Of a stretch of DNA of 64,000 nucleotides, positions 1-64,000 are shown one piece after another. Every line of letters starts with the position of its first letter. Position 1 is the first letter of the stretch. The stretch covers positions 160,001 to 224,000 of the forward strand of contig CAVSPA010000006.1 in assembly GCA_963729715.1 (NCBI GenBank), written 5' to 3'. Position numbers and translations under genes: made by a program. This stretch comes from an uncultured delta proteobacterium (GTDB taxonomy: Bacteria > Desulfobacterota > Syntrophia > Syntrophales > UBA2185). Under the pieces are notes generated by a model. The model had not been told where the DNA came from and made no database searches. It saw nothing but the letters and a program-made list of their open reading frames with translations.

Positions 1-1
1 C

Positions 2-118
2 AGTGCCAGTGTGGCACTGCAGTTCATGGCGAAAGGATACAAGAAAGTATACGCAGTGAAAGGTGGATGGAGGGCCTGGGAGGTAGCGAAGTACCCAGTC
101 GAACCCAAGGGGGAATAA
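2..118 (+). CDS. C-terminal fragment of a rhodanese-like domain protein (5' part outside window)
   Basis: Frame 2 reads SASVALQFMAKGYKKVYAVKGGWRAWEVAKYPVEPKGE*, matching the rhodanese C-terminal pattern G(Y/F)xxVxxLxGGxxAW; not in the ORF track. Confidence 0.75.
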   Translation, partial: SASVALQFMAKGYKKVYAVKGGWRAWEVAKYPVEPKGE

Positions 119-149
119 ATAGCTGCTTCCGAGATGCCGACCTCTGGAC

Positions 150-515
150 TTATTGGATCTTCTTGAAGGTCATCTCTTTGGAGCCTGGGAGGGTCATCCG
201 AATGGTGTCCTTCTCTATCTTTCCCACAATCACTCCCCCTGCTCTGGTGTTCACCCGCAACTCCCCCTGCTTGATGTACCACATAAAGGGGATCTCTATG
301 AAGGTGCCCGCTACCTCATCAGAGGGCACTCTCCACAGACCATCTCCATTCGCCTTCAATTCCAGGACGCTCTCACCCTGCTTCACCGACTCTTTCCCCG
401 CCGCTTTGTATACCCCCACGTATTTATCTTTGGACTCGCATGACAGCAGAAGCATCAGAAGCACGCAAAGACCAACCATCAATACATATCCATGATATCT
501 TGACGTGTGCATCAT
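150..515 (-). CDS. Hypothetical lipoprotein
   Basis: Hydrophobic signal peptide with lipobox LLSC; beta-rich mature part; 8 nt downstream of the DoxX gene. Confidence 0.7.
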   Translation of the reverse strand: MMHTSRYHGYVLMVGLCVLLMLLLSCESKDKYVGVYKAAGKESVKQGESVLELKANGDGLWRVPSDEVAGTFIEIPFMWYIKQGELRVNTRAGGVIVGKIEKDTIRMTLPGSKEMTFKKIQ

Positions 516-523
516 AGGCCACC

Positions 524-1027
524 TTATCGCGATCCTGTAAGAGCAGCGACCCTGCCCTTCATGCTGGGCAGTAAGCCCCCCCTGCGGAAGATGAACAACC
601 TGTCACAGAAGTAAATCTGTATCGTGAAGAGGAGCAGCACTACGTCCTCACTGACTTTCTTCCACCCAATGGGCTCCCCCACCGTATCATAACATCCACA
701 GGTAATTGACGCTCCCCAGTACATGTTGGTCAGGACCATCGCGGTAAACATGATCAACATCAAACCGATGAGGGTCGCTGCCGCCCTCGTCCTCAGCCCG
801 ATGATTAGAAACAGCCCGCTTACAAACTCGATCCACGGCAATAGTACAGCCCCCACATTAAGAAACCAGTACGGGATCAGTTGATAGGCTGCCACCGCTT
901 CCGCAAACTGTGCAGGGTGAGGTATCTTGCTCACGCTCGCGTACAGAAAGAAATAGCCCACGTAAACCCTTAGAATGAGCGCCAGATACGGACTCCTCAC
1001 AATCCGCTTTAGAAATGTCCGGATCAT
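524..1027 (-). CDS. MauE/DoxX-family membrane protein
   Basis: [17 protein letters not shown]...LPWIEF...GL...TCGCY; four TM segments. Confidence 0.85.
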
Positions 1028-1950
1028 TCCTTCCCTTTCTCCTCCTCGACCGGATAGCCCTTTTTCTCCCAGGCCACCATCCCCCCCTCCAACACCTTCA
1101 CATCCTTATGCCCACGAAGAAGGAGCTTGTCTGCCAGCTCCCAATCGTAGAGTTTGCTGAATGTTCCTCCATACACAATCACCTTTTTCCCCTTCTCATC
1201 CTCTCCGTAGGCCATCATGTACACGATATCAAAAAGAGAGAGCGGTATGCTGATCGCCCCCTGGATATGCTTCTTTTCATAGAAGGCTTCAGGACCCGCA
1301 TCCACGATGAGCGCTTCCCCCTTCTTCGCCTCTTCCATCGCCTGAGTAGCGCTGATCTCGGAAATCGCTTTCCTGTCAGGAAACTTCGGAAACAGGGGTA
1401 TCCCGTTCGGGTTGGACTTATTGAATACGAGGGCAAGAATTACGCTCACCCCGATCAGTAGCAGAAAATCAAACCAGGATATCCGATGTGCCTTGTAAAG
1501 TTGCTGCGCTTCCTTCTCAATGATCTCCTCATCCCTCAGAAGCCATCCCGACATCTGCTTCACAAAGGCTAGGGAAATATGGGGAAAGTCCTTCAGAATA
1601 TGCTCAAACTGCACTTTAGAAAGCACCATCAGACAAGTCTCTTCCACCGCCTCCACGTTCGCTGATCTCACCTCCCCTGTAAGCAGGGCCATCTCGCCAA
1701 AGCTTTCCCCCGCTCCCAGCACAGATAGGTCCGTCTCCAATCCTTCAGCGTCCTTCCTGAACACCCTCACTTTTCCTGAATGAATAATGTAAAACTTGTC
1801 CCCTGGATCCCCCTGCCTGAAGATGATCGTACGCCGTGATACCACCTGCTTCTCCATAGCCCGAGTGAGCTCACCCCACTTCTCTTTGGGCAATTGCTCG
1901 AAAAGGCTGCTTCCCGTAAGTCCCTCTTTCCCGCTCTCGTTCTCGCTCAT
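1024..1950 (-). CDS. Cyclic-nucleotide-binding domain + TM + rhodanese-like domain protein
   Basis: cNMP motif [14 protein letters not shown]...[33 protein letters not shown]; rhodanese HIQGAISIP and LEGGMVAW. Confidence 0.85.
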
Positions 1951-1956
1951 GGCATT

Positions 1957-2222
1957 CTACTGCTTCTTATGGATTTCCCTTACTTCCTTCACGTGTCCAT
2001 CAATATCAAAGGTCACCTTCGTTGTCTGGTCGACGGGTTGACATCCACAGACTTCACGCCCATCATTCTCGAGAGGATAATCCTTATGGACATGAAGGAG
2101 TGACTTTAGACGCACCCCCGGAGAGCTCAACACCACTCTTCTCTCGACAACCGTCACCACTTGGCTCGTCGCAAACAGCGCAACCAATAGCGATCAGCAC
2201 GCCGAGCATCACAATCCATTTC
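1957..2222 (-). pseudogene. Frameshifted remnant of an exported HMA/CopZ-like protein
   Basis: Pieces in different frames join to KWIVMLGVLIAIG/VALFATSQVVTVVERRVVLSSPG/CV*(TAA 2106-2108)...IILSRMMGVKSVDVNP/VDQTTKVTFD, an HMA-like pattern. Confidence 0.5.
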
Positions 2223-2492
2223 CCTCTTGCGCCTATAAGACATCGTTTTTTGGAATGTTTATCGTATGGCGCAGATAGTTCTGGATGTCAAACAAATTCG
2301 GTGGCTCATTGTATGTTTCGAAGACCTCAAATGGCATCACGTTCCTCTGCGGAGTCCTGGACTACTTTAGGAGTGGAACAAATCTGGAATGGCAGCTTGA
2401 CCCCCGCTACGGTAATCATTTCTCGCCATGCAGAGCTGTCCTTACCCCAAAAGATGCTTCTTCACCAAAAGATGAGAGACTGAAAGTGTCGG

Positions 2493-3617
2493 TTATATTC
2501 GTTCCCCGCACTGATTGCAGAACATGGATTTTGGCAGATTTTCGGTGCCGCACTTTGGGCACTTGAGTGACTCGGGTTTCTCTTCTACAGGGTGGCCGCA
2601 CTGCACGCAAAATTTCGCATTGGGTGGAAGATTCTTGCCGCACTGAGAACATTGCTGAAAGACAACGATCTGGTGCCCGCAATGGGGGCAGAACTTGGCT
2701 TCTTTAGATACATTTTGCTGGCAGTCGGGACAGCTGAAAATTTCCGGTGTCGAGGTCTGCTGGGTCGGTGAGCTCTTAAATGCCTCGGCGAACATGGCGG
2801 GCATCATGAAGCCCATTCCCATGCCCAGTCCGGCTCCCGCCTGTCCCTGTGACTGGGCTGCTGTCTCCATGGCCATGGCCGCCTTCATCTTCAAGAGTTT
2901 ATTGAGGTCATCAAAAATCCCGAGGCGGCTCTTATCGTCTATGGCCTTCTGAACTTCCGGCGGCGGCGTGATGGAATTGATATACAGCTGGGAGAGGCCC
3001 AAACCAAAGTGAGAAAAATCTTCTTCGAGGGCCTTTTTCAGACCGAGAGCGAGCTCATCGTATTTTGCGGGAAGGTTAAAGATGGTATCGATATGCTTTC
3101 CCATGAAATCGTTAAAGCGGGAAACGATTACACGGTTCAGGTATTCTTCAATGGCATCAGCAGTAAATACGCCCTGGGTTCCGACAAGACTGTTTATCAG
3201 GAGAATGGGCTGAAGAACCTGGATGTTAAAAACCCCGAATGCCCTGAGACGGATGAGTCCCAATTCTGAATCTCTGAAGGCGACGGGATCGCGTGTTCCC
3301 CATTTCAGATTGGGAAAGACTTTCATATTGACGAAGTAAACTTCTGCCCGCAGCGGGCTGGTCATTCCCCAGGGCAGGCTGAATATTTTTGTCAAAATTG
3401 GAATATTGGCCGTTTGTAGTGTGTGCCTGCCGGGCCCGAATGCATCATAGGCCTTGCCGTTATAGAAAAAAACCGCGGCCTGACTTTCTCGAACCGTCAT
3501 CTGTGCGCCGAACTTGATTTCACCAGATCCATTTTCGGGGATTCTATGAACCAGCTCTTTCCCCTGCTCGTCAAACCATTCGATAACTTCCAGAAATATT
3601 AGGTTGTTGGTTCCCAT
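2493..3617 (-). CDS. SPFH-domain protein with C-terminal zinc ribbons (YdjI-like)
   Basis: VRESQAAVFF, FGPGRHTL, KWGTRDP; six CxxC pairs at the C-terminus. Confidence 0.85.
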   Translation of the reverse strand: MGTNNLIFLEVIEWFDEQGKELVHRIPENGSGEIKFGAQMTVRESQAAVFFYNGKAYDAFGPGRHTLQTANIPILTKIFSLPWGMTSPLRAEVYFVNMKVFPNLKWGTRDPVAFRDSELGLIRLRAFGVFNIQVLQPILLINSLVGTQGVFTADAIEEYLNRVIVSRFNDFMGKHIDTIFNLPAKYDELALGLKKALEEDFSHFGLGLSQLYINSITPPPEVQKAIDDKSRLGIFDDLNKLLKMKAAMAMETAAQSQGQAGAGLGMGMGFMMPAMFAEAFKSSPTQQTSTPEIFSCPDCQQNVSKEAKFCPHCGHQIVVFQQCSQCGKNLPPNAKFCVQCGHPVEEKPESLKCPKCGTENLPKSMFCNQCGERI

Positions 3618-3845
3618 ATATGCGGTCTTTCAAGATCGTTTTTCTTATCGTCAGGGCATGTATAAAGCCTCTCATGACAAGCTGATGAGGCCGACTTTTA
3701 ACTCCAAGCATGATAGGCAAGCGCAGATACTATGTCAAGGAGAAAGCAGTACGTGTATTCAGGGTTTCCGGACCCTCCTTGACCTCTCCCGCTTTTGCCG
3801 CGATTGTTTTTCAGTCAGTAGAAAAAGCCACATCGATTATTCGGT

Positions 3846-3997
3846 TCGCATTTTTGCGATAGTTACAATTTTGTAATTTTTAAATTTAAATGAACAAAAT
3901 TGTTACAGATTATACCATCTAACATCAGAAACCTGATACAACAAATTAGTTAATACAGCTACTTACATAATATGACTCGGTTAGCATCAAAATTGCA
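3846..3997 (+). promoter_or_regulatory. Putative amtB control region: three CA-N4-TG dyads and an imperfect sigma54 -24/-12 element
   Basis: TCGCA-TTTT-TGCGA 3846-3859, TTACA-ATTT-TGTAA 3863-3876, GAACA-AAAT-TGTTA 3892-3905; TAGCATCAAAATTGCA 3982-3997 (AG instead of GG). Confidence 0.4.
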
Positions 3998-4043
3998 AAA
4001 CAATATCCTTGATATATCAAATAACCCGCGGGAGGTAAATTGT

Positions 4044-5276
4044 ATGAACTCAGGCGATACAGCATGGGTATTAGTATCGACAGCGCTGGTCTTTTTTATG
4101 GTTCCAGGATTGGCGCTTTTTTATGGGGGCATGACACGCAGGAAGAATGTCCTCTCCACCCTGATGCAATGCATCATCGTCGTGTGCCTGATAAGTGTCC
4201 AGTGGGTATTATTCGGTTACACGCTGGCGTTCGGACCCGATTCAGGCTTCGGAATACTTGGAAATCTCGACTTCATATGTCTGCGGAATGTGGGTTTCAA
4301 CCCTTTCAATGAATATTCAAAAACAATCCCCCATCTCGCGTTTATGATTTTTCAGTGCATGTTTGCCATTATTACACCCGCATTGGTCATTGGCGCATTT
4401 GCGGAGCGCATCAAATTTTCGTCTTTTTGCATTTTTTCCTTGCTGTGGGCTACTTTTGTCTACGACCCCATCGCACACTGGATTTGGGGAGCCGGTGGCT
4501 GGCTGAAAGAATTGGGAGGCCTTGATTTTGCCGGCGGTATGGTTGTTCATGGAAGCTCAGGTTTTGCCGCACTTGTCGTTTGTCTTCTGATTGGCCAGAG
4601 AGTCGGCTATCAAGAACAGCCTTTCCGGCCGCATAATCTTCCCTTTACCGTATTGGGGGCCGGCATGCTCTGGTTCGGGTGGTTCGGCTTCAACGCTGGG
4701 AGCGCTCTTGAAGCGAGCGGGTTGGCAGTTAATGCCTTTGTCAGCACCAATATTGCCGCTGCAGTTGCGGCTCTGACATGGGCAATCTGGGAGTGGCAGA
4801 AACACGGCGCACCGACCATGCTCGGTTTGGTTACCGGTATTATAGCCGGACTAGGGGCAATTACGCCGGCCTGTGGTTATGTAAGGCCTCTTGCGGCCAT
4901 ACCAATTGGAATTTTGGCAGGCGTTTTCTCTTTCCTCGCTGTAACAAAAATGAAAGCCAGACTGGGTTATGATGATTCGCTGGATGTTTTCGGCGTTCAT
5001 GGAATTTGCGGCGTATGGGGAACAATTGCAACAGGCCTCTTTGCGGAAAAAGCAATTAATGCCGCCGGAGAAAACGGCTTTCTTTTCGGCAACGCTAAAC
5101 TGCTACTCATACAGGGGCTTTATGTTGCTGTCACTATTTGTTACTCAGTCGCAGTAACCTGGATTCTGTATAAATTCGTTGATGCCTTTATGGGCATGAG
5201 GGTTGAGAAGAAGGATGAGATCATCGGCCTTGACCTGACCCAGCATCACGAATCCGCCTACACCGTTGTGGAATAA
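4044..5276 (+). CDS. amtB: Ammonium transporter
   Basis: GDTAWVL, DFAGGMVVH, WFGWFGFNAGS, DDSLDVFGVHG; GGAGG RBS before ATG 4044. Confidence 0.97.
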   Translation: MNSGDTAWVLVSTALVFFMVPGLALFYGGMTRRKNVLSTLMQCIIVVCLISVQWVLFGYTLAFGPDSGFGILGNLDFICLRNVGFNPFNEYSKTIPHLAFMIFQCMFAIITPALVIGAFAERIKFSSFCIFSLLWATFVYDPIAHWIWGAGGWLKELGGLDFAGGMVVHGSSGFAALVVCLLIGQRVGYQEQPFRPHNLPFTVLGAGMLWFGWFGFNAGSALEASGLAVNAFVSTNIAAAVAALTWAIWEWQKHGAPTMLGLVTGIIAGLGAITPACGYVRPLAAIPIGILAGVFSFLAVTKMKARLGYDDSLDVFGVHGICGVWGTIATGLFAEKAINAAGENGFLFGNAKLLLIQGLYVAVTICYSVAVTWILYKFVDAFMGMRVEKKDEIIGLDLTQHHESAYTVVE

Positions 5277-5291
5277 GGAGGGTAGTTAGCC

Positions 5292-5633
5292 ATGAAATAT
5301 ATAGTCGCGATAATACAGCCCCACAAACTGGACGAGGTGATGAAAAGCCTGGAGGATGTGGAGGTGAACTTGGTGACCGTATCGAATGTACTCGGACGCG
5401 GCAGGCAGAAGGGTTTGACGGAGATCTACCGGGGTGCGAAGGAGGTAGGGAGCCTGCTGAAGAAGATAAAGCTGGAGATAGCGTGCAACGAGGATTTTGT
5501 GGAGCCGACGGTACAGGCGATCATCAAGGGAGCACGGACGGGAGAGATCGGAGACGGGAAGATATTCGTGATTGACCTCTACGATGTTATCCGGATCCGC
5601 ACAGGCGAACGGGGCGGCAAGGCCATAGGATAA
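5292..5633 (+). CDS. glnK: PII nitrogen regulatory protein
   Basis: [30 protein letters not shown]; directly after amtB. Confidence 0.95.
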
Positions 5634-5651
5634 AGGAGAGGTGCGAGAGAT

Positions 5652-7067
5652 ATGAATCTTAAAGAGCTAATGAAGTATTCCAAGGACAAGCGTCTGGAGT
5701 TTATTGATCTGAAATTCACGGACATCCCAGGATTGTGGCAGCACATCACGATACCGATCCAGCAGTTGGACGAGGACCTGGTTATCCATGGTATCGGTTT
5801 CGATGGTTCGAGCATCCGGGGGTTCCAGCCGATCAACGAGAGTGACATGCTGATCAAGCCTGATCCTGAGACCGCATTCATCGATCCTTTCATGGCGGAT
5901 CCCACGCTGAGCATGATCTGCAACGTCAAGGATCCCCTGACGCAGATACCGTATTCGCGTGACCCGCGTAACGTAGGACAGAAGGCGGAGAGGTACCTAT
6001 CGGTCTGCGGGATAGCGGATCAGGTTTTTTTCGGTCCGGAGCCCGAGTTTTACGTCTTTGATGATGTACGTTTCGAACAGACTTACAACACGGGTTTTTA
6101 CCGTGTCGATTCGAAGGAGGGATTCTGGAATACGGCAAGGGACGAGGGGCCGAATCTCGGATACAAGCCGCGCTACAAAGAAGGCTACTTTCCTGTGCCT
6201 CCCACAGACAGCCTGCAGAATCTCCGGGCGAAAATGTGCAAGGTGATGACGGAAGTGGGGATTCCTGTGATTCTCCATCACCACGAGGTTGCCACGGCGG
6301 GCCAGTGCGAGATCGGTGTGCGTATCAATAACCTTGTGGACACGGGAGACATGTTGATGAAGTACAAGTATGTGGTAAAGAACGTCGCCCTGGCGCACGG
6401 GAAGACGGTGACGTTCATGCCGAAGCCGCTCTTCATGGATAACGGTTCGGGAATGCATGTGCACCAGAGCCTCTGGAAGAACGGCAGGAACCTATTTTAT
6501 GAGCCAGGCGGATACGGAGGAATCAGCAAGCTCTGCCGCAACTATATCGGGGGCCTGCTGCATCATGCTCCATCGCTTCTGGCCTTTACGTCACCCACGA
6601 CGAATTCATACAGGAGACTCGTTCCGGGGTATGAGGCTCCGATCAACCTGGTGTACTCGCAGCGGAACCGGAGCGCATGTGTGAGGATACCGATGTATTC
6701 ACCCTCCGAGAAGGCGAAGCGTATAGAGTTTCGTTGTCCCGACTGTTCCTGCAATCCGTACCTGGCGCTTGCGGCGATGCTCATGGCGGGTCTGGACGGC
6801 ATCGAGAACGAGATCGAGCCGCCGCCGCCCATCGATGAGGATATCTATGAGCTTTCGCATGAGGAGAAGAGCCATATCAAGGCGACGCCCGGCTCCCTTT
6901 CAGAGGTGCTGGATGCGCTGGAGAAGGAGCACTCCTATCTTCTTAAAGGTGATGTCTTTACGGAGGACCTGATCCAGACGTGGATCGAGTACAAACGAAA
7001 GAGGGAGGACGACCTGATCAGGCTTCGTCCCCATCCTTACGAGTTTGCGTTGTACTACGATATTTAA
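5652..7067 (+). CDS. glnA: Type I glutamine synthetase
   Basis: [51 protein letters not shown]. Confidence 0.98.
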
Positions 7068-7111
7068 ATGACAGGAATAAAACGATCAATATAAATTAGG
7101 AGGTTAAGGAC

Positions 7112-8383
7112 ATGGATATAGGAATGGTGAGCATTTTTATTGGCGTGCTGGTCATCATGGCAGTCATTATTTATATCAAGGCGAACATGAAGATCTGTGA
7201 GCCCAATGAGGTAATGATTTTCTCCGGCAGGCAGTTTAAGGATAAGGACAAAAAGTCGGTGGGCTACCGTGTCATCAAGGGCGGCCGGGGTTTGAAGATC
7301 CCGCTTATCGAGACGGTGCGGACGATATCGTTAAACACGATGCCCATCGAGATGGATGTAACGGGTGCGCTCACGAGGGGGACGATCCCCGTGAATGTGA
7401 AGGCCATAGCGAATATCAAGATTGCCGGCACCATGGAGGATGGTCTGGGCAATGCCATCGAGAGGTTCCTGGGTAAGAGCGCGACGGCGATAGTGACGAC
7501 GGCAAGGGAAATCCTGGAAGGAACCCTGCGTGGCATCCTGGCGACGATGGAGCCTGAGGAGGCGAATGCGAACCGGATAGCGTTGGCGCAACAAGTTGCC
7601 AGAGAGGCAAGGGAAGATATGCAGCGGCTGGGTCTGGTTCTGGATACGTTCAAGATCCAGGAGATCAAGGATGACAAGGGGTATTTAGAGGCTATCGCAC
7701 GGAAGAAGAACGCCGAGGTCCACCGGGATGCGCGGATCGTGGAGGCCGAATCGAATGCGGAGGCGAGCAAGAAGGAGTCCGAGGGCAAGAAGATTGCGGA
7801 AATTGCGGAGATCCAGGCCCGGCGGTCCGTTGTAGAGACGGAGATGAATTTCAGGGTTCAGCAGGCACAATGGAAGGCTGACGCCAATCGTGCGGAGGAG
7901 AAGGCAAAGGTGGCAGGAGACATCTCGCGCATGGAGGAGACGAAGACCCTTGAGGCTCGGCGTGTGGAGACGAACAAGCTGAAGTATCAGGCGGATGTGA
8001 TAATTCCCGCGGCAGCGGAGAAGGAAGCATTACTGATGAAAGCTGCGGGAGCGGCGGCAAGCACGTTTGAGGAAGGGAAGGCGAAGGCGGAGGCGTTAAG
8101 GCTGCTACGTGAGCAGTGGGAACACCCGAACAGCAAGGACCTGTTCATGATCCAGCTCATGCCGGAACTTGTGGGTCATGTATCGAAGGTGATTGCCTCC
8201 AATCTCAGTGTGGAAAGGCTGACTGTAGTTGATGGGGGCGGAAGTGGCAGCGGCGGCGGTATCCCCCACCTGGTAGGGAACCTGGCCGGCTCGGTCAATT
8301 CCTTCTTCGAACAGATGAAGACTATGACAGGCCTGGACCTCGCCAGGTTGATAGAAGAACACTACCAGGCGTCGTCTAAATAA
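7112..8383 (+). CDS. Flotillin-family (SPFH) membrane protein
   Basis: N-terminal TM, PNEVMIFSG, NAIERFLG, LEGTLRGILA, AE-rich coiled coil; GGAGG RBS. Confidence 0.9.
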   Translation: MDIGMVSIFIGVLVIMAVIIYIKANMKICEPNEVMIFSGRQFKDKDKKSVGYRVIKGGRGLKIPLIETVRTISLNTMPIEMDVTGALTRGTIPVNVKAIANIKIAGTMEDGLGNAIERFLGKSATAIVTTAREILEGTLRGILATMEPEEANANRIALAQQVAREAREDMQRLGLVLDTFKIQEIKDDKGYLEAIARKKNAEVHRDARIVEAESNAEASKKESEGKKIAEIAEIQARRSVVETEMNFRVQQAQWKADANRAEEKAKVAGDISRMEETKTLEARRVETNKLKYQADVIIPAAAEKEALLMKAAGAAASTFEEGKAKAEALRLLREQWEHPNSKDLFMIQLMPELVGHVSKVIASNLSVERLTVVDGGGSGSGGGIPHLVGNLAGSVNSFFEQMKTMTGLDLARLIEEHYQASSK

Positions 8384-8702
8384 AAAAACATGTCGCAAAG
8401 GCAACTGCGGCATGTCTCACATTCCCGCGAAAATTCTCCTCCCCCCGCGGGAGGGGAATGACGGGAGGTAGCGATGAAAGGTGTTTTCACTCACCTCAAC
8501 ATCTCCCGCGATATATTGCGCAGTAAGACTCCACGGAATAATATATGTAGCACCTTCCATTTTATTTCTTCTGTCCATCTATTCTCATGCGGCGGGGCGG
8601 GGAGCCTGCGATAGGGTTTTTCCTTATTGTCCCCCTCCCGCTTTTCACCGATTAGTAAAACTGGGTTTGATATTTACGAGGGAATATTGTAAACCTTTGT
8701 CC

Positions 8703-10121
8703 ATGAGACGGAAGGACGCACAGTATGCAAAGGTTTATCGAGGGAAGGCGCTGATTGCCGATCCCATATACCAGTATGCCTCTTTTACTGTGCCGACAAC
8801 TGATTTTCCGGACGAGAAAACGGAAAAGGACCTGATCGATTCTCCCTGGGTTCAAAGATTGCGGAGAATTTACCAGCTCCAGAGTGCCCGCTGGGTGTAT
8901 CCGGCCGCAGAGCACAGTCGATTCCAGCATTCCCTCGGGACCATGCACGTGGCGGGCGAGTTCGGAAGATATCTTTATCCCAGCCTGAAAGAGGTGTGCA
9001 GGGATGCCCCTTCATTGAACTATGTTGAGGAGGTTCTCCGCGTTGCGGGACTTCTGCATGATGTGGGGCATGGCCCGTACGGGCATTTTTTCGATGACCA
9101 CTTTCTCAGCCAGTATGACATTACCCATGAGGATCTGGGAAAAGCGATTATCACGAAAAGGTTGGGGAAGATCATCCGTCAAATCCGAAGAAGCCCTAAC
9201 GGTCCCTTTGCCGGTGGTGAATGCCTCGACCCAAATCACGTGGCAATTCTGATTAAAATGCCGGAGGGGGATGAAACTGGGGTGCCGCGGTGGCTGCAGC
9301 TTCTGAGGCAGCTCTTTTCAGGCATTTACACCGTGGATAATCTCGACTATGTGCAGAGAGACGCCTACATGACGGGGTTCTCCCTCGATATTGTGGATAT
9401 TACGAGACTTCGCTTTTATACTTTCTTTACGAAAGACGGCTTCACCCTGCATCAGGCAGGCATCTCGGCCCTGAGTCGCTTCATAAATGCAAGATTGAAT
9501 CTCTATACAAATGTCTATTTCCATAGGACGACGAGAGCTCTTGATCTTCATCTGCAGGAGATATTCAGGGAAACGATGCGCATAATCTTTCCATGGAATC
9601 CATTGGAGGCGCTTGACGAGTATCTGAATTGCGATGAATGGCATTTGTACTATATAGTTTTGGGCTGGCTCGGGGAAAAGGACCGGAAGAAACAGAGACT
9701 GAGTCAGGAATGGACAAAGCTTTACAGCAGGGAAGTGAAATGGAAGATGTCTTTTTCAACAGAGATATCCATCGACCAGATTCAAAGGGGGACGAGATTC
9801 GCCCATGCAGGCGACTATGAAAAGCAACTCAGGAGTTTTCTTCCTGAAAAACTGAAAGGCATTCCATTTCGCGTCGATTTGGCAACACAGGACCCACGCC
9901 CCATAAACCCCATGGCAGAGACGGAAAAAAGGGTTAATATCTTCAACCCGACCACGGGTACAACGTCCCCGGAGCCATTGAGAGACATCTACCGCTTTAT
10001 ACCGGCGCGTGTCGTTCATCTGCGCGTCTTTGCACTTTCCCACGATAATGATGCAGCGATTTCCAAGGCCGCTGAAAAGATGCTTAGCGCCTTGGAGGGA
10101 ACTGCAAAGACTAATGTATGA
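8703..10121 (+). CDS. HD-domain phosphohydrolase, dNTP triphosphohydrolase/SAMHD1-like
   Basis: DPIY, QRLRRIYQL, HSRFQHSLG, LLHDVGHGPYGH, VDNLDYVQRD; start taken at ATG 8703. Confidence 0.88.
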   Translation: MRRKDAQYAKVYRGKALIADPIYQYASFTVPTTDFPDEKTEKDLIDSPWVQRLRRIYQLQSARWVYPAAEHSRFQHSLGTMHVAGEFGRYLYPSLKEVCRDAPSLNYVEEVLRVAGLLHDVGHGPYGHFFDDHFLSQYDITHEDLGKAIITKRLGKIIRQIRRSPNGPFAGGECLDPNHVAILIKMPEGDETGVPRWLQLLRQLFSGIYTVDNLDYVQRDAYMTGFSLDIVDITRLRFYTFFTKDGFTLHQAGISALSRFINARLNLYTNVYFHRTTRALDLHLQEIFRETMRIIFPWNPLEALDEYLNCDEWHLYYIVLGWLGEKDRKKQRLSQEWTKLYSREVKWKMSFSTEISIDQIQRGTRFAHAGDYEKQLRSFLPEKLKGIPFRVDLATQDPRPINPMAETEKRVNIFNPTTGTTSPEPLRDIYRFIPARVVHLRVFALSHDNDAAISKAAEKMLSALEGTAKTNV

Positions 10122-10240
10122 CCCGATCATCGGAAATATTTTTTGTCTATAGTGTTGAACACTATATGTCTTTTATCCCCCTACGCATTGCTTAGGGAAA
10201 ACTCCGGGGAAAAATTATGACAAATTTAAGGTAATCGCGG

Positions 10241-12307
10241 ATGGCAAATGACGAGACCACAGATATAACCCTGTTCGTGAAGACATCCGGCGAGGATATT
10301 GCCAGATGGAACCGGCAGAAAATTGTTGATGCCCTGATCCGTGAAACGAACGTCAATGTAGATACGGCAGAGGCAATCAGCAGAGAAGTTGAAAAACAGA
10401 TCATTTCATCCGGTATCGGTGTACTGACTACGCCCCTCATCAGGGAACTGGTGGACGCAAAACTAATCGAGAGGGGCCTTGAACAGGCAAGAAAGATGCA
10501 CGCCCTGCTGGGATTTCCCATTTATGATGTACGGCAGTTGATCCTTCTTCAGAATAAGGAAAACGCCAACATACCTCACAGTCCGGAAGGCACGAATCTG
10601 ATACTTGCGGAAGGAATAAAGAAAGAATACTCACTCTATGAGGTCTTTTCTCGGGAAGTCGCAGATGCGCATGTTATGGGCGATATCCACCTTCATTCTC
10701 TGGGATACATAGACAGGCCGTACAGTTCATTTCAGTCTCTTGAATATATAAAGAAATTCGGTTTGAACCTTCCCCACTCCCTAACAGTTGCCAAACCGGC
10801 CAAACATGCGGAGGTACTCCTCGCCCATATGGTCAGATTCGGCGCCATTCTGCAGGGGCATTTTGCCGGAGTCATCGGCTGGGATGCCGTTAATTTCTCT
10901 TTTGCACCCTATCTGGCAGAGATGAGCGAAAAGGAAGTCAGGCAATTCGCCCAGATGCTCATTTATGAATTCTCCCAATTGACATCGGCTAGGGGCGGGC
11001 AGGCCATGTTTACTGACATTCACCTCTACTGGGATGTTCCGGAACATCTTCGGGATGTTCCGATTATCGGCCCGGGAGGAGAATTGACGGGGAGTAATTA
11101 CGAAGATTTCGCCGCTGATGCAAGGAGATTTGCTTGGGCCATTTTCGAAGTCTTTATAAAAGGGGACGGTACGGGCAAGCCTTTCATATTTCCCAGGCCA
11201 CTCGTTCATATTACCGGGAATTTTTTTCAAACGCCGGGTCATGAAGACTTTCTCAATCTCATCTGCCGCGTTGCCGTTGACAAGGGAAATACATGCTTCC
11301 TTTTCGATCGCGAGGAGATGATTAAGGCTTATTCGTGCGGTTTTCCGGCCACCGCTGAAAAGGGTAATGTGTCTGCCGAGGCGAAGATGCCCTGGCGGAT
11401 GAGATGTCCGGTCTTACAGAACGTGACACTGAACCTTCCCAGGCTGGGTTACAAAGTCGAGGGGGATGAGAAAAGATTATTGTCTATGCTCTCCGATCTT
11501 ATGGAAGTGGCAGCAAAAGCCCACGTAGAGAAGAAGGATTTTATTGAGAAGCTACTCTCCCACGGTGACGAAGGACCGCTGTCCGTGCTCGCGATGAAGA
11601 GAGATGGCTATCCGTATCTGAGGATGGATCATGCATGCTTCCTCATCGGCACTGTGGGACTCAACGAACTTGTCCGGATTCATACGGGAAGCCAGTTGCA
11701 TGAATCGGAAGATGCCCTGATGTTTGGTTTGAAACTGATCGCCCATATGAAGGATGAGACCGAAAAACTGAGCCGGAAATATGGCTTGAATTTTATCTTG
11801 GAACAGACGCCTGCGGAAACCACAGCCTACCGTTTTGCACGGCTCGATCTGCGATACTATTCTCCGAAGGCGGGTCATTTTGTGCAGGGTGATATTTCGA
11901 AGGGAGAGGTCTACTATACAAATTCAACCCATCTTAGCCCATCAGCCACTGTGGATCCAATAGAACGTGTAAGACAGGAAGGCCGCTTTCATCCTTTGAC
12001 AAAGGGAGGAGGCGTTACCCAGGTGTGGCTCGGCGATGTTCGACCTTCGAGTGAGGAAATCGTCGGGTTTATCACCAAGGCATTTACGGATACTGAGAAC
12101 GATCAGCTTCTGTTCTGTCCTGAATTTACCACCTGTAGAGAATGCGGCCAGACATTCAGGCGCCTAAAAGATGAGTGTCAATTCTGCGGCTCGAAGGATG
12201 TGGAAGGGATAGCGAGGATTACCCAGTATTTCAGCAGGATATCCGGCTGGAATAGAGGTAAACTGGCTGAACTCAGGGACAGGAAGAGATACGAGGAAAT
12301 CAGTTGA
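10241..12307 (+). CDS. nrdD: Class III (anaerobic) ribonucleotide reductase-like protein with ATP cone; glycyl-radical Gly replaced by Gln
   Basis: ATP cone, GDIHLH, NVTLNLPR, GLNE, EQTPAE, YYTNS, CxxC...CxxC, WNRGK..E..DR; the RITGY motif reads RITQY. Confidence 0.85.
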   Translation: MANDETTDITLFVKTSGEDIARWNRQKIVDALIRETNVNVDTAEAISREVEKQIISSGIGVLTTPLIRELVDAKLIERGLEQARKMHALLGFPIYDVRQLILLQNKENANIPHSPEGTNLILAEGIKKEYSLYEVFSREVADAHVMGDIHLHSLGYIDRPYSSFQSLEYIKKFGLNLPHSLTVAKPAKHAEVLLAHMVRFGAILQGHFAGVIGWDAVNFSFAPYLAEMSEKEVRQFAQMLIYEFSQLTSARGGQAMFTDIHLYWDVPEHLRDVPIIGPGGELTGSNYEDFAADARRFAWAIFEVFIKGDGTGKPFIFPRPLVHITGNFFQTPGHEDFLNLICRVAVDKGNTCFLFDREEMIKAYSCGFPATAEKGNVSAEAKMPWRMRCPVLQNVTLNLPRLGYKVEGDEKRLLSMLSDLMEVAAKAHVEKKDFIEKLLSHGDEGPLSVLAMKRDGYPYLRMDHACFLIGTVGLNELVRIHTGSQLHESEDALMFGLKLIAHMKDETEKLSRKYGLNFILEQTPAETTAYRFARLDLRYYSPKAGHFVQGDISKGEVYYTNSTHLSPSATVDPIERVRQEGRFHPLTKGGGVTQVWLGDVRPSSEEIVGFITKAFTDTENDQLLFCPEFTTCRECGQTFRRLKDECQFCGSKDVEGIARITQYFSRISGWNRGKLAELRDRKRYEEIS

Positions 12308-12434
12308 CTCCGCATACGTCTAAGTATGCCTCATACCGTATGATTTGCACACCCTAGAACTCGCGTTTTCTACGCGGCCGTCTGTTTGTCAATCCTGCAA
12401 AAGATTTTTTTCGTATATCATTAATGCCCTGCCC

Positions 12435-12463
12435 TTGACATGGGATAGGCCGATAAATATATT
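12435..12463 (+). promoter_or_regulatory. sigma70-type promoter for gmhA-grpE-dnaK
   Basis: TTGACA-17 nt-TATATT. Confidence 0.55.
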
Positions 12464-12508
12464 ACGCACAGAATTTGGCCATTTTAAACGCAAGACCGCA
12501 TAGTTGAC

Positions 12509-13093
12509 ATGGAAGATCATATAGTAAAGATATTCAAGGAAAGCAGTAATCTGACGGATGTTTTCGTCGCAGAAAATCTTGATGGTATTGTCAGTGTCAT
12601 TGAGGCAATTACGGCGGCATTGAAAGCAGGAAACAAAATACTGCTGTTTGGGAACGGTGGCTCCGCCGCTGATGCCCAGCATCTGGCAGCAGAATTTGTG
12701 AACCGCTTCGTTATAGAACGTCCGCCGCTTCCGGCAATTGCCTTGAGCACCGATACATCCGTGATTACGAGCATCGCTAACGATTATGACTTCTCTGAGA
12801 TATTCAGCAAGCAGATCAGGGCGATAGGCCAGACAGGCGACGTGGCGTGGGGCATAAGCACCAGCGGTGCCTCTCCAAACATCATAAAAGCCATTGAAGC
12901 AGCAAAGAAGATAGGGATGATCACAGTAGGCATGACGGGGAAGGACGGGGGCGACATAGCCAAGATGGTGGACTATTCACTCAATGTTTCCTCTAACAGC
13001 ACACCGCGCGTGCAGGAGGTCCACATTACCGTGGGCCATGTGATATGCGAGATGATTGACTATAAGCTCTTTCAGAGGCCGGATGCGAAATAA
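12509..13093 (+). CDS. gmhA: Phosphoheptose isomerase
   Basis: GNGGSAADAQHLAAE, ANDYDF, STSG.S.N, RVQEVHI..GH. Confidence 0.95.
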   Translation: MEDHIVKIFKESSNLTDVFVAENLDGIVSVIEAITAALKAGNKILLFGNGGSAADAQHLAAEFVNRFVIERPPLPAIALSTDTSVITSIANDYDFSEIFSKQIRAIGQTGDVAWGISTSGASPNIIKAIEAAKKIGMITVGMTGKDGGDIAKMVDYSLNVSSNSTPRVQEVHITVGHVICEMIDYKLFQRPDAK

Positions 13094-13148
13094 AGGCGGC
13101 GACGCCGCCTCGGGCATAAGACGATCTGAAATGATGAATCGACACCAT

Positions 13149-13721
13149 ATGAGCCATAAAATAAAAAAGGAAGTTACAAAAGAAACACCGGATGTTCTGG
13201 AAAAAGAAGGGGAAGAGCAACAAATCTCCGGTGATGAGGATATAATGTTAAAGCTTCAGGAAAAGGAAAAGGAGGCAGCCGACAACTACGACAAATATGT
13301 GCGTGCGGTTGCGGAACTTGAAAATTACAGAAAACGCGCAGCAAGGGAGAAGGCTGATTCGATTAAATATGGCAATGAAAATATCATTAAGGATATCTTG
13401 CCCCTGGTAGACAGCATGGACAGGGCATTACAGCATGCTGACAGCTATGGCTATTCCGATTCATTTAAGAAGGGATTAAAGCTCCTCCAGGATCAGCTCC
13501 TGGGTTGCCTCGGAAAACACGGCGTGCAGCAAATCGAGTGTGTTGATAAAACTTTTGATCCAAACATCCATGAAGCCGTATTTCAAGTTGATACCGGCAC
13601 CCATGAGGATAACAAAGTCGTTGAGGAACTGGAAAAGGGGTATCGTCTGCATGAGAGGCTGTTGAGGCCGGCCAAAGTGTCTATTTTTAAACTACCGAAG
13701 AAAGAAGATAGCAAGGAATAA
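13149..13721 (+). CDS. grpE: Nucleotide exchange factor GrpE (start 13131-13149 uncertain)
   Basis: AELENYRKR, FDPNIHEAV, KGY.LHERLLRPAKV; precedes dnaK. Confidence 0.95.
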   Translation: MSHKIKKEVTKETPDVLEKEGEEQQISGDEDIMLKLQEKEKEAADNYDKYVRAVAELENYRKRAAREKADSIKYGNENIIKDILPLVDSMDRALQHADSYGYSDSFKKGLKLLQDQLLGCLGKHGVQQIECVDKTFDPNIHEAVFQVDTGTHEDNKVVEELEKGYRLHERLLRPAKVSIFKLPKKEDSKE

Positions 13722-13760
13722 ATAAAAGGGGAAACCAGATATTAAGGAGGATTGTTAGAG

Positions 13761-15686
13761 ATGGGTAAGATTATAGGGATTGATTTAGGGACGACAAATT
13801 CATGTGTAGCAATTATGGAAGGAGGAGATCCCGTTGTAATAGCAAATCAGGAAGGAAGCAGGACCACGCCTTCCATGGTGGCGTTTACAGATAGTGGTGA
13901 GAGGCTGGTCGGTCAAGTTGCCAAGCGACAGGCCGTAACCAATCCGGAAAATACCGTTTATGCCATAAAGAGGCTCATAGGGAGGAAGTTTTCCTCCAAA
14001 GAGGTTCAGTACGATAAATCGGTATGTCCTTACAGGATTACGGAGGCGCCCAACGGTGATGCCCAAGTGACCATAAAAGGACGGAATTACAGCCCGGCGG
14101 AAATATCAGCTTTTATTCTTATGAAGATGAAACAGACAGCGGAGGATTACCTTGGAGAGAAAGTAACCGATGCGGTTATTACGGTGCCCGCGTACTTCAA
14201 TGACTCTCAGAGGCAGGCTACGAAAGATGCAGGAAGAGTTGCCGGATTGAATGTGCTCAGAATCATCAATGAACCGACGGCAGCAGCCCTTGCATACGGT
14301 CTTGATAAGAAAAAAGATGAAAAGATTGCCGTGTTCGACCTTGGCGGCGGGACGTTTGATATTTCCATCCTCGAGCTAGGAGACGGCGTTTTTGAAGTCA
14401 AGTCGACGAACGGAGATACCCATTTAGGTGGTGAAGACTTTGACCAGCGACTAATGGAATATATTGCCGTGGAATTCAAGAATGATTACGGTATTGATCT
14501 GCGTAATGACAGGATGGCCCTCCAGAGGATTAAGGAGGCGGCAGAAAAGGCGAAAATGGAACTTTCCACCGTTATGGAAACAGATATAAACCTTCCATTT
14601 ATAACTGCCGATGCGTCAGGGCCTAAACATTTGACGATGAAATTGACGAGAGCCAAGCTGGAATCTCTGATTGAGGACCTGATCGAAAAAACAGTAGGAC
14701 CCTGCAGAACCGCGCTTAAGGACGCAAACCTGACGGCAAAAGACATCAATGAGGTTATTCTCGTTGGCGGTATGACCCGTATGCCCAGGGTTCAGCAGAA
14801 GGTTAAAGAGATATTTGAGAAGGAACCCCACAAAGGGGTGAACCCTGATGAAGTGGTGGCAGTCGGCGCTGCTATCCAGGCGGGCGTCCTGGCAGGTGAT
14901 GTTAAAGATGTCCTCCTTTTGGATGTGACACCCCTGTCTCTCGGAATTGAGACCCTCGGTGGCGTGATGACGAGGCTGATCGAGAAGAATACCACCATTC
15001 CAACCCGGAAGAGCCAGATCTTTTCTACAGCTGCGGATAATCAGCCTGCCGTTAGCATTCACGTCCTGCAAGGTGAGAGGTCCATGGCGGCTGACAGCAG
15101 AACCCTGGGAAGATTTGAACTGGTAGGAATACCGCCCGCGCCGAGAGGTATGCCTCAGATTGAGGTGACCTTCGATATCGACGCCAACGGGATAGTTCAT
15201 GTATCGGCAAAAGACCTTGGGACAGGCAAAGAGCAGAGCATCAAGATTACTGCATCGAGCGGTTTGACTGAAGCAGAGATACAGAAACTGGTGAGAGAAG
15301 CGGAGGCTCATGGAGAGGAAGATAAGAAAAAGAAGGAGCTTATCGAGGCCAGAAATCAGGCGGATTCCATGGCATACAGCGCAGAGAAGAATGTCAAAGA
15401 ATTCGGGGATAAGATTGATGCCACAGAAAAGGCACGTATCGAAGATGCCATTGCCAGAGTAAGGAAGGTCATCGAAGGGGATGACATTAACGCCATCAAG
15501 AGCGCCCAGGAAGAACTGACGAACGCATCACATAAGCTTGCTGAGGCCATGTATGCAAAGGCTTCAGCCTCACAGGCAGGCGCTGGCGCAGGTCCAGGGG
15601 CGCACGGAGGGCCCGCCGGTGAACAGCCGGGCGCGAGCAAGAAGGATGAGGATGTGGTTGACGCTGACTTTGAAGACGTGAAATAA
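13761..15686 (+). CDS. dnaK: Hsp70 chaperone
   Basis: [42 protein letters not shown]. Confidence 0.99.
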
Positions 15687-15701
15687 TTACTGTGGTTCTC
15701 C

Positions 15702-15742
15702 ATGCCCGGGATTCATCACTGTGGATTCCCGGGCATTTTTTT
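15702..15742 (+). terminator. Intrinsic terminator after dnaK
   Basis: ATGCCCGGGA...TCCCGGGCAT stem followed by a T-run. Confidence 0.8.
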
Positions 15743-15831
15743 GTGCATTTTTTTGTCGACGGACGATCTCCTTTCATATAAAATATACTGAGCGAGCGGA
15801 TACTTGAGCCTCAAATTCTCGTGGTGACTAT

Positions 15832-17055
15832 ATGGGAGAAAAAAAACATTTTAAAAGATGGTTGATTTTGTCTCTCGTCCTGATGCCCTTTCTTTGGGAT
15901 GTCCTCGCAGTGTTTCCCGCAGGGGCAGGAGCAAAGGGTTCTGTTGTTTCTATACCGGTTGACCGTTACGCGATCGGCTGTGTCCTGCCGCTATCGGGGC
16001 GAAACGCGGCCGCCGGGAACAGGGCTCTGGATGCCATTGTTCTAGCATCCGGTCTATTCGATCCCATAGCCAAGACACCGATCAAGCTTATCATAGAAGA
16101 TTCGCAAAGTCAGCCGGAAACAGCTAGGGCCGCCGTAGCAAAACTGGCTATCCAGGAAGGCGTGATCTGTATTCTCGGTCCCCTCGGCGCTGATGAGTCT
16201 CTGTATGCCGCCAGAGAGGCTCAGAGGTTGAAAGTCCCTATAATAACCCTCACCCTGAGAGAGGGGATTATCGATGCAGGAAATTACGTCTTCCGTTCGT
16301 ATCTAACTAATCGCGTGCAGATCGTTTCACTGGTTCAATATGCAATCCAGAAAATGGGCTTGGCCAGATTTGCGGTGCTTTACCCGGAAGATGATTACGG
16401 CCGCGAGATGGAAAAACTGTTCCGGGAAGAGATTCTGCGGAGGAAAGGAGAAATCCTGAAGGTCACTTCTTACCAGACGACCGAGACGGATTTTGCAGAC
16501 GAGATCAAATCAATAAGCGATTTAAATAAGAACCCGCCGGCTGCTAAAGAAGGCGAAGGCCCAAGAGACGGGAACAAGCCTGACCTCGGTTTTGACGCTC
16601 TTTTTATTCCAGATTCCCCTGGTCGGATAAGCATGATCGTTCCCCAATTGGCTTTTCATGATGTCAAGGGCATTAGACTGCTTGGCACAAGTGACTGGGA
16701 TGCGCCGGAAATTTTGAAGGCAGGCAGCGAATTACTGGAAGGAGCCATTTTCGTAAACGCCTTTTCTCCAAACAGCTTTTATCCCGAGGTGAATGACTTC
16801 ACCGACATTTACTATACCAACTACAGCCGGGAACCGGACGCTTTGGAGGCGCTCGCCTACGATGCGGCCGGCATCATCGTAAAAATTCTCAGGGAGGACG
16901 GCGTCAAGACGAGAGATCAATTCAGAAAGAGCCTGCTCGATGTGAGGGATTACCGTGGCGTGACGGGTAGAACGTCATTTTCAGGGATGCGAGACGCCCG
17001 GAAAGAAGTTTTTGTCTTGACGATAAAGGATGGTCAGATCGTCCAGATCAAATAG
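15832..17055 (+). CDS. LppC/LpoA-like periplasmic binding-fold protein
   Basis: Signal peptide; IGCVLPLSG, ILGPL, FDALFIPD, ALAYDA, GVTG. Confidence 0.75.
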   Translation: MGEKKHFKRWLILSLVLMPFLWDVLAVFPAGAGAKGSVVSIPVDRYAIGCVLPLSGRNAAAGNRALDAIVLASGLFDPIAKTPIKLIIEDSQSQPETARAAVAKLAIQEGVICILGPLGADESLYAAREAQRLKVPIITLTLREGIIDAGNYVFRSYLTNRVQIVSLVQYAIQKMGLARFAVLYPEDDYGREMEKLFREEILRRKGEILKVTSYQTTETDFADEIKSISDLNKNPPAAKEGEGPRDGNKPDLGFDALFIPDSPGRISMIVPQLAFHDVKGIRLLGTSDWDAPEILKAGSELLEGAIFVNAFSPNSFYPEVNDFTDIYYTNYSREPDALEALAYDAAGIIVKILREDGVKTRDQFRKSLLDVRDYRGVTGRTSFSGMRDARKEVFVLTIKDGQIVQIK

Positions 17056-17071
17056 GTGTGGGAGAAGTTTT

Positions 17072-17836
17072 ATGAGGTTTCTTCTTACAAATGATGACGG
17101 CATATATGCAAGGGGACTGGGCGCCCTCTATCAGGAGCTCTCCAAGGACGCAGATTGTCTCATCGTCGCGCCGGAGGTTGAACAGAGCGCGGTGGGACAT
17201 GCGATCACGCTTTTCCGGCCCCTCATGGTACGGGCCGTAAAAAAAGAAGGAAGCTTTGTCGGATACGCCGTGAAAGGGACGCCGGCGGATTGTGTCAAGA
17301 TCGGGATTAGGGAATTATCAGACAAACCAGTTGACCTAGTCGTGTCGGGGATCAATTTGGGCGCTAATGTGGGGACCAATGTGATCTATTCGGGGACCGT
17401 TTCAGCGGCGACCGAGGGGATCATCATGGGAATTCCGTCCATGGCGATTTCTTTGGACACTCATAGAAATGCCGATTTTTCATTCGCCGCCCGATTTGCC
17501 CGAAAGATTGCGGCATTCATGCTGAAAGACAATCCCATAAAAGACTTCGCCATGAACATAAATATCCCGGCTGTTCCCGAAGAGGAGATCAAAGGGGTTA
17601 TTGTGGCAAAGCAGGGCAGGGCACGGCTCATAGAGAGTTTTGAAAAAAGGATGGATCCAAGAGACAACATCTATTACTGGCTTGCCGGGGAAACCAAGCT
17701 CTCCGATGGAGAGGAAGTGGACTCCGATGCCTGCGCACTTCGCCACCACATGATTTCCATAACACCTATCTATTATGATTTGACCCGGCACGACGTCCTG
17801 GCTGAGCTGAGCGAGAAAATCAGACAGAAGTTTTGA
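17072..17836 (+). CDS. surE: 5'/3'-nucleotidase SurE
   Basis: LLTNDDG, GTPADCV, SGINLGAN, YSGTVSAA. Confidence 0.96.
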   Translation: MRFLLTNDDGIYARGLGALYQELSKDADCLIVAPEVEQSAVGHAITLFRPLMVRAVKKEGSFVGYAVKGTPADCVKIGIRELSDKPVDLVVSGINLGANVGTNVIYSGTVSAATEGIIMGIPSMAISLDTHRNADFSFAARFARKIAAFMLKDNPIKDFAMNINIPAVPEEEIKGVIVAKQGRARLIESFEKRMDPRDNIYYWLAGETKLSDGEEVDSDACALRHHMISITPIYYDLTRHDVLAELSEKIRQKF

Positions 17837-17887
17837 TTGTCAGAACGCATGTGAGATGCATTAGCGTCGCCGCAAAACGCTTGCCGG

Positions 17888-18730
17888 TTATCGCGTGAGC
17901 AAGACGGGGATTGTGCTCTTGCGGATGACAGTTGAAGTGGTGCTGCCGAGAATCAGTTCCCTCAGCATGTTGTGGCCGTAGGCCCCCATGACCATTAATT
18001 CAACGGAACCTTCCTTGATGAACTTGATAATTTCACGGTCTTCCTTGCCTCTGAGAATGACGATGGCGCTGTCAATCTTCAAAGGTTCGAGAAAGTCCTC
18101 TACTTTTTTTGAAAGGCTTGCCCCCAGCTCATGATTATCCGTGATGATAATGACAGTGAGAGGCCAGGCGGTCTGCTCGGATAATTCTGCCGCAAGCTTT
18201 AAGGCCTTGTCTGCCGGCGCGCTACTGTCGTATGCGAGCCCCACGCTCTCGATTTCCTGGAAGACTGCGGGTGTCACCATGACCGGCTTTCCTGAATTTC
18301 GCACGACTGATTCCGCAACAGAGCCCAGTATGCTGCCTCCGCTCGAATGGAAATGTTCGCCTCTCTGGGATATGAGTATCCAGTCGGCGTTACCGCCCTC
18401 TTCAATAATCATTTGATCGATGACGCCCATGGCTTTCTTTATCTCAGGATGCAATCCTGCCTGTTCACACCTTGTTTTGAAGGCCTGCAAAACAATTTCC
18501 GCCCTTTCATCAAAACCGCCCTGCAATACCGGAAGAAATTCCTGGTAAGGCGGAAGGCCGACAGAACCTGAAATATCTGTAAATACCGGCCCCTGCAGCA
18601 ACCTGATATCAACCACATGGAGACCGATCAATTGCGCATTAAGGCGCGTGGCTATATATATGCCGTATTCGATGGCGGTCTTGCCGTAATCGGAACCATC
18701 AGTCGGGATCAGGATCTTTTTTGCGATCAT
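17888..18730 (-). CDS. Tandem-domain universal stress protein
   Basis: KILIPTDGS, LGSVAESVVR, MGAYGH..LRELILGSTT. Confidence 0.92.
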   Translation of the reverse strand: MIAKKILIPTDGSDYGKTAIEYGIYIATRLNAQLIGLHVVDIRLLQGPVFTDISGSVGLPPYQEFLPVLQGGFDERAEIVLQAFKTRCEQAGLHPEIKKAMGVIDQMIIEEGGNADWILISQRGEHFHSSGGSILGSVAESVVRNSGKPVMVTPAVFQEIESVGLAYDSSAPADKALKLAAELSEQTAWPLTVIIITDNHELGASLSKKVEDFLEPLKIDSAIVILRGKEDREIIKFIKEGSVELMVMGAYGHNMLRELILGSTTSTVIRKSTIPVLLTR

Positions 18731-19422
18731 TTACCCTTCTGCTCCTTTTCGAAGTTTGCCAGGTTCCTGAAGAGATCATCGACCATCTTTCCCTTCTCTC
18801 TCAAGTTGTCCTCTTCCGCGAATGTAGATGGTTCTTTTTCCTGGCCGTTTTCCCGATTTACCGGATCGTCTATGTCGAAAGACAGAAACTTTCCTTCCAG
18901 CTTCCCGTTCCTGAATGTTGACTTCTCCTTAGTCCTGCCGTTTTTATAGTAGGCTATATACGCCCCGTCCCGTTTGTCGTTTACAAAGCTGCCCTTTTCT
19001 TTGACCTGACCATTCTTGTAATAACATATGTAATCGCCGTCCAGCTTGCCGTCTTTAAAATTTTCTATTTCTCGCGTCTGGCCTGTTGTAAAAAAAAGTG
19101 TATATCTTCCGTCCAGCTTGCCGTCTTTGTAGTTCTCCCTCTCTCTTACCTGGCCGTTCTCATGATAAGAGACATATTCTCCATGCAGCTTATCATTCTT
19201 GAATGTACATTTTTCCCTGATCTGACCATCCCTGTGATAGGAAACAGCATCCCCATCTCTTCTGCCGTTACGAAAGTACAGATGGGCCATGACCTTCCCG
19301 TTGCCATAATAGGAGGTGTACTCACCTTCCAATTTTCCATTGAGGGTGAACGTCTTCTCCCTTATCTGGCCTTTTTCATCGGAGGATACTTCTTCCTTGA
19401 TTTCATCCTTGGAAGACAACAT
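18727..19422 (-). CDS. MORN-variant repeat protein (YwqK-like)
   Basis: About six 24-aa repeats of type YY.NGQ..E...FK.GKL.G; ATGA overlap with the usp gene. Confidence 0.8.
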   Translation of the reverse strand: MLSSKDEIKEEVSSDEKGQIREKTFTLNGKLEGEYTSYYGNGKVMAHLYFRNGRRDGDAVSYHRDGQIREKCTFKNDKLHGEYVSYHENGQVRERENYKDGKLDGRYTLFFTTGQTREIENFKDGKLDGDYICYYKNGQVKEKGSFVNDKRDGAYIAYYKNGRTKEKSTFRNGKLEGKFLSFDIDDPVNRENGQEKEPSTFAEEDNLREKGKMVDDLFRNLANFEKEQKGK

Positions 19423-19559
19423 GTGCAGTCCTTATGTGAGAGAATAGTTATCTTCTCTTGCAGTTCTGATGCTGTTATCTGCTACCTTAATGTCTTGACG
19501 GTCTTTCTGTCAAGGACACTTATGTCCGCGTCCCTTATTTTTCCCTCGTGTCAGATATC

Positions 19560-20255
19560 TCATAGTTTTCTCCCTTTTGTGGCGATGTCCTCCAGGATTG
19601 TGCGATCCAGTATCCTCATGCGTGAACCGTCCGATCTAATTACTCCCTGCCTGCCCATTTTGCCGAGGATACGGGACAGCGTTTCCGGGATTGTACCTAA
19701 GATAGAGGCCAACTGCCCTTTGGAGATATCGAGATCGAATTCGTCTTTATTGGAAGACCTCTTGCTTGCATAGAGAAGATAAGCTGCCAGGCGCCCGGGT
19801 ACCTCCTTCAAGGAAAGGTCCTCGATCAGCGCCGCAAATCTTCGGAGACGCCACGACAGTAGTGCCAGCATGTTGAGAGACAGTGAAGGGTCTTTTTTGA
19901 CAAGCTCGATAAATGAGTTTCCGGGAAAGTATACGAGGGAGGAATTGATATTGGCCTCCGCGTGCGCCGGATATTCCTGGCCGGTAAAAACAGGCACCTC
20001 GCCAAATATCTCTCCGGTTCCCATCATGTGGAGGATCTGTTCTTTCCCTTCCGGTGAGAGTTTAAATATCTTCACCCTGCCGGAAATGATCGCATAAAAG
20101 CCCACGCCTTCATCACCTTCGGAGAAGATTGTCTGGCCTTTTTTGTAAGAGCGGTTTACCGCGATTCTGGCCAGAGCCTCATGCTGCCCTCGTGACAGTC
20201 CTTCGAAAAGAGGGATGGTGACAATGTGATCGAGCAGCTTCATGGGAATCCTCAT
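19560..20255 (-). CDS. Crp/Fnr-family regulator (HcpR/Dnr-like)
   Basis: cNMP-like domain (GRVKIFKLSPEGKEQIL) and HTH LASILGTIPETLSR. Confidence 0.92.
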   Translation of the reverse strand: MRIPMKLLDHIVTIPLFEGLSRGQHEALARIAVNRSYKKGQTIFSEGDEGVGFYAIISGRVKIFKLSPEGKEQILHMMGTGEIFGEVPVFTGQEYPAHAEANINSSLVYFPGNSFIELVKKDPSLSLNMLALLSWRLRRFAALIEDLSLKEVPGRLAAYLLYASKRSSNKDEFDLDISKGQLASILGTIPETLSRILGKMGRQGVIRSDGSRMRILDRTILEDIATKGRKL

Positions 20256-20362
20256 TGTAAACCTATCGGTCCTTTTTGTTTGCGACTCTTTTTTGACTTG
20301 GGGTCATTATAATGCAATAAATTGTTGCCCAAAAGGAAAAAATAGAAAATAAAGTTAAAAAA

Positions 20363-20378
20363 ATTGACTTTTGTCAAT
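20363..20378. promoter_or_regulatory. Fnr/Crp-type box
   Basis: Perfect dyad ATTGAC-TTTT-GTCAAT between the divergent regulator and FeS gene. Confidence 0.7.
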
Positions 20379-20470
20379 GCGTGAAGAAATGAAGACGAGT
20401 ATATTAAAGGAAATTTCGCAAGAACTGAAGACGACGTTCAGCGGGAATTTCGGAAGATAGGGGGGAATTT

Positions 20471-21226
20471 ATGAGGAAGCACAGAAAGATCATTAAGATT
20501 GACGAGAAGAAATGTGACGGCTGCGGTTTATGTGTTCCTGCCTGCGCCGAGGGCGCTATCCAGATAAGGGATGGCAAGGCTAAATTAGTGGCGGAGATAT
20601 ATTGCGATGGCTTGGGGGCCTGTCTGGGTGAGTGTCCCAGGGGCGCCCTCAAAATTATTGAACGTGAGGCGGATGACTTTGACGAGGCGGCCGTGGAGGA
20701 GCGCCTGAAATCCCAAGAAACAGGGCCGGTACCCGAAGCGCCGACCATGGCTTGCGGATGCCCGTCTTCGCAAATCATCAGTTTTGCATCGCTACAGCCG
20801 AACGGGAAAGCAAGTAAGACCGTCGCACAGGAAGGTATCGCTTCGGCCCTCTCGCACTGGCCGGTTCAGATCCGGCTCGTACCGCCGACTGCCCCGTTTC
20901 TAAAGAAAGCAGACCTTCTGGTTGTGGCGGATTGTACGCCTGTTGCCTATCCGCGGCTGCACGAGGACTTCATGAAAGGCAGGGTAGTCCTTATGGGCTG
21001 TCCGAAATTCGATGAAACGGATATGTACGTTCATAGATTTGCGCAGGTATTCAAGGAGGCGGATATCAGGAGCATAACTGTGCTTGTCATGGAAGTGCCG
21101 TGCTGCCAAGGACTTCCCGAAATCATACGCAAAGGGATGAATATGGCCGGCAAAAATATCTCCTTGGAAAAAGTGGTTATCGGTAGAACAGGAGAGGTCT
21201 TGAAAAGGGAATCTCTCAAAGGATGA
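20471..21226 (+). CDS. 4Fe-4S dicluster protein of the type found in HcpR regulons
   Basis: CDGCGLCVPAC, CDGLGACLGECP, CGCP, WPVQ, GCPK, MEVPCC. Confidence 0.88.
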   Translation: MRKHRKIIKIDEKKCDGCGLCVPACAEGAIQIRDGKAKLVAEIYCDGLGACLGECPRGALKIIEREADDFDEAAVEERLKSQETGPVPEAPTMACGCPSSQIISFASLQPNGKASKTVAQEGIASALSHWPVQIRLVPPTAPFLKKADLLVVADCTPVAYPRLHEDFMKGRVVLMGCPKFDETDMYVHRFAQVFKEADIRSITVLVMEVPCCQGLPEIIRKGMNMAGKNISLEKVVIGRTGEVLKRESLKG

Positions 21227-21235
21227 TATCTTTTA

Positions 21236-21772
21236 TCACTTTTTCTCCTTTTCATCCCGTAATCTTTTAAAAGCAAAGACCATCTTGCGGAAATCTCTTC
21301 TCAAGGCGGGGTCGCCAAGCTGTTCATCATCTATTACTGGTATCAGAGAAAAGTGTTTGATGAAGGCTCCCCCAAATATACCGGGTACTGTACTGCACTT
21401 TTCGCCGGATGTTGAAAAAATTGTAACGCCCCGTATCGCCGAGCTCGGTGATTTGCTTTTAAAAATAAATCCGCAGAGGTCCTCTTTTTCGAGTTTCGCA
21501 AGTTTCTTTTCTGTCCATTTCATCATTCCGTCGGTGTGGTCGATACCCGTAGAAATCGTTACGAGGCGCGGCTTTTCCGGGTCGCCAACTAGGTGCATGG
21601 GTTCTCGCGGTATTCCGAGTCCGTATTCAACCTCCGGGCAGACAGGCATCCATGCAAAATATTTTCCCAAGGAATCTGTTATGTAGCGATTGTGCCGGTG
21701 TCCCCCATCGTATCTTACTTTCTTTCCCAGGAGGCAGGGGCTTATTCCTACACGTGGTTTTTTCACAGTCAT
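21236..21772 (-). CDS. DUF523/YbbK family (2-thiouracil desulfurase-like)
   Basis: SPCLLGKKVRYDG, PVCPEV..GLGIPREP, KSKSPS. Confidence 0.85.
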   Translation of the reverse strand: MTVKKPRVGISPCLLGKKVRYDGGHRHNRYITDSLGKYFAWMPVCPEVEYGLGIPREPMHLVGDPEKPRLVTISTGIDHTDGMMKWTEKKLAKLEKEDLCGFIFKSKSPSSAIRGVTIFSTSGEKCSTVPGIFGGAFIKHFSLIPVIDDEQLGDPALRRDFRKMVFAFKRLRDEKEKK

Positions 21773-21968
21773 AATAAGGCGCTCTCTGAAGAAAGATTAG
21801 AGTCGATAGGCATTTGACTTTCATGTCATATTTTTTGACTGAGCAATTATCAAAGAGTAACTGCACCCTGTCAATATGAAAATCATTGTAACTTTCATCG
21901 ATGTTGACAAAGAGATCAACTTTTTTATAAGATATATTCTATTGTAATTGAACTTAGGAGGCGCAACA

Positions 21969-22703
21969 ATGTTGATTAAAAGAGCCGTCGGTATTATTTT
22001 AGTGGTTACTGCCTTTGCCATCGTTCTCGGATGTGCAAGCTACGAATCGAAGGTAGTGCCCTTCAAAATGCCCGCAGCCTACCCCAATGCAAAGGAAGTT
22101 GCAGGGGCAACCATCGCCGCCCAGGCCTATAGCGACAAGAAAGAAGCAGAGGACGCTTTTGGATTTGATATCATCGGTGCGGGTTTGATGCCTGTGAGGA
22201 TCATTTTTGATAACAAGGGGAAGCACCCGATTGATATAGTGGCCAATCAAACGTACCTGGTCGATGCAGATAATAACCTCTGGCCCGTGCTCGAGGATAG
22301 GATGGCATACGATCGCATACAGAAGAAAACGGAGTTCGGAAAGGTGGCCCCGGAAGCAGGAAAATACGGGGTGCTGGGCGGCATTGCCGGCGGCGTCATC
22401 GGCGCGGCAATAGGCATTGTATCCGGCCATAATGTCGCTGATGCGGCAATGAAAGGGGCGGCCTTGGGCGCGGCCGCTGGGATCACGGGCGGTGGCTTAA
22501 AGGGAATGAGCGATACCGATGTTCAGTCACAAATCAGATCGGACCTCGAAAAAAGGTCCCTCGAACGCCGTTCCGTCATGCCCGGAGAAATTGCGCAGGG
22601 GTTCATATTCTTCCCGGGCGAATCGAAAAAGGCTGTCGAGCTGCGGCTGCAGATCAAAGAGGCTGATACGGGGAAAAGCTATCCGCTCGTCATGAAATTT
22701 TAG
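21969..22703 (+). CDS. Lipoprotein with glycine-zipper segment
   Basis: AGGAGG RBS, lipobox VLGC, GGIAGGVIGAAIG. Confidence 0.8.
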   Translation: MLIKRAVGIILVVTAFAIVLGCASYESKVVPFKMPAAYPNAKEVAGATIAAQAYSDKKEAEDAFGFDIIGAGLMPVRIIFDNKGKHPIDIVANQTYLVDADNNLWPVLEDRMAYDRIQKKTEFGKVAPEAGKYGVLGGIAGGVIGAAIGIVSGHNVADAAMKGAALGAAAGITGGGLKGMSDTDVQSQIRSDLEKRSLERRSVMPGEIAQGFIFFPGESKKAVELRLQIKEADTGKSYPLVMKF

Positions 22704-24233
22704 ATTGTTCAATGACGCATTCATGAGAATCCTCCCCTCTATGCGGGGGGAGATGGGAGAATGCTTTTCGAGATAGGAAACGAGAACATCTCTCAGAGCC
22801 GTGCCGTACGTAAAATTCTTCCCTTCCTTGAAGGGCGAAAATGCATCTCCGCCGGCGGCAAGGTAATCGATTGTCGTTACCGTATAGATCTTTTCAGGAG
22901 CTAAGGATCGTCTTCCTATATGTACTTCCCGAACCCGGGAGCCCGCCGGTTCAGATAGATCGTACCTTATTTCCATGCCCGAAACCTGCAGGATGCCATG
23001 CTCCAGCTTCGCGTTCTGCTCGAGGATTTCCAGGATTTGCTTTCCTGTAAGTTTCATAGTGACAAGGCTGTTATCGAACGGCAAAAGCGTGAAGACCTGC
23101 TCCATCGTAATTCTCCCTTTTGGGATATTGTTCCTGATAGCGCCACTGTTGATGAAGGCCATATCCGCGCCTGTCCTCTTCCGCATGACGTCGCATATAA
23201 GATTTCCTATGTTGGATTCTCGCTGGTGATACCTTACCAGAGGAACGGAAGTCTCACCGACAACTTTGCCGTATTCTTTCTCTATCCGGCCATAATAGGC
23301 TTGAACGATTTTTGCCAACTCCTTATCATATGGCCTGTCCCTGCCTGCCATAACTTTTTCGAGCTCTTTCTCTTCCGTATGGCTGATGATCTTCCCGGTA
23401 TCGGGATCTATCTTGAGTTTTAAGACGCCGAGATATAATCCGTAGGCGCCCGCCTGGACGATTATTGTGTTCCCAGCCGCCACGGGATTCTCCAATGCCG
23501 TGTGACTGTGTCCGCCCACAATGATATGGATGCCGGAAGTTCGCTGAGCCAAGTCTTTGTCGGCGTCTAATCCGAGGTGGGAAAGGACGATGATGATTAC
23601 GGCCCCTTCGTCCTTTGCCTTTTCTATGAACCGGGGAAGAACGTCTTCGGGCCTATCAACGGTCATGTGTTTAAGGCGGCCAGGTGCCGTGATGCGCGGA
23701 ACTTCGGGCGTGGTCATGCCTATAATCGCGATTTTCACTTTCTTTCTTTCGACTATAATGTATGGCTTAACACCTGGGAGATATCTGCCTCTTTCATCCT
23801 TTATATTTGCGGAGAGATAGGGAAATCTGGACCAAGAGACAAGCTGCCGGAGAGTATCCATTCCCCAATCGAATTCGTGATTCCCGATGGCCATCGCATC
23901 GAACTTCAGAAAGTTCATCACATCTGCCACGGATCGGCCCTTGAAGAGGTTGGAGACGGGCGTTCCTTGGAACATGTCCCCAGCGGAAAGCAGCAAAATG
24001 CCGTCAGGATTTTTTGACCGCTCTTCCTCGATCATACGGGCGAGATAGGCGGCGCCTCCGACCATTTGCCTTTCACCTGAAGTTTCTTCAATATAAGGCA
24101 GAATGCGGCCGTGCGTATCGTTTATATGGAGGATCGTTAAATCGACAGGCACAGCTTCCTTCGCGAGAAGGGCCGGTGGAAAGGAAAAAATGAGAAGCGA
24201 AAGAAGGATAATTATCCTCGCCATCCTTTTCAT
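22527..24233 (-). CDS. Periplasmic 5'-nucleotidase/UDP-sugar hydrolase (UshA family)
   Basis: Signal peptide; NDTHG, AGD, GNHEFD, GGHSH, NSGAIR, LPFDN. Confidence 0.92.
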   Translation of the reverse strand: MKRMARIIILLSLLIFSFPPALLAKEAVPVDLTILHINDTHGRILPYIEETSGERQMVGGAAYLARMIEEERSKNPDGILLLSAGDMFQGTPVSNLFKGRSVADVMNFLKFDAMAIGNHEFDWGMDTLRQLVSWSRFPYLSANIKDERGRYLPGVKPYIIVERKKVKIAIIGMTTPEVPRITAPGRLKHMTVDRPEDVLPRFIEKAKDEGAVIIIVLSHLGLDADKDLAQRTSGIHIIVGGHSHTALENPVAAGNTIIVQAGAYGLYLGVLKLKIDPDTGKIISHTEEKELEKVMAGRDRPYDKELAKIVQAYYGRIEKEYGKVVGETSVPLVRYHQRESNIGNLICDVMRKRTGADMAFINSGAIRNNIPKGRITMEQVFTLLPFDNSLVTMKLTGKQILEILEQNAKLEHGILQVSGMEIRYDLSEPAGSRVREVHIGRRSLAPEKIYTVTTIDYLAAGGDAFSPFKEGKNFTYGTALRDVLVSYLEKHSPISPRIEGRILMNASLNNLKFHDERIAFPRISLFDLQPQLDSLFRFAREEYEPLRNFSGHDGTAFEGPFFEVRSDL

Positions 24234-24709
24234 AAGGAAACCTCTGAAATCTTTTGAGTCCGTCTTCGCCCGTATCATGTGTAGATCCTTATCTAAGAAA
24301 TAAAGAAATGTTATCCAACATATCCAGCCCATCGCGATGTTGCAAGCCCTAAAGTAACAGCTTTTTACGAAGTTATTAGTTATATAATCCTGAAAAATGA
24401 AGGTAATAATAAGTAATAATTTGTAACTTTTTGTATTGCAATGTTGCTCTCATTGTGTATAATGTCATGCCACAAGGATATGAAGAACGAAGTCCATGTT
24501 CATTCTGGGCGGGAAAAGCACGAAATCTTCAATGAAGAATCCTGGGGAAGCACCTTCTGTGCTTTTCTTTCATAACGCAAGAGAGTTTAACAAAACCGTA
24601 TTAATGCTGTCATGAAGCTGTAAGACTCTGAGAGTATATTGACCGCAAAGGAATGATCGTTCCACAAATTATGCCCGGGAAAGATCATTAAATAATAGGA
24701 AGGGAGGAG

Positions 24710-26065
24710 ATGATGAGAAAGGTCTGTATTTTTTTGCTGTCGATTGGTCTGGTCATGGCGTTCGTCTTGCCCGTATCTGCGGCGGATGTAAAGTTCAGCG
24801 GGTCGTATGTGGCACAGGGCTACTACGACAACAACCGCGCGTTATTGCAAAATGGCGGTGCGTCCGTATCCAATGTGTGGCAGAGGCTGAGGATTCAGAC
24901 AGACTTCAGGGTTCAGGAAGGCCTGATGCTGACGACTCGGTTCGATGCCCTGGAAAAGATATGGGGCGCAGCCCGTTCTACAACAGCGACTTCAGTTAGT
25001 ATCGCTGGCAATGACCAGGAAAGTGAGAACATCAAGTTTGAGTATGCGTTTGCGACGTTTAATATTCCCGGCAATGTTGGCACTTTAAAAGTGGGTTACC
25101 AGCAGCAGGGCACATGGGGTACGGCATTTGGCGACACCGGCGAACAGGACTATGGAATGAGGGTCAAGTGGGATTGGGTAACCGGTTCTTTCTTCTGGGG
25201 AGCCCGTTGGGACAAGGTGGAAGGAAAGAAGGAATACAGTAGTCTCGGTCCTGCCGGCAATGTCAACGTATCCACTTATGCTGTGGACCACGACTCGGAA
25301 AAGTATTCTGTCCTCGGCGGGTACACCTGGAGCAAGGGTGATGCCGGTCTGCAAATCACATATTATATCGATACCAGCACTGCCGATAATCCTATCACCG
25401 GATATAAAGCAAGGTACATCCTGTGGTATCCGTATGCTAGGGCGACGTTCGGTCCTGTTTATGTCGAGACAGAGTGGGGTTGGTACACGGGTAAAAGACA
25501 AGAGTACCTTAATGCCGCAACCCACGTGGACCAAGATTATACAGGCTGGCGCGGTTATATCATGGCCAGTCTTGACCTTGCACCGGCCTATGTAGGCGCT
25601 TTGGCATTCTATTCGTCGGGTACTGATATAAATTCACAAAATACGTATTCAGGTGGAGCCAAGATCGGCACCGACTTTCAGCCTTGCCTGATTCTCTGGA
25701 ACTACGATCTCGGCAGGTGGAACGGCGTATTGGGTGGCCAGAATGGCGTTACAACTGCAGGTGCTTACAATTCGGACAATGTTGTGGCATGGCAGATCTT
25801 CGCCGGCGTCAAGCCCGTACCAAAACTGGATGTGAAGGCGAGCTTCACCGGCGCCAGTCTGGACCAGAATGTAGTAAACAATCAGATATCCAAGAACATG
25901 GGCAACGAATTTGATCTCAGCGCAACCTACAAGATCTATGACAATCTGTCATACATGGTTGGCTATGCCTACCTTTGGGCAGGCGATGCCTTTATGGGCA
26001 GCAATTCCAATGCCCAACTCAGTAACGACTATCTTGTGACGCACAAGCTGACGCTTAGTTTCTAA
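24710..26065 (+). CDS. Outer-membrane beta-barrel/porin
   Basis: Signal peptide, aromatic-rich amphipathic strands, C-terminal ...KLTLSF. Confidence 0.8.
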   Translation: MMRKVCIFLLSIGLVMAFVLPVSAADVKFSGSYVAQGYYDNNRALLQNGGASVSNVWQRLRIQTDFRVQEGLMLTTRFDALEKIWGAARSTTATSVSIAGNDQESENIKFEYAFATFNIPGNVGTLKVGYQQQGTWGTAFGDTGEQDYGMRVKWDWVTGSFFWGARWDKVEGKKEYSSLGPAGNVNVSTYAVDHDSEKYSVLGGYTWSKGDAGLQITYYIDTSTADNPITGYKARYILWYPYARATFGPVYVETEWGWYTGKRQEYLNAATHVDQDYTGWRGYIMASLDLAPAYVGALAFYSSGTDINSQNTYSGGAKIGTDFQPCLILWNYDLGRWNGVLGGQNGVTTAGAYNSDNVVAWQIFAGVKPVPKLDVKASFTGASLDQNVVNNQISKNMGNEFDLSATYKIYDNLSYMVGYAYLWAGDAFMGSNSNAQLSNDYLVTHKLTLSF

Positions 26066-26095
26066 TCTAGCTGCATAAGTTCCATTACACTGAAA

Positions 26096-26130
26096 AGAGC
26101 CCCGGTTTACTGACGGGGCTCTCTGTTGTT
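26096..26130 (+). terminator. Terminator-like hairpin after porin gene
   Basis: AGAGCCCCG...CGGGGCTCT stem; weak T tail. Confidence 0.6.
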
Positions 26131-26160
26131 ACCTGAGATTCTTCTATCTTTTGCTGTTGG

Positions 26161-26278
26161 CTTAATTCGGTAGCGAGCACAAACACCCTCGGCTGCTGTG
26201 GGGTAAGCGAGCAAATACCGAACGACATCTTTCCTTAAGAATCGAAGATTCTCCGCGGCAAACCGCGGTGAGCTTCAA
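26161..26278 (+). mobile_element. Non-autonomous IS200/IS605-type palindromic element, copy 1
   Basis: Similar to 36065-36183; shares GGGGTAAGCGAGC and TTCCTTAAGAATCGAAGATTCTCCGC; ends in hairpin + AGCTTCAA. Confidence 0.65.
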
Positions 26279-26280
26279 TT

Positions 26281-26819
26281 AGTGTCCCTTTCGGGGATGG
26301 TGGAAACCCCTCGCCTTTAGGCGAAGAAAAGTTTATATACTGTCGTTATGCGACGTTATCAACTAGGAGCACATAGAACGAGTGACCTCAAGGTTCACTT
26401 AATCTGGATACCGAAATACCGTAAAAAAGTATTGGTAGGGCCAGTGGCGGTTCGCGCGCGAGATGTCTTGCGCCAAATTGCCTTGGAACATGAACTTGAT
26501 ATAATTACCGGCAAAGTAGCGAGCGATCATGTTCATATGTTCATTTCATATAGACCGAGCCATGATGTTAGCAAAACCGTTCAATGGTTAAAAGGGATAA
26601 GCTCGCGAATTTTGCTATCTGAATTTTCCCATTTAAAAAAGCAATTTTGGGGCAGACATCTCTGGGCGCGAGGGTATCTGGCCGTAAGTTCCGGCAACAT
26701 AACGGATGAAATGATCCAGCACTATATTCAAGAGCAAGAAGTGGAGCCGGTGACTGATGGCAGTCGATTTGAAATCGCCCCCTCTTAAACCCCTCGACTT
26801 ATAGTCGAGGGTAATTCAG
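26281..26819 (+). mobile_element. IS200-family insertion sequence (tnpA only; left boundary approximate)
   Basis: Subterminal hairpins AAACCCC-TCGCCTTTAGGCGA (26304-26324) and AAACCCC-TCGACTTATAGTCGAGGG (26787-26811), ending TTCAG. Confidence 0.85.
26348..26788 (+). CDS. tnpA: IS200/IS605 Y1 HUH transposase
   Basis: HLIWIPKYRKKVL, DHVHM (HuH), KGISSR, LWARGY, YIQEQ. Confidence 0.96.
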   Translation: MRRYQLGAHRTSDLKVHLIWIPKYRKKVLVGPVAVRARDVLRQIALEHELDIITGKVASDHVHMFISYRPSHDVSKTVQWLKGISSRILLSEFSHLKKQFWGRHLWARGYLAVSSGNITDEMIQHYIQEQEVEPVTDGSRFEIAPS

Positions 26820-26859
26820 TTTTACGTATGATGCTCAATTTTTTTATCACGGGGGAGCT

Positions 26860-27777
26860 ATGTCAGAGGAGGTGATGAACACCAAGGAGGTGGCCCGCCA
26901 CCTCGATATTCATGAGAAACAGGTGTACATCCTGATTAAGTCCGGAAGGATTCCCGCTACCAAGGTCACGGGGAAGTGGATCTTCCCCAAGAAATTAATT
27001 GATGAATGGATTGAAACGAATGCGAAGCAGGGGCTCAAAGAAGCAAGACAGAAGAGCAGGCAGATAGAAGGGGGACTCCTTGCATCGGGAAGCAACGATC
27101 CTATCCTCGACATGCTGCAAACTTATATAAAAAAGCGTCACCCCGATTTCTATATCTTTTCTGCAAATACAGGGAGCACAGAAGGACTCAAGGCCCTCAA
27201 TAAGGGTCTTACCGATATCGCCTGGTCACACTTGCTTGATGCAAAAAGCGGCCAGTACAATATTCCTTATCTGTCTACCTACCTGCCTGATATAAAAGCT
27301 GTAGTGGTAAATTTCTTCCAAAGGGAATTGGGATTGATCGTGGCTCATGGCAATCCTTTGCATATTAGCGGCTTCGCCGATCTCGCGGAAAAAGGGGTGA
27401 AGATTGTGAACCGGCAGAAGGGTTCCGGAACACGGGTCCTTCTTGATTACCATATGGACAACTTAGGCATTCCGACCCGTGATATCTCCGGCTATGATAC
27501 GGAGGTCTTTACGCATTTCGAAGTGGGACTTGCTGTTCTGTCAAAGGAAGCGGACATAGGCGTAGCCACGGCTGCAGTGGCTAAACTCCTCGGTCTTTCT
27601 TTCGTTCCCGTCACGCGCGAGAACTTCGATATGATCCTTGATCAGTCAACCTTTTTCACCAAAGGGGTTCAAGCCCTCATCGAAGTTCTCAAGTCGAGTG
27701 ATTTTAGGAAGCGTGTTGAAAAACTTGGCGGGTACGATTTTAAAGATTCAGGAAAGGTTCTGTATTCGACGACATGA
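26860..27777 (+). CDS. Excisionase-like HTH + molybdate/tungstate PBP-like transcriptional regulator
   Basis: MNTKEVARHLDIHEKQVY...IPATKVTGKW; GSND, GSTEGL, NRQKGSGTR; heads the tup operon. Confidence 0.85.
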   Translation: MSEEVMNTKEVARHLDIHEKQVYILIKSGRIPATKVTGKWIFPKKLIDEWIETNAKQGLKEARQKSRQIEGGLLASGSNDPILDMLQTYIKKRHPDFYIFSANTGSTEGLKALNKGLTDIAWSHLLDAKSGQYNIPYLSTYLPDIKAVVVNFFQRELGLIVAHGNPLHISGFADLAEKGVKIVNRQKGSGTRVLLDYHMDNLGIPTRDISGYDTEVFTHFEVGLAVLSKEADIGVATAAVAKLLGLSFVPVTRENFDMILDQSTFFTKGVQALIEVLKSSDFRKRVEKLGGYDFKDSGKVLYSTT

Positions 27778-27796
27778 TTGAAAGAGAAACCTATCC

Positions 27797-28669
<873 letters not shown>

Positions 28670-28713
28670 CTGCAAAATTCATATCAAGATAACGCCCTTT
28701 ATCAGGAGGTAAA

Positions 28714-29583
28714 ATGATGAAAAGACTTAATCGTACTTGCTCGATCGCACTGATCATATCCGTCATGTCCGTCCTATTCTGCGTGCTACCCGCAATTGCC
28801 GCGCCGCCTCAGCAGAAAAATATTATTCTTGCAACGACCACGAGCACACAGGACTCTGGTCTTCTTGATGTCCTCTTGCCTGTCTTTGAAAAGACAACGG
28901 GCTATTTTGTTAAGACGATCGCCGTAGGTTCCGGCCAGGCCATGGCCATGGGCCAAAAGGGAGAGGCGGATGTGCTCTTAGTCCATTCACCGGATGCGGA
29001 GAAGAAGTTCATGGCGGGAGGTTATGGCATCAATAGAAGGCTCGTTATGCATAATGATTTTATTATTGTGGGACCGAAGACAGACCGGGCGGGAATCAAG
29101 GGATTAAGGTCTTCTCTTGAGGCCTTCAGGAAGATTGCTTCCACAAATGCCGTTTTTATGTCGCGAGGAGATAACTCGGGAACCGATGCCAAAGAGAAGT
29201 CCATATGGAAGGCTGCCGGGATAAATCCGGAGGGACAAAAGTGGTACCAGCAGACAGGCCTCGGGATGGGACAGACACTGAATGTCGCTGCCGAGAAAAA
29301 AACGTATACCCTTGCCGACCGGGGAACATATCTGGCTTTGAAGAAAAATCTCGGCCTCGATATCCTGGCGGAAGGGGATGCCGTCCTTCTCAATATCTAC
29401 CATGTCATCGATGTTAATCCTGCCAAGTGGCCCAAGGTGAATAGTGGCGGTGCGAAGGCGTTTGCCAACTTCATGGTGTCCAGGCAGGCTCAGGACATTA
29501 TCAAAAAATTCGGCGTGGAGAAATACGGCTCGCCGTTGTTCTTCCCCGATGCTGGAAAAAAGGAAGAAGCGCTTGGCAAATGA
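28714..29583 (+). CDS. tupA: Tungstate ABC substrate-binding protein
   Basis: ATTTSTQDSGLL, MHNDFIIVGP, SRGDNSGT, DRGTY. Confidence 0.92.
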   Translation: MMKRLNRTCSIALIISVMSVLFCVLPAIAAPPQQKNIILATTTSTQDSGLLDVLLPVFEKTTGYFVKTIAVGSGQAMAMGQKGEADVLLVHSPDAEKKFMAGGYGINRRLVMHNDFIIVGPKTDRAGIKGLRSSLEAFRKIASTNAVFMSRGDNSGTDAKEKSIWKAAGINPEGQKWYQQTGLGMGQTLNVAAEKKTYTLADRGTYLALKKNLGLDILAEGDAVLLNIYHVIDVNPAKWPKVNSGGAKAFANFMVSRQAQDIIKKFGVEKYGSPLFFPDAGKKEEALGK

Positions 29584-29628
29584 TAATGCATTTTTCATGA
29601 CGTGAGTCTTCTCTATAGGCAATAGTTC

Positions 29629-30327
29629 ATGGACATAATTATCGAAGGAATAAAGCAGGCCTTTATTCTTCTCTTCACTCTCGATCCTGAAGTCATAGGC
29701 ATCACCTGGCTTTCCCTCAAGGTGTCCGGGATAGCGACGTTTATCAGTCTGCTAATCGGGGTGTCCGTGGGAACCTTAGTTGCCCTGACGCAATTCCCCG
29801 GGCGCAGGATCGTCGTCAGCCTGATCAATACAGGAATGGGACTGCCTCCGGTGGTGGTGGGTCTCTTTGTTAGTATTTTCCTCTGGCGGAACGGTCCCCT
29901 CGGTTTTCTGGAGATTCTTTACACGCCAACAGCCATCATCATTGCACAGGCCATTATTGCCACACCCATAGTCATGGGCATCAGCCTCGCTGCCATACAG
30001 CAGCTTCCCGCAAATCTCAGATTGCAGATCCTGGCCCTTGGTGCTACCCGCCTTCAGATGGTGTGGATTCTCGTCAAGGAGGCGCGGCTGCCGCTCCTGG
30101 CGGCCATCATGGCGGGGTTCGGCGGTGTTATCTCCGAAGTAGGGGCGTCCATAATGGTCGGTGGAAATATCAAAGGATACACACGCGTCCTGACGACGGC
30201 AACGGTAATGGAAACGAGCAAAGGCAATTTCGATATCGCCATGGCCCTCAGTATTATTCTGCTGCTTCTCGCCTTCTTCATCAATGCCGTCCTGACACAT
30301 GTCCAGCAGAGAGAAAGGCCGCGATGA
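29629..30327 (+). CDS. tupB: Tungstate ABC permease
   Basis: GLPPVVVGL, SEVGA..MVGGNI.G.TRVLTTA. Confidence 0.93.
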   Translation: MDIIIEGIKQAFILLFTLDPEVIGITWLSLKVSGIATFISLLIGVSVGTLVALTQFPGRRIVVSLINTGMGLPPVVVGLFVSIFLWRNGPLGFLEILYTPTAIIIAQAIIATPIVMGISLAAIQQLPANLRLQILALGATRLQMVWILVKEARLPLLAAIMAGFGGVISEVGASIMVGGNIKGYTRVLTTATVMETSKGNFDIAMALSIILLLLAFFINAVLTHVQQRERPR

Positions 30328-31439
30328 ACTCTGAGAAATATATACTCGAGGCGAAAAATCTCCAAGTCAAAAGGGGCGGAGTATCTGTTCTGGACATCTC
30401 CTATCTCGGCGTCCCGGAGGGCAAAGTCCTTTGCCTAATCGGGCCGAACGGCGCAGGAAAGTCATCGTTGCTTTTGGCATTGTCGTGTCTCTTGAAATCG
30501 TCTCAGGGTGAGATTATCTTCAGAGGGAAAAGGATAGGATCAAATTATTCTGTATTCGATTATCGAAGGCATCTTGCCATGGTATTTCAGGAACCCCTTC
30601 TGTTTGATACGACGGTTTTTGAAAATGTGGCAGCGGGTTTGAAAATTCGCAGCGTGACGCAGGAGGAAGTGAAACGCGTCGTGGAGGAATACCTGGAACG
30701 TTTCGGCATTGGCCATCTTGCCAAGCGTTCCGCCCGGAAGCTCTCCGGCGGGGAAGCGCAGCGGACGAGCCTTGCGCGGGCCTTTGCCATAAGGCCTGAA
30801 ATCATTCTCCTTGACGAGCCTTTTTCGTCCCTCGACCCGCCGACCCGTGAATCCCTGATGGGAGACCTGGAGCTGATTCTTCGTGAGACAAGGACAACAG
30901 GTATAATGGCAACCCATGACCAGATGGAAGCCCTGAGGCTGTCGGATCAGATCGCTGTGATGAGTGAGGGAAGGATTATGCAGATAGGGCCTCCCGCGGA
31001 ACTCATGAACCATCCCGCGGATGAATTCGTTGCTTCTTTTGTCGGGACGGAGACGATTCTGACGGGGAAAGTTATAAGAAGGAATGCAGGAACCTTTTCA
31101 GTTTCCGTTGCAAGCAGGGAGATTGAAGCTGTGGGCGATGCAAGCCTCGGGGAGTCTGTAATTCTCTGCATCCGCCCGGAGAATGTTACTGTGTTGACGG
31201 GTGCCTCGAAGGAAATTACCAGCGCCCGAAATGTATTCTCGAGTGTGGTAAAGAGGATTATCCCCTCCGGCGCCTTCTATAAAGTAGAGCTTGATTGTGG
31301 TTTTCCCCTGATTACCTACGTGACAAATAATGCCCGCGAAGACCTGTCTATGCACGAGGGCATGGATCTTACGGCGTCCTTCAAGGCGACAGCCATTCAC
31401 GTCATAAGAAAAAAATTATTGCCAAGCTCAGGCGAGTGA
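30324..31439 (+). CDS. tupC: Tungstate ABC ATPase with C-terminal TOBE domains
   Basis: GPNGAGKS, LSGGEAQR, LLDEP; C-terminal FKATAIHV; ATGA coupling with tupB. Confidence 0.9.
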   Translation: MNSEKYILEAKNLQVKRGGVSVLDISYLGVPEGKVLCLIGPNGAGKSSLLLALSCLLKSSQGEIIFRGKRIGSNYSVFDYRRHLAMVFQEPLLFDTTVFENVAAGLKIRSVTQEEVKRVVEEYLERFGIGHLAKRSARKLSGGEAQRTSLARAFAIRPEIILLDEPFSSLDPPTRESLMGDLELILRETRTTGIMATHDQMEALRLSDQIAVMSEGRIMQIGPPAELMNHPADEFVASFVGTETILTGKVIRRNAGTFSVSVASREIEAVGDASLGESVILCIRPENVTVLTGASKEITSARNVFSSVVKRIIPSGAFYKVELDCGFPLITYVTNNAREDLSMHEGMDLTASFKATAIHVIRKKLLPSSGE

Positions 31440-31458
31440 TGCAGGACGTAAGCCGCAT

Positions 31459-32045
31459 ATGCGAAAGAAGGCTATCATGGAATTCCGTGAACTCTTGAAG
31501 AATAGAAGGTCCATTCGTGATTATGAGGAGAAAGAGGTTTCACTGGTTACAGTCGCGGACATCATCAGAAGAGAATCATGTCTCGCCCCGAGTTCGGGCA
31601 ATGGTCAGTCCTGGCAGTTTGTCGTTATCAACCGGAAGGAGACCATGAAAAGGCTATCTGATGAGAGCAAGAAAACCCTCCTTTCTGATATTGCCCAAAA
31701 TCCCGACTCTCCCGCGAAGAAGTACGAAGATATTTTGCGAAACGAAGAATTTAACGTCTTCTACAATGCCCATGCCTGGTTTACATCATCGGTCCCCGTG
31801 ACTACCTGTCGCTCGATGTGAACTGCTCCCTCTTTGCCTGCTACTTCATACTCACTGCCGCAGCGCGTGGTTTGCGAACCTGCTGGATAGGTCTTGCAAC
31901 AAACGTGAGGAGTCCAGAACTCATGCGGGAAATAGGCATACCTAAGGGCTGCAGGATAGTGGCTCCCATCATCATCGGCTACCCAAAGAGCATACCGGAG
32001 CCTTCCGACAGAAATGCGCCCCGGATACTGAAAGTCGTCTCCTGA
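31459..32045 (+). pseudogene. Nitroreductase split by a 1-nt frameshift near 31770
   Basis: RRSIRDY, APSSGNGQSWQF, FYNA in one frame; CLVYIIG...AAARGL.TCWIG...IIIGYP in the next. Confidence 0.85.
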
Positions 32046-32153
32046 TACCTTCACGGGCAGATAGTTGTGACTGAAGGCCGAGGGTCTATCATCCGTGCGC
32101 GGTCTATCCGCCGAGGAGGACCTTCCGTGCCTCGGCATCCGATGTGCCGGGAA

Positions 32154-32348
32154 TTATTCTTTTGTCTTGACCTTGATAAGGATGCTTCTGCAGCATTCAG
32201 CGTTCTTGATCTCGAAACGGTCAGGTCTTTCCACAATCTGATACTGGCCGTTCGATTCAACCTCCAGGCTGTCCTTCGTCAAGCCGCCGTCCTTGGGGAT
32301 GAACATCGTTCGACCGATGGGAACCACACCTTCCTTTAATACTGCCAT
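32154..32348 (-). CDS. Small hypothetical protein (64 aa, CC motif)
   Basis: AGGAG RBS upstream of ATG; protein-like composition; no family recognised. Confidence 0.6.
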   Translation of the reverse strand: MAVLKEGVVPIGRTMFIPKDGGLTKDSLEVESNGQYQIVERPDRFEIKNAECCRSILIKVKTKE

Positions 32349-32420
32349 AATAAACTCCTAAATAAAAATTCTAAATTAAAGTTCAAATGCTGATTCAAAC
32401 AAACGTGGGTTATACATCAA

Positions 32421-32909
32421 CTATTTCAACCGTTCTTTGGATAGCACGACGTCATCGATCCAGACGGTTCCTTTTCCATTGATGACAAGGTTCAAGGTGA
32501 CTCTCTCAGGCTTCTGGCCCTTCTGAACCATGAACGGAGTCTGGATCGTTTTCCAGTTTGTCTTCTGGCTCACGGCATCATTCATCCCTCTGGAGAAAAA
32601 CTGCCCGCCTGCAACATTTACCCACATCTCCAAAAATGCGGCGCCATCAAGATCAGTCTTCACCTTGGCCTTGTATACGAGCGTCGCACCCTCCACGCCA
32701 AGACCGGTAACCTGCCCCATGCAGATTGTCGTCGGCCATTGGGTTGTGATCTTGATCGAAGCCCTGCCTTCAACCTTCACTTTGTTATCCGTCTGGATGG
32801 TCGTTCCGAGGGCAGACGCGTCGTCGAGACTCAACTTCTTTAAGTCTTGGGATCAAGCCGGGCCGGCTACTAATGCCAGCATAATTAAGACCAACAGAGT
32901 TCGTCTCAT
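32421..32909 (-). pseudogene. Secreted beta-sandwich-like protein with a nonsense codon at the end of the signal peptide
   Basis: AAGGAG RBS; MRRTLLVLIMLALVAGPA*(TGA 32853-32855)SQDLKKL continues in frame into the 32421..32834 ORF. Confidence 0.75.
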
Positions 32910-33168
32910 CTTATCTCCTTCCGCATAACGATTAATATACCAACTTGGCTTTGATAAACAATTTATCAGATATTCAACTTATTTCAATAATAATTGAAAA
33001 GCAAATATTAATGGAAATCAACATGGTATGGACGTTCTACTGCTTGTATATTGTGTCAACAGGAATAGAAAAACAAGCTGGTAATACGTGTATATACTGT
33101 CAATTGCTCATTCCTGAAAATAATGTTTGTTTCCCTTAAACGCACTTTATTAAATAACGAATTAATGT

Positions 33169-33198
33169 TTGACATCGGGGTCTTTCTTTACCTATAAT
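33169..33198 (+). promoter_or_regulatory. sigma70 promoter
   Basis: TTGACA-18 nt-TATAAT. Confidence 0.65.
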
Positions 33199-33316
33199 CA
33201 CAATTCCGGATCGGATGGCATCATACAGCGCCCCTCAATTCCTCACGGAGAGGGTTAGAGGTCAGGGCTGCTCAATCGCTAAGTAAAATGAAGATAAGGC
33301 TCAAAGATCATCCATC

Positions 33317-34522
33317 ATGAGGATAAAAAATTTAGATACGGGCAGGATAGGAATTATCGGGCCGGGGAGGCTCGGCACGTCCCTCGCGTATAAGTTCGGC
33401 AGGGATAATAAAAGGGTAACCCTCTATTATCATGATACCGACGTATGCCGTGCGATCAATACGGATCACCTCAATCCCAAACACCTTACCAAGGAACTTG
33501 CGCGCAGACTCGGTGGTATGGACAATGTACCCAGGTTATCTCCTACGGTCTATGCAACGAATGACCTGGAGCGCGTCGTTGACGATAACGATTTCATTTT
33601 TCTTACGATCACCATGAACAGGCTTCCGGAGTTTCTGGATTACCTGAAGCCGATGCTTGAAAAGAAAGCTGGAGACACGTGCCTTGTCACTCCGATCAAG
33701 GGTCTTATTTCCGATGAGATCACGAAGGAACTGATCACGCCATCGCAACTGATAAACAATAATCTGTTAAATTTGAAGGAAAAGTATGAAGTGGTATGTA
33801 TCGGCGGCCCCTTCTTTGATATGGATATCATGCTGGGGCACCCCGTATGCGTCACCGTGGCAGGGGAAAAAAATATAGCAAAGATAATAAGAGATGAGAT
33901 CATAAGGTTCAACCGCAGGGAATTCACGTCATTCTATAATTTTGATATTGTCGGGGTCGAGGCGTGCGGTGCTCTCAAAAACATTGTGGCAAACATCATG
34001 GGAGTCCTGCATTCTCTGGATCTTGGCGATTCAATCCCGGGCACCATATTTGCCAGGTCCGGCGTGGAGATACGCTCGCTCGCGAAATTGCTGGGAGGCG
34101 GTTTTCAGGCGTTTCACAGCCAGGCAGGAGTGGGAGATATGTATATAACCCTGTCATCCGTCGCCAGCAAGAATTACCGGTATGGAAAATTTTATTACGA
34201 ATTATATACGGGAAATCCCATTGAAACAAATATCAAGGTGCTTGAGAAGATCGATGGCACACCGGAAGGGCCGAATACCATAAGAAACGTAAATAAATAT
34301 CTGGAAAAGAAAAATATGTACAGCCCGCTTTTTCATTGCGCCTATAAGATATTTAATGAAGTGGGGCATAAGAAGGATATCAAAGAGCAGATCATCCAGG
34401 CGTGCCAATACGACAGAAGAACGAGAGAGTATATCGGGCCCGTATCGAGGGTGCTATATAAACTCTTTCCCAACTTGTGGTACCGAAGGCATAAAGGGCT
34501 GCTGTCGAACCTCGAAGTATAA
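33317..34522 (+). CDS. NAD(P)H-dependent glycerol-3-phosphate dehydrogenase-like protein (divergent GpsA)
   Basis: GPGRLG, KG, GVEACGALKN, AGVGD, PEG. Confidence 0.78.
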   Translation: MRIKNLDTGRIGIIGPGRLGTSLAYKFGRDNKRVTLYYHDTDVCRAINTDHLNPKHLTKELARRLGGMDNVPRLSPTVYATNDLERVVDDNDFIFLTITMNRLPEFLDYLKPMLEKKAGDTCLVTPIKGLISDEITKELITPSQLINNNLLNLKEKYEVVCIGGPFFDMDIMLGHPVCVTVAGEKNIAKIIRDEIIRFNRREFTSFYNFDIVGVEACGALKNIVANIMGVLHSLDLGDSIPGTIFARSGVEIRSLAKLLGGGFQAFHSQAGVGDMYITLSSVASKNYRYGKFYYELYTGNPIETNIKVLEKIDGTPEGPNTIRNVNKYLEKKNMYSPLFHCAYKIFNEVGHKKDIKEQIIQACQYDRRTREYIGPVSRVLYKLFPNLWYRRHKGLLSNLEV

Positions 34523-34608
34523 CTGGGAGTGTCTCTGGCATTGGTACGAGACAGGGATAATAGCAGGGCTTGGCAAAGCTCTCAATAAATACCAAAGGAG
34601 AACATGAT

Positions 34609-35970
34609 ATGGAACAGGTCAAGGTAGTATTGAACGACAACGAGATACCGAAGCAATGGTACAACATCCAGGCAGACTTGCCGACTCCCATGAAGCCTCC
34701 GCTTCATCCGGGGACGGGGAAACCTGTCGGGCCTGATGATCTATCCCCTGTCTTCCCCATGAATCTCATAGAACAGGAAGTCAGCCAGCAGCGCTGGATT
34801 GACATTCCCGAACCTGTTCTGGAGAAATATCTCTTATGGCGACCGACGCCACTTTACCGGGCCTTTAATTTTGAGAAACTCCTCGGCGCTCCTGTGAAGA
34901 TATACTACAAGAATGAAGGCGTCAGCCCTGCCGGTTCGCATAAGCCGAATACAGCCATTGCCCAAGCCTACTACAATAAGATTTTTGGAATTAAGCGGCT
35001 CGCCACCGAAACCGGGGCAGGGCAGTGGGGAAGCGCGCTGGCCATGTCATGCAAGATGTTCGATCTTGAATGCAGGGTATATATGGTGAGGGTCAGCTAC
35101 GAGCAGAAGCCTTACCGTCGCATGATGATGAATACGTGGGGAGCAGAATGCATCCCCAGTCCGAGCACCATGACAAACGCAGGAAAGCAAGTGTTGGCGG
35201 AACACCCGGATTCGCCGGGCAGCCTTGGTATTGCCATCAGTGAAGCTGTTGAAGATGCCGTCACCCATAAAGACTCGCGCTATTCCCTCGGGAGTGTTCT
35301 GAATCACGTCCTCTTACACCAGACCATCATAGGCCTGGAGGCGCAGAAGCAGATGAAAAAGATAGGCGTATATCCTGATGTCGTGATAGGCTGTGCAGGC
35401 GGAGGAAGCAATTTTGCCGGTATAGCCCTTCCATACACGAGAGATAAGATTCATGGCAAGAAAGTCCAGATCATCGCCGCGGAACCGACATCATGCCCGA
35501 CCATGACCAAAGGACCATTTGCCTATGACTTCGGTGACCTTGCCAAAATGACGCCCCTCCTTCCCATGCATACCTTGGGACACGACTTTGTGCCTGCGCC
35601 CATACACGCAGGAGGATTGCGCTATCACGGCATGGCCCCCATCGTCAGCCACCTCGTCAATGAAAAATTGGTTGAGGCGAGGGCATATAACCAAATGGAG
35701 ACCTTTGATGCGGGCGTGAAGTGGGCCCGGACCGAAGGTTTTATACCGGCGCCGGAAACGAATCACGCCATTGCCGCCGTGGTGGATGTGGCCATGAAAG
35801 CGAAACAGGAAGGCAAGGAGAAAATCATCCTATTCGATTGGAGCGGCCACGGCCTAGTTGACCTTGCCGCTTATGACGCCTATTTCGCGGGAAAGCTTGA
35901 GGCCTATGAGCTGCCGGATGATGAGATACGGAGAGCATTGAAGGCCATTGAGGGACTGCCGAAGCCATAA
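34609..35970 (+). CDS. trpB2: Stand-alone TrpB2 (tryptophan synthase beta-like, PLP)
   Basis: [43 protein letters not shown]. Confidence 0.95.
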
Positions 35971-35995
35971 ATAAATATAGCCTTCCATAAACGCT

Positions 35996-36045
35996 TAAGC
36001 CGTCAGGGGAAAAACAAGATTCCCCTTGACGGCTTATTTGTTTTT
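35996..36045 (+). terminator. Intrinsic terminator after trpB2
   Basis: TAAGCCGTCAGGGGA...TCCCCTTGACGGCTTA followed by TTTGTTTTT. Confidence 0.85.
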
Positions 36046-36064
36046 AGACATGGTATGGGCATTC

Positions 36065-36183
36065 CTCAATTCTGTAGCGAGCGCAGTCCCCGCAGCCTGC
36101 TGCGGGGTAAGCGAGCGACTGACGAACGAAAACTGTTCCTTAAGAATCGAAGATTCTCCGCAGCTTGCTACGGAGAGCTTCAA
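36065..36183 (+). mobile_element. Non-autonomous IS200/IS605-type palindromic element, copy 2
   Basis: Hairpins CCCCGCAGCCTGCTGCGGGG and CTCCGCAGCTTGCTACGGAG, ending TTCAA; similar to 26161-26278. Confidence 0.7.
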
Positions 36184-36213
36184 GTGGCATTATTAATACA
36201 GCGAGCTGATATC

Positions 36214-36483
36214 GTGGATAAGTATGACCAATTAGAACTCAGGTGTGCACGGCTTGGGGGTGAGGTCAAGTTCTCATACTGCCGGAAGGAGGGCGGGAAC
36301 CTGCCGTGCCTTCGTGTCATCAATTGCTGGTATCCCTTTTTCCCCATAGAACAGTATCTGAGAGAGACCATGACTGAAGAGTCATGGAACGCTTTTGTCG
36401 GTCAGATGCCTAAAGACAAAATCACTACGCTTATCGAACTCGTTGAGGCGGCGAAAAAAAGTGCTCAAATCAAAGATGAATGA
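36214..36483 (+). CDS. Small four-Cys hypothetical protein
   Basis: RCARLGGEVKFSYCR...LPC...CW; ATGA coupling to rarA; GTG start inferred. Confidence 0.7.
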   Translation: MDKYDQLELRCARLGGEVKFSYCRKEGGNLPCLRVINCWYPFFPIEQYLRETMTEESWNAFVGQMPKDKITTLIELVEAAKKSAQIKDE

Positions 36484-37844
36484 CTATTATGGATCTCTTT
36501 GATCAGAAAGATACCGACATCGATCTTAGTCCTCTGGCAGACAAAGTGCGCCCCCGGGCTCTTGACGAATTCATCGGGCAGTCACACCTCCTGGGCCCAG
36601 GCAGCCTGCTTCGGCGCGCCATTGAAGAAGACAGGCTTTTCTCGATGATCTTCTGGGGACCGCCCGGCTCCGGAAAGACCACCCTGGCCCGCGTCATTGC
36701 CCATGAAACAAAATCCCATTTTGTGAGCTTCTCTGCGGTTCTTTCGGGCGTTAAAGAGATCAGGTCTGTTGTTGATGAGGCGCAATCTCAATGGCGCTAC
36801 CACCGTAAGAAGACGATCCTCTTTGTAGATGAAATCCACAGATTCAACAAGGCACAGCAGGACGCCTTCTTGCCCCATGTCGAAAAAGGCCTTATTACAC
36901 TCATTGGTGCGACTACGGAGAATCCCTCTTTTGAAGTAATCTCGCCGCTGCTATCCAGGACGCGGGTCATGCTGCTCAAGCCTTATTCGAACAGCGAACT
37001 GGCGGTTATTATCAACCGGGCCGTGCATGACAAAGAAAAAGGCTTCGGAGACCTTGCTCTTGAGATAGAGCCGGATGCCATTGAGCATATCATATGGTCA
37101 GCCGACGGAGACGCGCGCATGGCCTTAAACAACCTCGAGGCAGCAGCGTCTCTCCTGCGGAATGAGCAGATAGGCGCAAGAAAAATTACGCGCGCCGTAG
37201 TGGAGGAAGCCCTCCAGAAGAAGGCGTTGCAGTATGACAAGGGAGGGGAGGAACACTACAATCTCATCTCGGCGTTTCACAAGAGCCTTCGCGGCAGTGA
37301 CCCTGACGCCGCCCTCTACTGGTTGGGCCGCATGCTTGCCGCCGGCGAAGACCCTCTCTACATAGCCAGGCGCATGGTGAGATTCGCTTCCGAGGACGTT
37401 GGCAACGCCGATCCTGCAGCCTTGGGGATATCGGTTTCGGCCATGCAGGCGTTTCATTTTATCGGTCTCCCTGAAGGGGAACTCGCCCTGGCCCAGGCCG
37501 CCGTTTACCTTGCTACTGCTCCCAAGAGCAATTCACTTTATGTGGCTTACGGCAAGGTCAAAGAAAGGATAAGTGAAACCGGCACCCTCGCCGTGCCGCT
37601 TCATATAAGGAATGCTCCGACACGGTTGATGAAAGATCTTGGCTATGGCAAGGGGTATCAGTATGCCCATGAATTTGAGGATGCCTATGTTCCCCAAGAC
37701 TATCTGCCGGACGAACTCATGGGAGAGGTATATTACAGGCCTACGGCAAGGGGACATGAGAAGGTCATCAAAGATAGAATCGAGAAGTGGCGAAAGCTGC
37801 GAGAATCGACGCATGAACGAGGCAAAAAAAAGGGGGAGACGTGA
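36480..37844 (+). CDS. rarA: Replication-associated recombination AAA+ ATPase
   Basis: WGPPGSGKTT, DEIHRFNKAQQD, ATTENPSF, SAFHKSLRGSD, ASEDVG. Confidence 0.97.
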   Translation: MTIMDLFDQKDTDIDLSPLADKVRPRALDEFIGQSHLLGPGSLLRRAIEEDRLFSMIFWGPPGSGKTTLARVIAHETKSHFVSFSAVLSGVKEIRSVVDEAQSQWRYHRKKTILFVDEIHRFNKAQQDAFLPHVEKGLITLIGATTENPSFEVISPLLSRTRVMLLKPYSNSELAVIINRAVHDKEKGFGDLALEIEPDAIEHIIWSADGDARMALNNLEAAASLLRNEQIGARKITRAVVEEALQKKALQYDKGGEEHYNLISAFHKSLRGSDPDAALYWLGRMLAAGEDPLYIARRMVRFASEDVGNADPAALGISVSAMQAFHFIGLPEGELALAQAAVYLATAPKSNSLYVAYGKVKERISETGTLAVPLHIRNAPTRLMKDLGYGKGYQYAHEFEDAYVPQDYLPDELMGEVYYRPTARGHEKVIKDRIEKWRKLRESTHERGKKKGET

Positions 37845-37853
37845 TGTCTCCCC
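37824..37853 (-). terminator. Minus-strand intrinsic terminator
   Basis: Minus strand GGGGAGAC-ATCAC-GTCTCCCC-C-T8. Confidence 0.75.
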
Positions 37854-37950
37854 AAGGTCAGGAGGAGTGAAGGTGTTCACCTTCTTAGTTTTGGAGTTTA
37901 CTACCGGCCAATCATGCCCGTTTATTAACCGATAATTAACTTGTTGTTAT
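37824..37950 (-). ncRNA. Candidate sigma54-dependent small RNA
   Basis: Lies between a minus-strand -24/-12 promoter and a minus-strand intrinsic terminator; no meaningful ORF; contains ACUCCUCCU. Confidence 0.55.
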
Positions 37951-37960
37951 GCTTTCAGAA

Positions 37961-37976
37961 TGCATATGTCATGCCA
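37961..37976 (-). promoter_or_regulatory. sigma54 -24/-12 promoter
   Basis: Minus strand TGGCATGACATATGCA with exact GG-N10-GC spacing. Confidence 0.65.
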
Positions 37977-38066
37977 TGATCTTGTAAGTTTATATAAGTT
38001 GTTTATATCACAGCACTAATGAGAGTATATCTGAGGCAAATGGCATGTATGCCGTGGGAAAGGAAG

Positions 38067-38171
38067 GGCAATAAATGTCGATGCGGAATAACGGTAAATA
38101 TTTATAGTGCTTGAAAAAACAAGTAGTTAAGGGATAAACGTCAATTGTTTTTGGGATCGACATAATTGTCG
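38067..38171. promoter_or_regulatory. Putative enhancer-binding-protein sites
   Basis: Perfect dyad CGACA-TAAT-TGTCG 38158-38171 and partial GGCAA-TAAA-TGTCG 38067-38080. Confidence 0.45.
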
Positions 38172-38337
38172 GATTTTATTTTTCCAGAAAAAAGAAGTCA
38201 TTGACTTTTAATTCTGATGAAATATGATGGCATGCACTCCAAAAGACAGCAGAAATGCCGCATCCCTTCGGTGAATACGAATTGGGTATTTCGAGATAAA
38301 GAAGAATATAAATAATAACTTGCATAGGCATTCGCAG

Positions 38338-40128
38338 ATGAAGACGCAGAATAAAGTTATATGGCAGCAGCACCGCACTCCCGACTATGGCCGACGTTTT
38401 TTGCAGCCCATCGCTGTTACGATTGTCTGCAGCGTTTTCATCTGTCTTATCTTGATCATGGGGATCATGGACATCCGGCGAAGTGACAGGAGCCTCATGG
38501 GCTTCATGGAGAGCCAGGGCCTGGCCATAATCGGTGTCGTCGAGAGGCTCGCCCAGGAAAACCTCAATGCGCTGATTCAGGCGTATCAGAGGGATAGCGG
38601 CGGTACCTTTGCTCCCCCTGTTGATGAGGCCTTATTACCGCAGAAGTCACTGACCGCTGCGCTTGTGGATATGGGACGCGAAATTGATAATCAATGGAAG
38701 GCAAATCACCTGAGCGATGAATATCTGAGGAAATTTGCAGAAGAGAAGGGGCTGTGGTTTGTTGCCGTCTTGGATAGAAGGGGAAAGGTCGTCTACCAGA
38801 ACAGGGCTCTCCATGCGGATCTTACTGATGGGGATGCGAACAGGGTTTTGGGAAGAGATGCCATCACTATTGATCTTTTCTCACGACTCGGCAAGGACAA
38901 GAAGATCGGGTTTGTGGCACTACGGCGCACAGATGGCAGTGGGACAGTCATCATCGCTCTGGATCGCGACGGGCAGCGATATTGGGGCATTAAGGTATCG
39001 GTGGAAAAGGCCCTGGAAAGATTGGGACAGGGACAGGGTTTGGTCTATATTAAGGTCATGGATCAGCGAGACATGATCCTGGGCAGTTCTGGGCAAGCAC
39101 CTGATACAGAGGAACAAGGCAAGATGCGTATCGATGAAATCCTTGCCGGCACAAAAAAATTTGAAAGCAAAAAGATTGTCTCCCACGGCAAAAAAATCCT
39201 GGAGATGGCTGCACCCATATACCTGTTTGGCAGGGTGGCAGGGGTTGCTAGGCTTGGTCTTGATAGCGAGGGAACGGATGAAATTCTTGCTGAGAACAAG
39301 CGTAATATGATCTTCTTTATGTCATCGGTTATTCTAATTACGCTTTTGGCAATGTGGATACTCTATCACAATCAGAATAGGCATCTGGCGGGGATCGTCG
39401 AGATGGAAAGGCAGCTCGAAAAAGCCGAGAGACTGTCTGCCCTTGGGCAGCTCGCCGCAGGCGTCGCGCACGAGATTCGCAATCCACTTAATGCCATAAG
39501 TATGGCCAGTCAGAGACTTAAGCGGGAGTTTATGCCGGCAGATGACGACAAGATCAAGGAGTTCCAGACACTAGCCAGTGTTATTCGCGACGAAATCAGA
39601 CGTCTGGATGGGATTATCGAGGAGTTTCTGACATTCTCAAAGAGCCGGCGTTTGGAGCTGCACGACTACCCCGTTGCCGAGGTTCTTCAGAAGATTGTCA
39701 ATCTCATCCAGGAAGAGGCGAAATTGAAAGGTATCACTCTGGAAACCTTGTACAAAGGCAACCATGCAATCATCCCTATGGATGTGGATAAACTTCAGCA
39801 GGCCATTTTTAATTTCGTGAAGAATGCCATGGAATCTATTTCCGGCGAAGGTACTGTCCGTATTCTTGTTGATTCGAGCGGAAAGGACCGGGTCATAGTA
39901 AAAATTTCCGATAATGGGTGCGGTGTGGAACCTGAAGATATAGAGCGCATTTTCAATCCTGAATATACGACGAAGGAAAAGGGTCTGGGGCTCGGGCTTC
40001 CCCTTGCACATGAGATCATCCGCGGCCATGGGGGGGAGATTCGTGTTCTGAGTCAGCCGGGTTTAGGGACGACCTTCGAGATATCATTGCCTGCGGGAAG
40101 GGTGGGGGAAAAGAATGGCACGGTCTAA
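38338..40128 (+). CDS. Membrane sensor histidine kinase (NtrB/ZraS-like)
   Basis: Two TMs; AHEIRNPL, KNAMES, DNGCG, TTKEKGLGLGL. Confidence 0.95.
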   Translation: MKTQNKVIWQQHRTPDYGRRFLQPIAVTIVCSVFICLILIMGIMDIRRSDRSLMGFMESQGLAIIGVVERLAQENLNALIQAYQRDSGGTFAPPVDEALLPQKSLTAALVDMGREIDNQWKANHLSDEYLRKFAEEKGLWFVAVLDRRGKVVYQNRALHADLTDGDANRVLGRDAITIDLFSRLGKDKKIGFVALRRTDGSGTVIIALDRDGQRYWGIKVSVEKALERLGQGQGLVYIKVMDQRDMILGSSGQAPDTEEQGKMRIDEILAGTKKFESKKIVSHGKKILEMAAPIYLFGRVAGVARLGLDSEGTDEILAENKRNMIFFMSSVILITLLAMWILYHNQNRHLAGIVEMERQLEKAERLSALGQLAAGVAHEIRNPLNAISMASQRLKREFMPADDDKIKEFQTLASVIRDEIRRLDGIIEEFLTFSKSRRLELHDYPVAEVLQKIVNLIQEEAKLKGITLETLYKGNHAIIPMDVDKLQQAIFNFVKNAMESISGEGTVRILVDSSGKDRVIVKISDNGCGVEPEDIERIFNPEYTTKEKGLGLGLPLAHEIIRGHGGEIRVLSQPGLGTTFEISLPAGRVGEKNGTV

Positions 40129-40140
40129 AGGAATTCAGGC

Positions 40141-41505
40141 ATGAAGAAGTTAAACATACTCGTGGTTGAGGATGGCCAGTCCCAGCGAGAGATGCTCCGA
40201 GATTTTCTCGTTAGAGAAGGGCATGCGGTAGCGGAGGCTGAGAATGGAGACACCGCCATCCAGTCTGTTTTAAAGGGTCATTTTGACATGATCCTCCTGG
40301 ATTACAAGATGCCGGGTATGGATGGCATGCAGGTTCTCAAAGAGGTGAAGAAAATCAATCCGGAAATCGATGTGATTATCATTACTGCTTACGGAACGAT
40401 AGAAACGGCAGTGGACGCCATGAAGGCCGGCGCCATAGACTATATTACAAAACCTGTTGAATTCGATGAACTCCTTATCCATGTGGATCGAGTATCAGAG
40501 CGGCGCACCCTGATCCGGGAAAATGAGGTTCTCCGTCAGGAACTCTCTGAGAAGGGCGTCACCATGGACAAGATCATTTATCAGAGCCATAAAATGGATG
40601 TCCTGATCAATATGGCCAGCAGGATCGCAGTGAGCCGCGCCACTGTTCTTATCAAGGGAGAAAGCGGAACGGGCAAGGAATTGCTTGCCAGGTTGATCCA
40701 CAATCTCAGCCCCCGTTCAGCAAAAGTGATCAGTGTGGTAAACTGCAGCGCACTTCCGGAGAGCCTCTTGGAAAGCGAACTATTCGGTCATGAGAAAGGG
40801 GCCTTCACCGGTGCAACGGCAAGGAGGATTGGCAGATTTGAGGAGGCCGACGGCGGGACCCTGTTCTTGGACGAGATTGGCGATATTACCGCCTCCGTCC
40901 AGGTAAAACTGCTGCGCTTCCTGCAGGAGCGCGAATTCCAGCGTGTGGGCGGCAATCAAACTATCCACTCTGATGTGCGGATTATCAGCGCAACGAATCG
41001 CGATCTGGAATCCAAGGTCAAAGACGGAACATTCAGGGAAGACCTATTCTACAGGTTGAATGTGGTTGTCATGGACATGCCACCGCTAAGAGAGAGAAAG
41101 GAAGACGTGCCCCTGCTCATAGATCACTTCCTGAAACGCTTTGCTGCGGATAACGGTAAAAACGTAACGGGCATAACCAGCGAGGCCAGGGACCTGCTCC
41201 TGAAATATGATTATCCGGGCAATGTCAGGGAACTGGAAAATATCATCGAACGTGCTGTCGTGATATCCCGAAATTCTGTCATCTCCGTAGATGATCTTCC
41301 ATTTGACGAAGACAGGATCCATCCGGAAAACGCAGGGAAAAAAGGAGAGGGTTTGCTGCGGGAATCGATTGAAGAAATGGAACGCAAATTGATTCTCGAG
41401 GCCATGGAGAAGTCAGGTGATCATCAGACAAAGGCCGCTGAAATCCTCGGTATCAGCGAACGCATGCTGCGATACAAACTTAAAAAATACGGCCTGAAGG
41501 AATGA
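40141..41505 (+). CDS. sigma54-dependent response regulator (NtrC/ZraR/AtoC family)
   Basis: REC domain, [28 protein letters not shown], Fis-type HTH. Confidence 0.97.
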
Positions 41506-41564
41506 CGATCTCTTAAAGGCTTCGCATCGTCATTGCGAGGCACGAAGAATCGCGGCACTTATCC

Positions 41565-42233
41565 TCAAAGAGTATATTTGACCAAAGCTTGCCTTAATCC
41601 GCGCTTGATATGGGCGTATGTTCTGCGGTCTTTTTTGGCCAGCTCTATTGCCAGCGCCATTGCCTTATCATAAAGTGTTTCCTCGGGGTACACAGCCGAG
41701 ACGATCTTCATGGCCAGCGCCTCCTTGCCCCCTACGCGCTTCCCCGTGAGCACGAGTTCATTCAGAGCGTAATGGTCTGGCAGCAACCGAAGGATTTCAT
41801 ACATGATCGGGCTGAAGAGAATCTTGATGTCCACTTCAGGAAAGCAAAAGAAACCCTTGTCTTCCCTCATGAGGCGGAAATCCAGCGTTGTGGCGAGAAT
41901 GGCCCCGCCTGCATAGACATGACCGGTTAGACACCCGATCGTAGGCATGGGAAGCAGGGATAATCTTAGAAATAATTCGTCAAGAATCTCTACGAATTTC
42001 GGAAAATAATCGTGCGGCTGCTTAAGGAGCCAATCCAGATTGATACCATTACACCAGAATTTCGGATCACTGCTCGTCAAAATCAAGGCAGAATTTTCTG
42101 CAGAGGCTTCGAGTTCATCAAATATTTCATGATACTCGCCGACCACATCTTCGCTGAGGGTATTGGCATTGGCGCCGTTGGTCAGGGTCAGGACATAAAC
42201 GGCTCCCTCTTTCGTTAGCTCCATAGTAGGCAT
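41565..42233 (-). CDS. Enoyl-CoA hydratase/isomerase family (short, delta-isomerase-like)
   Basis: KFWCNGINL, GHVYAGG, FPEVDI. Confidence 0.88.
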   Translation of the reverse strand: MPTMELTKEGAVYVLTLTNGANANTLSEDVVGEYHEIFDELEASAENSALILTSSDPKFWCNGINLDWLLKQPHDYFPKFVEILDELFLRLSLLPMPTIGCLTGHVYAGGAILATTLDFRLMREDKGFFCFPEVDIKILFSPIMYEILRLLPDHYALNELVLTGKRVGGKEALAMKIVSAVYPEETLYDKAMALAIELAKKDRRTYAHIKRGLRQALVKYTL

Positions 42234-42316
42234 ACATCAGCTCCTGTGTGAGTTTTCATGACGGCCATCTCCCCCGTTCATTTTTTAAACCTGCCGCCCC
42301 TTTAATCATTCGGTCT

Positions 42317-43402
42317 CTATTTTCTTTCGTATTCCGGTCTGGGTTTGGGCTGCTCGCGCTTTCTCTGCTGCTTTTTCCTTTTCTCCTCCATTTCTCTTTT
42401 TTTCCTTAAGTTTTCGCGTTGCTCCTTTTGCTTGTATTTATCCTCAAACCTCTTTCTTTGGACAAGCTGCCTGTCCGACGGCTTATTGAGCAATCTCTGC
42501 TTATCTTTATCCTGGCTTCCCTTGAGGCGATCGGCGATCTCCTTCTTTTCCCTATTCCGCATCTGCGTCCTCTCATTATATCTCCTGAGAAGAACTTCCT
42601 TCTCCGGTATTTTAACGCGCTTGGTCTCCTGCATCTTCTTATAAATAAGATTCCTGTTATAAAGGGTGGTTCTATTTTGGGGGTTCAAGGCGACAGCCTT
42701 ATTCATGTCCTTCATCGCACTGTCATACCTTCCAAGTTGAACGTACACCGCCCCGCGATTGCTGTAGCCCTTGGCATCATTGGGTCTTAGTACTACAACC
42801 ATGTCGTATGCCCTCAGAGCCTCCTGGTAATTACCTGAGTACGTTTGGTACTGCCCCTTTTCAAACCAATCCGTGGCTACCAGCGTATTAACTGCTTTTT
42901 TGTACTCCTCTTCCGGCTTCTCTGTGGTCGCTTCGGCCGCCGCCAATTGCTGCTGCAAAGCATCAATCTCTCTGAGTGCCTGTGACGCCTCGTCCCTCGC
43001 CTCTGCAAGATCCTTAAGCAGTTGCTGATTGTTTCGCAATTTTTCTATCGAAGAGGCAACCTCGTCTGGATCGGCAGTTATCTTTGCCTTAAGCCAATAT
43101 TCTTTTCCGTTCCAGTTTTCTTCGAGAATGGTTGTCTGGACAACTCCCGCAGCCAGAGTCGTTATTTCATCTTTGGCAACCTGGTAATCTCTAACGACCG
43201 TAACGCTTTCCACGTACGTGCCCAGTTCCTCGAGAAGGAGCCTCTTTACCTGTTCAAGGGCGATGGCACGGCATGATATCTTGCTGTCTATTTCGCCGGC
43301 TTCGTAAGTGTATTCACGGACAAACGTCTTCGTTTCCGCACGCAGGGGGACAGCTGCAAAAAATAGTGAGAAGCAGGTTAAATATAATATGATCTTTTTC
43401 AC
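42317..43402 (-). CDS. Exported TPR-repeat protein with highly charged C-terminus
   Basis: GTG start MKKIILYL... signal peptide; TPR segments WFEKG...YSNRG...; K/R/E/Q-rich tail. Confidence 0.75.
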   Translation of the reverse strand: MKKIILYLTCFSLFFAAVPLRAETKTFVREYTYEAGEIDSKISCRAIALEQVKRLLLEELGTYVESVTVVRDYQVAKDEITTLAAGVVQTTILEENWNGKEYWLKAKITADPDEVASSIEKLRNNQQLLKDLAEARDEASQALREIDALQQQLAAAEATTEKPEEEYKKAVNTLVATDWFEKGQYQTYSGNYQEALRAYDMVVVLRPNDAKGYSNRGAVYVQLGRYDSAMKDMNKAVALNPQNRTTLYNRNLIYKKMQETKRVKIPEKEVLLRRYNERTQMRNREKKEIADRLKGSQDKDKQRLLNKPSDRQLVQRKRFEDKYKQKEQRENLRKKREMEEKRKKQQRKREQPKPRPEYERK

Positions 43403-43776
43403 TTCAAGACGATCCGGTTTGCATCTACAAGGGCCAACCGGTAGCCCATGAAGGGCTTCCGCTCGGTGGGGGCGACGGAGCTGTTGATAAGCACCCACCC
43501 GCCCGGCTTGAGTCCCCGCGTGACGTTAACGCCATGGAGAAGAGTCTGATCTTGGACCAGTACGCGATCTGGGTAATTCACATTTGTCCGCAGCAAAATC
43601 TTGTCTTTGTCGAGGCGGACGTAAGCCCCCACAGGGGCTCCTCGCCTTTCCACACCGAAGAAAGGAAAACTTTGCACCTGGTAGCCGGCGCGGAAGAAAG
43701 CCTTGGCCAGCAGGATTGTTGCAACTACGGTACCTTGGCCGCCGCGCCCGTGAAAACGGATTTCAAGCATAGTCAA
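43399..43776 (-). pseudogene. porC: Truncated 2-oxoacid:ferredoxin oxidoreductase gamma subunit
   Basis: EIRFHGRGGQG, FGVERRGAPV; stops after VDANRIV at 125 aa; no alpha/beta/delta genes follow. Confidence 0.75.
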
Positions 43777-43788
43777 CTGTCCACATAT

Positions 43789-44394
43789 TTATGCCTTGCT
43801 CCATACCACCGCTATTGCCCTGGCCGGTTTTCCGTCGAGAGAGCGGAGACCGTGATTTATGTCCGATTCAAAGTAGATAGTGTCGCCTGGATCAAGTCTT
43901 TCCACTCGCTCGTCGGTCCGGAATTCCAGCCTCCCTTCGATGACAAATAAGAATTCTTCGCCTTCGTGGTTTGTAAAAACCATATCACCCGTATCCACGG
44001 GCTGAAATTCTACCAGAAGAGGTTCCATATGCTTGTCGCCCTTGTGCGTTTCAAGGGATTCGTAAATATAATCGATCTCGCCCTCATGGTGATGGTGGGG
44101 ACGGCGCTTTATCTTGACCCTTTCGCCGCTGCGTGTGACCGATATTTTCGTATCAGCCGCTTCCTCCTCGAAGAAAGAGGCCATGCCCACATTGAACGCC
44201 CTCGCGAGTTTCAGGAGTGTGGCCACAGGAGGCACCACATCGCCATTTTCAATCTCAGCCAGAATGGTTTTGGCGATACCGGTCTTCGCTGCCAGGTCCT
44301 GAAGCGTGATATGTTTCTTGTGCCGGAGTTCTTTTACGGTGCGTCCGATTCTTAGTCCCTCGCCGGACCTATCCATATCATTATTTCTTGCCAT
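43789..44394 (-). CDS. XRE-family HTH + cupin regulator
   Basis: TLQDLAAKTGI...IENG; HEGEEF..V.EG; GDTIYFES. Confidence 0.92.
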   Translation of the reverse strand: MARNNDMDRSGEGLRIGRTVKELRHKKHITLQDLAAKTGIAKTILAEIENGDVVPPVATLLKLARAFNVGMASFFEEEAADTKISVTRSGERVKIKRRPHHHHEGEIDYIYESLETHKGDKHMEPLLVEFQPVDTGDMVFTNHEGEEFLFVIEGRLEFRTDERVERLDPGDTIYFESDINHGLRSLDGKPARAIAVVWSKA

Positions 44395-44539
44395 CTCTGC
44401 ACCTCGGCGAAAGTCATTTAGGGTGAAAAAATCTGTTTGAAAGGAAATTTTAAGGCTGCCATTTTCTTACAAAGCGGATTATAAGACAGGATAGTATAGT
44501 AAGTCAAGAAGCAGGAATAAGAAAACACCTGGTGATAAA

Positions 44540-46288
44540 TTAATTGCTAAAAGAGTAGATTTGAGCAATACGCGCCGGCTCTTCTTTACCCGCGGTAGAT
44601 ACTTTGTTGCGCCCGGTGCGCTTCGCGACGTAAAGGGCGGCATCGGCAGCTTGGAGAACTGTTTCCCCCGTCGCACCATGCTCCGGAAAGCTGGCGACTC
44701 CCAGGGAAAGCGTGATGCTGTCAAGCGGCTTGCCGTTATAGTAAATCTTCAGATCCTGTACGAGCTTTCTTAACGTTTCGGCGCGTTTTTCGGTAATATC
44801 CATAGGGGCCCCCGGTAATATCAGTGTAAATTCTTCCCCGCCGTACCTGCACGCGACGTCTTCTTTGCGAATGTTGCTTTGTAAGAATTTCCCCAGATCA
44901 CGGAGCACTAAGTCACCTGCCTCATGGCCGAAAGTATTATTGAATCTTCGAAAGTGATCTATGTCTATCATGATAATTCCGAGGGGAGTTTCGTAACGCT
45001 TGGCTCGACTTATTTCCCGGATCAGAGTTTCCTCCATGTAGCGTCGATTGAAAAGACCAGTCAGGGGATCATGAATGGCCTGTTGTTTCAATGTATCTCT
45101 GAGCTTTATGTTTGAGAGCGCCAGTGCCAGATAGTCAGCTACCGTTACAGCCAGTTGCTGCATCTCTTCGTTAAATCCCTCCGAAATTTCGTCAAATCCC
45201 GGCTTGGCGGAAGTCGACGGGGAAATCCTTTGCTGCAAATGAAGCATTCCGAGGGTTTCCCCCTGTGCCGCCAAGGGAACGCACAAACCGCTTTTTCTGC
45301 CGCCGCCTAAGATATGCCGGCAGCATGAATCCGAGCGGAAATCGGCCGTAATATGTATATTTCCTTCTTGAAGAGCGAAACAATCTTCTGCAGGGAAAGT
45401 CTTTTCCCCGGACAGGGCCTTTCCCCAGGAAGTTACGGCCCCAAATAAATTCAGGGGAGAGTTGAGGATGAAAAGAGATCCGGCCGCAAGAGGAAATAAA
45501 TTCTGAGCGAATTGGCTTATGATGGGGTACGTTTCTTCAAGTGAGATGCAGCCCTGAAGTCTCTCCGACATTTGATTGAACAGATTGAGCCTTTGTTGAC
45601 GCAAGCCGTATTCATAAACCATGGAGTGAAGTTTGTAATTGGTCTGCTCCAACACACCTTCCATCTTTTCGCGTTCGGCGACTTCGTGTTGCAGTTCGTC
45701 ATTGATTCTCCTGAGGTCTGCCGTGCGCCTGTAAACGGTTTCTTCCAGGTGAGATTTGTGCTTTTTTAACTCCTCTTCAACCCGCTCCCTGTCCATGATT
45801 TCCTGCTGAAGTTGAATATTCTTCTCCCCCAGTTGCCGTTGCAAACGGCACAGTGAAATATGTGTTTCAACTCTGGCCAAGACCTCGGGCAAATGAAAAG
45901 GCTTGGTGATGTAGTCAATGCCACCGGCTTGAAAGCCCTTCACGATATCGATGGTCTCATCAAGGCTGCTTATGAAAATTACTGGCATACTGTAGCCCTG
46001 TCGGTCGGATTTTAGATGATGGCAGACCTCATAACCATCCATATCCGGCATTCTTATATCCAACAGGATCAAGTCCGGTGCTTCTGCCGCCACGGAACTC
46101 AGCGCCCCAGAGCCGCTCGCGGCTGAGCGAACGCGATAGCCCTGTCTGGTGAGGGTGTCTGTAAGCAGTTCAATAATGTCCGGGGAATCATCCACGACCA
46201 GAATCTGAGGGGAATTCTCCTTAGGCAGGTCCGCAGTCTGTTTGTCTTTCACACCTTCTGCTTGTAATTTATTGTCCCGCTGATCCAT
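44540..46288 (-). CDS. REC-coiled coil-GAF-GGDEF diguanylate cyclase
   Basis: LILLDIRMP, DPLTGLFNRR, DIDHF, RKED I-site, RYGGEEF. Confidence 0.95.
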   Translation of the reverse strand: MDQRDNKLQAEGVKDKQTADLPKENSPQILVVDDSPDIIELLTDTLTRQGYRVRSAASGSGALSSVAAEAPDLILLDIRMPDMDGYEVCHHLKSDRQGYSMPVIFISSLDETIDIVKGFQAGGIDYITKPFHLPEVLARVETHISLCRLQRQLGEKNIQLQQEIMDRERVEEELKKHKSHLEETVYRRTADLRRINDELQHEVAEREKMEGVLEQTNYKLHSMVYEYGLRQQRLNLFNQMSERLQGCISLEETYPIISQFAQNLFPLAAGSLFILNSPLNLFGAVTSWGKALSGEKTFPAEDCFALQEGNIHITADFRSDSCCRHILGGGRKSGLCVPLAAQGETLGMLHLQQRISPSTSAKPGFDEISEGFNEEMQQLAVTVADYLALALSNIKLRDTLKQQAIHDPLTGLFNRRYMEETLIREISRAKRYETPLGIIMIDIDHFRRFNNTFGHEAGDLVLRDLGKFLQSNIRKEDVACRYGGEEFTLILPGAPMDITEKRAETLRKLVQDLKIYYNGKPLDSITLSLGVASFPEHGATGETVLQAADAALYVAKRTGRNKVSTAGKEEPARIAQIYSFSN

Positions 46289-46793
46289 CTTGCCCCAATC
46301 CGTTTATAGTCGGTCCTAATATTTTCCCTCACAGAGACATGCTCTATGCTCATGCCGCTGCTGCCATGAATAAATTATCGACGTGACAAATATATTCGTG
46401 TTGCTTCAGAATGATCATCTCTTTCAAAGCACAATATATTACCGTAATACAAAAGTACGCGAAAATATTTAACCAATTTATTGTCGCAATAAGTCGGAAA
46501 AAGATTTATGGTCCCTTGAAATGGATTATCGGTGCTTTTGAGCGTATACTTTAGAAAAAATGAAGAGTATTGCCTATTTTATGGCATATTCTAACTCGTT
46601 TGCTTTCTTTTTCATAAAGTATGCACTTGTAATCTCCGGTGAAAACATTTAAAACTACTCGCGGCTTCTTGTCGGCAGATATAATTTGACCTGTTGTCAT
46701 AATCTCGAAAGAGTCTCTTCGCTGTCACAGATGACGGCTTTTCCGCACTTTGTATTTACGGAGCGAGCCAGTTTACCTCAGGTGCAATAAAAA

Positions 46794-47486
46794 ATGGATA
46801 AAGATGCATCAGATCCCATTGTCTCCGAACATGAATTGCGGGTCTTGATTAAAGCTTTAACGAAATCCGTCGAATATATCCATAGGAGACATCTTATACT
46901 GACGTTTATAGCGGGCTTGCTGATTGGTTTGGGCGCCGGGTTTCTGATTACCAATCTGGCTAACATGAATCAGAAAAAACCTCCGGATGTCGAAATATTG
47001 CTGAAGAAGGCGGATGACACCCTGCAGGAATTGCAGCAACTCAGGTCCGTGATGAACAGCTTTAATGCAGCGAAACCGGGTGACACCGGTGAAAAGACAA
47101 CAGTTCTCGAGAAGGAATCAATTGCACCGCAAAGGAAGGCGGAGGGAGTAGAGGTCATAAAGGATATCTCCGCATCACCCGCGGCCTGCAAGATTCACAT
47201 CCACTATGCCCGGCAGGAGGACAAGGAAACGGCGGAGGCATTTTCCGATTTTTTGAGGAAACAGGGATATACCTCCGTTGACACCGAGAGGATACAGCAC
47301 AAATGGAGAGACATCCGGTATTTTCATGGTGAAGACAGACAAGCGGCGCTGCTCCTGCAGAAGCAGTTTAACGATTTTGTTGCACAGTCAACTTCTGCTA
47401 AAGAGATTAATTTAAAGATCAAGAATCTGGGAAAGAGCTATCCCCGGGCGCAAAAAGGATCGCTTGAAGTATGGGTGCATTTTTGA
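46794..47486 (+). CDS. Single-TM hypothetical protein with small C-terminal extracytoplasmic domain
   Basis: TM LILTFIAGLLIGLGAGFLI; C-terminal DIRYFH...LEVWVHF. Confidence 0.7.
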   Translation: MDKDASDPIVSEHELRVLIKALTKSVEYIHRRHLILTFIAGLLIGLGAGFLITNLANMNQKKPPDVEILLKKADDTLQELQQLRSVMNSFNAAKPGDTGEKTTVLEKESIAPQRKAEGVEVIKDISASPAACKIHIHYARQEDKETAEAFSDFLRKQGYTSVDTERIQHKWRDIRYFHGEDRQAALLLQKQFNDFVAQSTSAKEINLKIKNLGKSYPRAQKGSLEVWVHF

Positions 47487-47524
47487 GATCAGGTCGTCAG
47501 ATGGTCAATGAAGCAGAACGATAA

Positions 47525-48184
47525 ATGCCAGAACTCATATCAGAAAGCTACATAATACTGATTGTCGGGATAATGGTCATATCGGGAGGATTGGGCGGTA
47601 TGGTAAGCGCTCTCTTGAGCGCGAGAGACGATCAGCCATTCTTTAGTTTAGCTATCAAACATAGCTTGATAGGTGTGGTCGCTGCATTAACAGTCCCGTT
47701 GTTACTCAACCTGCTGTCCAGTGATTTGCTCGATTCCGGACAGACGAGACCTCTGAAACTGCTCAACCTAAGCGGTTTGTGTATTTTCTTTGCGGTGTTC
47801 TCGACCAGATTTCTTGAGCGTATCTATGGAAGCAGATTAAAAGGTGAGGGGCAGTATGGTCAGGAGGTTAATAAGAACGGCGATCAGTCCGACAGAATAG
47901 AAGAACAAATAGTTAAGACGACGCCTGCAAAGAGCCCTGACAAGGCAAAAAAACCGGAAAACCAGTCAATAATCTTGCGGGAGCTGGCAGTTGCAGAAGG
48001 TGCAAAACTGACTCTCACAGATCTTATGACGAATACAGAAATATCGCAAAAGGACTTTGATGAAACCGTCTCTCTGCTCATGGCCAAAGGGGCAGTAGCG
48101 CAGGAGTTGAGCAGCGGCAATCAGCTTAAGCTTGTATTAACGCCACGGGGACGGCAACAGTTGAACAAGACATCCGCCAATTGA
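47525..48184 (+). CDS. Three-TM protein resembling the YLATT (YEATS-associated) domain, with C-terminal winged-helix-like region
   Basis: GGLGG.V, IGVVAALTVPLLLNLLSSDLL, GLCIFFAVFSTRFLERI; C-terminal LTPRGRQQL. Confidence 0.6.
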   Translation: MPELISESYIILIVGIMVISGGLGGMVSALLSARDDQPFFSLAIKHSLIGVVAALTVPLLLNLLSSDLLDSGQTRPLKLLNLSGLCIFFAVFSTRFLERIYGSRLKGEGQYGQEVNKNGDQSDRIEEQIVKTTPAKSPDKAKKPENQSIILRELAVAEGAKLTLTDLMTNTEISQKDFDETVSLLMAKGAVAQELSSGNQLKLVLTPRGRQQLNKTSAN

Positions 48185-48244
48185 CATCAAGCGGTTCATT
48201 TCAAACATCCTATCGCATACGCGTATGTGATAAAAGTCCTCTAT

Positions 48245-49318
48245 TCATAGCTACTTTTTCCTTCTGAAACAGATTAGCATGGCGATAGCGATGGCCAGCA
48301 TCATGCCCCAGATGAAGAAGTACCCCCAATGCCATTCAAGCTCCGGCATATACTTGAAATTCATGCCGTATACGGCGGCCAAGAATGTCAGCGGCATAAA
48401 TACAGTGGCGATAATAGTTAACACTTTCATAATTTCATTCTATTACTGATACTTGATAAGCATATGTCGAGTCTGCCGGAGAGCATATCTCGGAAGATCT
48501 CTACGGTATCGATCACCTGGATCGTATGATCGTAAATGTCTTTCAGGTAAACATCCGTAGATTCATCAACAAGCTGGCATCCCGTACGTTCAAGGGTGCT
48601 GATGGCTTCCCGGAGAGGCCAGACCGTTTTCCTCAGAAAAATCATTTCTCGTTTCAGGTTTTGAATAGCCTGAAGTATTTCTGCCGAGGGGTTTTGAATC
48701 AGTGATTCCTCGAGGATCTCGATTCGCTCACCCAGTTGTTCGAGAATAGTGAAATAGTTGTCGACTATCGAATCGATGAGGGCGTACGCCAGGTAATCTG
48801 CTCCAGATTTTCTCAGCCGTCCTTTGCCGGCGCGGATTCTCTCCCGGACGAGTCTGAATATATCTCTTTCTCTTTCTCTTTCTCTTTCCTGGAAAGATAT
48901 GACAAATGTCCGGCCGAGGAGGATACTTATCTGTTCGGAATGGAACTCGTTTGCTTGGGCGTCGTTGCTGTAGAAGGCTTTGAGAACGATATAGATGTAG
49001 TCGCAGGAATCCTCCATCTTGGGGCGTTGGTCGGAATTGAGGATATCTTCCTGGGTGAGGGGATGCAGGCCAAAGATGGTTCCCAACTCTTCGAGTGCCT
49101 GCACGTCATGAATGCCGTTGACATGTATCCATGTGACTGTCGGACGATCCTTGAATTGCACGCATTCACGCGCCGTGCTGATTTCCTTCTCCTCGATATG
49201 CGTCGTCGTAGTCCAAAACGGTAATTTTTGTTTTTTCGGTTAATCGGTTCCCGATGTGAACGAGAGACCTAGGGGAAAGACCGGTCTTTCCCGATCTTTT
49301 CTTGAGCCATCTGGACAT
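48245..49318 (-). pseudogene. corA: CorA Mg/Co transporter pseudogene
   Basis: LHPLTQEDI, QRPKME, YGMNF, MPEL; frameshifts near 49200 and 48435; terminal KKW codon reads TAG. Confidence 0.9.
48863..48886. repeat. (TCTCTT)4 microsatellite inside corA
   Basis: Four exact hexamer copies encoding ERERERER. Confidence 0.85.
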
Positions 49319-49323
49319 TATCT

Positions 49324-50763
49324 TCAGCTCCTTATCTTGATTACTACTTTTATGGATGGTTCCCTTCTGCCTTCGAATTGAACCTCTGAGGGCACAATCA
49401 GCCTTGGTGCAAATGTAGTTGTTGAAGTTAGTTGGCTTAAGTCAATCGGTGTCGTCCTTATCCGAATTTTGGTGTGAAGCAGCTTGCCCGGTGCTAGAAC
49501 CCTAACTGCCGGAGGTGTCACCGTGATCTTCTGGATGGCAACTCCCGGGGGCGGCGCATTTTTAGTTACAACCTCGACAGGAACGGAAATATGGACAAAC
49601 CGTGACGCAGTGACGGTGATGCGACTGGGCTTGATCCCCACTATGGTTAGGTTTGAAGGTGCATCTATCATGTCTTTCGTGAGTACTATATCCTGTCTGC
49701 CTTCTTGGATCTGCGATAGATTCAAGGATATCTTGAGTGTGTCCATATTCAGAATCTGAAAGGTCTGCGGGGGACCAACAAGCATTACCTTAGCTTCAGA
49801 AATTTTAGGCTCTTTGATTACCCATTCAGGGGGTATGTTCAGATATTCAACAGGTATGGTAAAGTCCTTCTGGATTGATTCCCTCTGGTATCCGAAAATC
49901 ATCCAGAGGATACAGGCAAGGATAATGGCGATGACCTTCTCCTTCGTATTTTCTTTTAACCACCGTGCAAGAGGCCCCGGCTTCCTTAAGGGTGCTTTGC
50001 TTGTATAATAAGTTACCAGGACACCCTTGAGTGCTGATGCGCTGACTTCCCTGATCCGTTCACCTTCGGCAATGCAAATGGTTCCCCTTTCTTCCGAAAC
50101 AACTATGGAAATGGCGTCCGACCGTTCGGAGAGGCCGAGGGCGGCAGTATGGCGAAGACCAAGATTCTTGTAACGACTGGCATTCGGCGAGAGGGGCAGA
50201 TGGCATCCAAAACGAGTTACTACGTTTCCGTCAATTACAACGGCGCCGTCATGGCCTACGGAATGAGGATCAAAAATGCTTTCCAGCAGTGGCTCGCTGA
50301 GAGTGCCGTTCAGTTCCACGCCGCCACTGAGATGTCTGTCAAGAGGATCGCTTCCCTGGATAACAATCAGGGCACCGATATGCTTTCGTGCAAGATCGGC
50401 CACAGTCTGTGCTATGATTTCAGATGTCTGTCCATGTGATGTTGTCCTTTGAATCCTTTTCCTGATTATTCCCAGGATGGCAAGACGTTCAAAGAATCTC
50501 CGGAGGTCTTCCTGAAATATAACAACAAGAACGAAAAGAAGGATGGCAAAAAATCCCTGCAGGACGACTGTGGTGAGGTAAAGTTGGAAAAATTTGGCAA
50601 TGACGTAGATAAAACCCAGGAGACTGATGCCGATGAATACAAAACGTGAGGCTCTGTCTTTAATCCATATCAGGAGTACGGAAATGGCTATCGATATGAT
50701 GGCAATGTCAAGGACGTCCTGAATCCGCAGGCTCTGCAACATTGGCCAGATGCTATCTATCAT
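49324..50763 (-). CDS. dacA: Diadenylate cyclase (CdaA/DacA) fused to YbbR/CdaR-like domains
   Basis: Three N-terminal TMs, VIFQEDLRR, HDGAVVI, GLRHTAA, VSEERG; further TM followed by YbbR-like beta repeats. Confidence 0.9.
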   Translation of the reverse strand: MIDSIWPMLQSLRIQDVLDIAIISIAISVLLIWIKDRASRFVFIGISLLGFIYVIAKFFQLYLTTVVLQGFFAILLFVLVVIFQEDLRRFFERLAILGIIRKRIQRTTSHGQTSEIIAQTVADLARKHIGALIVIQGSDPLDRHLSGGVELNGTLSEPLLESIFDPHSVGHDGAVVIDGNVVTRFGCHLPLSPNASRYKNLGLRHTAALGLSERSDAISIVVSEERGTICIAEGERIREVSASALKGVLVTYYTSKAPLRKPGPLARWLKENTKEKVIAIILACILWMIFGYQRESIQKDFTIPVEYLNIPPEWVIKEPKISEAKVMLVGPPQTFQILNMDTLKISLNLSQIQEGRQDIVLTKDMIDAPSNLTIVGIKPSRITVTASRFVHISVPVEVVTKNAPPPGVAIQKITVTPPAVRVLAPGKLLHTKIRIRTTPIDLSQLTSTTTFAPRLIVPSEVQFEGRREPSIKVVIKIRS

Positions 50764-50941
50764 AATCTCTTTTCTTTCATGTCAGAAGGACCATCTGTCC
50801 GCATCTTGACTTTGTTAAATAAAACACGGTGATATAATTTTTGCAATAGACAATATTTATGAATCTCATTTTTTTCTTGACAACGGTTTCTGCTTATGGT
50901 TTTGTTAATTTAAAAGATTATTAGTAAGCGTGATAGACGGA

Positions 50942-51025
50942 ATGAACACAAACGGGTTGATCAAAGGCTTTTATTACTGGAACTACTATTTCCTATTGGT
51001 CTGCCTGTTGCTCGGGAGGAATTAG
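50942..51025 (+). CDS. Aromatic amino-acid attenuator leader peptide MNTNGLIKGFYYWNYYFLLVCLLLGRN
   Basis: Codons 10-17 are TTT TAT TAC TGG AAC TAC TAT TTC (7 of 8 aromatic); upstream of terminators and the aro operon. Confidence 0.85.
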   Translation: MNTNGLIKGFYYWNYYFLLVCLLLGRN

Positions 51026-51047
51026 CGCCAGTTAAATGAAACATAAG

Positions 51048-51092
51048 AGCCATGGGTAGACTGAAGGAAGCTGCCCATGGCTTTTTATTTTT
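51048..51092 (+). terminator. Attenuator terminator 1
   Basis: AGCCATGGGTAG...CTGCCCATGGCT followed by TTTTATTTTT. Confidence 0.85.
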
Positions 51093-51095
51093 GTG

Positions 51096-51131
51096 AGGCC
51101 ATGGGAAGAGTTGTTTCCATGGCCTTTTTCT
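51096..51131 (+). terminator. Tandem terminator-like hairpin 2
   Basis: AGGCCATGGGAA...TTTCCATGGCCT followed by TTTTCT. Confidence 0.75.
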
Positions 51132-51294
51132 ATTCATTGAGGTGCAGCATGTTCGAAAAGTCCCGCCCAAAGCGCGGGATTTACGGGATGTGCATTCAGC
51201 CAAGGCGACGCCTTGAGAAAAGGGAGCAGTCCAATCGCCTGCTGGCGGGTGGACAGGCATGGACTCTTAGATTTAATTTTGAAGGGGGAGAATC

Positions 51295-52323
51295 GTGATT
51301 ATCGTGATGAAGAAAAGTGCAACGGAAGGACAGATTGAGAACGTTATCGCTTGGATAGAATCCGTGGGATACAACGCCCATCCTTCACGGGGCGTTGAAC
51401 GGGCTATAATAGGTGCAGTCGGCGACGAGCGGGGCAAGGCTTTCCTGATGTCTGCAGAATCAATCTCCGGGGTGGAAAAGGTCGTATCCATTCTTAAGCC
51501 GTATAAACTGGCGAGCCGGGAGTCAAGGGAAGAAGATACCATCATACGGGTGGGAGAAGTGGAAATCGGCGGTCCACGCTTCGTAGTCATGGCCGGCCCT
51601 TGCTCCGTGGAAAGCGAAGAACAGGTGATGGAAAGCGCCTACATTGTAAAGAAGGGAGATGCGCAATTCCTCAGGGGCGGAGCATTCAAGCCAAGGACAT
51701 CCCCTTACAGCTTCCAGGGTATGGAAGAAGAGGGTCTCAAGTTGTTGGCAAAGGCTAGGGAGAAAACAGGCTTGCCTGTTGTTACGGAAGTCATGAATAC
51801 GGCAGACGTCGATCTCGTCGAGGCGTATGCTGATATAATGCAGGTCGGAGCGCGCAACATCCAGAACTTCCCCCTCCTCAAACAAGTTGGCCATTCACAG
51901 AAGCCGGTTCTCTTGAAGCGGGGAATGATGACCACAATCGAGGAACTGCTGATGTCGGCAGAATACATCCTCTCTTCCGGAAATAATCAGGTTATTCTCT
52001 GCGAGAGGGGCATTCGCACCTTTGAGACTGCCACCCGCAACACGCTGGATATTAGCGCGGTTCCGGTTTTGAAAGAATTAACCCATCTTCCGGTCATCGT
52101 TGACCCCAGTCACGCCTCGGGCAACTGGAAATATGTGATTCCTCTGAGCAGGGCAGCCATGGCCGTGGGGGCGGATGGACTTCTTGTCGAGGTTCATCCT
52201 GAGCCCGAGAAGGCTGTTTCTGACGGCGGTCAATCTCTCAAACCGGAAAAATTCTACCAGCTAATGGAAGAGATAAAGAGCCTGGAGGGCGTTATCAAGA
52301 AAAGGAAGCAGGTGTTTCGATGA
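51295..52323 (+). CDS. aroF: DAHP synthase type I-beta with N-terminal regulatory domain
   Basis: [34 protein letters not shown]. Confidence 0.96.
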
Positions 52324-53414
52324 AGAAGATAAAGGTCAATCTGGATAAAAAAGTTACCGCCTCCTATGAGATATGCATCGGATATGACGTTCTGGACCGG
52401 ATAGGGCTGCTCATCGCGAAACATATGCCGGCCCTTCGTTACATCATCATTACTGATGTCAACGTCTCAGCCATCTATGGAAAGATGCTTCTCGACAGAT
52501 TGAAGGGCATGGCGCTTCCGGCGGATATGATCGAATTTCCTGCAGGGGAGGATGCAAAAAGCATCGGCGCGACCGTAGCCATAGTCGAGAGACTGATAAA
52601 ACTTGGAGCTGACAGAAAGTCCGCTCTTCTTGCCCTGGGAGGTGGAGTCGTCGGTGACGTGACAGGTTTTATCGCGTCCACGTTCATGAGGTCTGTTCCC
52701 TATATCCAGATTCCCACAACCCTTGTGGCCCAGGTGGACAGCAGCATCGGCGGGAAGACCGCCATCAATCTTCCGGAAGGGAAAAACCTGCTCGGGACCT
52801 TTTACCAGCCGAGAGGAGTGTTCATTGACGTGAAGTTTCTGGATACACTTCCCGAAGAAGATATGAGCAGCGGCCTTGCGGAGGCGATCAAATACGGCGT
52901 AATTGATAGTGTGGAGTTCTTTAATTTTTTGGAGCGAGATATTGAGGCAATCAAAGAGAGGGATCGGGATGTTCTCGAGGAAATCATTGAGAATGCGTGC
53001 AGGATAAAAAAGGGTATCGTAGAGATAGATGAAAAGGAGATGGGGCTTCGCCGTGTGCTCAACTTTGGTCACACTATAGGACACGCCATCGAAGCGGAGT
53101 CCCATTATACCGTGTCGCATGGGGCCGCCGTCTCCCTGGGCATGGTCGCTGCCGCAAGGATTTCAGAGGGCATGCATGATTTTCCCCGCAGGGATCGGAA
53201 GAGGATTGAACACCTGCTGGAAAGTGCGGGTCTTCCCTGCCGTATTCCGCAAACTCTAACAACGGATGGTATTATGGCGAGGTTAAGAGCGGACAAGAAA
53301 AAAGAAGGTGATAGGATTCATTTCGTCCTGCTTAAAAAGATGGGAATGCCTTTCATAAACGGGGGCGTCCCTGAATCGATTCTGTGTGAAACGCTGGAGG
53401 AAATGAAAAAATGA
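52320..53414 (+). CDS. aroB: 3-dehydroquinate synthase
   Basis: [33 protein letters not shown]. Confidence 0.97.
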
Positions 53415-54493
53415 GATTATCATTACTTGATCGCCTCCGGCGTGATCTCAAGGAAACGGACGGCAGGATCGTAAAGCTGCTCAATGAGAGAGCTTTACTA
53501 TCCATGAAAATAGGAAGCGATAAGGCAAGAAAGGGACTGGATGTGTTCGATGCCTCGCAGGAAGCGAAACTTCTTGCATACCTGGCAAAGGTCAACGAAG
53601 GGGCGCTGCCGGAGAAATATCTGAAGGCCATATTTAGGGAGATCATTTCCGCTTCGCGGGCCTTGCAGAAGCCAGTTACAGTGGCCTTTCTGGGACCGCA
53701 CGCGACATTCAGCCATCTCGCTGCAGAGGATTATTTCGGTACGAGCAGCGGCTTCATCCCTCAGGCAAGTATCTTTCATGTCTTTGACGAAGTTGAGAAA
53801 GGGAAGGTGCAATGGGGGGTTGTCCCCGTGGAGAATTCCCTCGAAGGTTCCGTCAAATTGACCCTTGATCGATTGATATTGACCCCCCTTACGATTCGGG
53901 CGGAGATTTTTCTGAGGATCAGCCACTGCCTGCTTGCGCCGATGAAGAGACTGGACAGGATCAAGCGGGTCTATTCGATTCCCCAGGTGCTGGCGCAGTG
54001 CCAGGGATGGCTCCGCACCAATCTTCCCCGGTGTGCGCTTGCTGAAACAGAAAGCACCGCTGCTGCAGTCCGGATTGTCCGGGACTGTAAAGATGGCGCC
54101 GCCATAGGAAGTCGCCTCGCTGCCGCCACGTACGGGCTCAATATACTTTCGGAAGGCATCGAAGACAATCCATCGAATACGACGCGATTTCTGGTCATAG
54201 GAGAAGGTGAAAGCAACATGACGGGAACAGATAAGACGTCAATCCTCTTCAGTACCCGCCATGTGCCGGGCGCCCTGTATCATGCGCTGGAGCCATTTGT
54301 TCTGCAGCGGATTAACCTGATGAAGCTCGAATCATATCCCCTCAAGGAGAGGTTATGGGAGTATCTCTTCTTTGTTGATTTTTCCGGTCATACAGATGAT
54401 CCCGAAATCAGAAGATGCATTAAAGCCGTAAGGAGGAAGACCAATTTCCTGAAGGTCCTCGGATCTTATCCCAGGGGCGAGGAAACACGATGA
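53411..54493 (+). CDS. pheA: Chorismate mutase/prephenate dehydratase (P-protein)
   Basis: AroQ-type N-terminus, PVENSLEG, NTTRF, ACT domain, LGSYP. Confidence 0.93.
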   Translation: MRLSLLDRLRRDLKETDGRIVKLLNERALLSMKIGSDKARKGLDVFDASQEAKLLAYLAKVNEGALPEKYLKAIFREIISASRALQKPVTVAFLGPHATFSHLAAEDYFGTSSGFIPQASIFHVFDEVEKGKVQWGVVPVENSLEGSVKLTLDRLILTPLTIRAEIFLRISHCLLAPMKRLDRIKRVYSIPQVLAQCQGWLRTNLPRCALAETESTAAAVRIVRDCKDGAAIGSRLAAATYGLNILSEGIEDNPSNTTRFLVIGEGESNMTGTDKTSILFSTRHVPGALYHALEPFVLQRINLMKLESYPLKERLWEYLFFVDFSGHTDDPEIRRCIKAVRRKTNFLKVLGSYPRGEETR

Positions 54494-56025
54494 TCTGTAT
54501 TCCCATCACAGGAAACACACAGGAAGGAGCCATGCTCCAGATAGAGATGGGCTTGTCATGCGCCCATGTGTTAGAATTAAGAATGGATTTGATTAGTGGA
54601 GACTTAAAGACGTTGATGGAAAAGTGCAGATCGTCTCGAAAGCCTGTCAAGATACTGGTCACAAACAGGAGAAAGGAATCTTTATCGTCTGTCAAAATTT
54701 CAGGCGAGAGACGGAGGATCGCTCTGCTGAAGGAGGCTGTCCACCTTGGCGCGGATTATGTGGACGTTGAACTCTATACACCCGATGCTTTGCGGAAAGA
54801 TGTGCTGGCGACGGTGAGCGCCCATGGAAACAGGACCAGGATGATTATTTCGCATCATGATTTCAGCAAAACGCCGTCATTAGAAATATTGAAAAACATT
54901 TTCCATGACTGCGTGGAATGCGGCGCCGGTGTTGCTAAAATAGTCACTCTTGCAAAAAGTTCGGAGGATAACCTTACGGTTCTCAGCCTGCTCCCTTACG
55001 CCCGTGATAGAAAGAATGATCTCATCGCGTTCTGTATGGGGGAAGAGGGAAGGGAAAGCAGGATAATGGCGCCCCTCCTTGGTTCTTATCTCAGTTTCGC
55101 CTCGCTGAAGGACGGACTGGCCTCAGCATCTGGTCAACTTACCGTCGGTGAGATGGAAGATGTCCTGAATATCGCCGGTCATGATATTCACAGGAAGGGC
55201 AAGTTATCCGTGCCCCCGGATGCGAGGCTTTTTTGTCTTTTGGGAAATCCTGTGAATCAGAGTCTCTCGCCCTTGATGCATGATGCGGCGCTCAAAAAGA
55301 TGAAAATCGTGGCTAAGTATTTGCCATTCTGCATCCAGGATATTGGCTCTGCCGCAATGGGCATCAGGGGTAGTGGCATCTGCGGTGCAAGTGTAACCGT
55401 ACCTTTTAAGGTTGCCGTCTTGGAACATCTCGATGAAGCAGATGCTGACGCGCGGAAGATCGGAGCAGTAAATACCATCGTCAATGACAACGGCAGGCTG
55501 AAGGGCTTCAATACCGACTGGATTGGTCTTGTTCGATCCATCAGCGAAGTTACAGATATCAAAGGGAAGGTGTTCGCCATTTTGGGAGCCGGCGGAGCCG
55601 CGCGGGCCGCTGTTTTCGGCATCGAGAGAGAAGGGGGCATTCCAGTTATCGTCAATAGAAATGTCGCCAGGGGGGAAAACCTGGCAAAAGAGTGCGGATG
55701 CTCTTTTTACCCTCTTTCGGAGTCGAGCAGGGTCAGGGCGGATTGTCTGATCAATACAACACCCGTGGGCATGACACCGAATGTGGATGAATCTCCCGTC
55801 AGCAGCGCGATTCTTGTTAATTACCAGTGGGTCATGGACGTTATCTATAATCCTCTGAAGACGAGACTGATGCGCGATGCTGAAAATGCAGGGTGTATAA
55901 CCGTACCGGGCCTCGGCATGTTCGTTCATCAAGGAGCGGAACAGATCAGGCTCTGGACGGGACAGGAAGCCCCGAGAGAGTTTATGAAGCAGGTCGTGAG
56001 GGAGCGCCTTTTATATGGAAATTAA
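54490..56025 (+). CDS. aroDE: Fused type I dehydroquinase + shikimate dehydrogenase
   Basis: ELRMD, DYVDVE, SHHDF, MG..G..SR; SLSP.MH, VTVPFK, GAVNT, NTD, GAGGAA. Confidence 0.93.
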   Translation: MICIPITGNTQEGAMLQIEMGLSCAHVLELRMDLISGDLKTLMEKCRSSRKPVKILVTNRRKESLSSVKISGERRRIALLKEAVHLGADYVDVELYTPDALRKDVLATVSAHGNRTRMIISHHDFSKTPSLEILKNIFHDCVECGAGVAKIVTLAKSSEDNLTVLSLLPYARDRKNDLIAFCMGEEGRESRIMAPLLGSYLSFASLKDGLASASGQLTVGEMEDVLNIAGHDIHRKGKLSVPPDARLFCLLGNPVNQSLSPLMHDAALKKMKIVAKYLPFCIQDIGSAAMGIRGSGICGASVTVPFKVAVLEHLDEADADARKIGAVNTIVNDNGRLKGFNTDWIGLVRSISEVTDIKGKVFAILGAGGAARAAVFGIEREGGIPVIVNRNVARGENLAKECGCSFYPLSESSRVRADCLINTTPVGMTPNVDESPVSSAILVNYQWVMDVIYNPLKTRLMRDAENAGCITVPGLGMFVHQGAEQIRLWTGQEAPREFMKQVVRERLLYGN

Positions 56026-57274
56026 GCTGGTTCATCGTTTGAATGCAACTGTCGAGGTTCCCGGTTCCAAGAGTTACACGCAGAGGGCCCTTGTTGTTGC
56101 CTGCCTCGCGGAAGGCAGATCCATGCTAAGCAATGCGCTCATTTCGGAGGATACGAGATATTTTATAGAGGCGTTGCGTTTCCTTGGCGCTGAGATCATT
56201 ATCTCAGGGAACGATGTCACGGTCGCCGGAACAGGCGGTCATATGCATAATCCAGGACGGGTGATCATGCTGGGGAACAATGGGACGGCGCTGCGGTTTC
56301 TGACGACACTGGCCTCTCTGGGGAAGGGTGAGTATATTCTCGACGGCAGCAGCCGCCTTCGTGAAAGGCCTTTGGGGCCGCTTCTCCGCGCCCTGAAAAT
56401 CCTGGGAGTTCAATTTCAAAGCAGGGACGGCTATCCTCCGGTCAAGATCGTTACAGAAGGCTTAAACGGCGGCAACGTTGCCTTTGCAGATGTGGAGAGC
56501 AGCCAATATGTCTCGTCGCTCCTCATCGGCGCTCCTTACGCAGCGGGCGATATAGAAATTGCGCTCACAGGGAAGACAGTTTCCCAGCCCTACATAGACA
56601 TGACTGTGGACGTCATGGGGCGCTTTGGCGCGGAAGTAATCACGAGAGAAAAAAAATTATTCAATGTAAGAAGCAGGCGTCATTACAGGGGACAGAGGTA
56701 CATCATTGAAGGAGATGCATCCAGCGCCTCCTATTTTTTCCTGGCTGCCGCATTATGCCGCGGACGGGTCAAGGTCGTAAACATCAACCCGGCAAGCCTT
56801 CAGGGTGACATCAATATCCTGGGCATAATGGAAAGTCTTGGCTGTTCCGTAGTCCGTGGAGATCGTTGGGTCGAGGTTGTCGGCGGACCGTTACATGAAG
56901 GGGACGTCTTTTTCGACATGGGAAACATGCCTGACATGGTGCCGACCCTAGCGGTTCTTGCTGCATTCAGAGAGGGACAAACGACTATCACAAATGTTTC
57001 ACATCTGCGCGTTAAGGAAAGCGACCGTATAGTGGCGCTGGTAAGTGAACTAAAGAAGATCGGTGTGGCTGCAAGAGAAACGGCGGACGGCCTCATTGTC
57101 GTCGGAGGGAGACCGCATGGCGCCCATATTGAGACATACAACGATCATCGGATTGCCATGAGTTTCGCCATCGCAGGGCTTGCAGTGCCCGGGATCAGAA
57201 TAGAGGACAGGCATTGTGTGGGGAAATCATTTCCCGGATTCTGGACTGAGCTCTCAAGATTGTATGAGGATTAA
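56015..57274 (+). CDS. aroA: EPSP synthase
   Basis: PGSKS..QR, GTALRF, SSQYVS, RVKESDR, DHRIAM, KSFP. Confidence 0.97.
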   Translation: MEIKLVHRLNATVEVPGSKSYTQRALVVACLAEGRSMLSNALISEDTRYFIEALRFLGAEIIISGNDVTVAGTGGHMHNPGRVIMLGNNGTALRFLTTLASLGKGEYILDGSSRLRERPLGPLLRALKILGVQFQSRDGYPPVKIVTEGLNGGNVAFADVESSQYVSSLLIGAPYAAGDIEIALTGKTVSQPYIDMTVDVMGRFGAEVITREKKLFNVRSRRHYRGQRYIIEGDASSASYFFLAAALCRGRVKVVNINPASLQGDINILGIMESLGCSVVRGDRWVEVVGGPLHEGDVFFDMGNMPDMVPTLAVLAAFREGQTTITNVSHLRVKESDRIVALVSELKKIGVAARETADGLIVVGGRPHGAHIETYNDHRIAMSFAIAGLAVPGIRIEDRHCVGKSFPGFWTELSRLYED

Positions 57275-57835
57275 GTGCACATAGTACTGATTGGATACCG
57301 TGGAACGGGTAAATCTGCCGTGGGAAAAAGGCTTGCCGATAAGCTGCGCATGCCGTTCTATGATACGGATGAGCTTGTCGAGCAAGAGGCAGGGATGTCG
57401 ATCCGGGACATGGTAGCGGAAAAAGGCTGGGCATATTTCCGGAAGAGAGAGCGTGAGATTGTCAGGAAGCTGGCGCTTCTGCAAAGAGGCGTTGTGGCGA
57501 CAGGCGGCGGGGCGGTCACGGATGAGGGCAATTGCGGCATTATTAAAGAGCACGGTTTATTGATCTGGCTTAGGGCTGATGTGATGACGATGGTTGAAAG
57601 AATGAGGGACGATGCGGCGAGTGAAGAAAGGCGGCCTGCCTTTTTGCATGATGATGTCTTTCGGGAGACAGAAGATGTCCTAAAGCAACGGATACCGGTA
57701 TACAGGGGGCTGGCGGATTTTTCGCTGGATACAACGGGTAAGAACATAGATGAAATAGTCAACGCTGTCTGTGAATTTCTGAACGGAGCAGGCGGATTTA
57801 TCAGCAAGGAATCAACATGTCAGGAAATTCCATAG
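57275..57835 (+). CDS. aroK: Shikimate kinase
   Basis: GYRGTGKS, DTD, GW.YFR..E, ATGGG. Confidence 0.93.
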   Translation: MHIVLIGYRGTGKSAVGKRLADKLRMPFYDTDELVEQEAGMSIRDMVAEKGWAYFRKREREIVRKLALLQRGVVATGGGAVTDEGNCGIIKEHGLLIWLRADVMTMVERMRDDAASEERRPAFLHDDVFRETEDVLKQRIPVYRGLADFSLDTTGKNIDEIVNAVCEFLNGAGGFISKESTCQEIP

Positions 57836-58890
57836 GCGTTTTCTTTAGAGTGACAACCTGGGGTGAATCACATGGTCCCGCAACTGGTGCGGTTGTGGAC
57901 GGATGTCCTCCCGGTATTGGCCTTGTAGAAGAAGACATTCAGAAATGGCTGAACAGGAGAAGACCGGGCAGGATCGCCTCAAGTTCGCCCCGTAAGGAAA
58001 ACGATATAGTTAAAATACTATCGGGGACTTTTCAGGGAAAGACCACGGGTACGCCCATTTCCCTGATTATGGAGAACATGGACGTTCACGGCAGCGCCTA
58101 TGAAGACATCAGGGACGTCTTCAGACCCGGGCATGGTGATTTTACCTATTTCAAAAAGTACGGGATCCGCGATTACCGGGGCGGTGGACGTGCTTCGGGC
58201 CGGGAAACGGCAGCTCGCGTGGCTGCAGGGGCAATTGCGCAAAAAATCATTTCGCGCCTAGGTGTGGTAGTCATTGCCTATACGAAGGCGCTGGGAGGTA
58301 TTGTCATAGATCGAACGAAATACACAGCCGGAACAATCTTTCACGAAGATATAGCGGCAAATCACCTGCTGTGCCCAGATCTTGACGCTGCAAGGGTTAT
58401 GGAGGAGAAACTGGAGGAAGCGAGACTCTCCGGCGATTCCCTCGGCGGTATTGTTGAAATCATCGTGAGAGGATGCCCCCCGGGTCTGGGAGAACCGGTG
58501 TTTGATAAGATGGATGCCGACCTTGCGAAGGCACTCATGAGCATCGGGACGGTGAAGGGAGTGGAGATAGGGGCCGGCTTCAAAGTTGCCGAAATGACCG
58601 GGTCTCAGGCAAATGATCCCATGACGCCTGATAGTTTCCTTTCCAATCACGCCGGCGGCATACTGGCCGGCATTACGACAGGCCAAGATATCGTTTTGCG
58701 GGTGGCGGCGAAGCCTATCCCCTCGATTGCTAAAGTCCAGCAGACCATCGACATCCGGGGAAATCGAGTGGAATTGTCGCTCAAGGGGAGGCACGACGTA
58801 TCTGCAATACCCCGCATAATTCCTGTGTGCGAGGCGATGGTGACAATTGTGTTGGCGGATCATTTATTGAGGCAAAAGGCGATTTCATGA
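57817..58890 (+). CDS. aroC: Chorismate synthase
   Basis: GESHG, RPGHGD, GGGRASGRETA, N.AGGILAG, GRHD. Confidence 0.97.
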   Translation: MSGNSIGVFFRVTTWGESHGPATGAVVDGCPPGIGLVEEDIQKWLNRRRPGRIASSSPRKENDIVKILSGTFQGKTTGTPISLIMENMDVHGSAYEDIRDVFRPGHGDFTYFKKYGIRDYRGGGRASGRETAARVAAGAIAQKIISRLGVVVIAYTKALGGIVIDRTKYTAGTIFHEDIAANHLLCPDLDAARVMEEKLEEARLSGDSLGGIVEIIVRGCPPGLGEPVFDKMDADLAKALMSIGTVKGVEIGAGFKVAEMTGSQANDPMTPDSFLSNHAGGILAGITTGQDIVLRVAAKPIPSIAKVQQTIDIRGNRVELSLKGRHDVSAIPRIIPVCEAMVTIVLADHLLRQKAIS

Positions 58891-59666
58891 ATACCAAGAT
58901 AGGCATCATTGGCGGCACCCGCGGCATGGGCTGTTGGTTCGTCCGTTTCCTCGAGAAGGAGGGACACGCCGTGCGCGTGTGCGGAAGGAATATGAGTCAG
59001 TCGGATATTGCCAAAATGGCCGATACATGTGACGTGGTAGTTGTGAGTGTCCCCATGGGGGCAACCGGCAATGTTATTGCGAAGGTTGGTCCGCATATGC
59101 GCGCGGCCTCTCTTCTCATGGATCTCACATCTCTGAAGCGGGATTCCGTCAAGTCTATGTTGGAAACATCCGTTTCCGCGGTGATTGGATGCCATCCCCT
59201 CTTCGGTCCCAGGGTTGATTCCATCACGGGGCAGCATGTTGTCCTCTGTCCTGCGCGAGCGGGGAAGTGGCTTTCCTGGCTTACGGACATCTTTGAGAGG
59301 AACGGTGCGCTTATGGTGGAAACGACGCCGGAAAAACATGACCAAATGATGGCCATCGTTCAGGGACTCAATCATTTCAATACAATCATGATGGGTCTGA
59401 TTTTGAGCGAGGCGGGGGTGAACCTGTCAGAGTTAATGAAGTTCTCCACACCGGTCTTTCGGGAGAAGATGGAAATCTTGGAAAGAGTATTTTGTCAAAA
59501 TTCCGGGCTCTATGCCGACATCTTAACGATGAATCCTGAGATTCATCGGCATATCGACGCATACGAACAAAACGTAGCTCAACTGAAAAATCTAATCCTT
59601 CACGGAAATAGCGCGGGTCTTGCAGATGTGATTGAGAAGCACGCCCCTTTCTTTAAAGTCGTCTGA
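58887..59666 (+). CDS. tyrA: Prephenate/arogenate dehydrogenase
   Basis: IIGGTRGMG, DLTSLK, HPLFGP, HDQMMA.VQGL.H; ATGA coupling to aroC. Confidence 0.92.
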   Translation: MNTKIGIIGGTRGMGCWFVRFLEKEGHAVRVCGRNMSQSDIAKMADTCDVVVVSVPMGATGNVIAKVGPHMRAASLLMDLTSLKRDSVKSMLETSVSAVIGCHPLFGPRVDSITGQHVVLCPARAGKWLSWLTDIFERNGALMVETTPEKHDQMMAIVQGLNHFNTIMMGLILSEAGVNLSELMKFSTPVFREKMEILERVFCQNSGLYADILTMNPEIHRHIDAYEQNVAQLKNLILHGNSAGLADVIEKHAPFFKVV

Positions 59667-59681
59667 GCAGGACGCAGAAGA

Positions 59682-60467
59682 TCAGGATTCGCCCGCCGAT
59701 TTCTTTTGGACGAAACTGTCACGGAAGGCGCGGGATATCTTGGTTTCCTTCATGTAGCTCGCAGCCTCTTCCATGGACGAAAAATTTCCGAGCAATATCC
59801 TGTGCCAAATTCCCCGTCCCCGTATATTGACCGTCTCCATACGAACATCGGGCAGCTTCTTCTTCATATCGTCCACAAATCCCGCTGCCGCATCTTTCTT
59901 ATTTTCAGGAAACGCCCTTATTTGAATGGCGTATTTCAGTTCACTTCGTGCGTTTGAAGGTGCAGCTGCGGCTGGAGGAACCTCGGCAGGGGTTTTGGCT
60001 TGATTTATCTCAGGGGGTAATACCGCCGGTGATTGAGCCATCTGTATTTCCGGGACGGCGCTTTTCACCTCCGCCGGAATAGGGGGTCGCAGCCATTCGG
60101 CTCCATCAAAATATGCTGCTTCTCCCGTGAGCCTGTTAATCCTGAGCGGATAGACCTTCCCTTCAATATTCAGCGCATCGTAATGGTAAAAGACAGGCCA
60201 GTAAAATATAGTAATCAGGCCGAGAATAAGAGCAGGCAACAATGCGAAGAGGATGCGGGAAGATCGAAACCTGCGCCCCTCTTTCCTCTGCAGGGGCCAT
60301 TTCTCTGCCCCGGTATTAAGCTCTGGTTCTTCAGTCACCAGCGCTTCGGTTTTCAATTGCTGCGGAGTATGAAAGACCTCCTCCGATTGATCGCGGATTG
60401 AGACCTTTCGATACAGGGAGTCCAGCTCCTCTTCGAGTTCAACCTCTTTCTGGTCCCCTTTTTCCAT
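59682..60467 (-). CDS. Single-TM SPOR-domain protein
   Basis: TM, Pro/Ala linker, YAIQIRAF...WHRILLGNF. Confidence 0.8.
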   Translation of the reverse strand: MEKGDQKEVELEEELDSLYRKVSIRDQSEEVFHTPQQLKTEALVTEEPELNTGAEKWPLQRKEGRRFRSSRILFALLPALILGLITIFYWPVFYHYDALNIEGKVYPLRINRLTGEAAYFDGAEWLRPPIPAEVKSAVPEIQMAQSPAVLPPEINQAKTPAEVPPAAAAPSNARSELKYAIQIRAFPENKKDAAAGFVDDMKKKLPDVRMETVNIRGRGIWHRILLGNFSSMEEAASYMKETKISRAFRDSFVQKKSAGES

Positions 60468-60601
60468 TGTATGCCTTTTTCATCGCGGGAGCACCCCGCA
60501 TGCCGCGCCTTTTGCAGATTATATAGGGAAGCATCATCCAATAAACATTTTCTTTGATGAGCAATCTATAAGTTCAAAGATTGCAATTGCACTCTAAAGA
60601 A

Positions 60602-61264
60602 TTATTTTCCCTCTCCCATGCGTTTGATAAAACCATTGACGACGGCGTTCTCATCAATTTGCAGATACCGCGCATATGATTTAAGGAAACCTTTTAGATA
60701 CACCGCAGGCGGGAAAAGTTCCAGGTTGTCTTCTTCTATCGCCCGAAGCATGCCGATTTGCACCTTAGTACTGTCCGCAATTTCCTCAAGGGGAATATCC
60801 AATTCAGTTCTTATCTTGTGGAGGTCCGCCCCGGTAAGTATATCCTGGCCCATGATTTCTTGTATGAGTATGTTTTGTGAGACCCGTTCTTTCAGTTCCT
60901 CAAGCCTTCTGGCAGGTTCAAACACATCAAAATGGACTTTCTTGAAATCATATATGGGTATCGGCTCTTTCATTTTGTTGTTGTATTGCCCGCCCTTATC
61001 CATCAATCCGAGCTCAATGAGCCTGCGATCATACTGTGCCCTGGATTCAAGGTCAATCAGGGCCAGATACGCCTTTTCCAAGAGGGAAAGTATCTCTTCT
61101 CTTTCCTCTTTTGAAAAAAAAGAATAACTGACGATGGATTCGTCCTGATAAAGTTCAAAGACCCTTTTGTAAGCGCGCCGTATCTCCAACGGCGATGCAT
61201 CAGGAGAGATTTCCAGGAGTTCATAGTAATTCTGTTCGCGGAACGGTTTCATTTTACCTTGCAC
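60602..61264 (-). CDS. J-domain-like (no HPD) + RodZ/XRE-like HTH protein
   Basis: NYYELLEISPDAS..EIRRAY, AY..L.D...R..YD; LEEIA..TK...LRAIEE...YLKGFLKSYA. Confidence 0.85.
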   Translation of the reverse strand: MQGKMKPFREQNYYELLEISPDASPLEIRRAYKRVFELYQDESIVSYSFFSKEEREEILSLLEKAYLALIDLESRAQYDRRLIELGLMDKGGQYNNKMKEPIPIYDFKKVHFDVFEPARRLEELKERVSQNILIQEIMGQDILTGADLHKIRTELDIPLEEIADSTKVQIGMLRAIEEDNLELFPPAVYLKGFLKSYARYLQIDENAVVNGFIKRMGEGK

Positions 61265-61280
61265 GATCCTCTATAAATTC

Positions 61281-62222
61281 CTAATCAACGGCATTTTGCA
61301 GGATTGGTTCTACTTCATTTACGGACAGTAGATTCTTGTGGCAATTTCTGAGGTCAAGGGTGGTCTGAGTATAGGGGTAGAGATCAAGAAAGGGAATCTT
61401 CTTGCAGACGGCGTTGTGAACCCGCTCATCAAAGCTGATGTTTCCGACAAAATGCATCTTCAGGGCGAGGTGTCTTTGGATAATCTTGCTGATCAATACC
61501 CCAATATTTTGGTTGTCCTGCTTTCTTAACTGGTTTAAGGCCAGCTTGAAGTTGAAGGCCTGCAGTTCATTTTCCAGGAGTTCACCCTTCTCGGCATCAA
61601 GCTCCTTCATGGTGTGGAGTAGAATGTCCGGGTTGCTTACAGTGGCCCTGCGGTCACGTTCTTGGGCTTCCTCGGCCAGCGCCCGGAAATTATGGCTGCT
61701 AAGGATTTGACGGATTTTCCGAAAATAAACAGAACGGATTAAGCGGTAAATGTTTTCTATGGAAGTCGGTTCGGGCGTTGTCACAAAGATGCCAGTGTCG
61801 GAGACCATAAAGAAATCTATGGTGTTAAAAGCAGTTCCCGCGCCGAGATCGAGCAGGATGTAGTCATAAGAGAGCTTGGAAATATTTCGTGTGATCTTTA
61901 ATTTCTGCTCGTGGGCAAGATTGGCGATGTCCAGATTATTCATCGCGCCACTGATGAGATAGAGGTTTGGAACAGGTGTGGGTTCGACTGTCTCCTGAAG
62001 CGTGCCCACCTTCTTATTTACGAAATCCGAGATGCTTTTTTCGGGATGAGGAAGACCGATAATGGTGTGGAGATTGGCTGCTCCGAGGTCAACATCAACC
62101 AGAAGGGTTTTATACCCTCCCTTCGCAAGCAGAATACCGAGATTGCCGGTAATGAAACTCTTGCCGGAGCCTCCCTTCCCACCTCCGATAGACCATATGT
62201 TAGGCATAGTTTTTCTCAGCAA
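61281..62222 (-). CDS. MinD/FlhG/ParA-family P-loop ATPase
   Basis: Deviant Walker A GGKGGSGKS, D.DLGAANLH, DLGAG, TPEPTSIEN.Y. Confidence 0.92.
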   Translation of the reverse strand: MLRKTMPNIWSIGGGKGGSGKSFITGNLGILLAKGGYKTLLVDVDLGAANLHTIIGLPHPEKSISDFVNKKVGTLQETVEPTPVPNLYLISGAMNNLDIANLAHEQKLKITRNISKLSYDYILLDLGAGTAFNTIDFFMVSDTGIFVTTPEPTSIENIYRLIRSVYFRKIRQILSSHNFRALAEEAQERDRRATVSNPDILLHTMKELDAEKGELLENELQAFNFKLALNQLRKQDNQNIGVLISKIIQRHLALKMHFVGNISFDERVHNAVCKKIPFLDLYPYTQTTLDLRNCHKNLLSVNEVEPILQNAVD

Positions 62223-62699
62223 TCTTGGTCAGATGGCTGAAGTATAAGAGAAAGAGTATCATATGTCAAGGGCGAGTCACTGCTCAAAATGGCTTTTTCC
62301 CGTCTCGACAAGCCGGAAAATTATATTTATACCATGACAGCATCGGTTTTCCAATTTATCGTGCGTGCAAATGCCGCCCTTCCAGACGTTTGATGTGTCT
62401 GGTTTGCGACTTTTCGCCCCACAGAGTGGAGTGTAATATCGGTCCCCGGCCGGCAGCAAAGAAAAATAATACTTGATTAAAATAAATTCTTCAATTAATT
62501 AGAAAAGTTATGCATAGAGACCCTTGCGAATGCATGCCTCATGTCATTGTGAGGTCAAGTCGCAGCCGCGGGCGCTGAGCGCAAAGACTTATTCGCGGAG
62601 CGTAAGAGGGATACGAAAGGGCTGACGTTTTCGAAGTAATTGTGTGATGCCTCCGTATGCTGAATTTGCATGCAGATTGGGGAAAATGGAGATTGACCA

Positions 62700-63074
62700 G
62701 TGATCGAAATTGATTTTGACAAAGGGAGTGGACTTGTGCCTGTTATAGTTCAGGACGTTGACACAGGAGAGGTTCTCATGCTTGCCTACATGAATCGGGA
62801 TGCCTGGCTGAAAACGCGTGAGACGGGCAAGGCGACATACTGGAGCAGGTCGAGAAATGAGCTGTGGGTCAAAGGTGAGACATCCGGGCATATTCAGATT
62901 GTCGAGGAAATTTTAGTTGACTGTGATTCTGACACTGTTCTTCTGAAAGTGAGGCAAGCAGGCGGTGCCGCGTGCCACACGGGCTACAGATCATGTTTCT
63001 TCAGAAGAGTCGTTAATGGAAAAACGGAGGTTATCGGGGAACGAATATTCAAACCGGAGGATGTCTACAAATGA
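62700..63074 (+). CDS. hisI: Phosphoribosyl-AMP cyclohydrolase
   Basis: WSRSR, KGETSG, DCDSD, ACHTG..SCF. Confidence 0.97.
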
Positions 63075-63943
63075 AGAAATTGAAACTGGGAATACCGAAA
63101 GGAAGCCTGGAGGTCAAGACCGTGGACCTCTTTAAAATGGCTGGCTGGCGCATCACATATGATGAGAGGAGTTACTTCCCGGAAATAGACGACGAGGACA
63201 TCTCCTGCACCCTTGTGAGGGCACAGGAGATGTCAAGATATGTTGAGGATGGAACTCTGGATCTGGGGTTGACCGGCAAGGACTGGATCATCGAAAATGA
63301 ATCGAATGTCGTCGAGGTGCAGGATCTGATATATTCGAAGGCATCGGCAAGGCAGGCGAAGTGGGTTCTGATAGTCAGAGAAGATTCCCCCGTGCAGGCC
63401 ATCGAGGACATGGAAGGGAAGAAGATCTCGACCGAACTGGTGCGATTCACGGAAAGGTATTTCAGGAAGAAGAACATCAATGTTCATGTCGAGTTTTCCT
63501 GGGGTGCAACGGAGGCGAAATGTGTTGAAGGCCTCGTGGATGCCATCGTTGAGGTAACGGAAACGGGAACGACGATTAAGGCTAACAAGTTGAGGATTGT
63601 GCATGAGCTGATGAAAACCAATACAAAGCTCATCGCCAATCCTGCCGCATGGGAGGACCCCTGGAAGCGCAAGAAGATAGAGCAGATAAGGACGCTGCTG
63701 AACGGCTCATTGCTGGCCATGGGGAAGGTGGGCTTGAAGCTGAATGTATCCAAGGAGAATCTTGGGAGGGTTGTCCTCCTGTTGCCTGCGCTGAAAGCGC
63801 CCACCATCTCCGGACTGTACTCGAATGACTGGTATGCTGTGGAAACAATAGTAGACGGGAATGTCGTTCGGGAATTGATTCCCCTGCTTAAAGAAGCCGG
63901 GGCCGAAGGCATTATTGAATATCCCTTGAATAAGGTTGTCTGA
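63071..63943 (+). CDS. hisG: ATP phosphoribosyltransferase, long form
   Basis: [28 protein letters not shown]-terminal regulatory domain. Confidence 0.96.
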
Positions 63944-63957
63944 AAGGTACAATTGTT

Positions 63958-64000
63958 ATGGCACGCAAGGCTAAAATTTACAGGAAAACAACGGAGACGG
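63958..64000 (+). CDS. hisB: N-terminus of imidazoleglycerol-phosphate dehydratase (runs out of window)
   Basis: MARKAKIYRKTTET matches the HisB R.T.ET start; follows hisG. Confidence 0.7.
   Translation, partial: MARKAKIYRKTTET

Follow-up and report, generated by a model that had tools for sequence, protein, structure and literature searches.

The stretch of DNA analysed here (64,000 nucleotides; the window) was shown by translation to contain a single open frame of 688 aa, without stop or frameshift, for a class III RNR homolog lacking the residues of radical chemistry, referred to below as nrdD* (Table 1). The start of nrdD* lies 119 nt behind the stop of a gene predicted to encode a SAMHD1-like HD-domain phosphohydrolase (HD), and gmhA-like, grpE and dnaK genes follow. 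The protein matched PF13597 (E=1e-127) and passed the TIGR02487 cut-off (355 bits compared to 326). An AlphaFold2 model based on a 120-sequence alignment (mean pLDDT 82) showed an ordered barrel and a finger loop of low confidence (residues 367–377). The model has the 10-stranded alpha/beta barrel of the family, and its best Foldseek matches were class III RNRs throughout. A domain search detected no DNA-binding domain on nrdD*, and NrdD clusters were the sole return from ESM Atlas.

Table 1. Features of the nrdD* locus, with positions in the window.
Feature	Position	Strand	Basis or remark
SAMHD1-like HD-domain phosphohydrolase gene, immediately upstream	8703..10121	+	start from homolog alignments; ORF open from 8481
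Class III RNR homolog nrdD*, predicted catalytically dead, 688 aa	10241..12307	+	family matches, model, fold
Divergent ATP-cone-like domain, residues about 5–90	10253..10510	+	PF03477 E=5e-5, below cut-off; own-genus dN/dS 0.035
NxN flap N108-A109-N110	10562..10570	+	aligns with NANMN of P. copri NrdD
HxHD triphosphate motif, here HLHS, both His kept, Asp lost	10688..10699	+	motif as described in PMC4493059
Ser162 replacing barrel Cys (T. maritima Cys125)	10724..10726	+	alignment
Dimer-interface specificity-effector site and loop 2, residues 184–254	10790..11002	+	hand-mapped to T. maritima NrdD
Degenerate finger loop, YSCGF for SECCRL	11306..11395	+	alignment; pLDDT under 50 at 367–377
E521 and TPAE-T-x-x-x-R phosphate-binding loop and helix start	11801..11833	+	conservation counts
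Zn ribbon C632, C635, C646, C649	12134..12187	+	all four in 129/129 clade members
Gln662 replacing glycyl-radical Gly	12224..12226	+	next residue Tyr663 invariant
gmhA-like gene	12509..13093	+	marks ancestral locus; nrdH-nrdG missing from it
grpE	13056–13721		downstream of gmhA-like gene
dnaK	13752–15686		follows grpE

The substitutions that the first-pass annotation had read from the sequence were all confirmed: the C-terminal motif is RITQYF with a CAG codon for Gln662, RPYC is replaced by RPYS with an AGT codon for Ser162, and the finger loop is reduced to YSCGF (Cys366 codon at 11336–11338). As it had also stated, nrdD* keeps TPAE and YYTNS, together with the four Zn cysteines and WNRGKLAELRDR. 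The ATP cone that it listed among the retained elements is present, but divergent, with 24.1 bits for PF03477 against a cut-off of 25.8; since the cone of an active relative (P0110) also scored below this cut-off (22.9 bits), a divergent cone is typical of this NrdD subfamily.

Residues were hand-mapped onto a phmmer alignment to T. maritima NrdD, guided by the description of that enzyme in PMC4493059. The barrel Cys, described there as conserved across all known RNRs, was found in 0/100 Gly-less orthologs compared to 49/49 active relatives. Cys366 corresponds to the first Cys of the parental SECCRL, and the second Cys position, which lines up with the radical Cys in MGCR of T4 NrdD (PMC4493059), holds Gly367 (codon 11339–11341), so that the thiyl-radical Cys is absent; 13/100 Gly-less orthologs and 49/49 active relatives have this second Cys. 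The Asp of HxHD, present in 49/49 active relatives, was retained in 4/100 Gly-less orthologs (Ser153 in nrdD*), and Val211 takes the place of T. maritima Ala173, near the 2'-OH water. Every radical-chemistry residue examined in nrdD* is lost. The residues expected to bind nucleotides showed a different pattern. The effector-site and loop-2 span contains PAKH, R199, Q235, Q238, Q246, R251 and Q254, and F257 was mapped as well. Invariant in 129/129 members of the clade described below were H150, H152, A187, R199, Q238, Q246, Q254, E526, the Zn cysteines and Y663, while Q235 and R531 were each found in 127/129, R251 in 121/129 and E521 in 87/129. In the flap, N110 was present in 97/100 Gly-less orthologs and N108 was variable.

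The source genome (3.76 Mb in 19 contigs; completeness 100%, contamination 6.5%), whose nearest named relatives are Syntrophales/Syntrophaceae bins, was found to contain the second, canonical nrdD-nrdG pair that had been predicted (G000:C4:400830–403859), and this pair is its sole complete RNR. The active NrdD is only 28% identical to nrdD*, contains VYC, SMCCRL, RVVGY and a standard cone, and belongs with its adjacent NrdG to the families PRK08270/TIGR02487 and TIGR02495; the only NrdG2 above cut-off in the genome adjoins this other nrdD. Searches of the same genome detected no class I or II RNR, no match to the PF01228 Gly_radical family and no ortholog of the thioredoxin-like nrdH, and NrdR is present (C7:321845–322285). 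A stand-alone glycyl-radical ORF, proposed earlier as a possible radical donor, was not found either; a six-frame search for the motif and C-terminal domain gave notable scores only for the two NrdDs.

Judged from gene content, the dNTPs of Syntrophales are supplied by a different nrdD-nrdG or by a class II RNR. In family f19, nrdD* was kept in 6/8 genomes in which no other NrdD or NrdG2 was found; five of these six contain a PF02867 (class I/II) match, which is class II in G039 and has broken frames in G365. For the sixth, G407, searches of the genome bin detected no other RNR, most likely due to an assembly gap, as the bin consists of 140 contigs. The f19 copies, including that of G407, have Ser or Gly at position 162 and no Cys in the finger-loop stretch examined.

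Matches to nrdD* at high stringency were present in 114/121 genomes of the order and 128/301 genomes of the phylum. A tree of 158 non-identical proteins, each 640 aa or longer, from which duplicates, shorter ORFs and the frame-disrupted L009/L040 were left out, placed 129 degenerate orthologs, 128 of them from Syntrophales, in one clade (FastTree support 0.985; SH-aLRT 95 in a tree of 95 sequences that included distant outgroups). Besides, 49 of 50 loci fetched from outside the order were canonical (HxHD, RPYC, CC, RITGY), the remaining one (L138) being degenerate. Depending on the root, the degenerate clade falls either inside the active Desulfobacterota clade or next to it as its sister. Its two deepest Syntrophales branches (29 members) retain the Gly, mostly without the finger-loop motif or Cys162, and the Gly-lacking subclade comprises 99 members (support 0.916; the smaller tree gave 89.5 and put the long branch L189 within this subclade). 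In five of the 129 members (L181, L182, L183, L185 and L187) Cys162 is retained along with a CC pair and the Gly, and these proteins may still be active; no nrdG was found adjoining any of them. Further degenerate NrdD lineages were visible in a 50%-identity library.

RITQY had been suggested as a clade-defining motif, and it turned out to be only the commonest state: position 662 in the 129 members is Gln in 79, Gly in 29, Lys in 9, Arg in 6 and Asn in 2, with Leu, His, Pro and Cys once each. The nearest homologs were not all RITGY, as 105/121 (the query and its 120 best matches) had Gln and 7/121 had Gly at this position. Among the 100 Gly-less orthologs the Gln codon is CAG in 64 and CAA in 15; recurrence of Gln in relatives and the use of both codons exclude chance or a sequencing error for Gln662. 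By parsimony, Gln662 changed 7 times compared to 10 for the median site, a similar rate, which suggests that it is tolerated more than required. The six Arg members have CGN codons and may represent a single-step link between Gly and Gln.

Selection was assessed by pairwise NG86 dN/dS with Jukes-Cantor correction, and comparisons between groups included only pairs with dS 0.1–1.2. Within the genus, nrdD* showed a dN/dS of 0.087 (28 pairs, 8 genomes), compared to 0.042 for the active NrdD, 0.138 for nrdG, 0.070 for HD, 0.056 for gmhA and 0.043 for dnaK (7 genomes each for the last three), which bears out the earlier suggestion of a repurposed pseudoenzyme under purifying selection. Whole-gene values were 0.083–0.150 in all eight degenerate groups and 0.027–0.055 in four active groups, with 0.246 in a fifth active group. 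The cone (0.035–0.088 in the degenerate groups compared to 0.025–0.068 in the four active groups) and the flap (0–0.042 compared to 0–0.021) gave similar ranges, residues 136–270 gave 0.026–0.113 compared to 0.018–0.031, and residues 271–355 together with 386–627 gave 0.10–0.19 compared to 0.03–0.09, i.e., they were relaxed 2–3-fold; this calibration against active groups is noisy, as one of these (g98) has a relaxed cone (0.47). Constraint on the cone, flap and effector-site residues comes close to that in active enzymes, and the catalytic half is relaxed. A gain of constraint in the cone, suggested by identity and relative tree length, was not supported by dN/dS compared to active relatives, and only retention is claimed.

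Several states were newly fixed in the degenerate clade, including K199R, N261H and K319R; where T. maritima has Gln161, Lys stands in 49/49 active relatives and Arg (R199) in 129/129 degenerate copies. In P. copri NrdD, closure of the active site is ascribed to a network made up of the flap, the Glu of TPAE and the Tyr that follows the radical Gly (PMC11226230), so the degenerate protein probably retains this closed shape. Purifying selection on nrdD* centres on nucleotide-binding and dimer-interface elements. Neither an assembly error nor a decaying pseudogene explains nrdD*.

Active loci were found to have the order nrdD, small thioredoxin-like gene, nrdG. An nrdG was present within 1.2 kb downstream in 45/47 active loci and in 0/121 degenerate loci, and 71/121 of the latter had gmhA within 500 bp downstream. 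In two active loci (L119 and L130) nrdD and nrdG run on into gmhA, which suggests that nrdH-nrdG was deleted in place. Paired 16-bp NrdR-box-like sites, scored by a home-made procedure with an NrdR consensus, were found upstream of 46/49 active orthologs and 15/16 second-type NrdD genes, often 31–32 bp apart in the active genes, a spacing that has been described for NrdR boxes (PMC13584703). They were found for 0/42 degenerate genes and 1/23 HD genes, each a one-in-three sample; for degenerate genes located behind HD the scanned region is mostly coding, so the count upstream of HD is the fairer test. With the linkage to activase and NrdR-like sites gone, nrdD* appears to have left the RNR regulon. 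Two other candidate elements were rejected: a 9-bp inverted repeat at 10148–10166, upstream of nrdD*, was not conserved in five genus relatives, and promoter-like matches in 8300–12600 were no more frequent than chance would give (5 against an expected 5.2).

The best PDB matches of HD were 2HEK, 2O6I and SAMHD1, and its metal-binding motifs were intact in 82–83 of 83 orthologs. HD was located within 300 bp upstream in 85/116 degenerate loci with enough flanking sequence compared to 0/26 active loci, and its stop lies at most 10 nt from the nrdD* start in 51/96. HD orthologs were present in 46/301 genomes of the phylum, and outside the order they were unlinked from nrdD in the fetched loci. 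Both genes are absent in 4/4 genomes of family f20. In family f110 the degenerate gene was found in 7/7 genomes and an HD ortholog in 0/7 at E<1e-60, and the single-contig genome G376 has RITQY and lacks HD. A profile search of five HD-negative genomes, four of them single-contig, gave one distant HD match only, and in HD-negative genomes the N-terminal half of nrdD* is still constrained. Conversely, three genomes (G260, G307 and G373) kept HD and had cleanly lost nrdD*. This comparison shows that the pairing of HD and nrdD* is not obligate, each gene persisting without the other.

Taken together, nrdD* is probably a non-catalytic, nucleotide-binding class III RNR pseudoenzyme, i.e., a folded and probably dimeric NrdD in which radical chemistry is gone and nucleotide binding is putatively kept. 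The parent was a double-Cys, Glu-containing, Met-lacking NrdD, as Glu521 aligns with T. maritima Glu495 and relatives contain SECCRL; this kind is described as associated with thioredoxin use (PMC9669993). It was encoded in the order nrdD, small thioredoxin-like gene, nrdG under NrdR-box-like sites. The copy that became nrdD* lost the neighbouring activase gene and the NrdR-like boxes as well as Cys162, the radical Gly and the finger-loop motif, under persisting purifying selection. We infer that the cone binds ATP or dATP and that the effector site at the dimer interface takes dNTPs, and perhaps an NTP or dNTP is held in the closed former active site, where binding may be weak given the loss of Asp from HxHD and the variation at N108. 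A nucleotide sensor, as previously proposed, would match the pattern of retained sites, the sensing itself being conjectural.

In such a role nrdD* would report or buffer the dNTP pool and pass this state on to a client. The likeliest output would be tuning of the putatively co-transcribed SAMHD1-like dNTP hydrolase; granted that nrdD* is a nucleotide binder, the chances that this dNTPase is the client appear about even, with another partner or simple buffering as alternatives. The full proposal, in which nrdD* is an allosteric subunit whose cone and effector sites read the dNTP pool and gate the SAMHD1-like enzyme, is put forward only tentatively.

Several other readings were weighed against a nucleotide-binding pseudoenzyme. 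It seems unlikely that the closed barrel pocket has acquired a new, non-radical chemistry (hydrolysis or transfer) in dNTP turnover. Such an enzyme could account for H261, fixed in or near the pocket in 99/100 Gly-less copies where 49/49 active relatives have Asn, for the likewise newly fixed R199 (129/129), R319 and T527, and for the invariance of H150, H152, E526, Y663 and the Zn cysteines; but the barrel's C-terminal half is relaxed 2–3-fold, positions 153, 162, 211, 367 and 662 changed 7–20 times by parsimony (median site 10), and the fold search returned RNR and glycyl-radical-enzyme folds only. A slowly decaying relic, kept in frame because a misfolded product would be costly in the transcribed HD-gmhA-grpE-dnaK region, we regard as improbable. 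The dN/dS is double the value for the active NrdD, clean loss has occurred in three genomes and in family f20, three copies (L055, L060 and L069) end early inside contigs, one of them split, as is also seen in L255, and one more (L009/L040) is out of frame past residue 651. Decay is, however, hard to reconcile with dN/dS values of 0.08–0.15 in eight separate groups whose orthologs are only 48–92% identical, with a match in 114/121 genomes of the order, with constraint focused on ligand-binding residues and with persistence of the gene even after relocation away from HD and gmhA.

The readings that keep nrdD* within ribonucleotide reduction fared worse. A regulatory heterodimer subunit of the active NrdD, or an enzyme given its radical in trans, both suggested in the first-pass annotation, is very improbable, even though most carrier genomes also have an active nrdD-nrdG, the dimer-interface residues are conserved and active NrdD dimers are described as having a single site at work at any given moment (PMC11226230). 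Both options are disfavoured: nrdD* is only 28% identical to the active copy, 6/8 f19 genomes kept it where no other NrdD and no NrdG2 was found, the searches of the source genome gave no separate glycyl-radical domain and, with Ser162 and Gly367 in the barrel, no radical acceptor is left. That nrdD* is still an RNR, through a shifted Gly or some other radical source, is hardly credible. RISGW at 666–670 resembles RVxGY/W, a motif known from glycyl radical enzymes, the protein passes the NrdD cut-off of TIGR02487 and the G407 bin shows no other RNR. However, Gly669 occurs in only 65/100 Gly-less copies, is among the faster-changing sites and is located past the radical hairpin in the model, and a shifted radical at this residue was rejected on conservation. 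As to G407, its missing RNR most likely lies in the assembly gap mentioned above, and the f19 copies lack the Cys residues at 162 and in the finger-loop stretch examined.

A real, conserved and mis-annotated protein is thus present, with a function deduced from its retained sites. No description of a catalytically dead class III RNR clade was found in the open-access literature, where supplementary sequence tables of RNR phylogeny papers may list members uncommented. The gap may be explained by the fact that RNRdb is described as having accepted only sequences with all key motifs (PMC2795772). As nrdD* passes the NCBIfam NrdD cut-off, annotation pipelines will take it for an enzyme, and counts of RNRs come out too high. 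Intermediates survive within the clade, the finger loop having been lost first, then Cys162 and then the Gly; they form a natural series for separating the allostery parts of RNR from the chemistry parts. If nrdD* does regulate the SAMHD1-like dNTPase, this would be a new link from dNTP synthesis machinery to breakdown, and a bacterial dNTP-homeostasis module without described precedent. Dead cone-bearing NrdDs may form a recurring class of nucleotide sensors, and nrdD*, as a predicted oxygen-stable, closed-state NrdD, could serve structural work on effector binding.

Compared to known systems, nrdD* was most similar to the double-Cys, Glu-containing class III RNRs of other Desulfobacterota (L114–L137, L225–L244), with 53–63% identity, equal domain order, and HxH, PAKH, the effector Gln residues, TPAE, the Zn ribbon and the WNxGK tail in common. 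HxHD, RPYC, RITGY and the finger-loop CC are present in all 49 active relatives, almost every one of which also has an nrdG and an NrdR-box-like site close by, whereas the window protein has none of these. The putative parent class is the thioredoxin type, named NrdD2 in the Wei scheme (PMC4493059, PMC9669993). The best matches among solved structures were NrdDs of T. maritima (4COI, 4COJ, 4U3E), P. copri (8P23, 8P2S), S. thermophilus (9DAU) and T4 (1H79). Their substrate-phosphate, loop-2 and effector-site positions fall on residues conserved in nrdD*, but identity is about 20% and all are enzymes with radical Gly and Cys, the T4 crystals being described as carrying an engineered Gly-to-Ala change (PMC9669993). 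The active NrdD-NrdG of the source genome shares family and fold with nrdD* and differs in motifs, cone and linked nrdG, and orthologs of this NrdD carry NrdR-box-like sites. NrdR itself, in which an ATP-cone senses ATP/dATP without catalysis, resembles the role proposed for nrdD*, but it is small and binds DNA. Among class I RNRs, catalytically dead subunits are known from beta-herpesviruses (R1 homologs such as M45/UL45) and yeast (Rnr4). These are viral or eukaryotic and have no partners in common with nrdD*, a bacterial class III alpha subunit; in them too the RNR fold has outlived its catalytic residues and taken on another job, as we propose for nrdD*.

The gene surroundings of nrdD*, which encodes the class III RNR (NrdD) homolog lacking catalytic residues, are summarized in the table below. 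The nitrogen cluster and the SPFH/flotillin-like gene were found in only some genus relatives, and the inverted repeat was not conserved among the five genus relatives compared. Of 121 loci with dead nrdD copies, i.e., copies without the residues for radical chemistry, 71 had a gmhA-like gene as the next gene downstream, among them loci lacking the SAMHD1-like HD-domain phosphohydrolase gene (HD).

Features surrounding nrdD* (window positions)
Feature	Position	Location	Remark
amtB-glnB/K-glnA nitrogen cluster, then SPFH/flotillin-like gene	3972–8383	Just upstream of HD	
Perfect 9-bp inverted repeat, 1-nt spacer	10148–10166	HD-nrdD* gap	Overlaps a weak NrdR-like half site
gmhA-like gene	12509–13093		DiaA also matched (169 against 227 bits); below both cut-offs

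Two copies of this NrdD subfamily were present in some genomes, both dead in G006 (contig C211) and G036 (C205) and both canonical in G285 (C8 and C89); contamination is possible in these cases. Genome G407, a bin rated 100% complete, contained a dead NrdD only (locus L249), and no other RNR and no NrdG2 were detected in it; the absence of another RNR probably reflects an assembly gap.

In genus g98, the NrdDs with active motifs (L133 and L242–L244) showed unusually high dN/dS values of 0.25 for the whole gene, 0.47 for the cone and 0.61 for the C-terminal domain, and may have just begun to undergo the relaxation of constraint seen in the dead clade.

A degenerate nrdD copy was also found outside Syntrophales (L138, G059:C6). 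This copy contained the motifs RAYS and RITNY, was placed as sister to the Syntrophales clade, and was linked to neither HD nor gmhA, an HD ortholog being located elsewhere in the same genome. Degenerate Gly motifs such as RITRY, RVTTY, RVTDY and YVGER were further observed in 13 NrdD-like representatives (P0137, P0140, P0141, P0146, P0148, P0149, P0152, P0155, P0156, P0165, P0167, P0247, and P0264). P0140 and P0148 fell within the Syntrophales dead-NrdD clade, and most of the others formed long branches apart from it.

Besides, a large family of NrdD-like proteins of 740–775 aa was observed (P0193, P0198, P0203, P0205, P0226, P0253, and about 25 similar representatives). The family has an N-terminal REGxFDAQL-like motif and an extra strong ATP-cone (checked in P0193 and P0205), and a motif search detected neither the CxxC..CxxC ribbon nor RxxGY. 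These proteins constitute a second dead-NrdD family, more derived than that of Syntrophales.

Follow-up and report, generated by a model that had tools for sequence, protein, structure and literature searches.

A predicted aromatic-codon attenuator with two linked terminators upstream of a shikimate operon in Syntrophales

The 5' leader of the shikimate operon in the window (the whole 64,000-nt stretch of Syntrophales DNA analysed here) is predicted to form a ribosome-sensed attenuator, in which stalling at Tyr, Phe and Trp codons would open two serial terminators through a chain of alternative helices. We give this reading a probability of about 0.75. Its basic mechanism, transcription attenuation mediated by a ribosome on a leader peptide, is very probably the one that operates here. 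Directly readable from the DNA are the operon, the leader, the two hairpins, each with a U-tract, and six segments able to pair.

The operon, aroF-aroB-pheA-aroDE-aroA-aroK-aroC-tyrA (51295-59666, on the + strand like all window features below unless stated), was assigned from profile matches, and its co-transcription is predicted from overlapping or abutting genes. The aroF product matches DAHP synthase, pheA a chorismate mutase-prephenate dehydratase and aroDE an AroD-AroE fusion; the remaining products match AroB, AroA, shikimate kinase, AroC and prephenate dehydrogenase, the assignments of the last two-domain gene and of TyrA and AroK being best matches, some of them under curated cut-offs. 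Gene order and identities agree with the eight-gene shikimate operon named in the first-pass annotation. Neither TrpR nor TRAP was found when looked for in the source genome (G000), and a TyrR-type domain gave a match below cut-off only. Further downstream, hisI-hisG-like genes lie at 62700-63943 (+); a short-ORF scan of G000 found no His-run leader with a terminator.

The leader peptide and its control codons

A 27-codon ORF (50942-51025) encodes MNTNGLIKGFYYWNYYFLLVCLLLGRN, followed by a stop, and contains the control block F-Y-Y-W-N-Y-Y-F at 50969-50992, as the first-pass annotation had it, with every motif quoted there found in its place. An SD-like GTGAT (50930-50934), 7 nt 5' of the ATG, pairs with the 16S tail of G000 at −6.1 kcal/mol, versus −2.4 for an alternative GTG start at 50930; from this site and the open frame, the leader is predicted to be translated. 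Such a composition is rare in the genome. Among 31,228 short ATG ORFs of G000, at least six aromatic codons in nine occur in 30 and seven in nine in only 2, of which the ORF at 50942-51025 is the only one with a terminator-like hairpin 3' of it. Of the 30, just the aro leader and a Phe-rich paralogue have such a hairpin behind them. The peptide had no match in NCBIfam, and BLASTN of the leader against G000 found no second copy.

Relatives carry the same arrangement. All 41 of the 41 genomes have an aroF orthologue, and at 29 of 30 loci, chosen by the aroF protein alone, an aromatic leader lies 5' of the gene; the thirtieth locus ends at a contig edge but keeps the rest of the element. The conservation of aromatic codons upstream of aroF, which had been proposed as a check, is thus observed. 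A covariance model built from the 29 leaders gave matches in 146 of 151 genomes of the order, some of them paralogues. We took 120 of the best of these order-level matches, of which 111 precede aroF; the model that chose this set was itself derived from the element. Left out were L011 (contig end), L184 (a second, degenerate copy), nine non-aroF loci and L258 (partial ilvB). Families and genera stand for independent events here, in place of a tree.

Over 139 leaders, the control block contains on average 3.8 Tyr, 2.7 Phe and 1.0 Trp codons, and all three residues are present in 128. The Tyr and Phe codons vary synonymously from leader to leader, and 99 of the 117 Ser codons inside it are of the AGY rather than the UCN type, which argues for conservation of the residue instead of a U-rich tract. 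The distance from the last aromatic codon to segment 2, the 5' arm of the antiterminator, is 9 or 12 nt in 112 of 123 leaders. Codon composition, synonymous variation, fixed spacing and the loss of the Trp codon described below all fit the earlier proposal of a Tyr-weighted attenuator of the common aromatic pathway.

We considered whether the attenuator senses Tyr and Phe only, or just one of them, the single Trp codon being too weak to matter. One Trp codon stands against about 6.5 Tyr or Phe codons, modelled sensitivity rises with the share of codons that are regulatory in the available text of PMC1183508, the Tyr codon of Corynebacterium glutamicum aroR gives no Tyr response according to that of PMC11802643, and trpE has a Trp-run attenuator of its own. 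If the Trp codon were idle, its presence should not follow that of the trp genes. Yet, it was found in 126 of 129 genomes with trpE and/or trpA (six classed by trpE) and was absent from 9 of 11 trp-less genomes with an aroF leader, a comparison in which trp genes not found may reflect assembly gaps and kin are not independent. The trp-less genomes were drawn from 18 of 151 that had neither trpE (E 1e-90) nor trpA (E 1e-20), three of them classed by elimination as not among the matches listed; for seven of the 18, this query did not recover aroF at E 1e-60, and they lie outside the comparison. Four families show losses of the Trp codon, and contrasts inside a genus are seen in g11 and g54 (G025 against nine congeners, and G126 against G109). 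The exceptions with trp genes but no Trp codon are two genomes of family f11, which keep a native trpE and also have no terminator 2, and G046, whose TrpE is 37% identical to that of G000 (67-73% for four others) and whose family is otherwise without trp genes. In G046, the divergent TrpE lies in a 774-aa open frame (L224, G046:C63), and a re-acquired TrpEG fusion is possible. A real Trp input to the aro attenuator is therefore likely, and a sensor of Tyr and Phe alone is doubtful.

Upstream of the ORF, a sigma-70 promoter is predicted at 50877-50905 (TTGACA, 14 nt, TG, 1 nt and a weak −10 hexamer), which would place the transcription start near 50912. The TTGACA-N14-TG pattern recurs in 115 of 134 aroF leaders, a count made without a null control. 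A divergently oriented gene for a CdaA-like diadenylate cyclase, whose C-terminal extension is long, occupies 49324-50763 on the − strand, and an extended −10-like sequence, TGATATAAT, is found at 50831-50839 (+) within the 50810-50845 region beside it.

Two terminators and a predicted relay helix

Both alternative structures proposed in the first pass were recovered by folding. The antiterminator pairs segment 2 (50996-51013, encoding L-V-C-L-L with near-fixed codons) with segment 3 (51047-51063) at −24.1 kcal/mol (z −2.9 against 200 dinucleotide shuffles). Terminator 1 (51045-51092) pairs segment 3 with segment 4 (51071-51085) in a hairpin at 51045-51085 with a U-tract at 51082-51092 (z −7.0, dinucleotide shuffles). 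The second terminator expected 3' of the first was also present: segments 5 and 6 form a hairpin at 51095-51126 with a U-tract at 51125-51131 (51095-51131 overall; z −5.3, dinucleotide shuffles), it is shared across relatives, and the two hairpins have a common stem base. Terminator 1 and the promoter both escaped a consensus scan. When the leader was folded under an assumed ribosome cover of 13 nt, the 2:3 antiterminator was kept with A-site codons up to 16-17 and was gone from codon 20, so that it would survive an early stall and be lost with the ribosome further 3'.

The first-pass reading of tandem terminators stands, though it gave no account of how polymerase would pass terminator 2. A relay helix would supply one. 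Positions 51074-51084, in segment 4, can pair with 51095-51105, in segment 5 (51074-51105 overall, −19.8 kcal/mol), and with 2:3 held this predicted relay antiterminator 4:5 is the best fold up to the synthesis of segment 6. Two units of hairpin plus U-tract are present in 135 of 140 aroF leaders; of the other five, three have a second hairpin with a weak U-tract and two, from family f11, have no second hairpin. Over 29 sequences, the paired fraction was 97.7% for the terminators (0 of 500 shuffles as good) and 91.7% for 2:3 plus 4:5 (6 of 500), versus 74.4% for the mirror helix 3:6 (415 of 500).

The second hairpin might instead have arisen by duplication as a partial terminator that acts constitutively, or serve in pausing or RNA stability, behind a classical one-terminator attenuator, with 4:5 as a by-product. 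The stem base is indeed common not only to both hairpins but also to the single-terminator leu-type leaders of G000, 5:6 exceeds 4:5 in stability once the transcript is complete, ilvB leaders show no 4:5/3:6 asymmetry, and terminator 2 is missing in f11 and at 3 of 25 loci elsewhere in the phylum. If 4:5 resulted from simple duplication, the mirror helix 3:6 should be its equal. Yet, the mean pairing energy over 123 leaders (17 of 140 were unparsed, and kin are not independent) was −19.5 for 4:5 versus −12.7 for 3:6, with 4:5 the stronger in 120. When arms were swapped between genomes, with one leader per family, the own-genome combination gained 1.8 kcal for 4:5 and 1.95 for 3:4, but only 0.2 for 3:6, and three other non-adjacent pairs had no such gain. 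As 3:6 is weaker than 4:5, and 4:5 is matched within lineages, the element is not what simple duplication predicts. Furthermore, all seven changes at the variable stem pair of terminator 2 keep 4:5 while six break 3:6, and random pairs of G000 terminators have a median of −6.8 versus −18.6 at this element. Among 889 terminator-like hairpins of G000, only seven tandem pairs occur, three of them being two-terminator leaders, in a scan that missed the pair of the Phe leader. Taken with these comparisons, an accessory or duplicated second hairpin is unlikely, and 4:5 is probably a functional relay by which one ribosome stall opens both terminators.

The energies also indicate what such a relay would demand. 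At equilibrium, both terminators together reach −46.7 versus −43.9 for 2:3 plus 4:5, a difference of about 3 kcal, and with 2:3 held and segment 6 present, 5:6 beats 4:5 by 5 kcal. Because the terminators are favoured at equilibrium, the relay switch needs kinetic trapping.

We infer that the leader is translated, that ribosomes stall within it, that its segments fold in a set order and that termination occurs at both sites, in the following manner. With charged tRNAs in ample supply, the ribosome would reach the stop at 51025 and cover segment 2, terminator 1 would form, and polymerases that leak past it would meet a free segment 5 and halt at terminator 2. When tRNA-Tyr or tRNA-Phe is uncharged (or tRNA-Trp, with a weaker effect from its one codon), the ribosome would stall at codons 10-17, segment 2 would take segment 3, segment 4 would take segment 5 ahead of segment 6, and aroF-tyrA would be transcribed. 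If the leader were not translated, its 5' end would sequester segment 2, which would tip the balance towards termination. Terminator 2 would serve as a second lock that lowers basal read-through where no repressor is evident.

The helix that would act in the untranslated leader may differ from the one first proposed. Segment 1 (50951-50967), a candidate anti-antiterminator, is predicted to pair with 50992-51009 in the minimum free energy fold of the nascent leader with no ribosome loaded. In G000, its duplex with the segment-2 region reaches −19.1 versus −15.0 for the earlier protector, ACTGG/CCAGT, which can form but has a z of −0.8, is matched by 40 of 200 shuffles and is weaker than the helix at the 5' end. 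The best upstream partner of segment 2 in relatives lies about 50-100 nt 5', around the start codon, and the alternative 5' helix has a mean z of −2.07 (mononucleotide shuffles), with values below −1 in 105 of 133 leaders. The control-codon block has an own-genome pairing advantage of 2 kcal, which is confounded by base composition. Either protector helix, at the 5' end or in the control-codon block, is possible.

Between terminator 2 and aroF lies a variable structured spacer (51132-51294), single-copy in G000, which ends in the aroF ribosome-binding site. For most members of the genus, the distance it spans is 157-173 nt; the majority of other families have about 25-30 nt there and lack its structured part. 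A 203-nt RNA contig of a relative spans 50916-51086, ending about at the U-tract of terminator 1; it is a single, low-depth contig from one study with its 5' end upstream of the predicted start site, and was not counted as evidence. The RNA data covered a small share of the element in only one run.

The two remaining explanations are both highly improbable. An arrest peptide, modelled on those of the TnaC type, would bind, inside the ribosome tunnel, either a metabolite of the pathway or an aromatic amino acid in its free form, with V-C-P as its arrest signal; V-C-[P/L] does end most leaders. These residues, however, are fixed by codon (GTC in 108 of 120, TGC in 113 of 120), pair with segment 3 as RNA and fall in another reading frame in 3 of 123 leaders, so that the V-C-P ending is, judged from the codons, an RNA constraint and the motif is not conserved independently of codons and frame as in TnaC or ErmCL. 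The order of the aromatic residues varies freely, and an arrest on an abundant amino acid there would cover segment 2 and make codon runs unnecessary. As for a U-rich block that senses tRNA modification or general translation speed, or hairpins that serve as a palindromic protein or DNA site, all three types of aromatic codon start with U, the class of codons that MiaA-type tRNA modification concerns, and the stem base is palindromic; the AGY choice for serine speaks against it, as do paralogous leaders that switch to Trp, Phe or Ile/Leu/Val codons in line with their downstream genes.

Leaders of the same design, and precedents

Detected only by the ORF scan and the covariance model, the paralogous leaders of G000 with the two-terminator layout precede trpE, ilvB and an ABC cluster with a Phe leader. 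The trpE leader (L039, G000:C4:303585-303751, +) begins with TTG and contains three Trp codons, and its two terminators are linked. This layout recurs at 27 of 30 trpE loci, the other three ending at contig edges; 4:5 beats the mirror in 23 of 27, and 5:6 is on average stronger than 4:5. The ilvB-ilvN leader (L225, G000:C5:673055-672847, −) carries Ile/Leu/Val codons, and 27 of 29 ilvB leaders have two terminators, but the mirror test failed there (4:5 was stronger in only 3 of 27). Just downstream of this locus is a second ilvB, headed by an Ile-rich leader (C5:670537-) that has a single terminator. The Phe-run leader (L226, G000:C4:289048-288877, −) has the same segment 2 and two terminators, and precedes genes for an ABC binding protein, an ATPase, an AMP-binding protein (acyl-CoA ligase) and a permease; it is also found in six other genomes (L132, L182, L185-L188). 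Its codons suggest a cluster that takes up and activates Phe or one of its precursors, for example phenylacetate. Two Leu-rich leaders have a single terminator: L228 (G000:C7:102443-102600, +), 5' of a leuA-like gene, and L227 (G000:C5:309567-309390, −), 5' of a 2-oxoacid:ferredoxin oxidoreductase cluster, which hints at Leu synthesis through reductive carboxylation.

Single cases elsewhere extend this list. In G045, where trp genes were not found, a Trp-run leader with an aro-type element (L071, G045:C24) precedes an exported protein of unknown family that may take part in Trp-related uptake. A second aromatic leader in G017 (L183, G017:C26) precedes a gene that we take, from its N-terminus, to be AroH-type and chorismate-mutase-like.

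Beyond the order, the 29-leader model matched 81 of 151 genomes of the phylum, where weak matches may be generic terminators. All 25 phylum loci inspected have aromatic leaders, and terminator 2 is absent at three of them. The genes that follow are an aroF-like DAHP synthase (12), ADH synthase (9), another class of DAHP synthase (1), trpE (1) and a binding-protein-like gene (1), the last locus ending with its contig; six of the downstream proteins were scanned, and the others were assigned by N-terminal likeness. With related leaders in front of two classes of DAHP synthase and of ADH synthase, a non-homologous first enzyme of the pathway, the sensor appears from these loci to follow the pathway rather than the gene. 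The exact two-terminator pattern occurs in 87 stretches across 185,579 species, and the 80 matches listed are mostly from Syntrophales, Smithella, Syntrophus, Desulfarculaceae or Deltaproteobacteria. Whether the double lock is a reusable module of Syntrophales and related deltaproteobacteria, with sensor codons swapped among aro, trp, ilv and Phe-linked uptake genes and the aro version a three-input gate trimmed on branch loss, is about evenly balanced.

The switch itself is of a textbook type. It shares with enterobacterial trpL, pheL, pheM, hisL, thrL and ilvL a leader ORF and alternative 2:3 and 3:4 helices of similar stability, and leaders that read several amino acids are known for thr and ilv. 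No Rfam leader family (Trp_leader, Phe_leader, His_leader and others) matched the window at gathering score, T-box and riboswitch aptamer models had no match, and relaxing the limit to E 10 brought up only eukaryotic and sRNA matches attributable to chance. Delta-proteobacteria are reportedly among the groups surveyed by Vitreschak (2004) and Lopatovskaya (2010), which makes an earlier prediction for Syntrophus possible. The C. glutamicum aroR-aroF attenuator is said to come from the study of Neshat et al. (2014).

Going by published descriptions, C. glutamicum aroR is the closest known case. According to the available text of PMC11802643, it is a tested attenuator with a Phe-Tyr-Phe leader before a DAHP synthase operon, and it answers Phe but not Tyr. 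Mixed aromatic codons before a DAHP synthase operon and attenuation by ribosome stalling are common to both; likened by description, aroR has three codons and no Trp, unlike the seven codons of three kinds, the whole shikimate/Phe/Tyr operon and the two linked terminators described here. The novelty is thus smaller than the first pass implied, as mixed-aromatic sensing before DAHP synthase has this tested precedent, and as aroR answers Phe and not Tyr, a three-way OR gate is no more than a candidate.

Other precedents share single features, as far as the available text of each source describes them. In the Desulfovibrio vulgaris aroA'-aroB'-pheA-aroF-tyrA-trp supraoperon, a putative attenuator was predicted in 2005 (PMC1173090); it is likewise a case of deltaproteobacterial aromatic attenuation, and related leaders precede ADH synthase (aroA') at the nine phylum loci given above. 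That text, to which the element is likened by description, mentions neither a leader peptide nor a double terminator. The ermK gene of Bacillus licheniformis has a leader-peptide transcriptional attenuator with two adjacent intrinsic terminators (PMC4335068), but stalling there is induced by antibiotic and not set by amino-acid supply. Two tandem terminators also occur in the rimP 5' leader (PMC2965389), which is described with no leader peptide and with stems that are inverse motifs. The Acholeplasma uORFC-13-1 motif, a predicted uORF attenuator 5' of aroF (PMC8632094), differs in having a Phe run only, one terminator and an unrelated lineage, and there is an aroF attenuator entry for Shewanella (PMC2659441). 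An extra hairpin of the his leader, which terminator 2 would resemble in role, was modelled to lower basal read-through absent a repressor (PMC1183508); it is not described there as a terminator, whereas both hairpins here have U-tracts. The available text of PMC4615214 and PMC4833913 held nothing on an aro double-terminator element, and a literature search, with key subscription papers and supplements outside its scope, found no description of one. What is new is likely the predicted double-lock form with two linked terminators.

If the prediction is true, it would show how aromatic synthesis is controlled in slow-growing syntrophic anaerobes without evident TrpR or TRAP. It would also represent a design found in nature where two terminators depend on a single RNA decision, so that leak is reduced and induction kept. 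Furthermore, leader codons could be used to predict the roles of unannotated downstream genes, such as the ABC/acyl-CoA ligase cluster behind the Phe leader.
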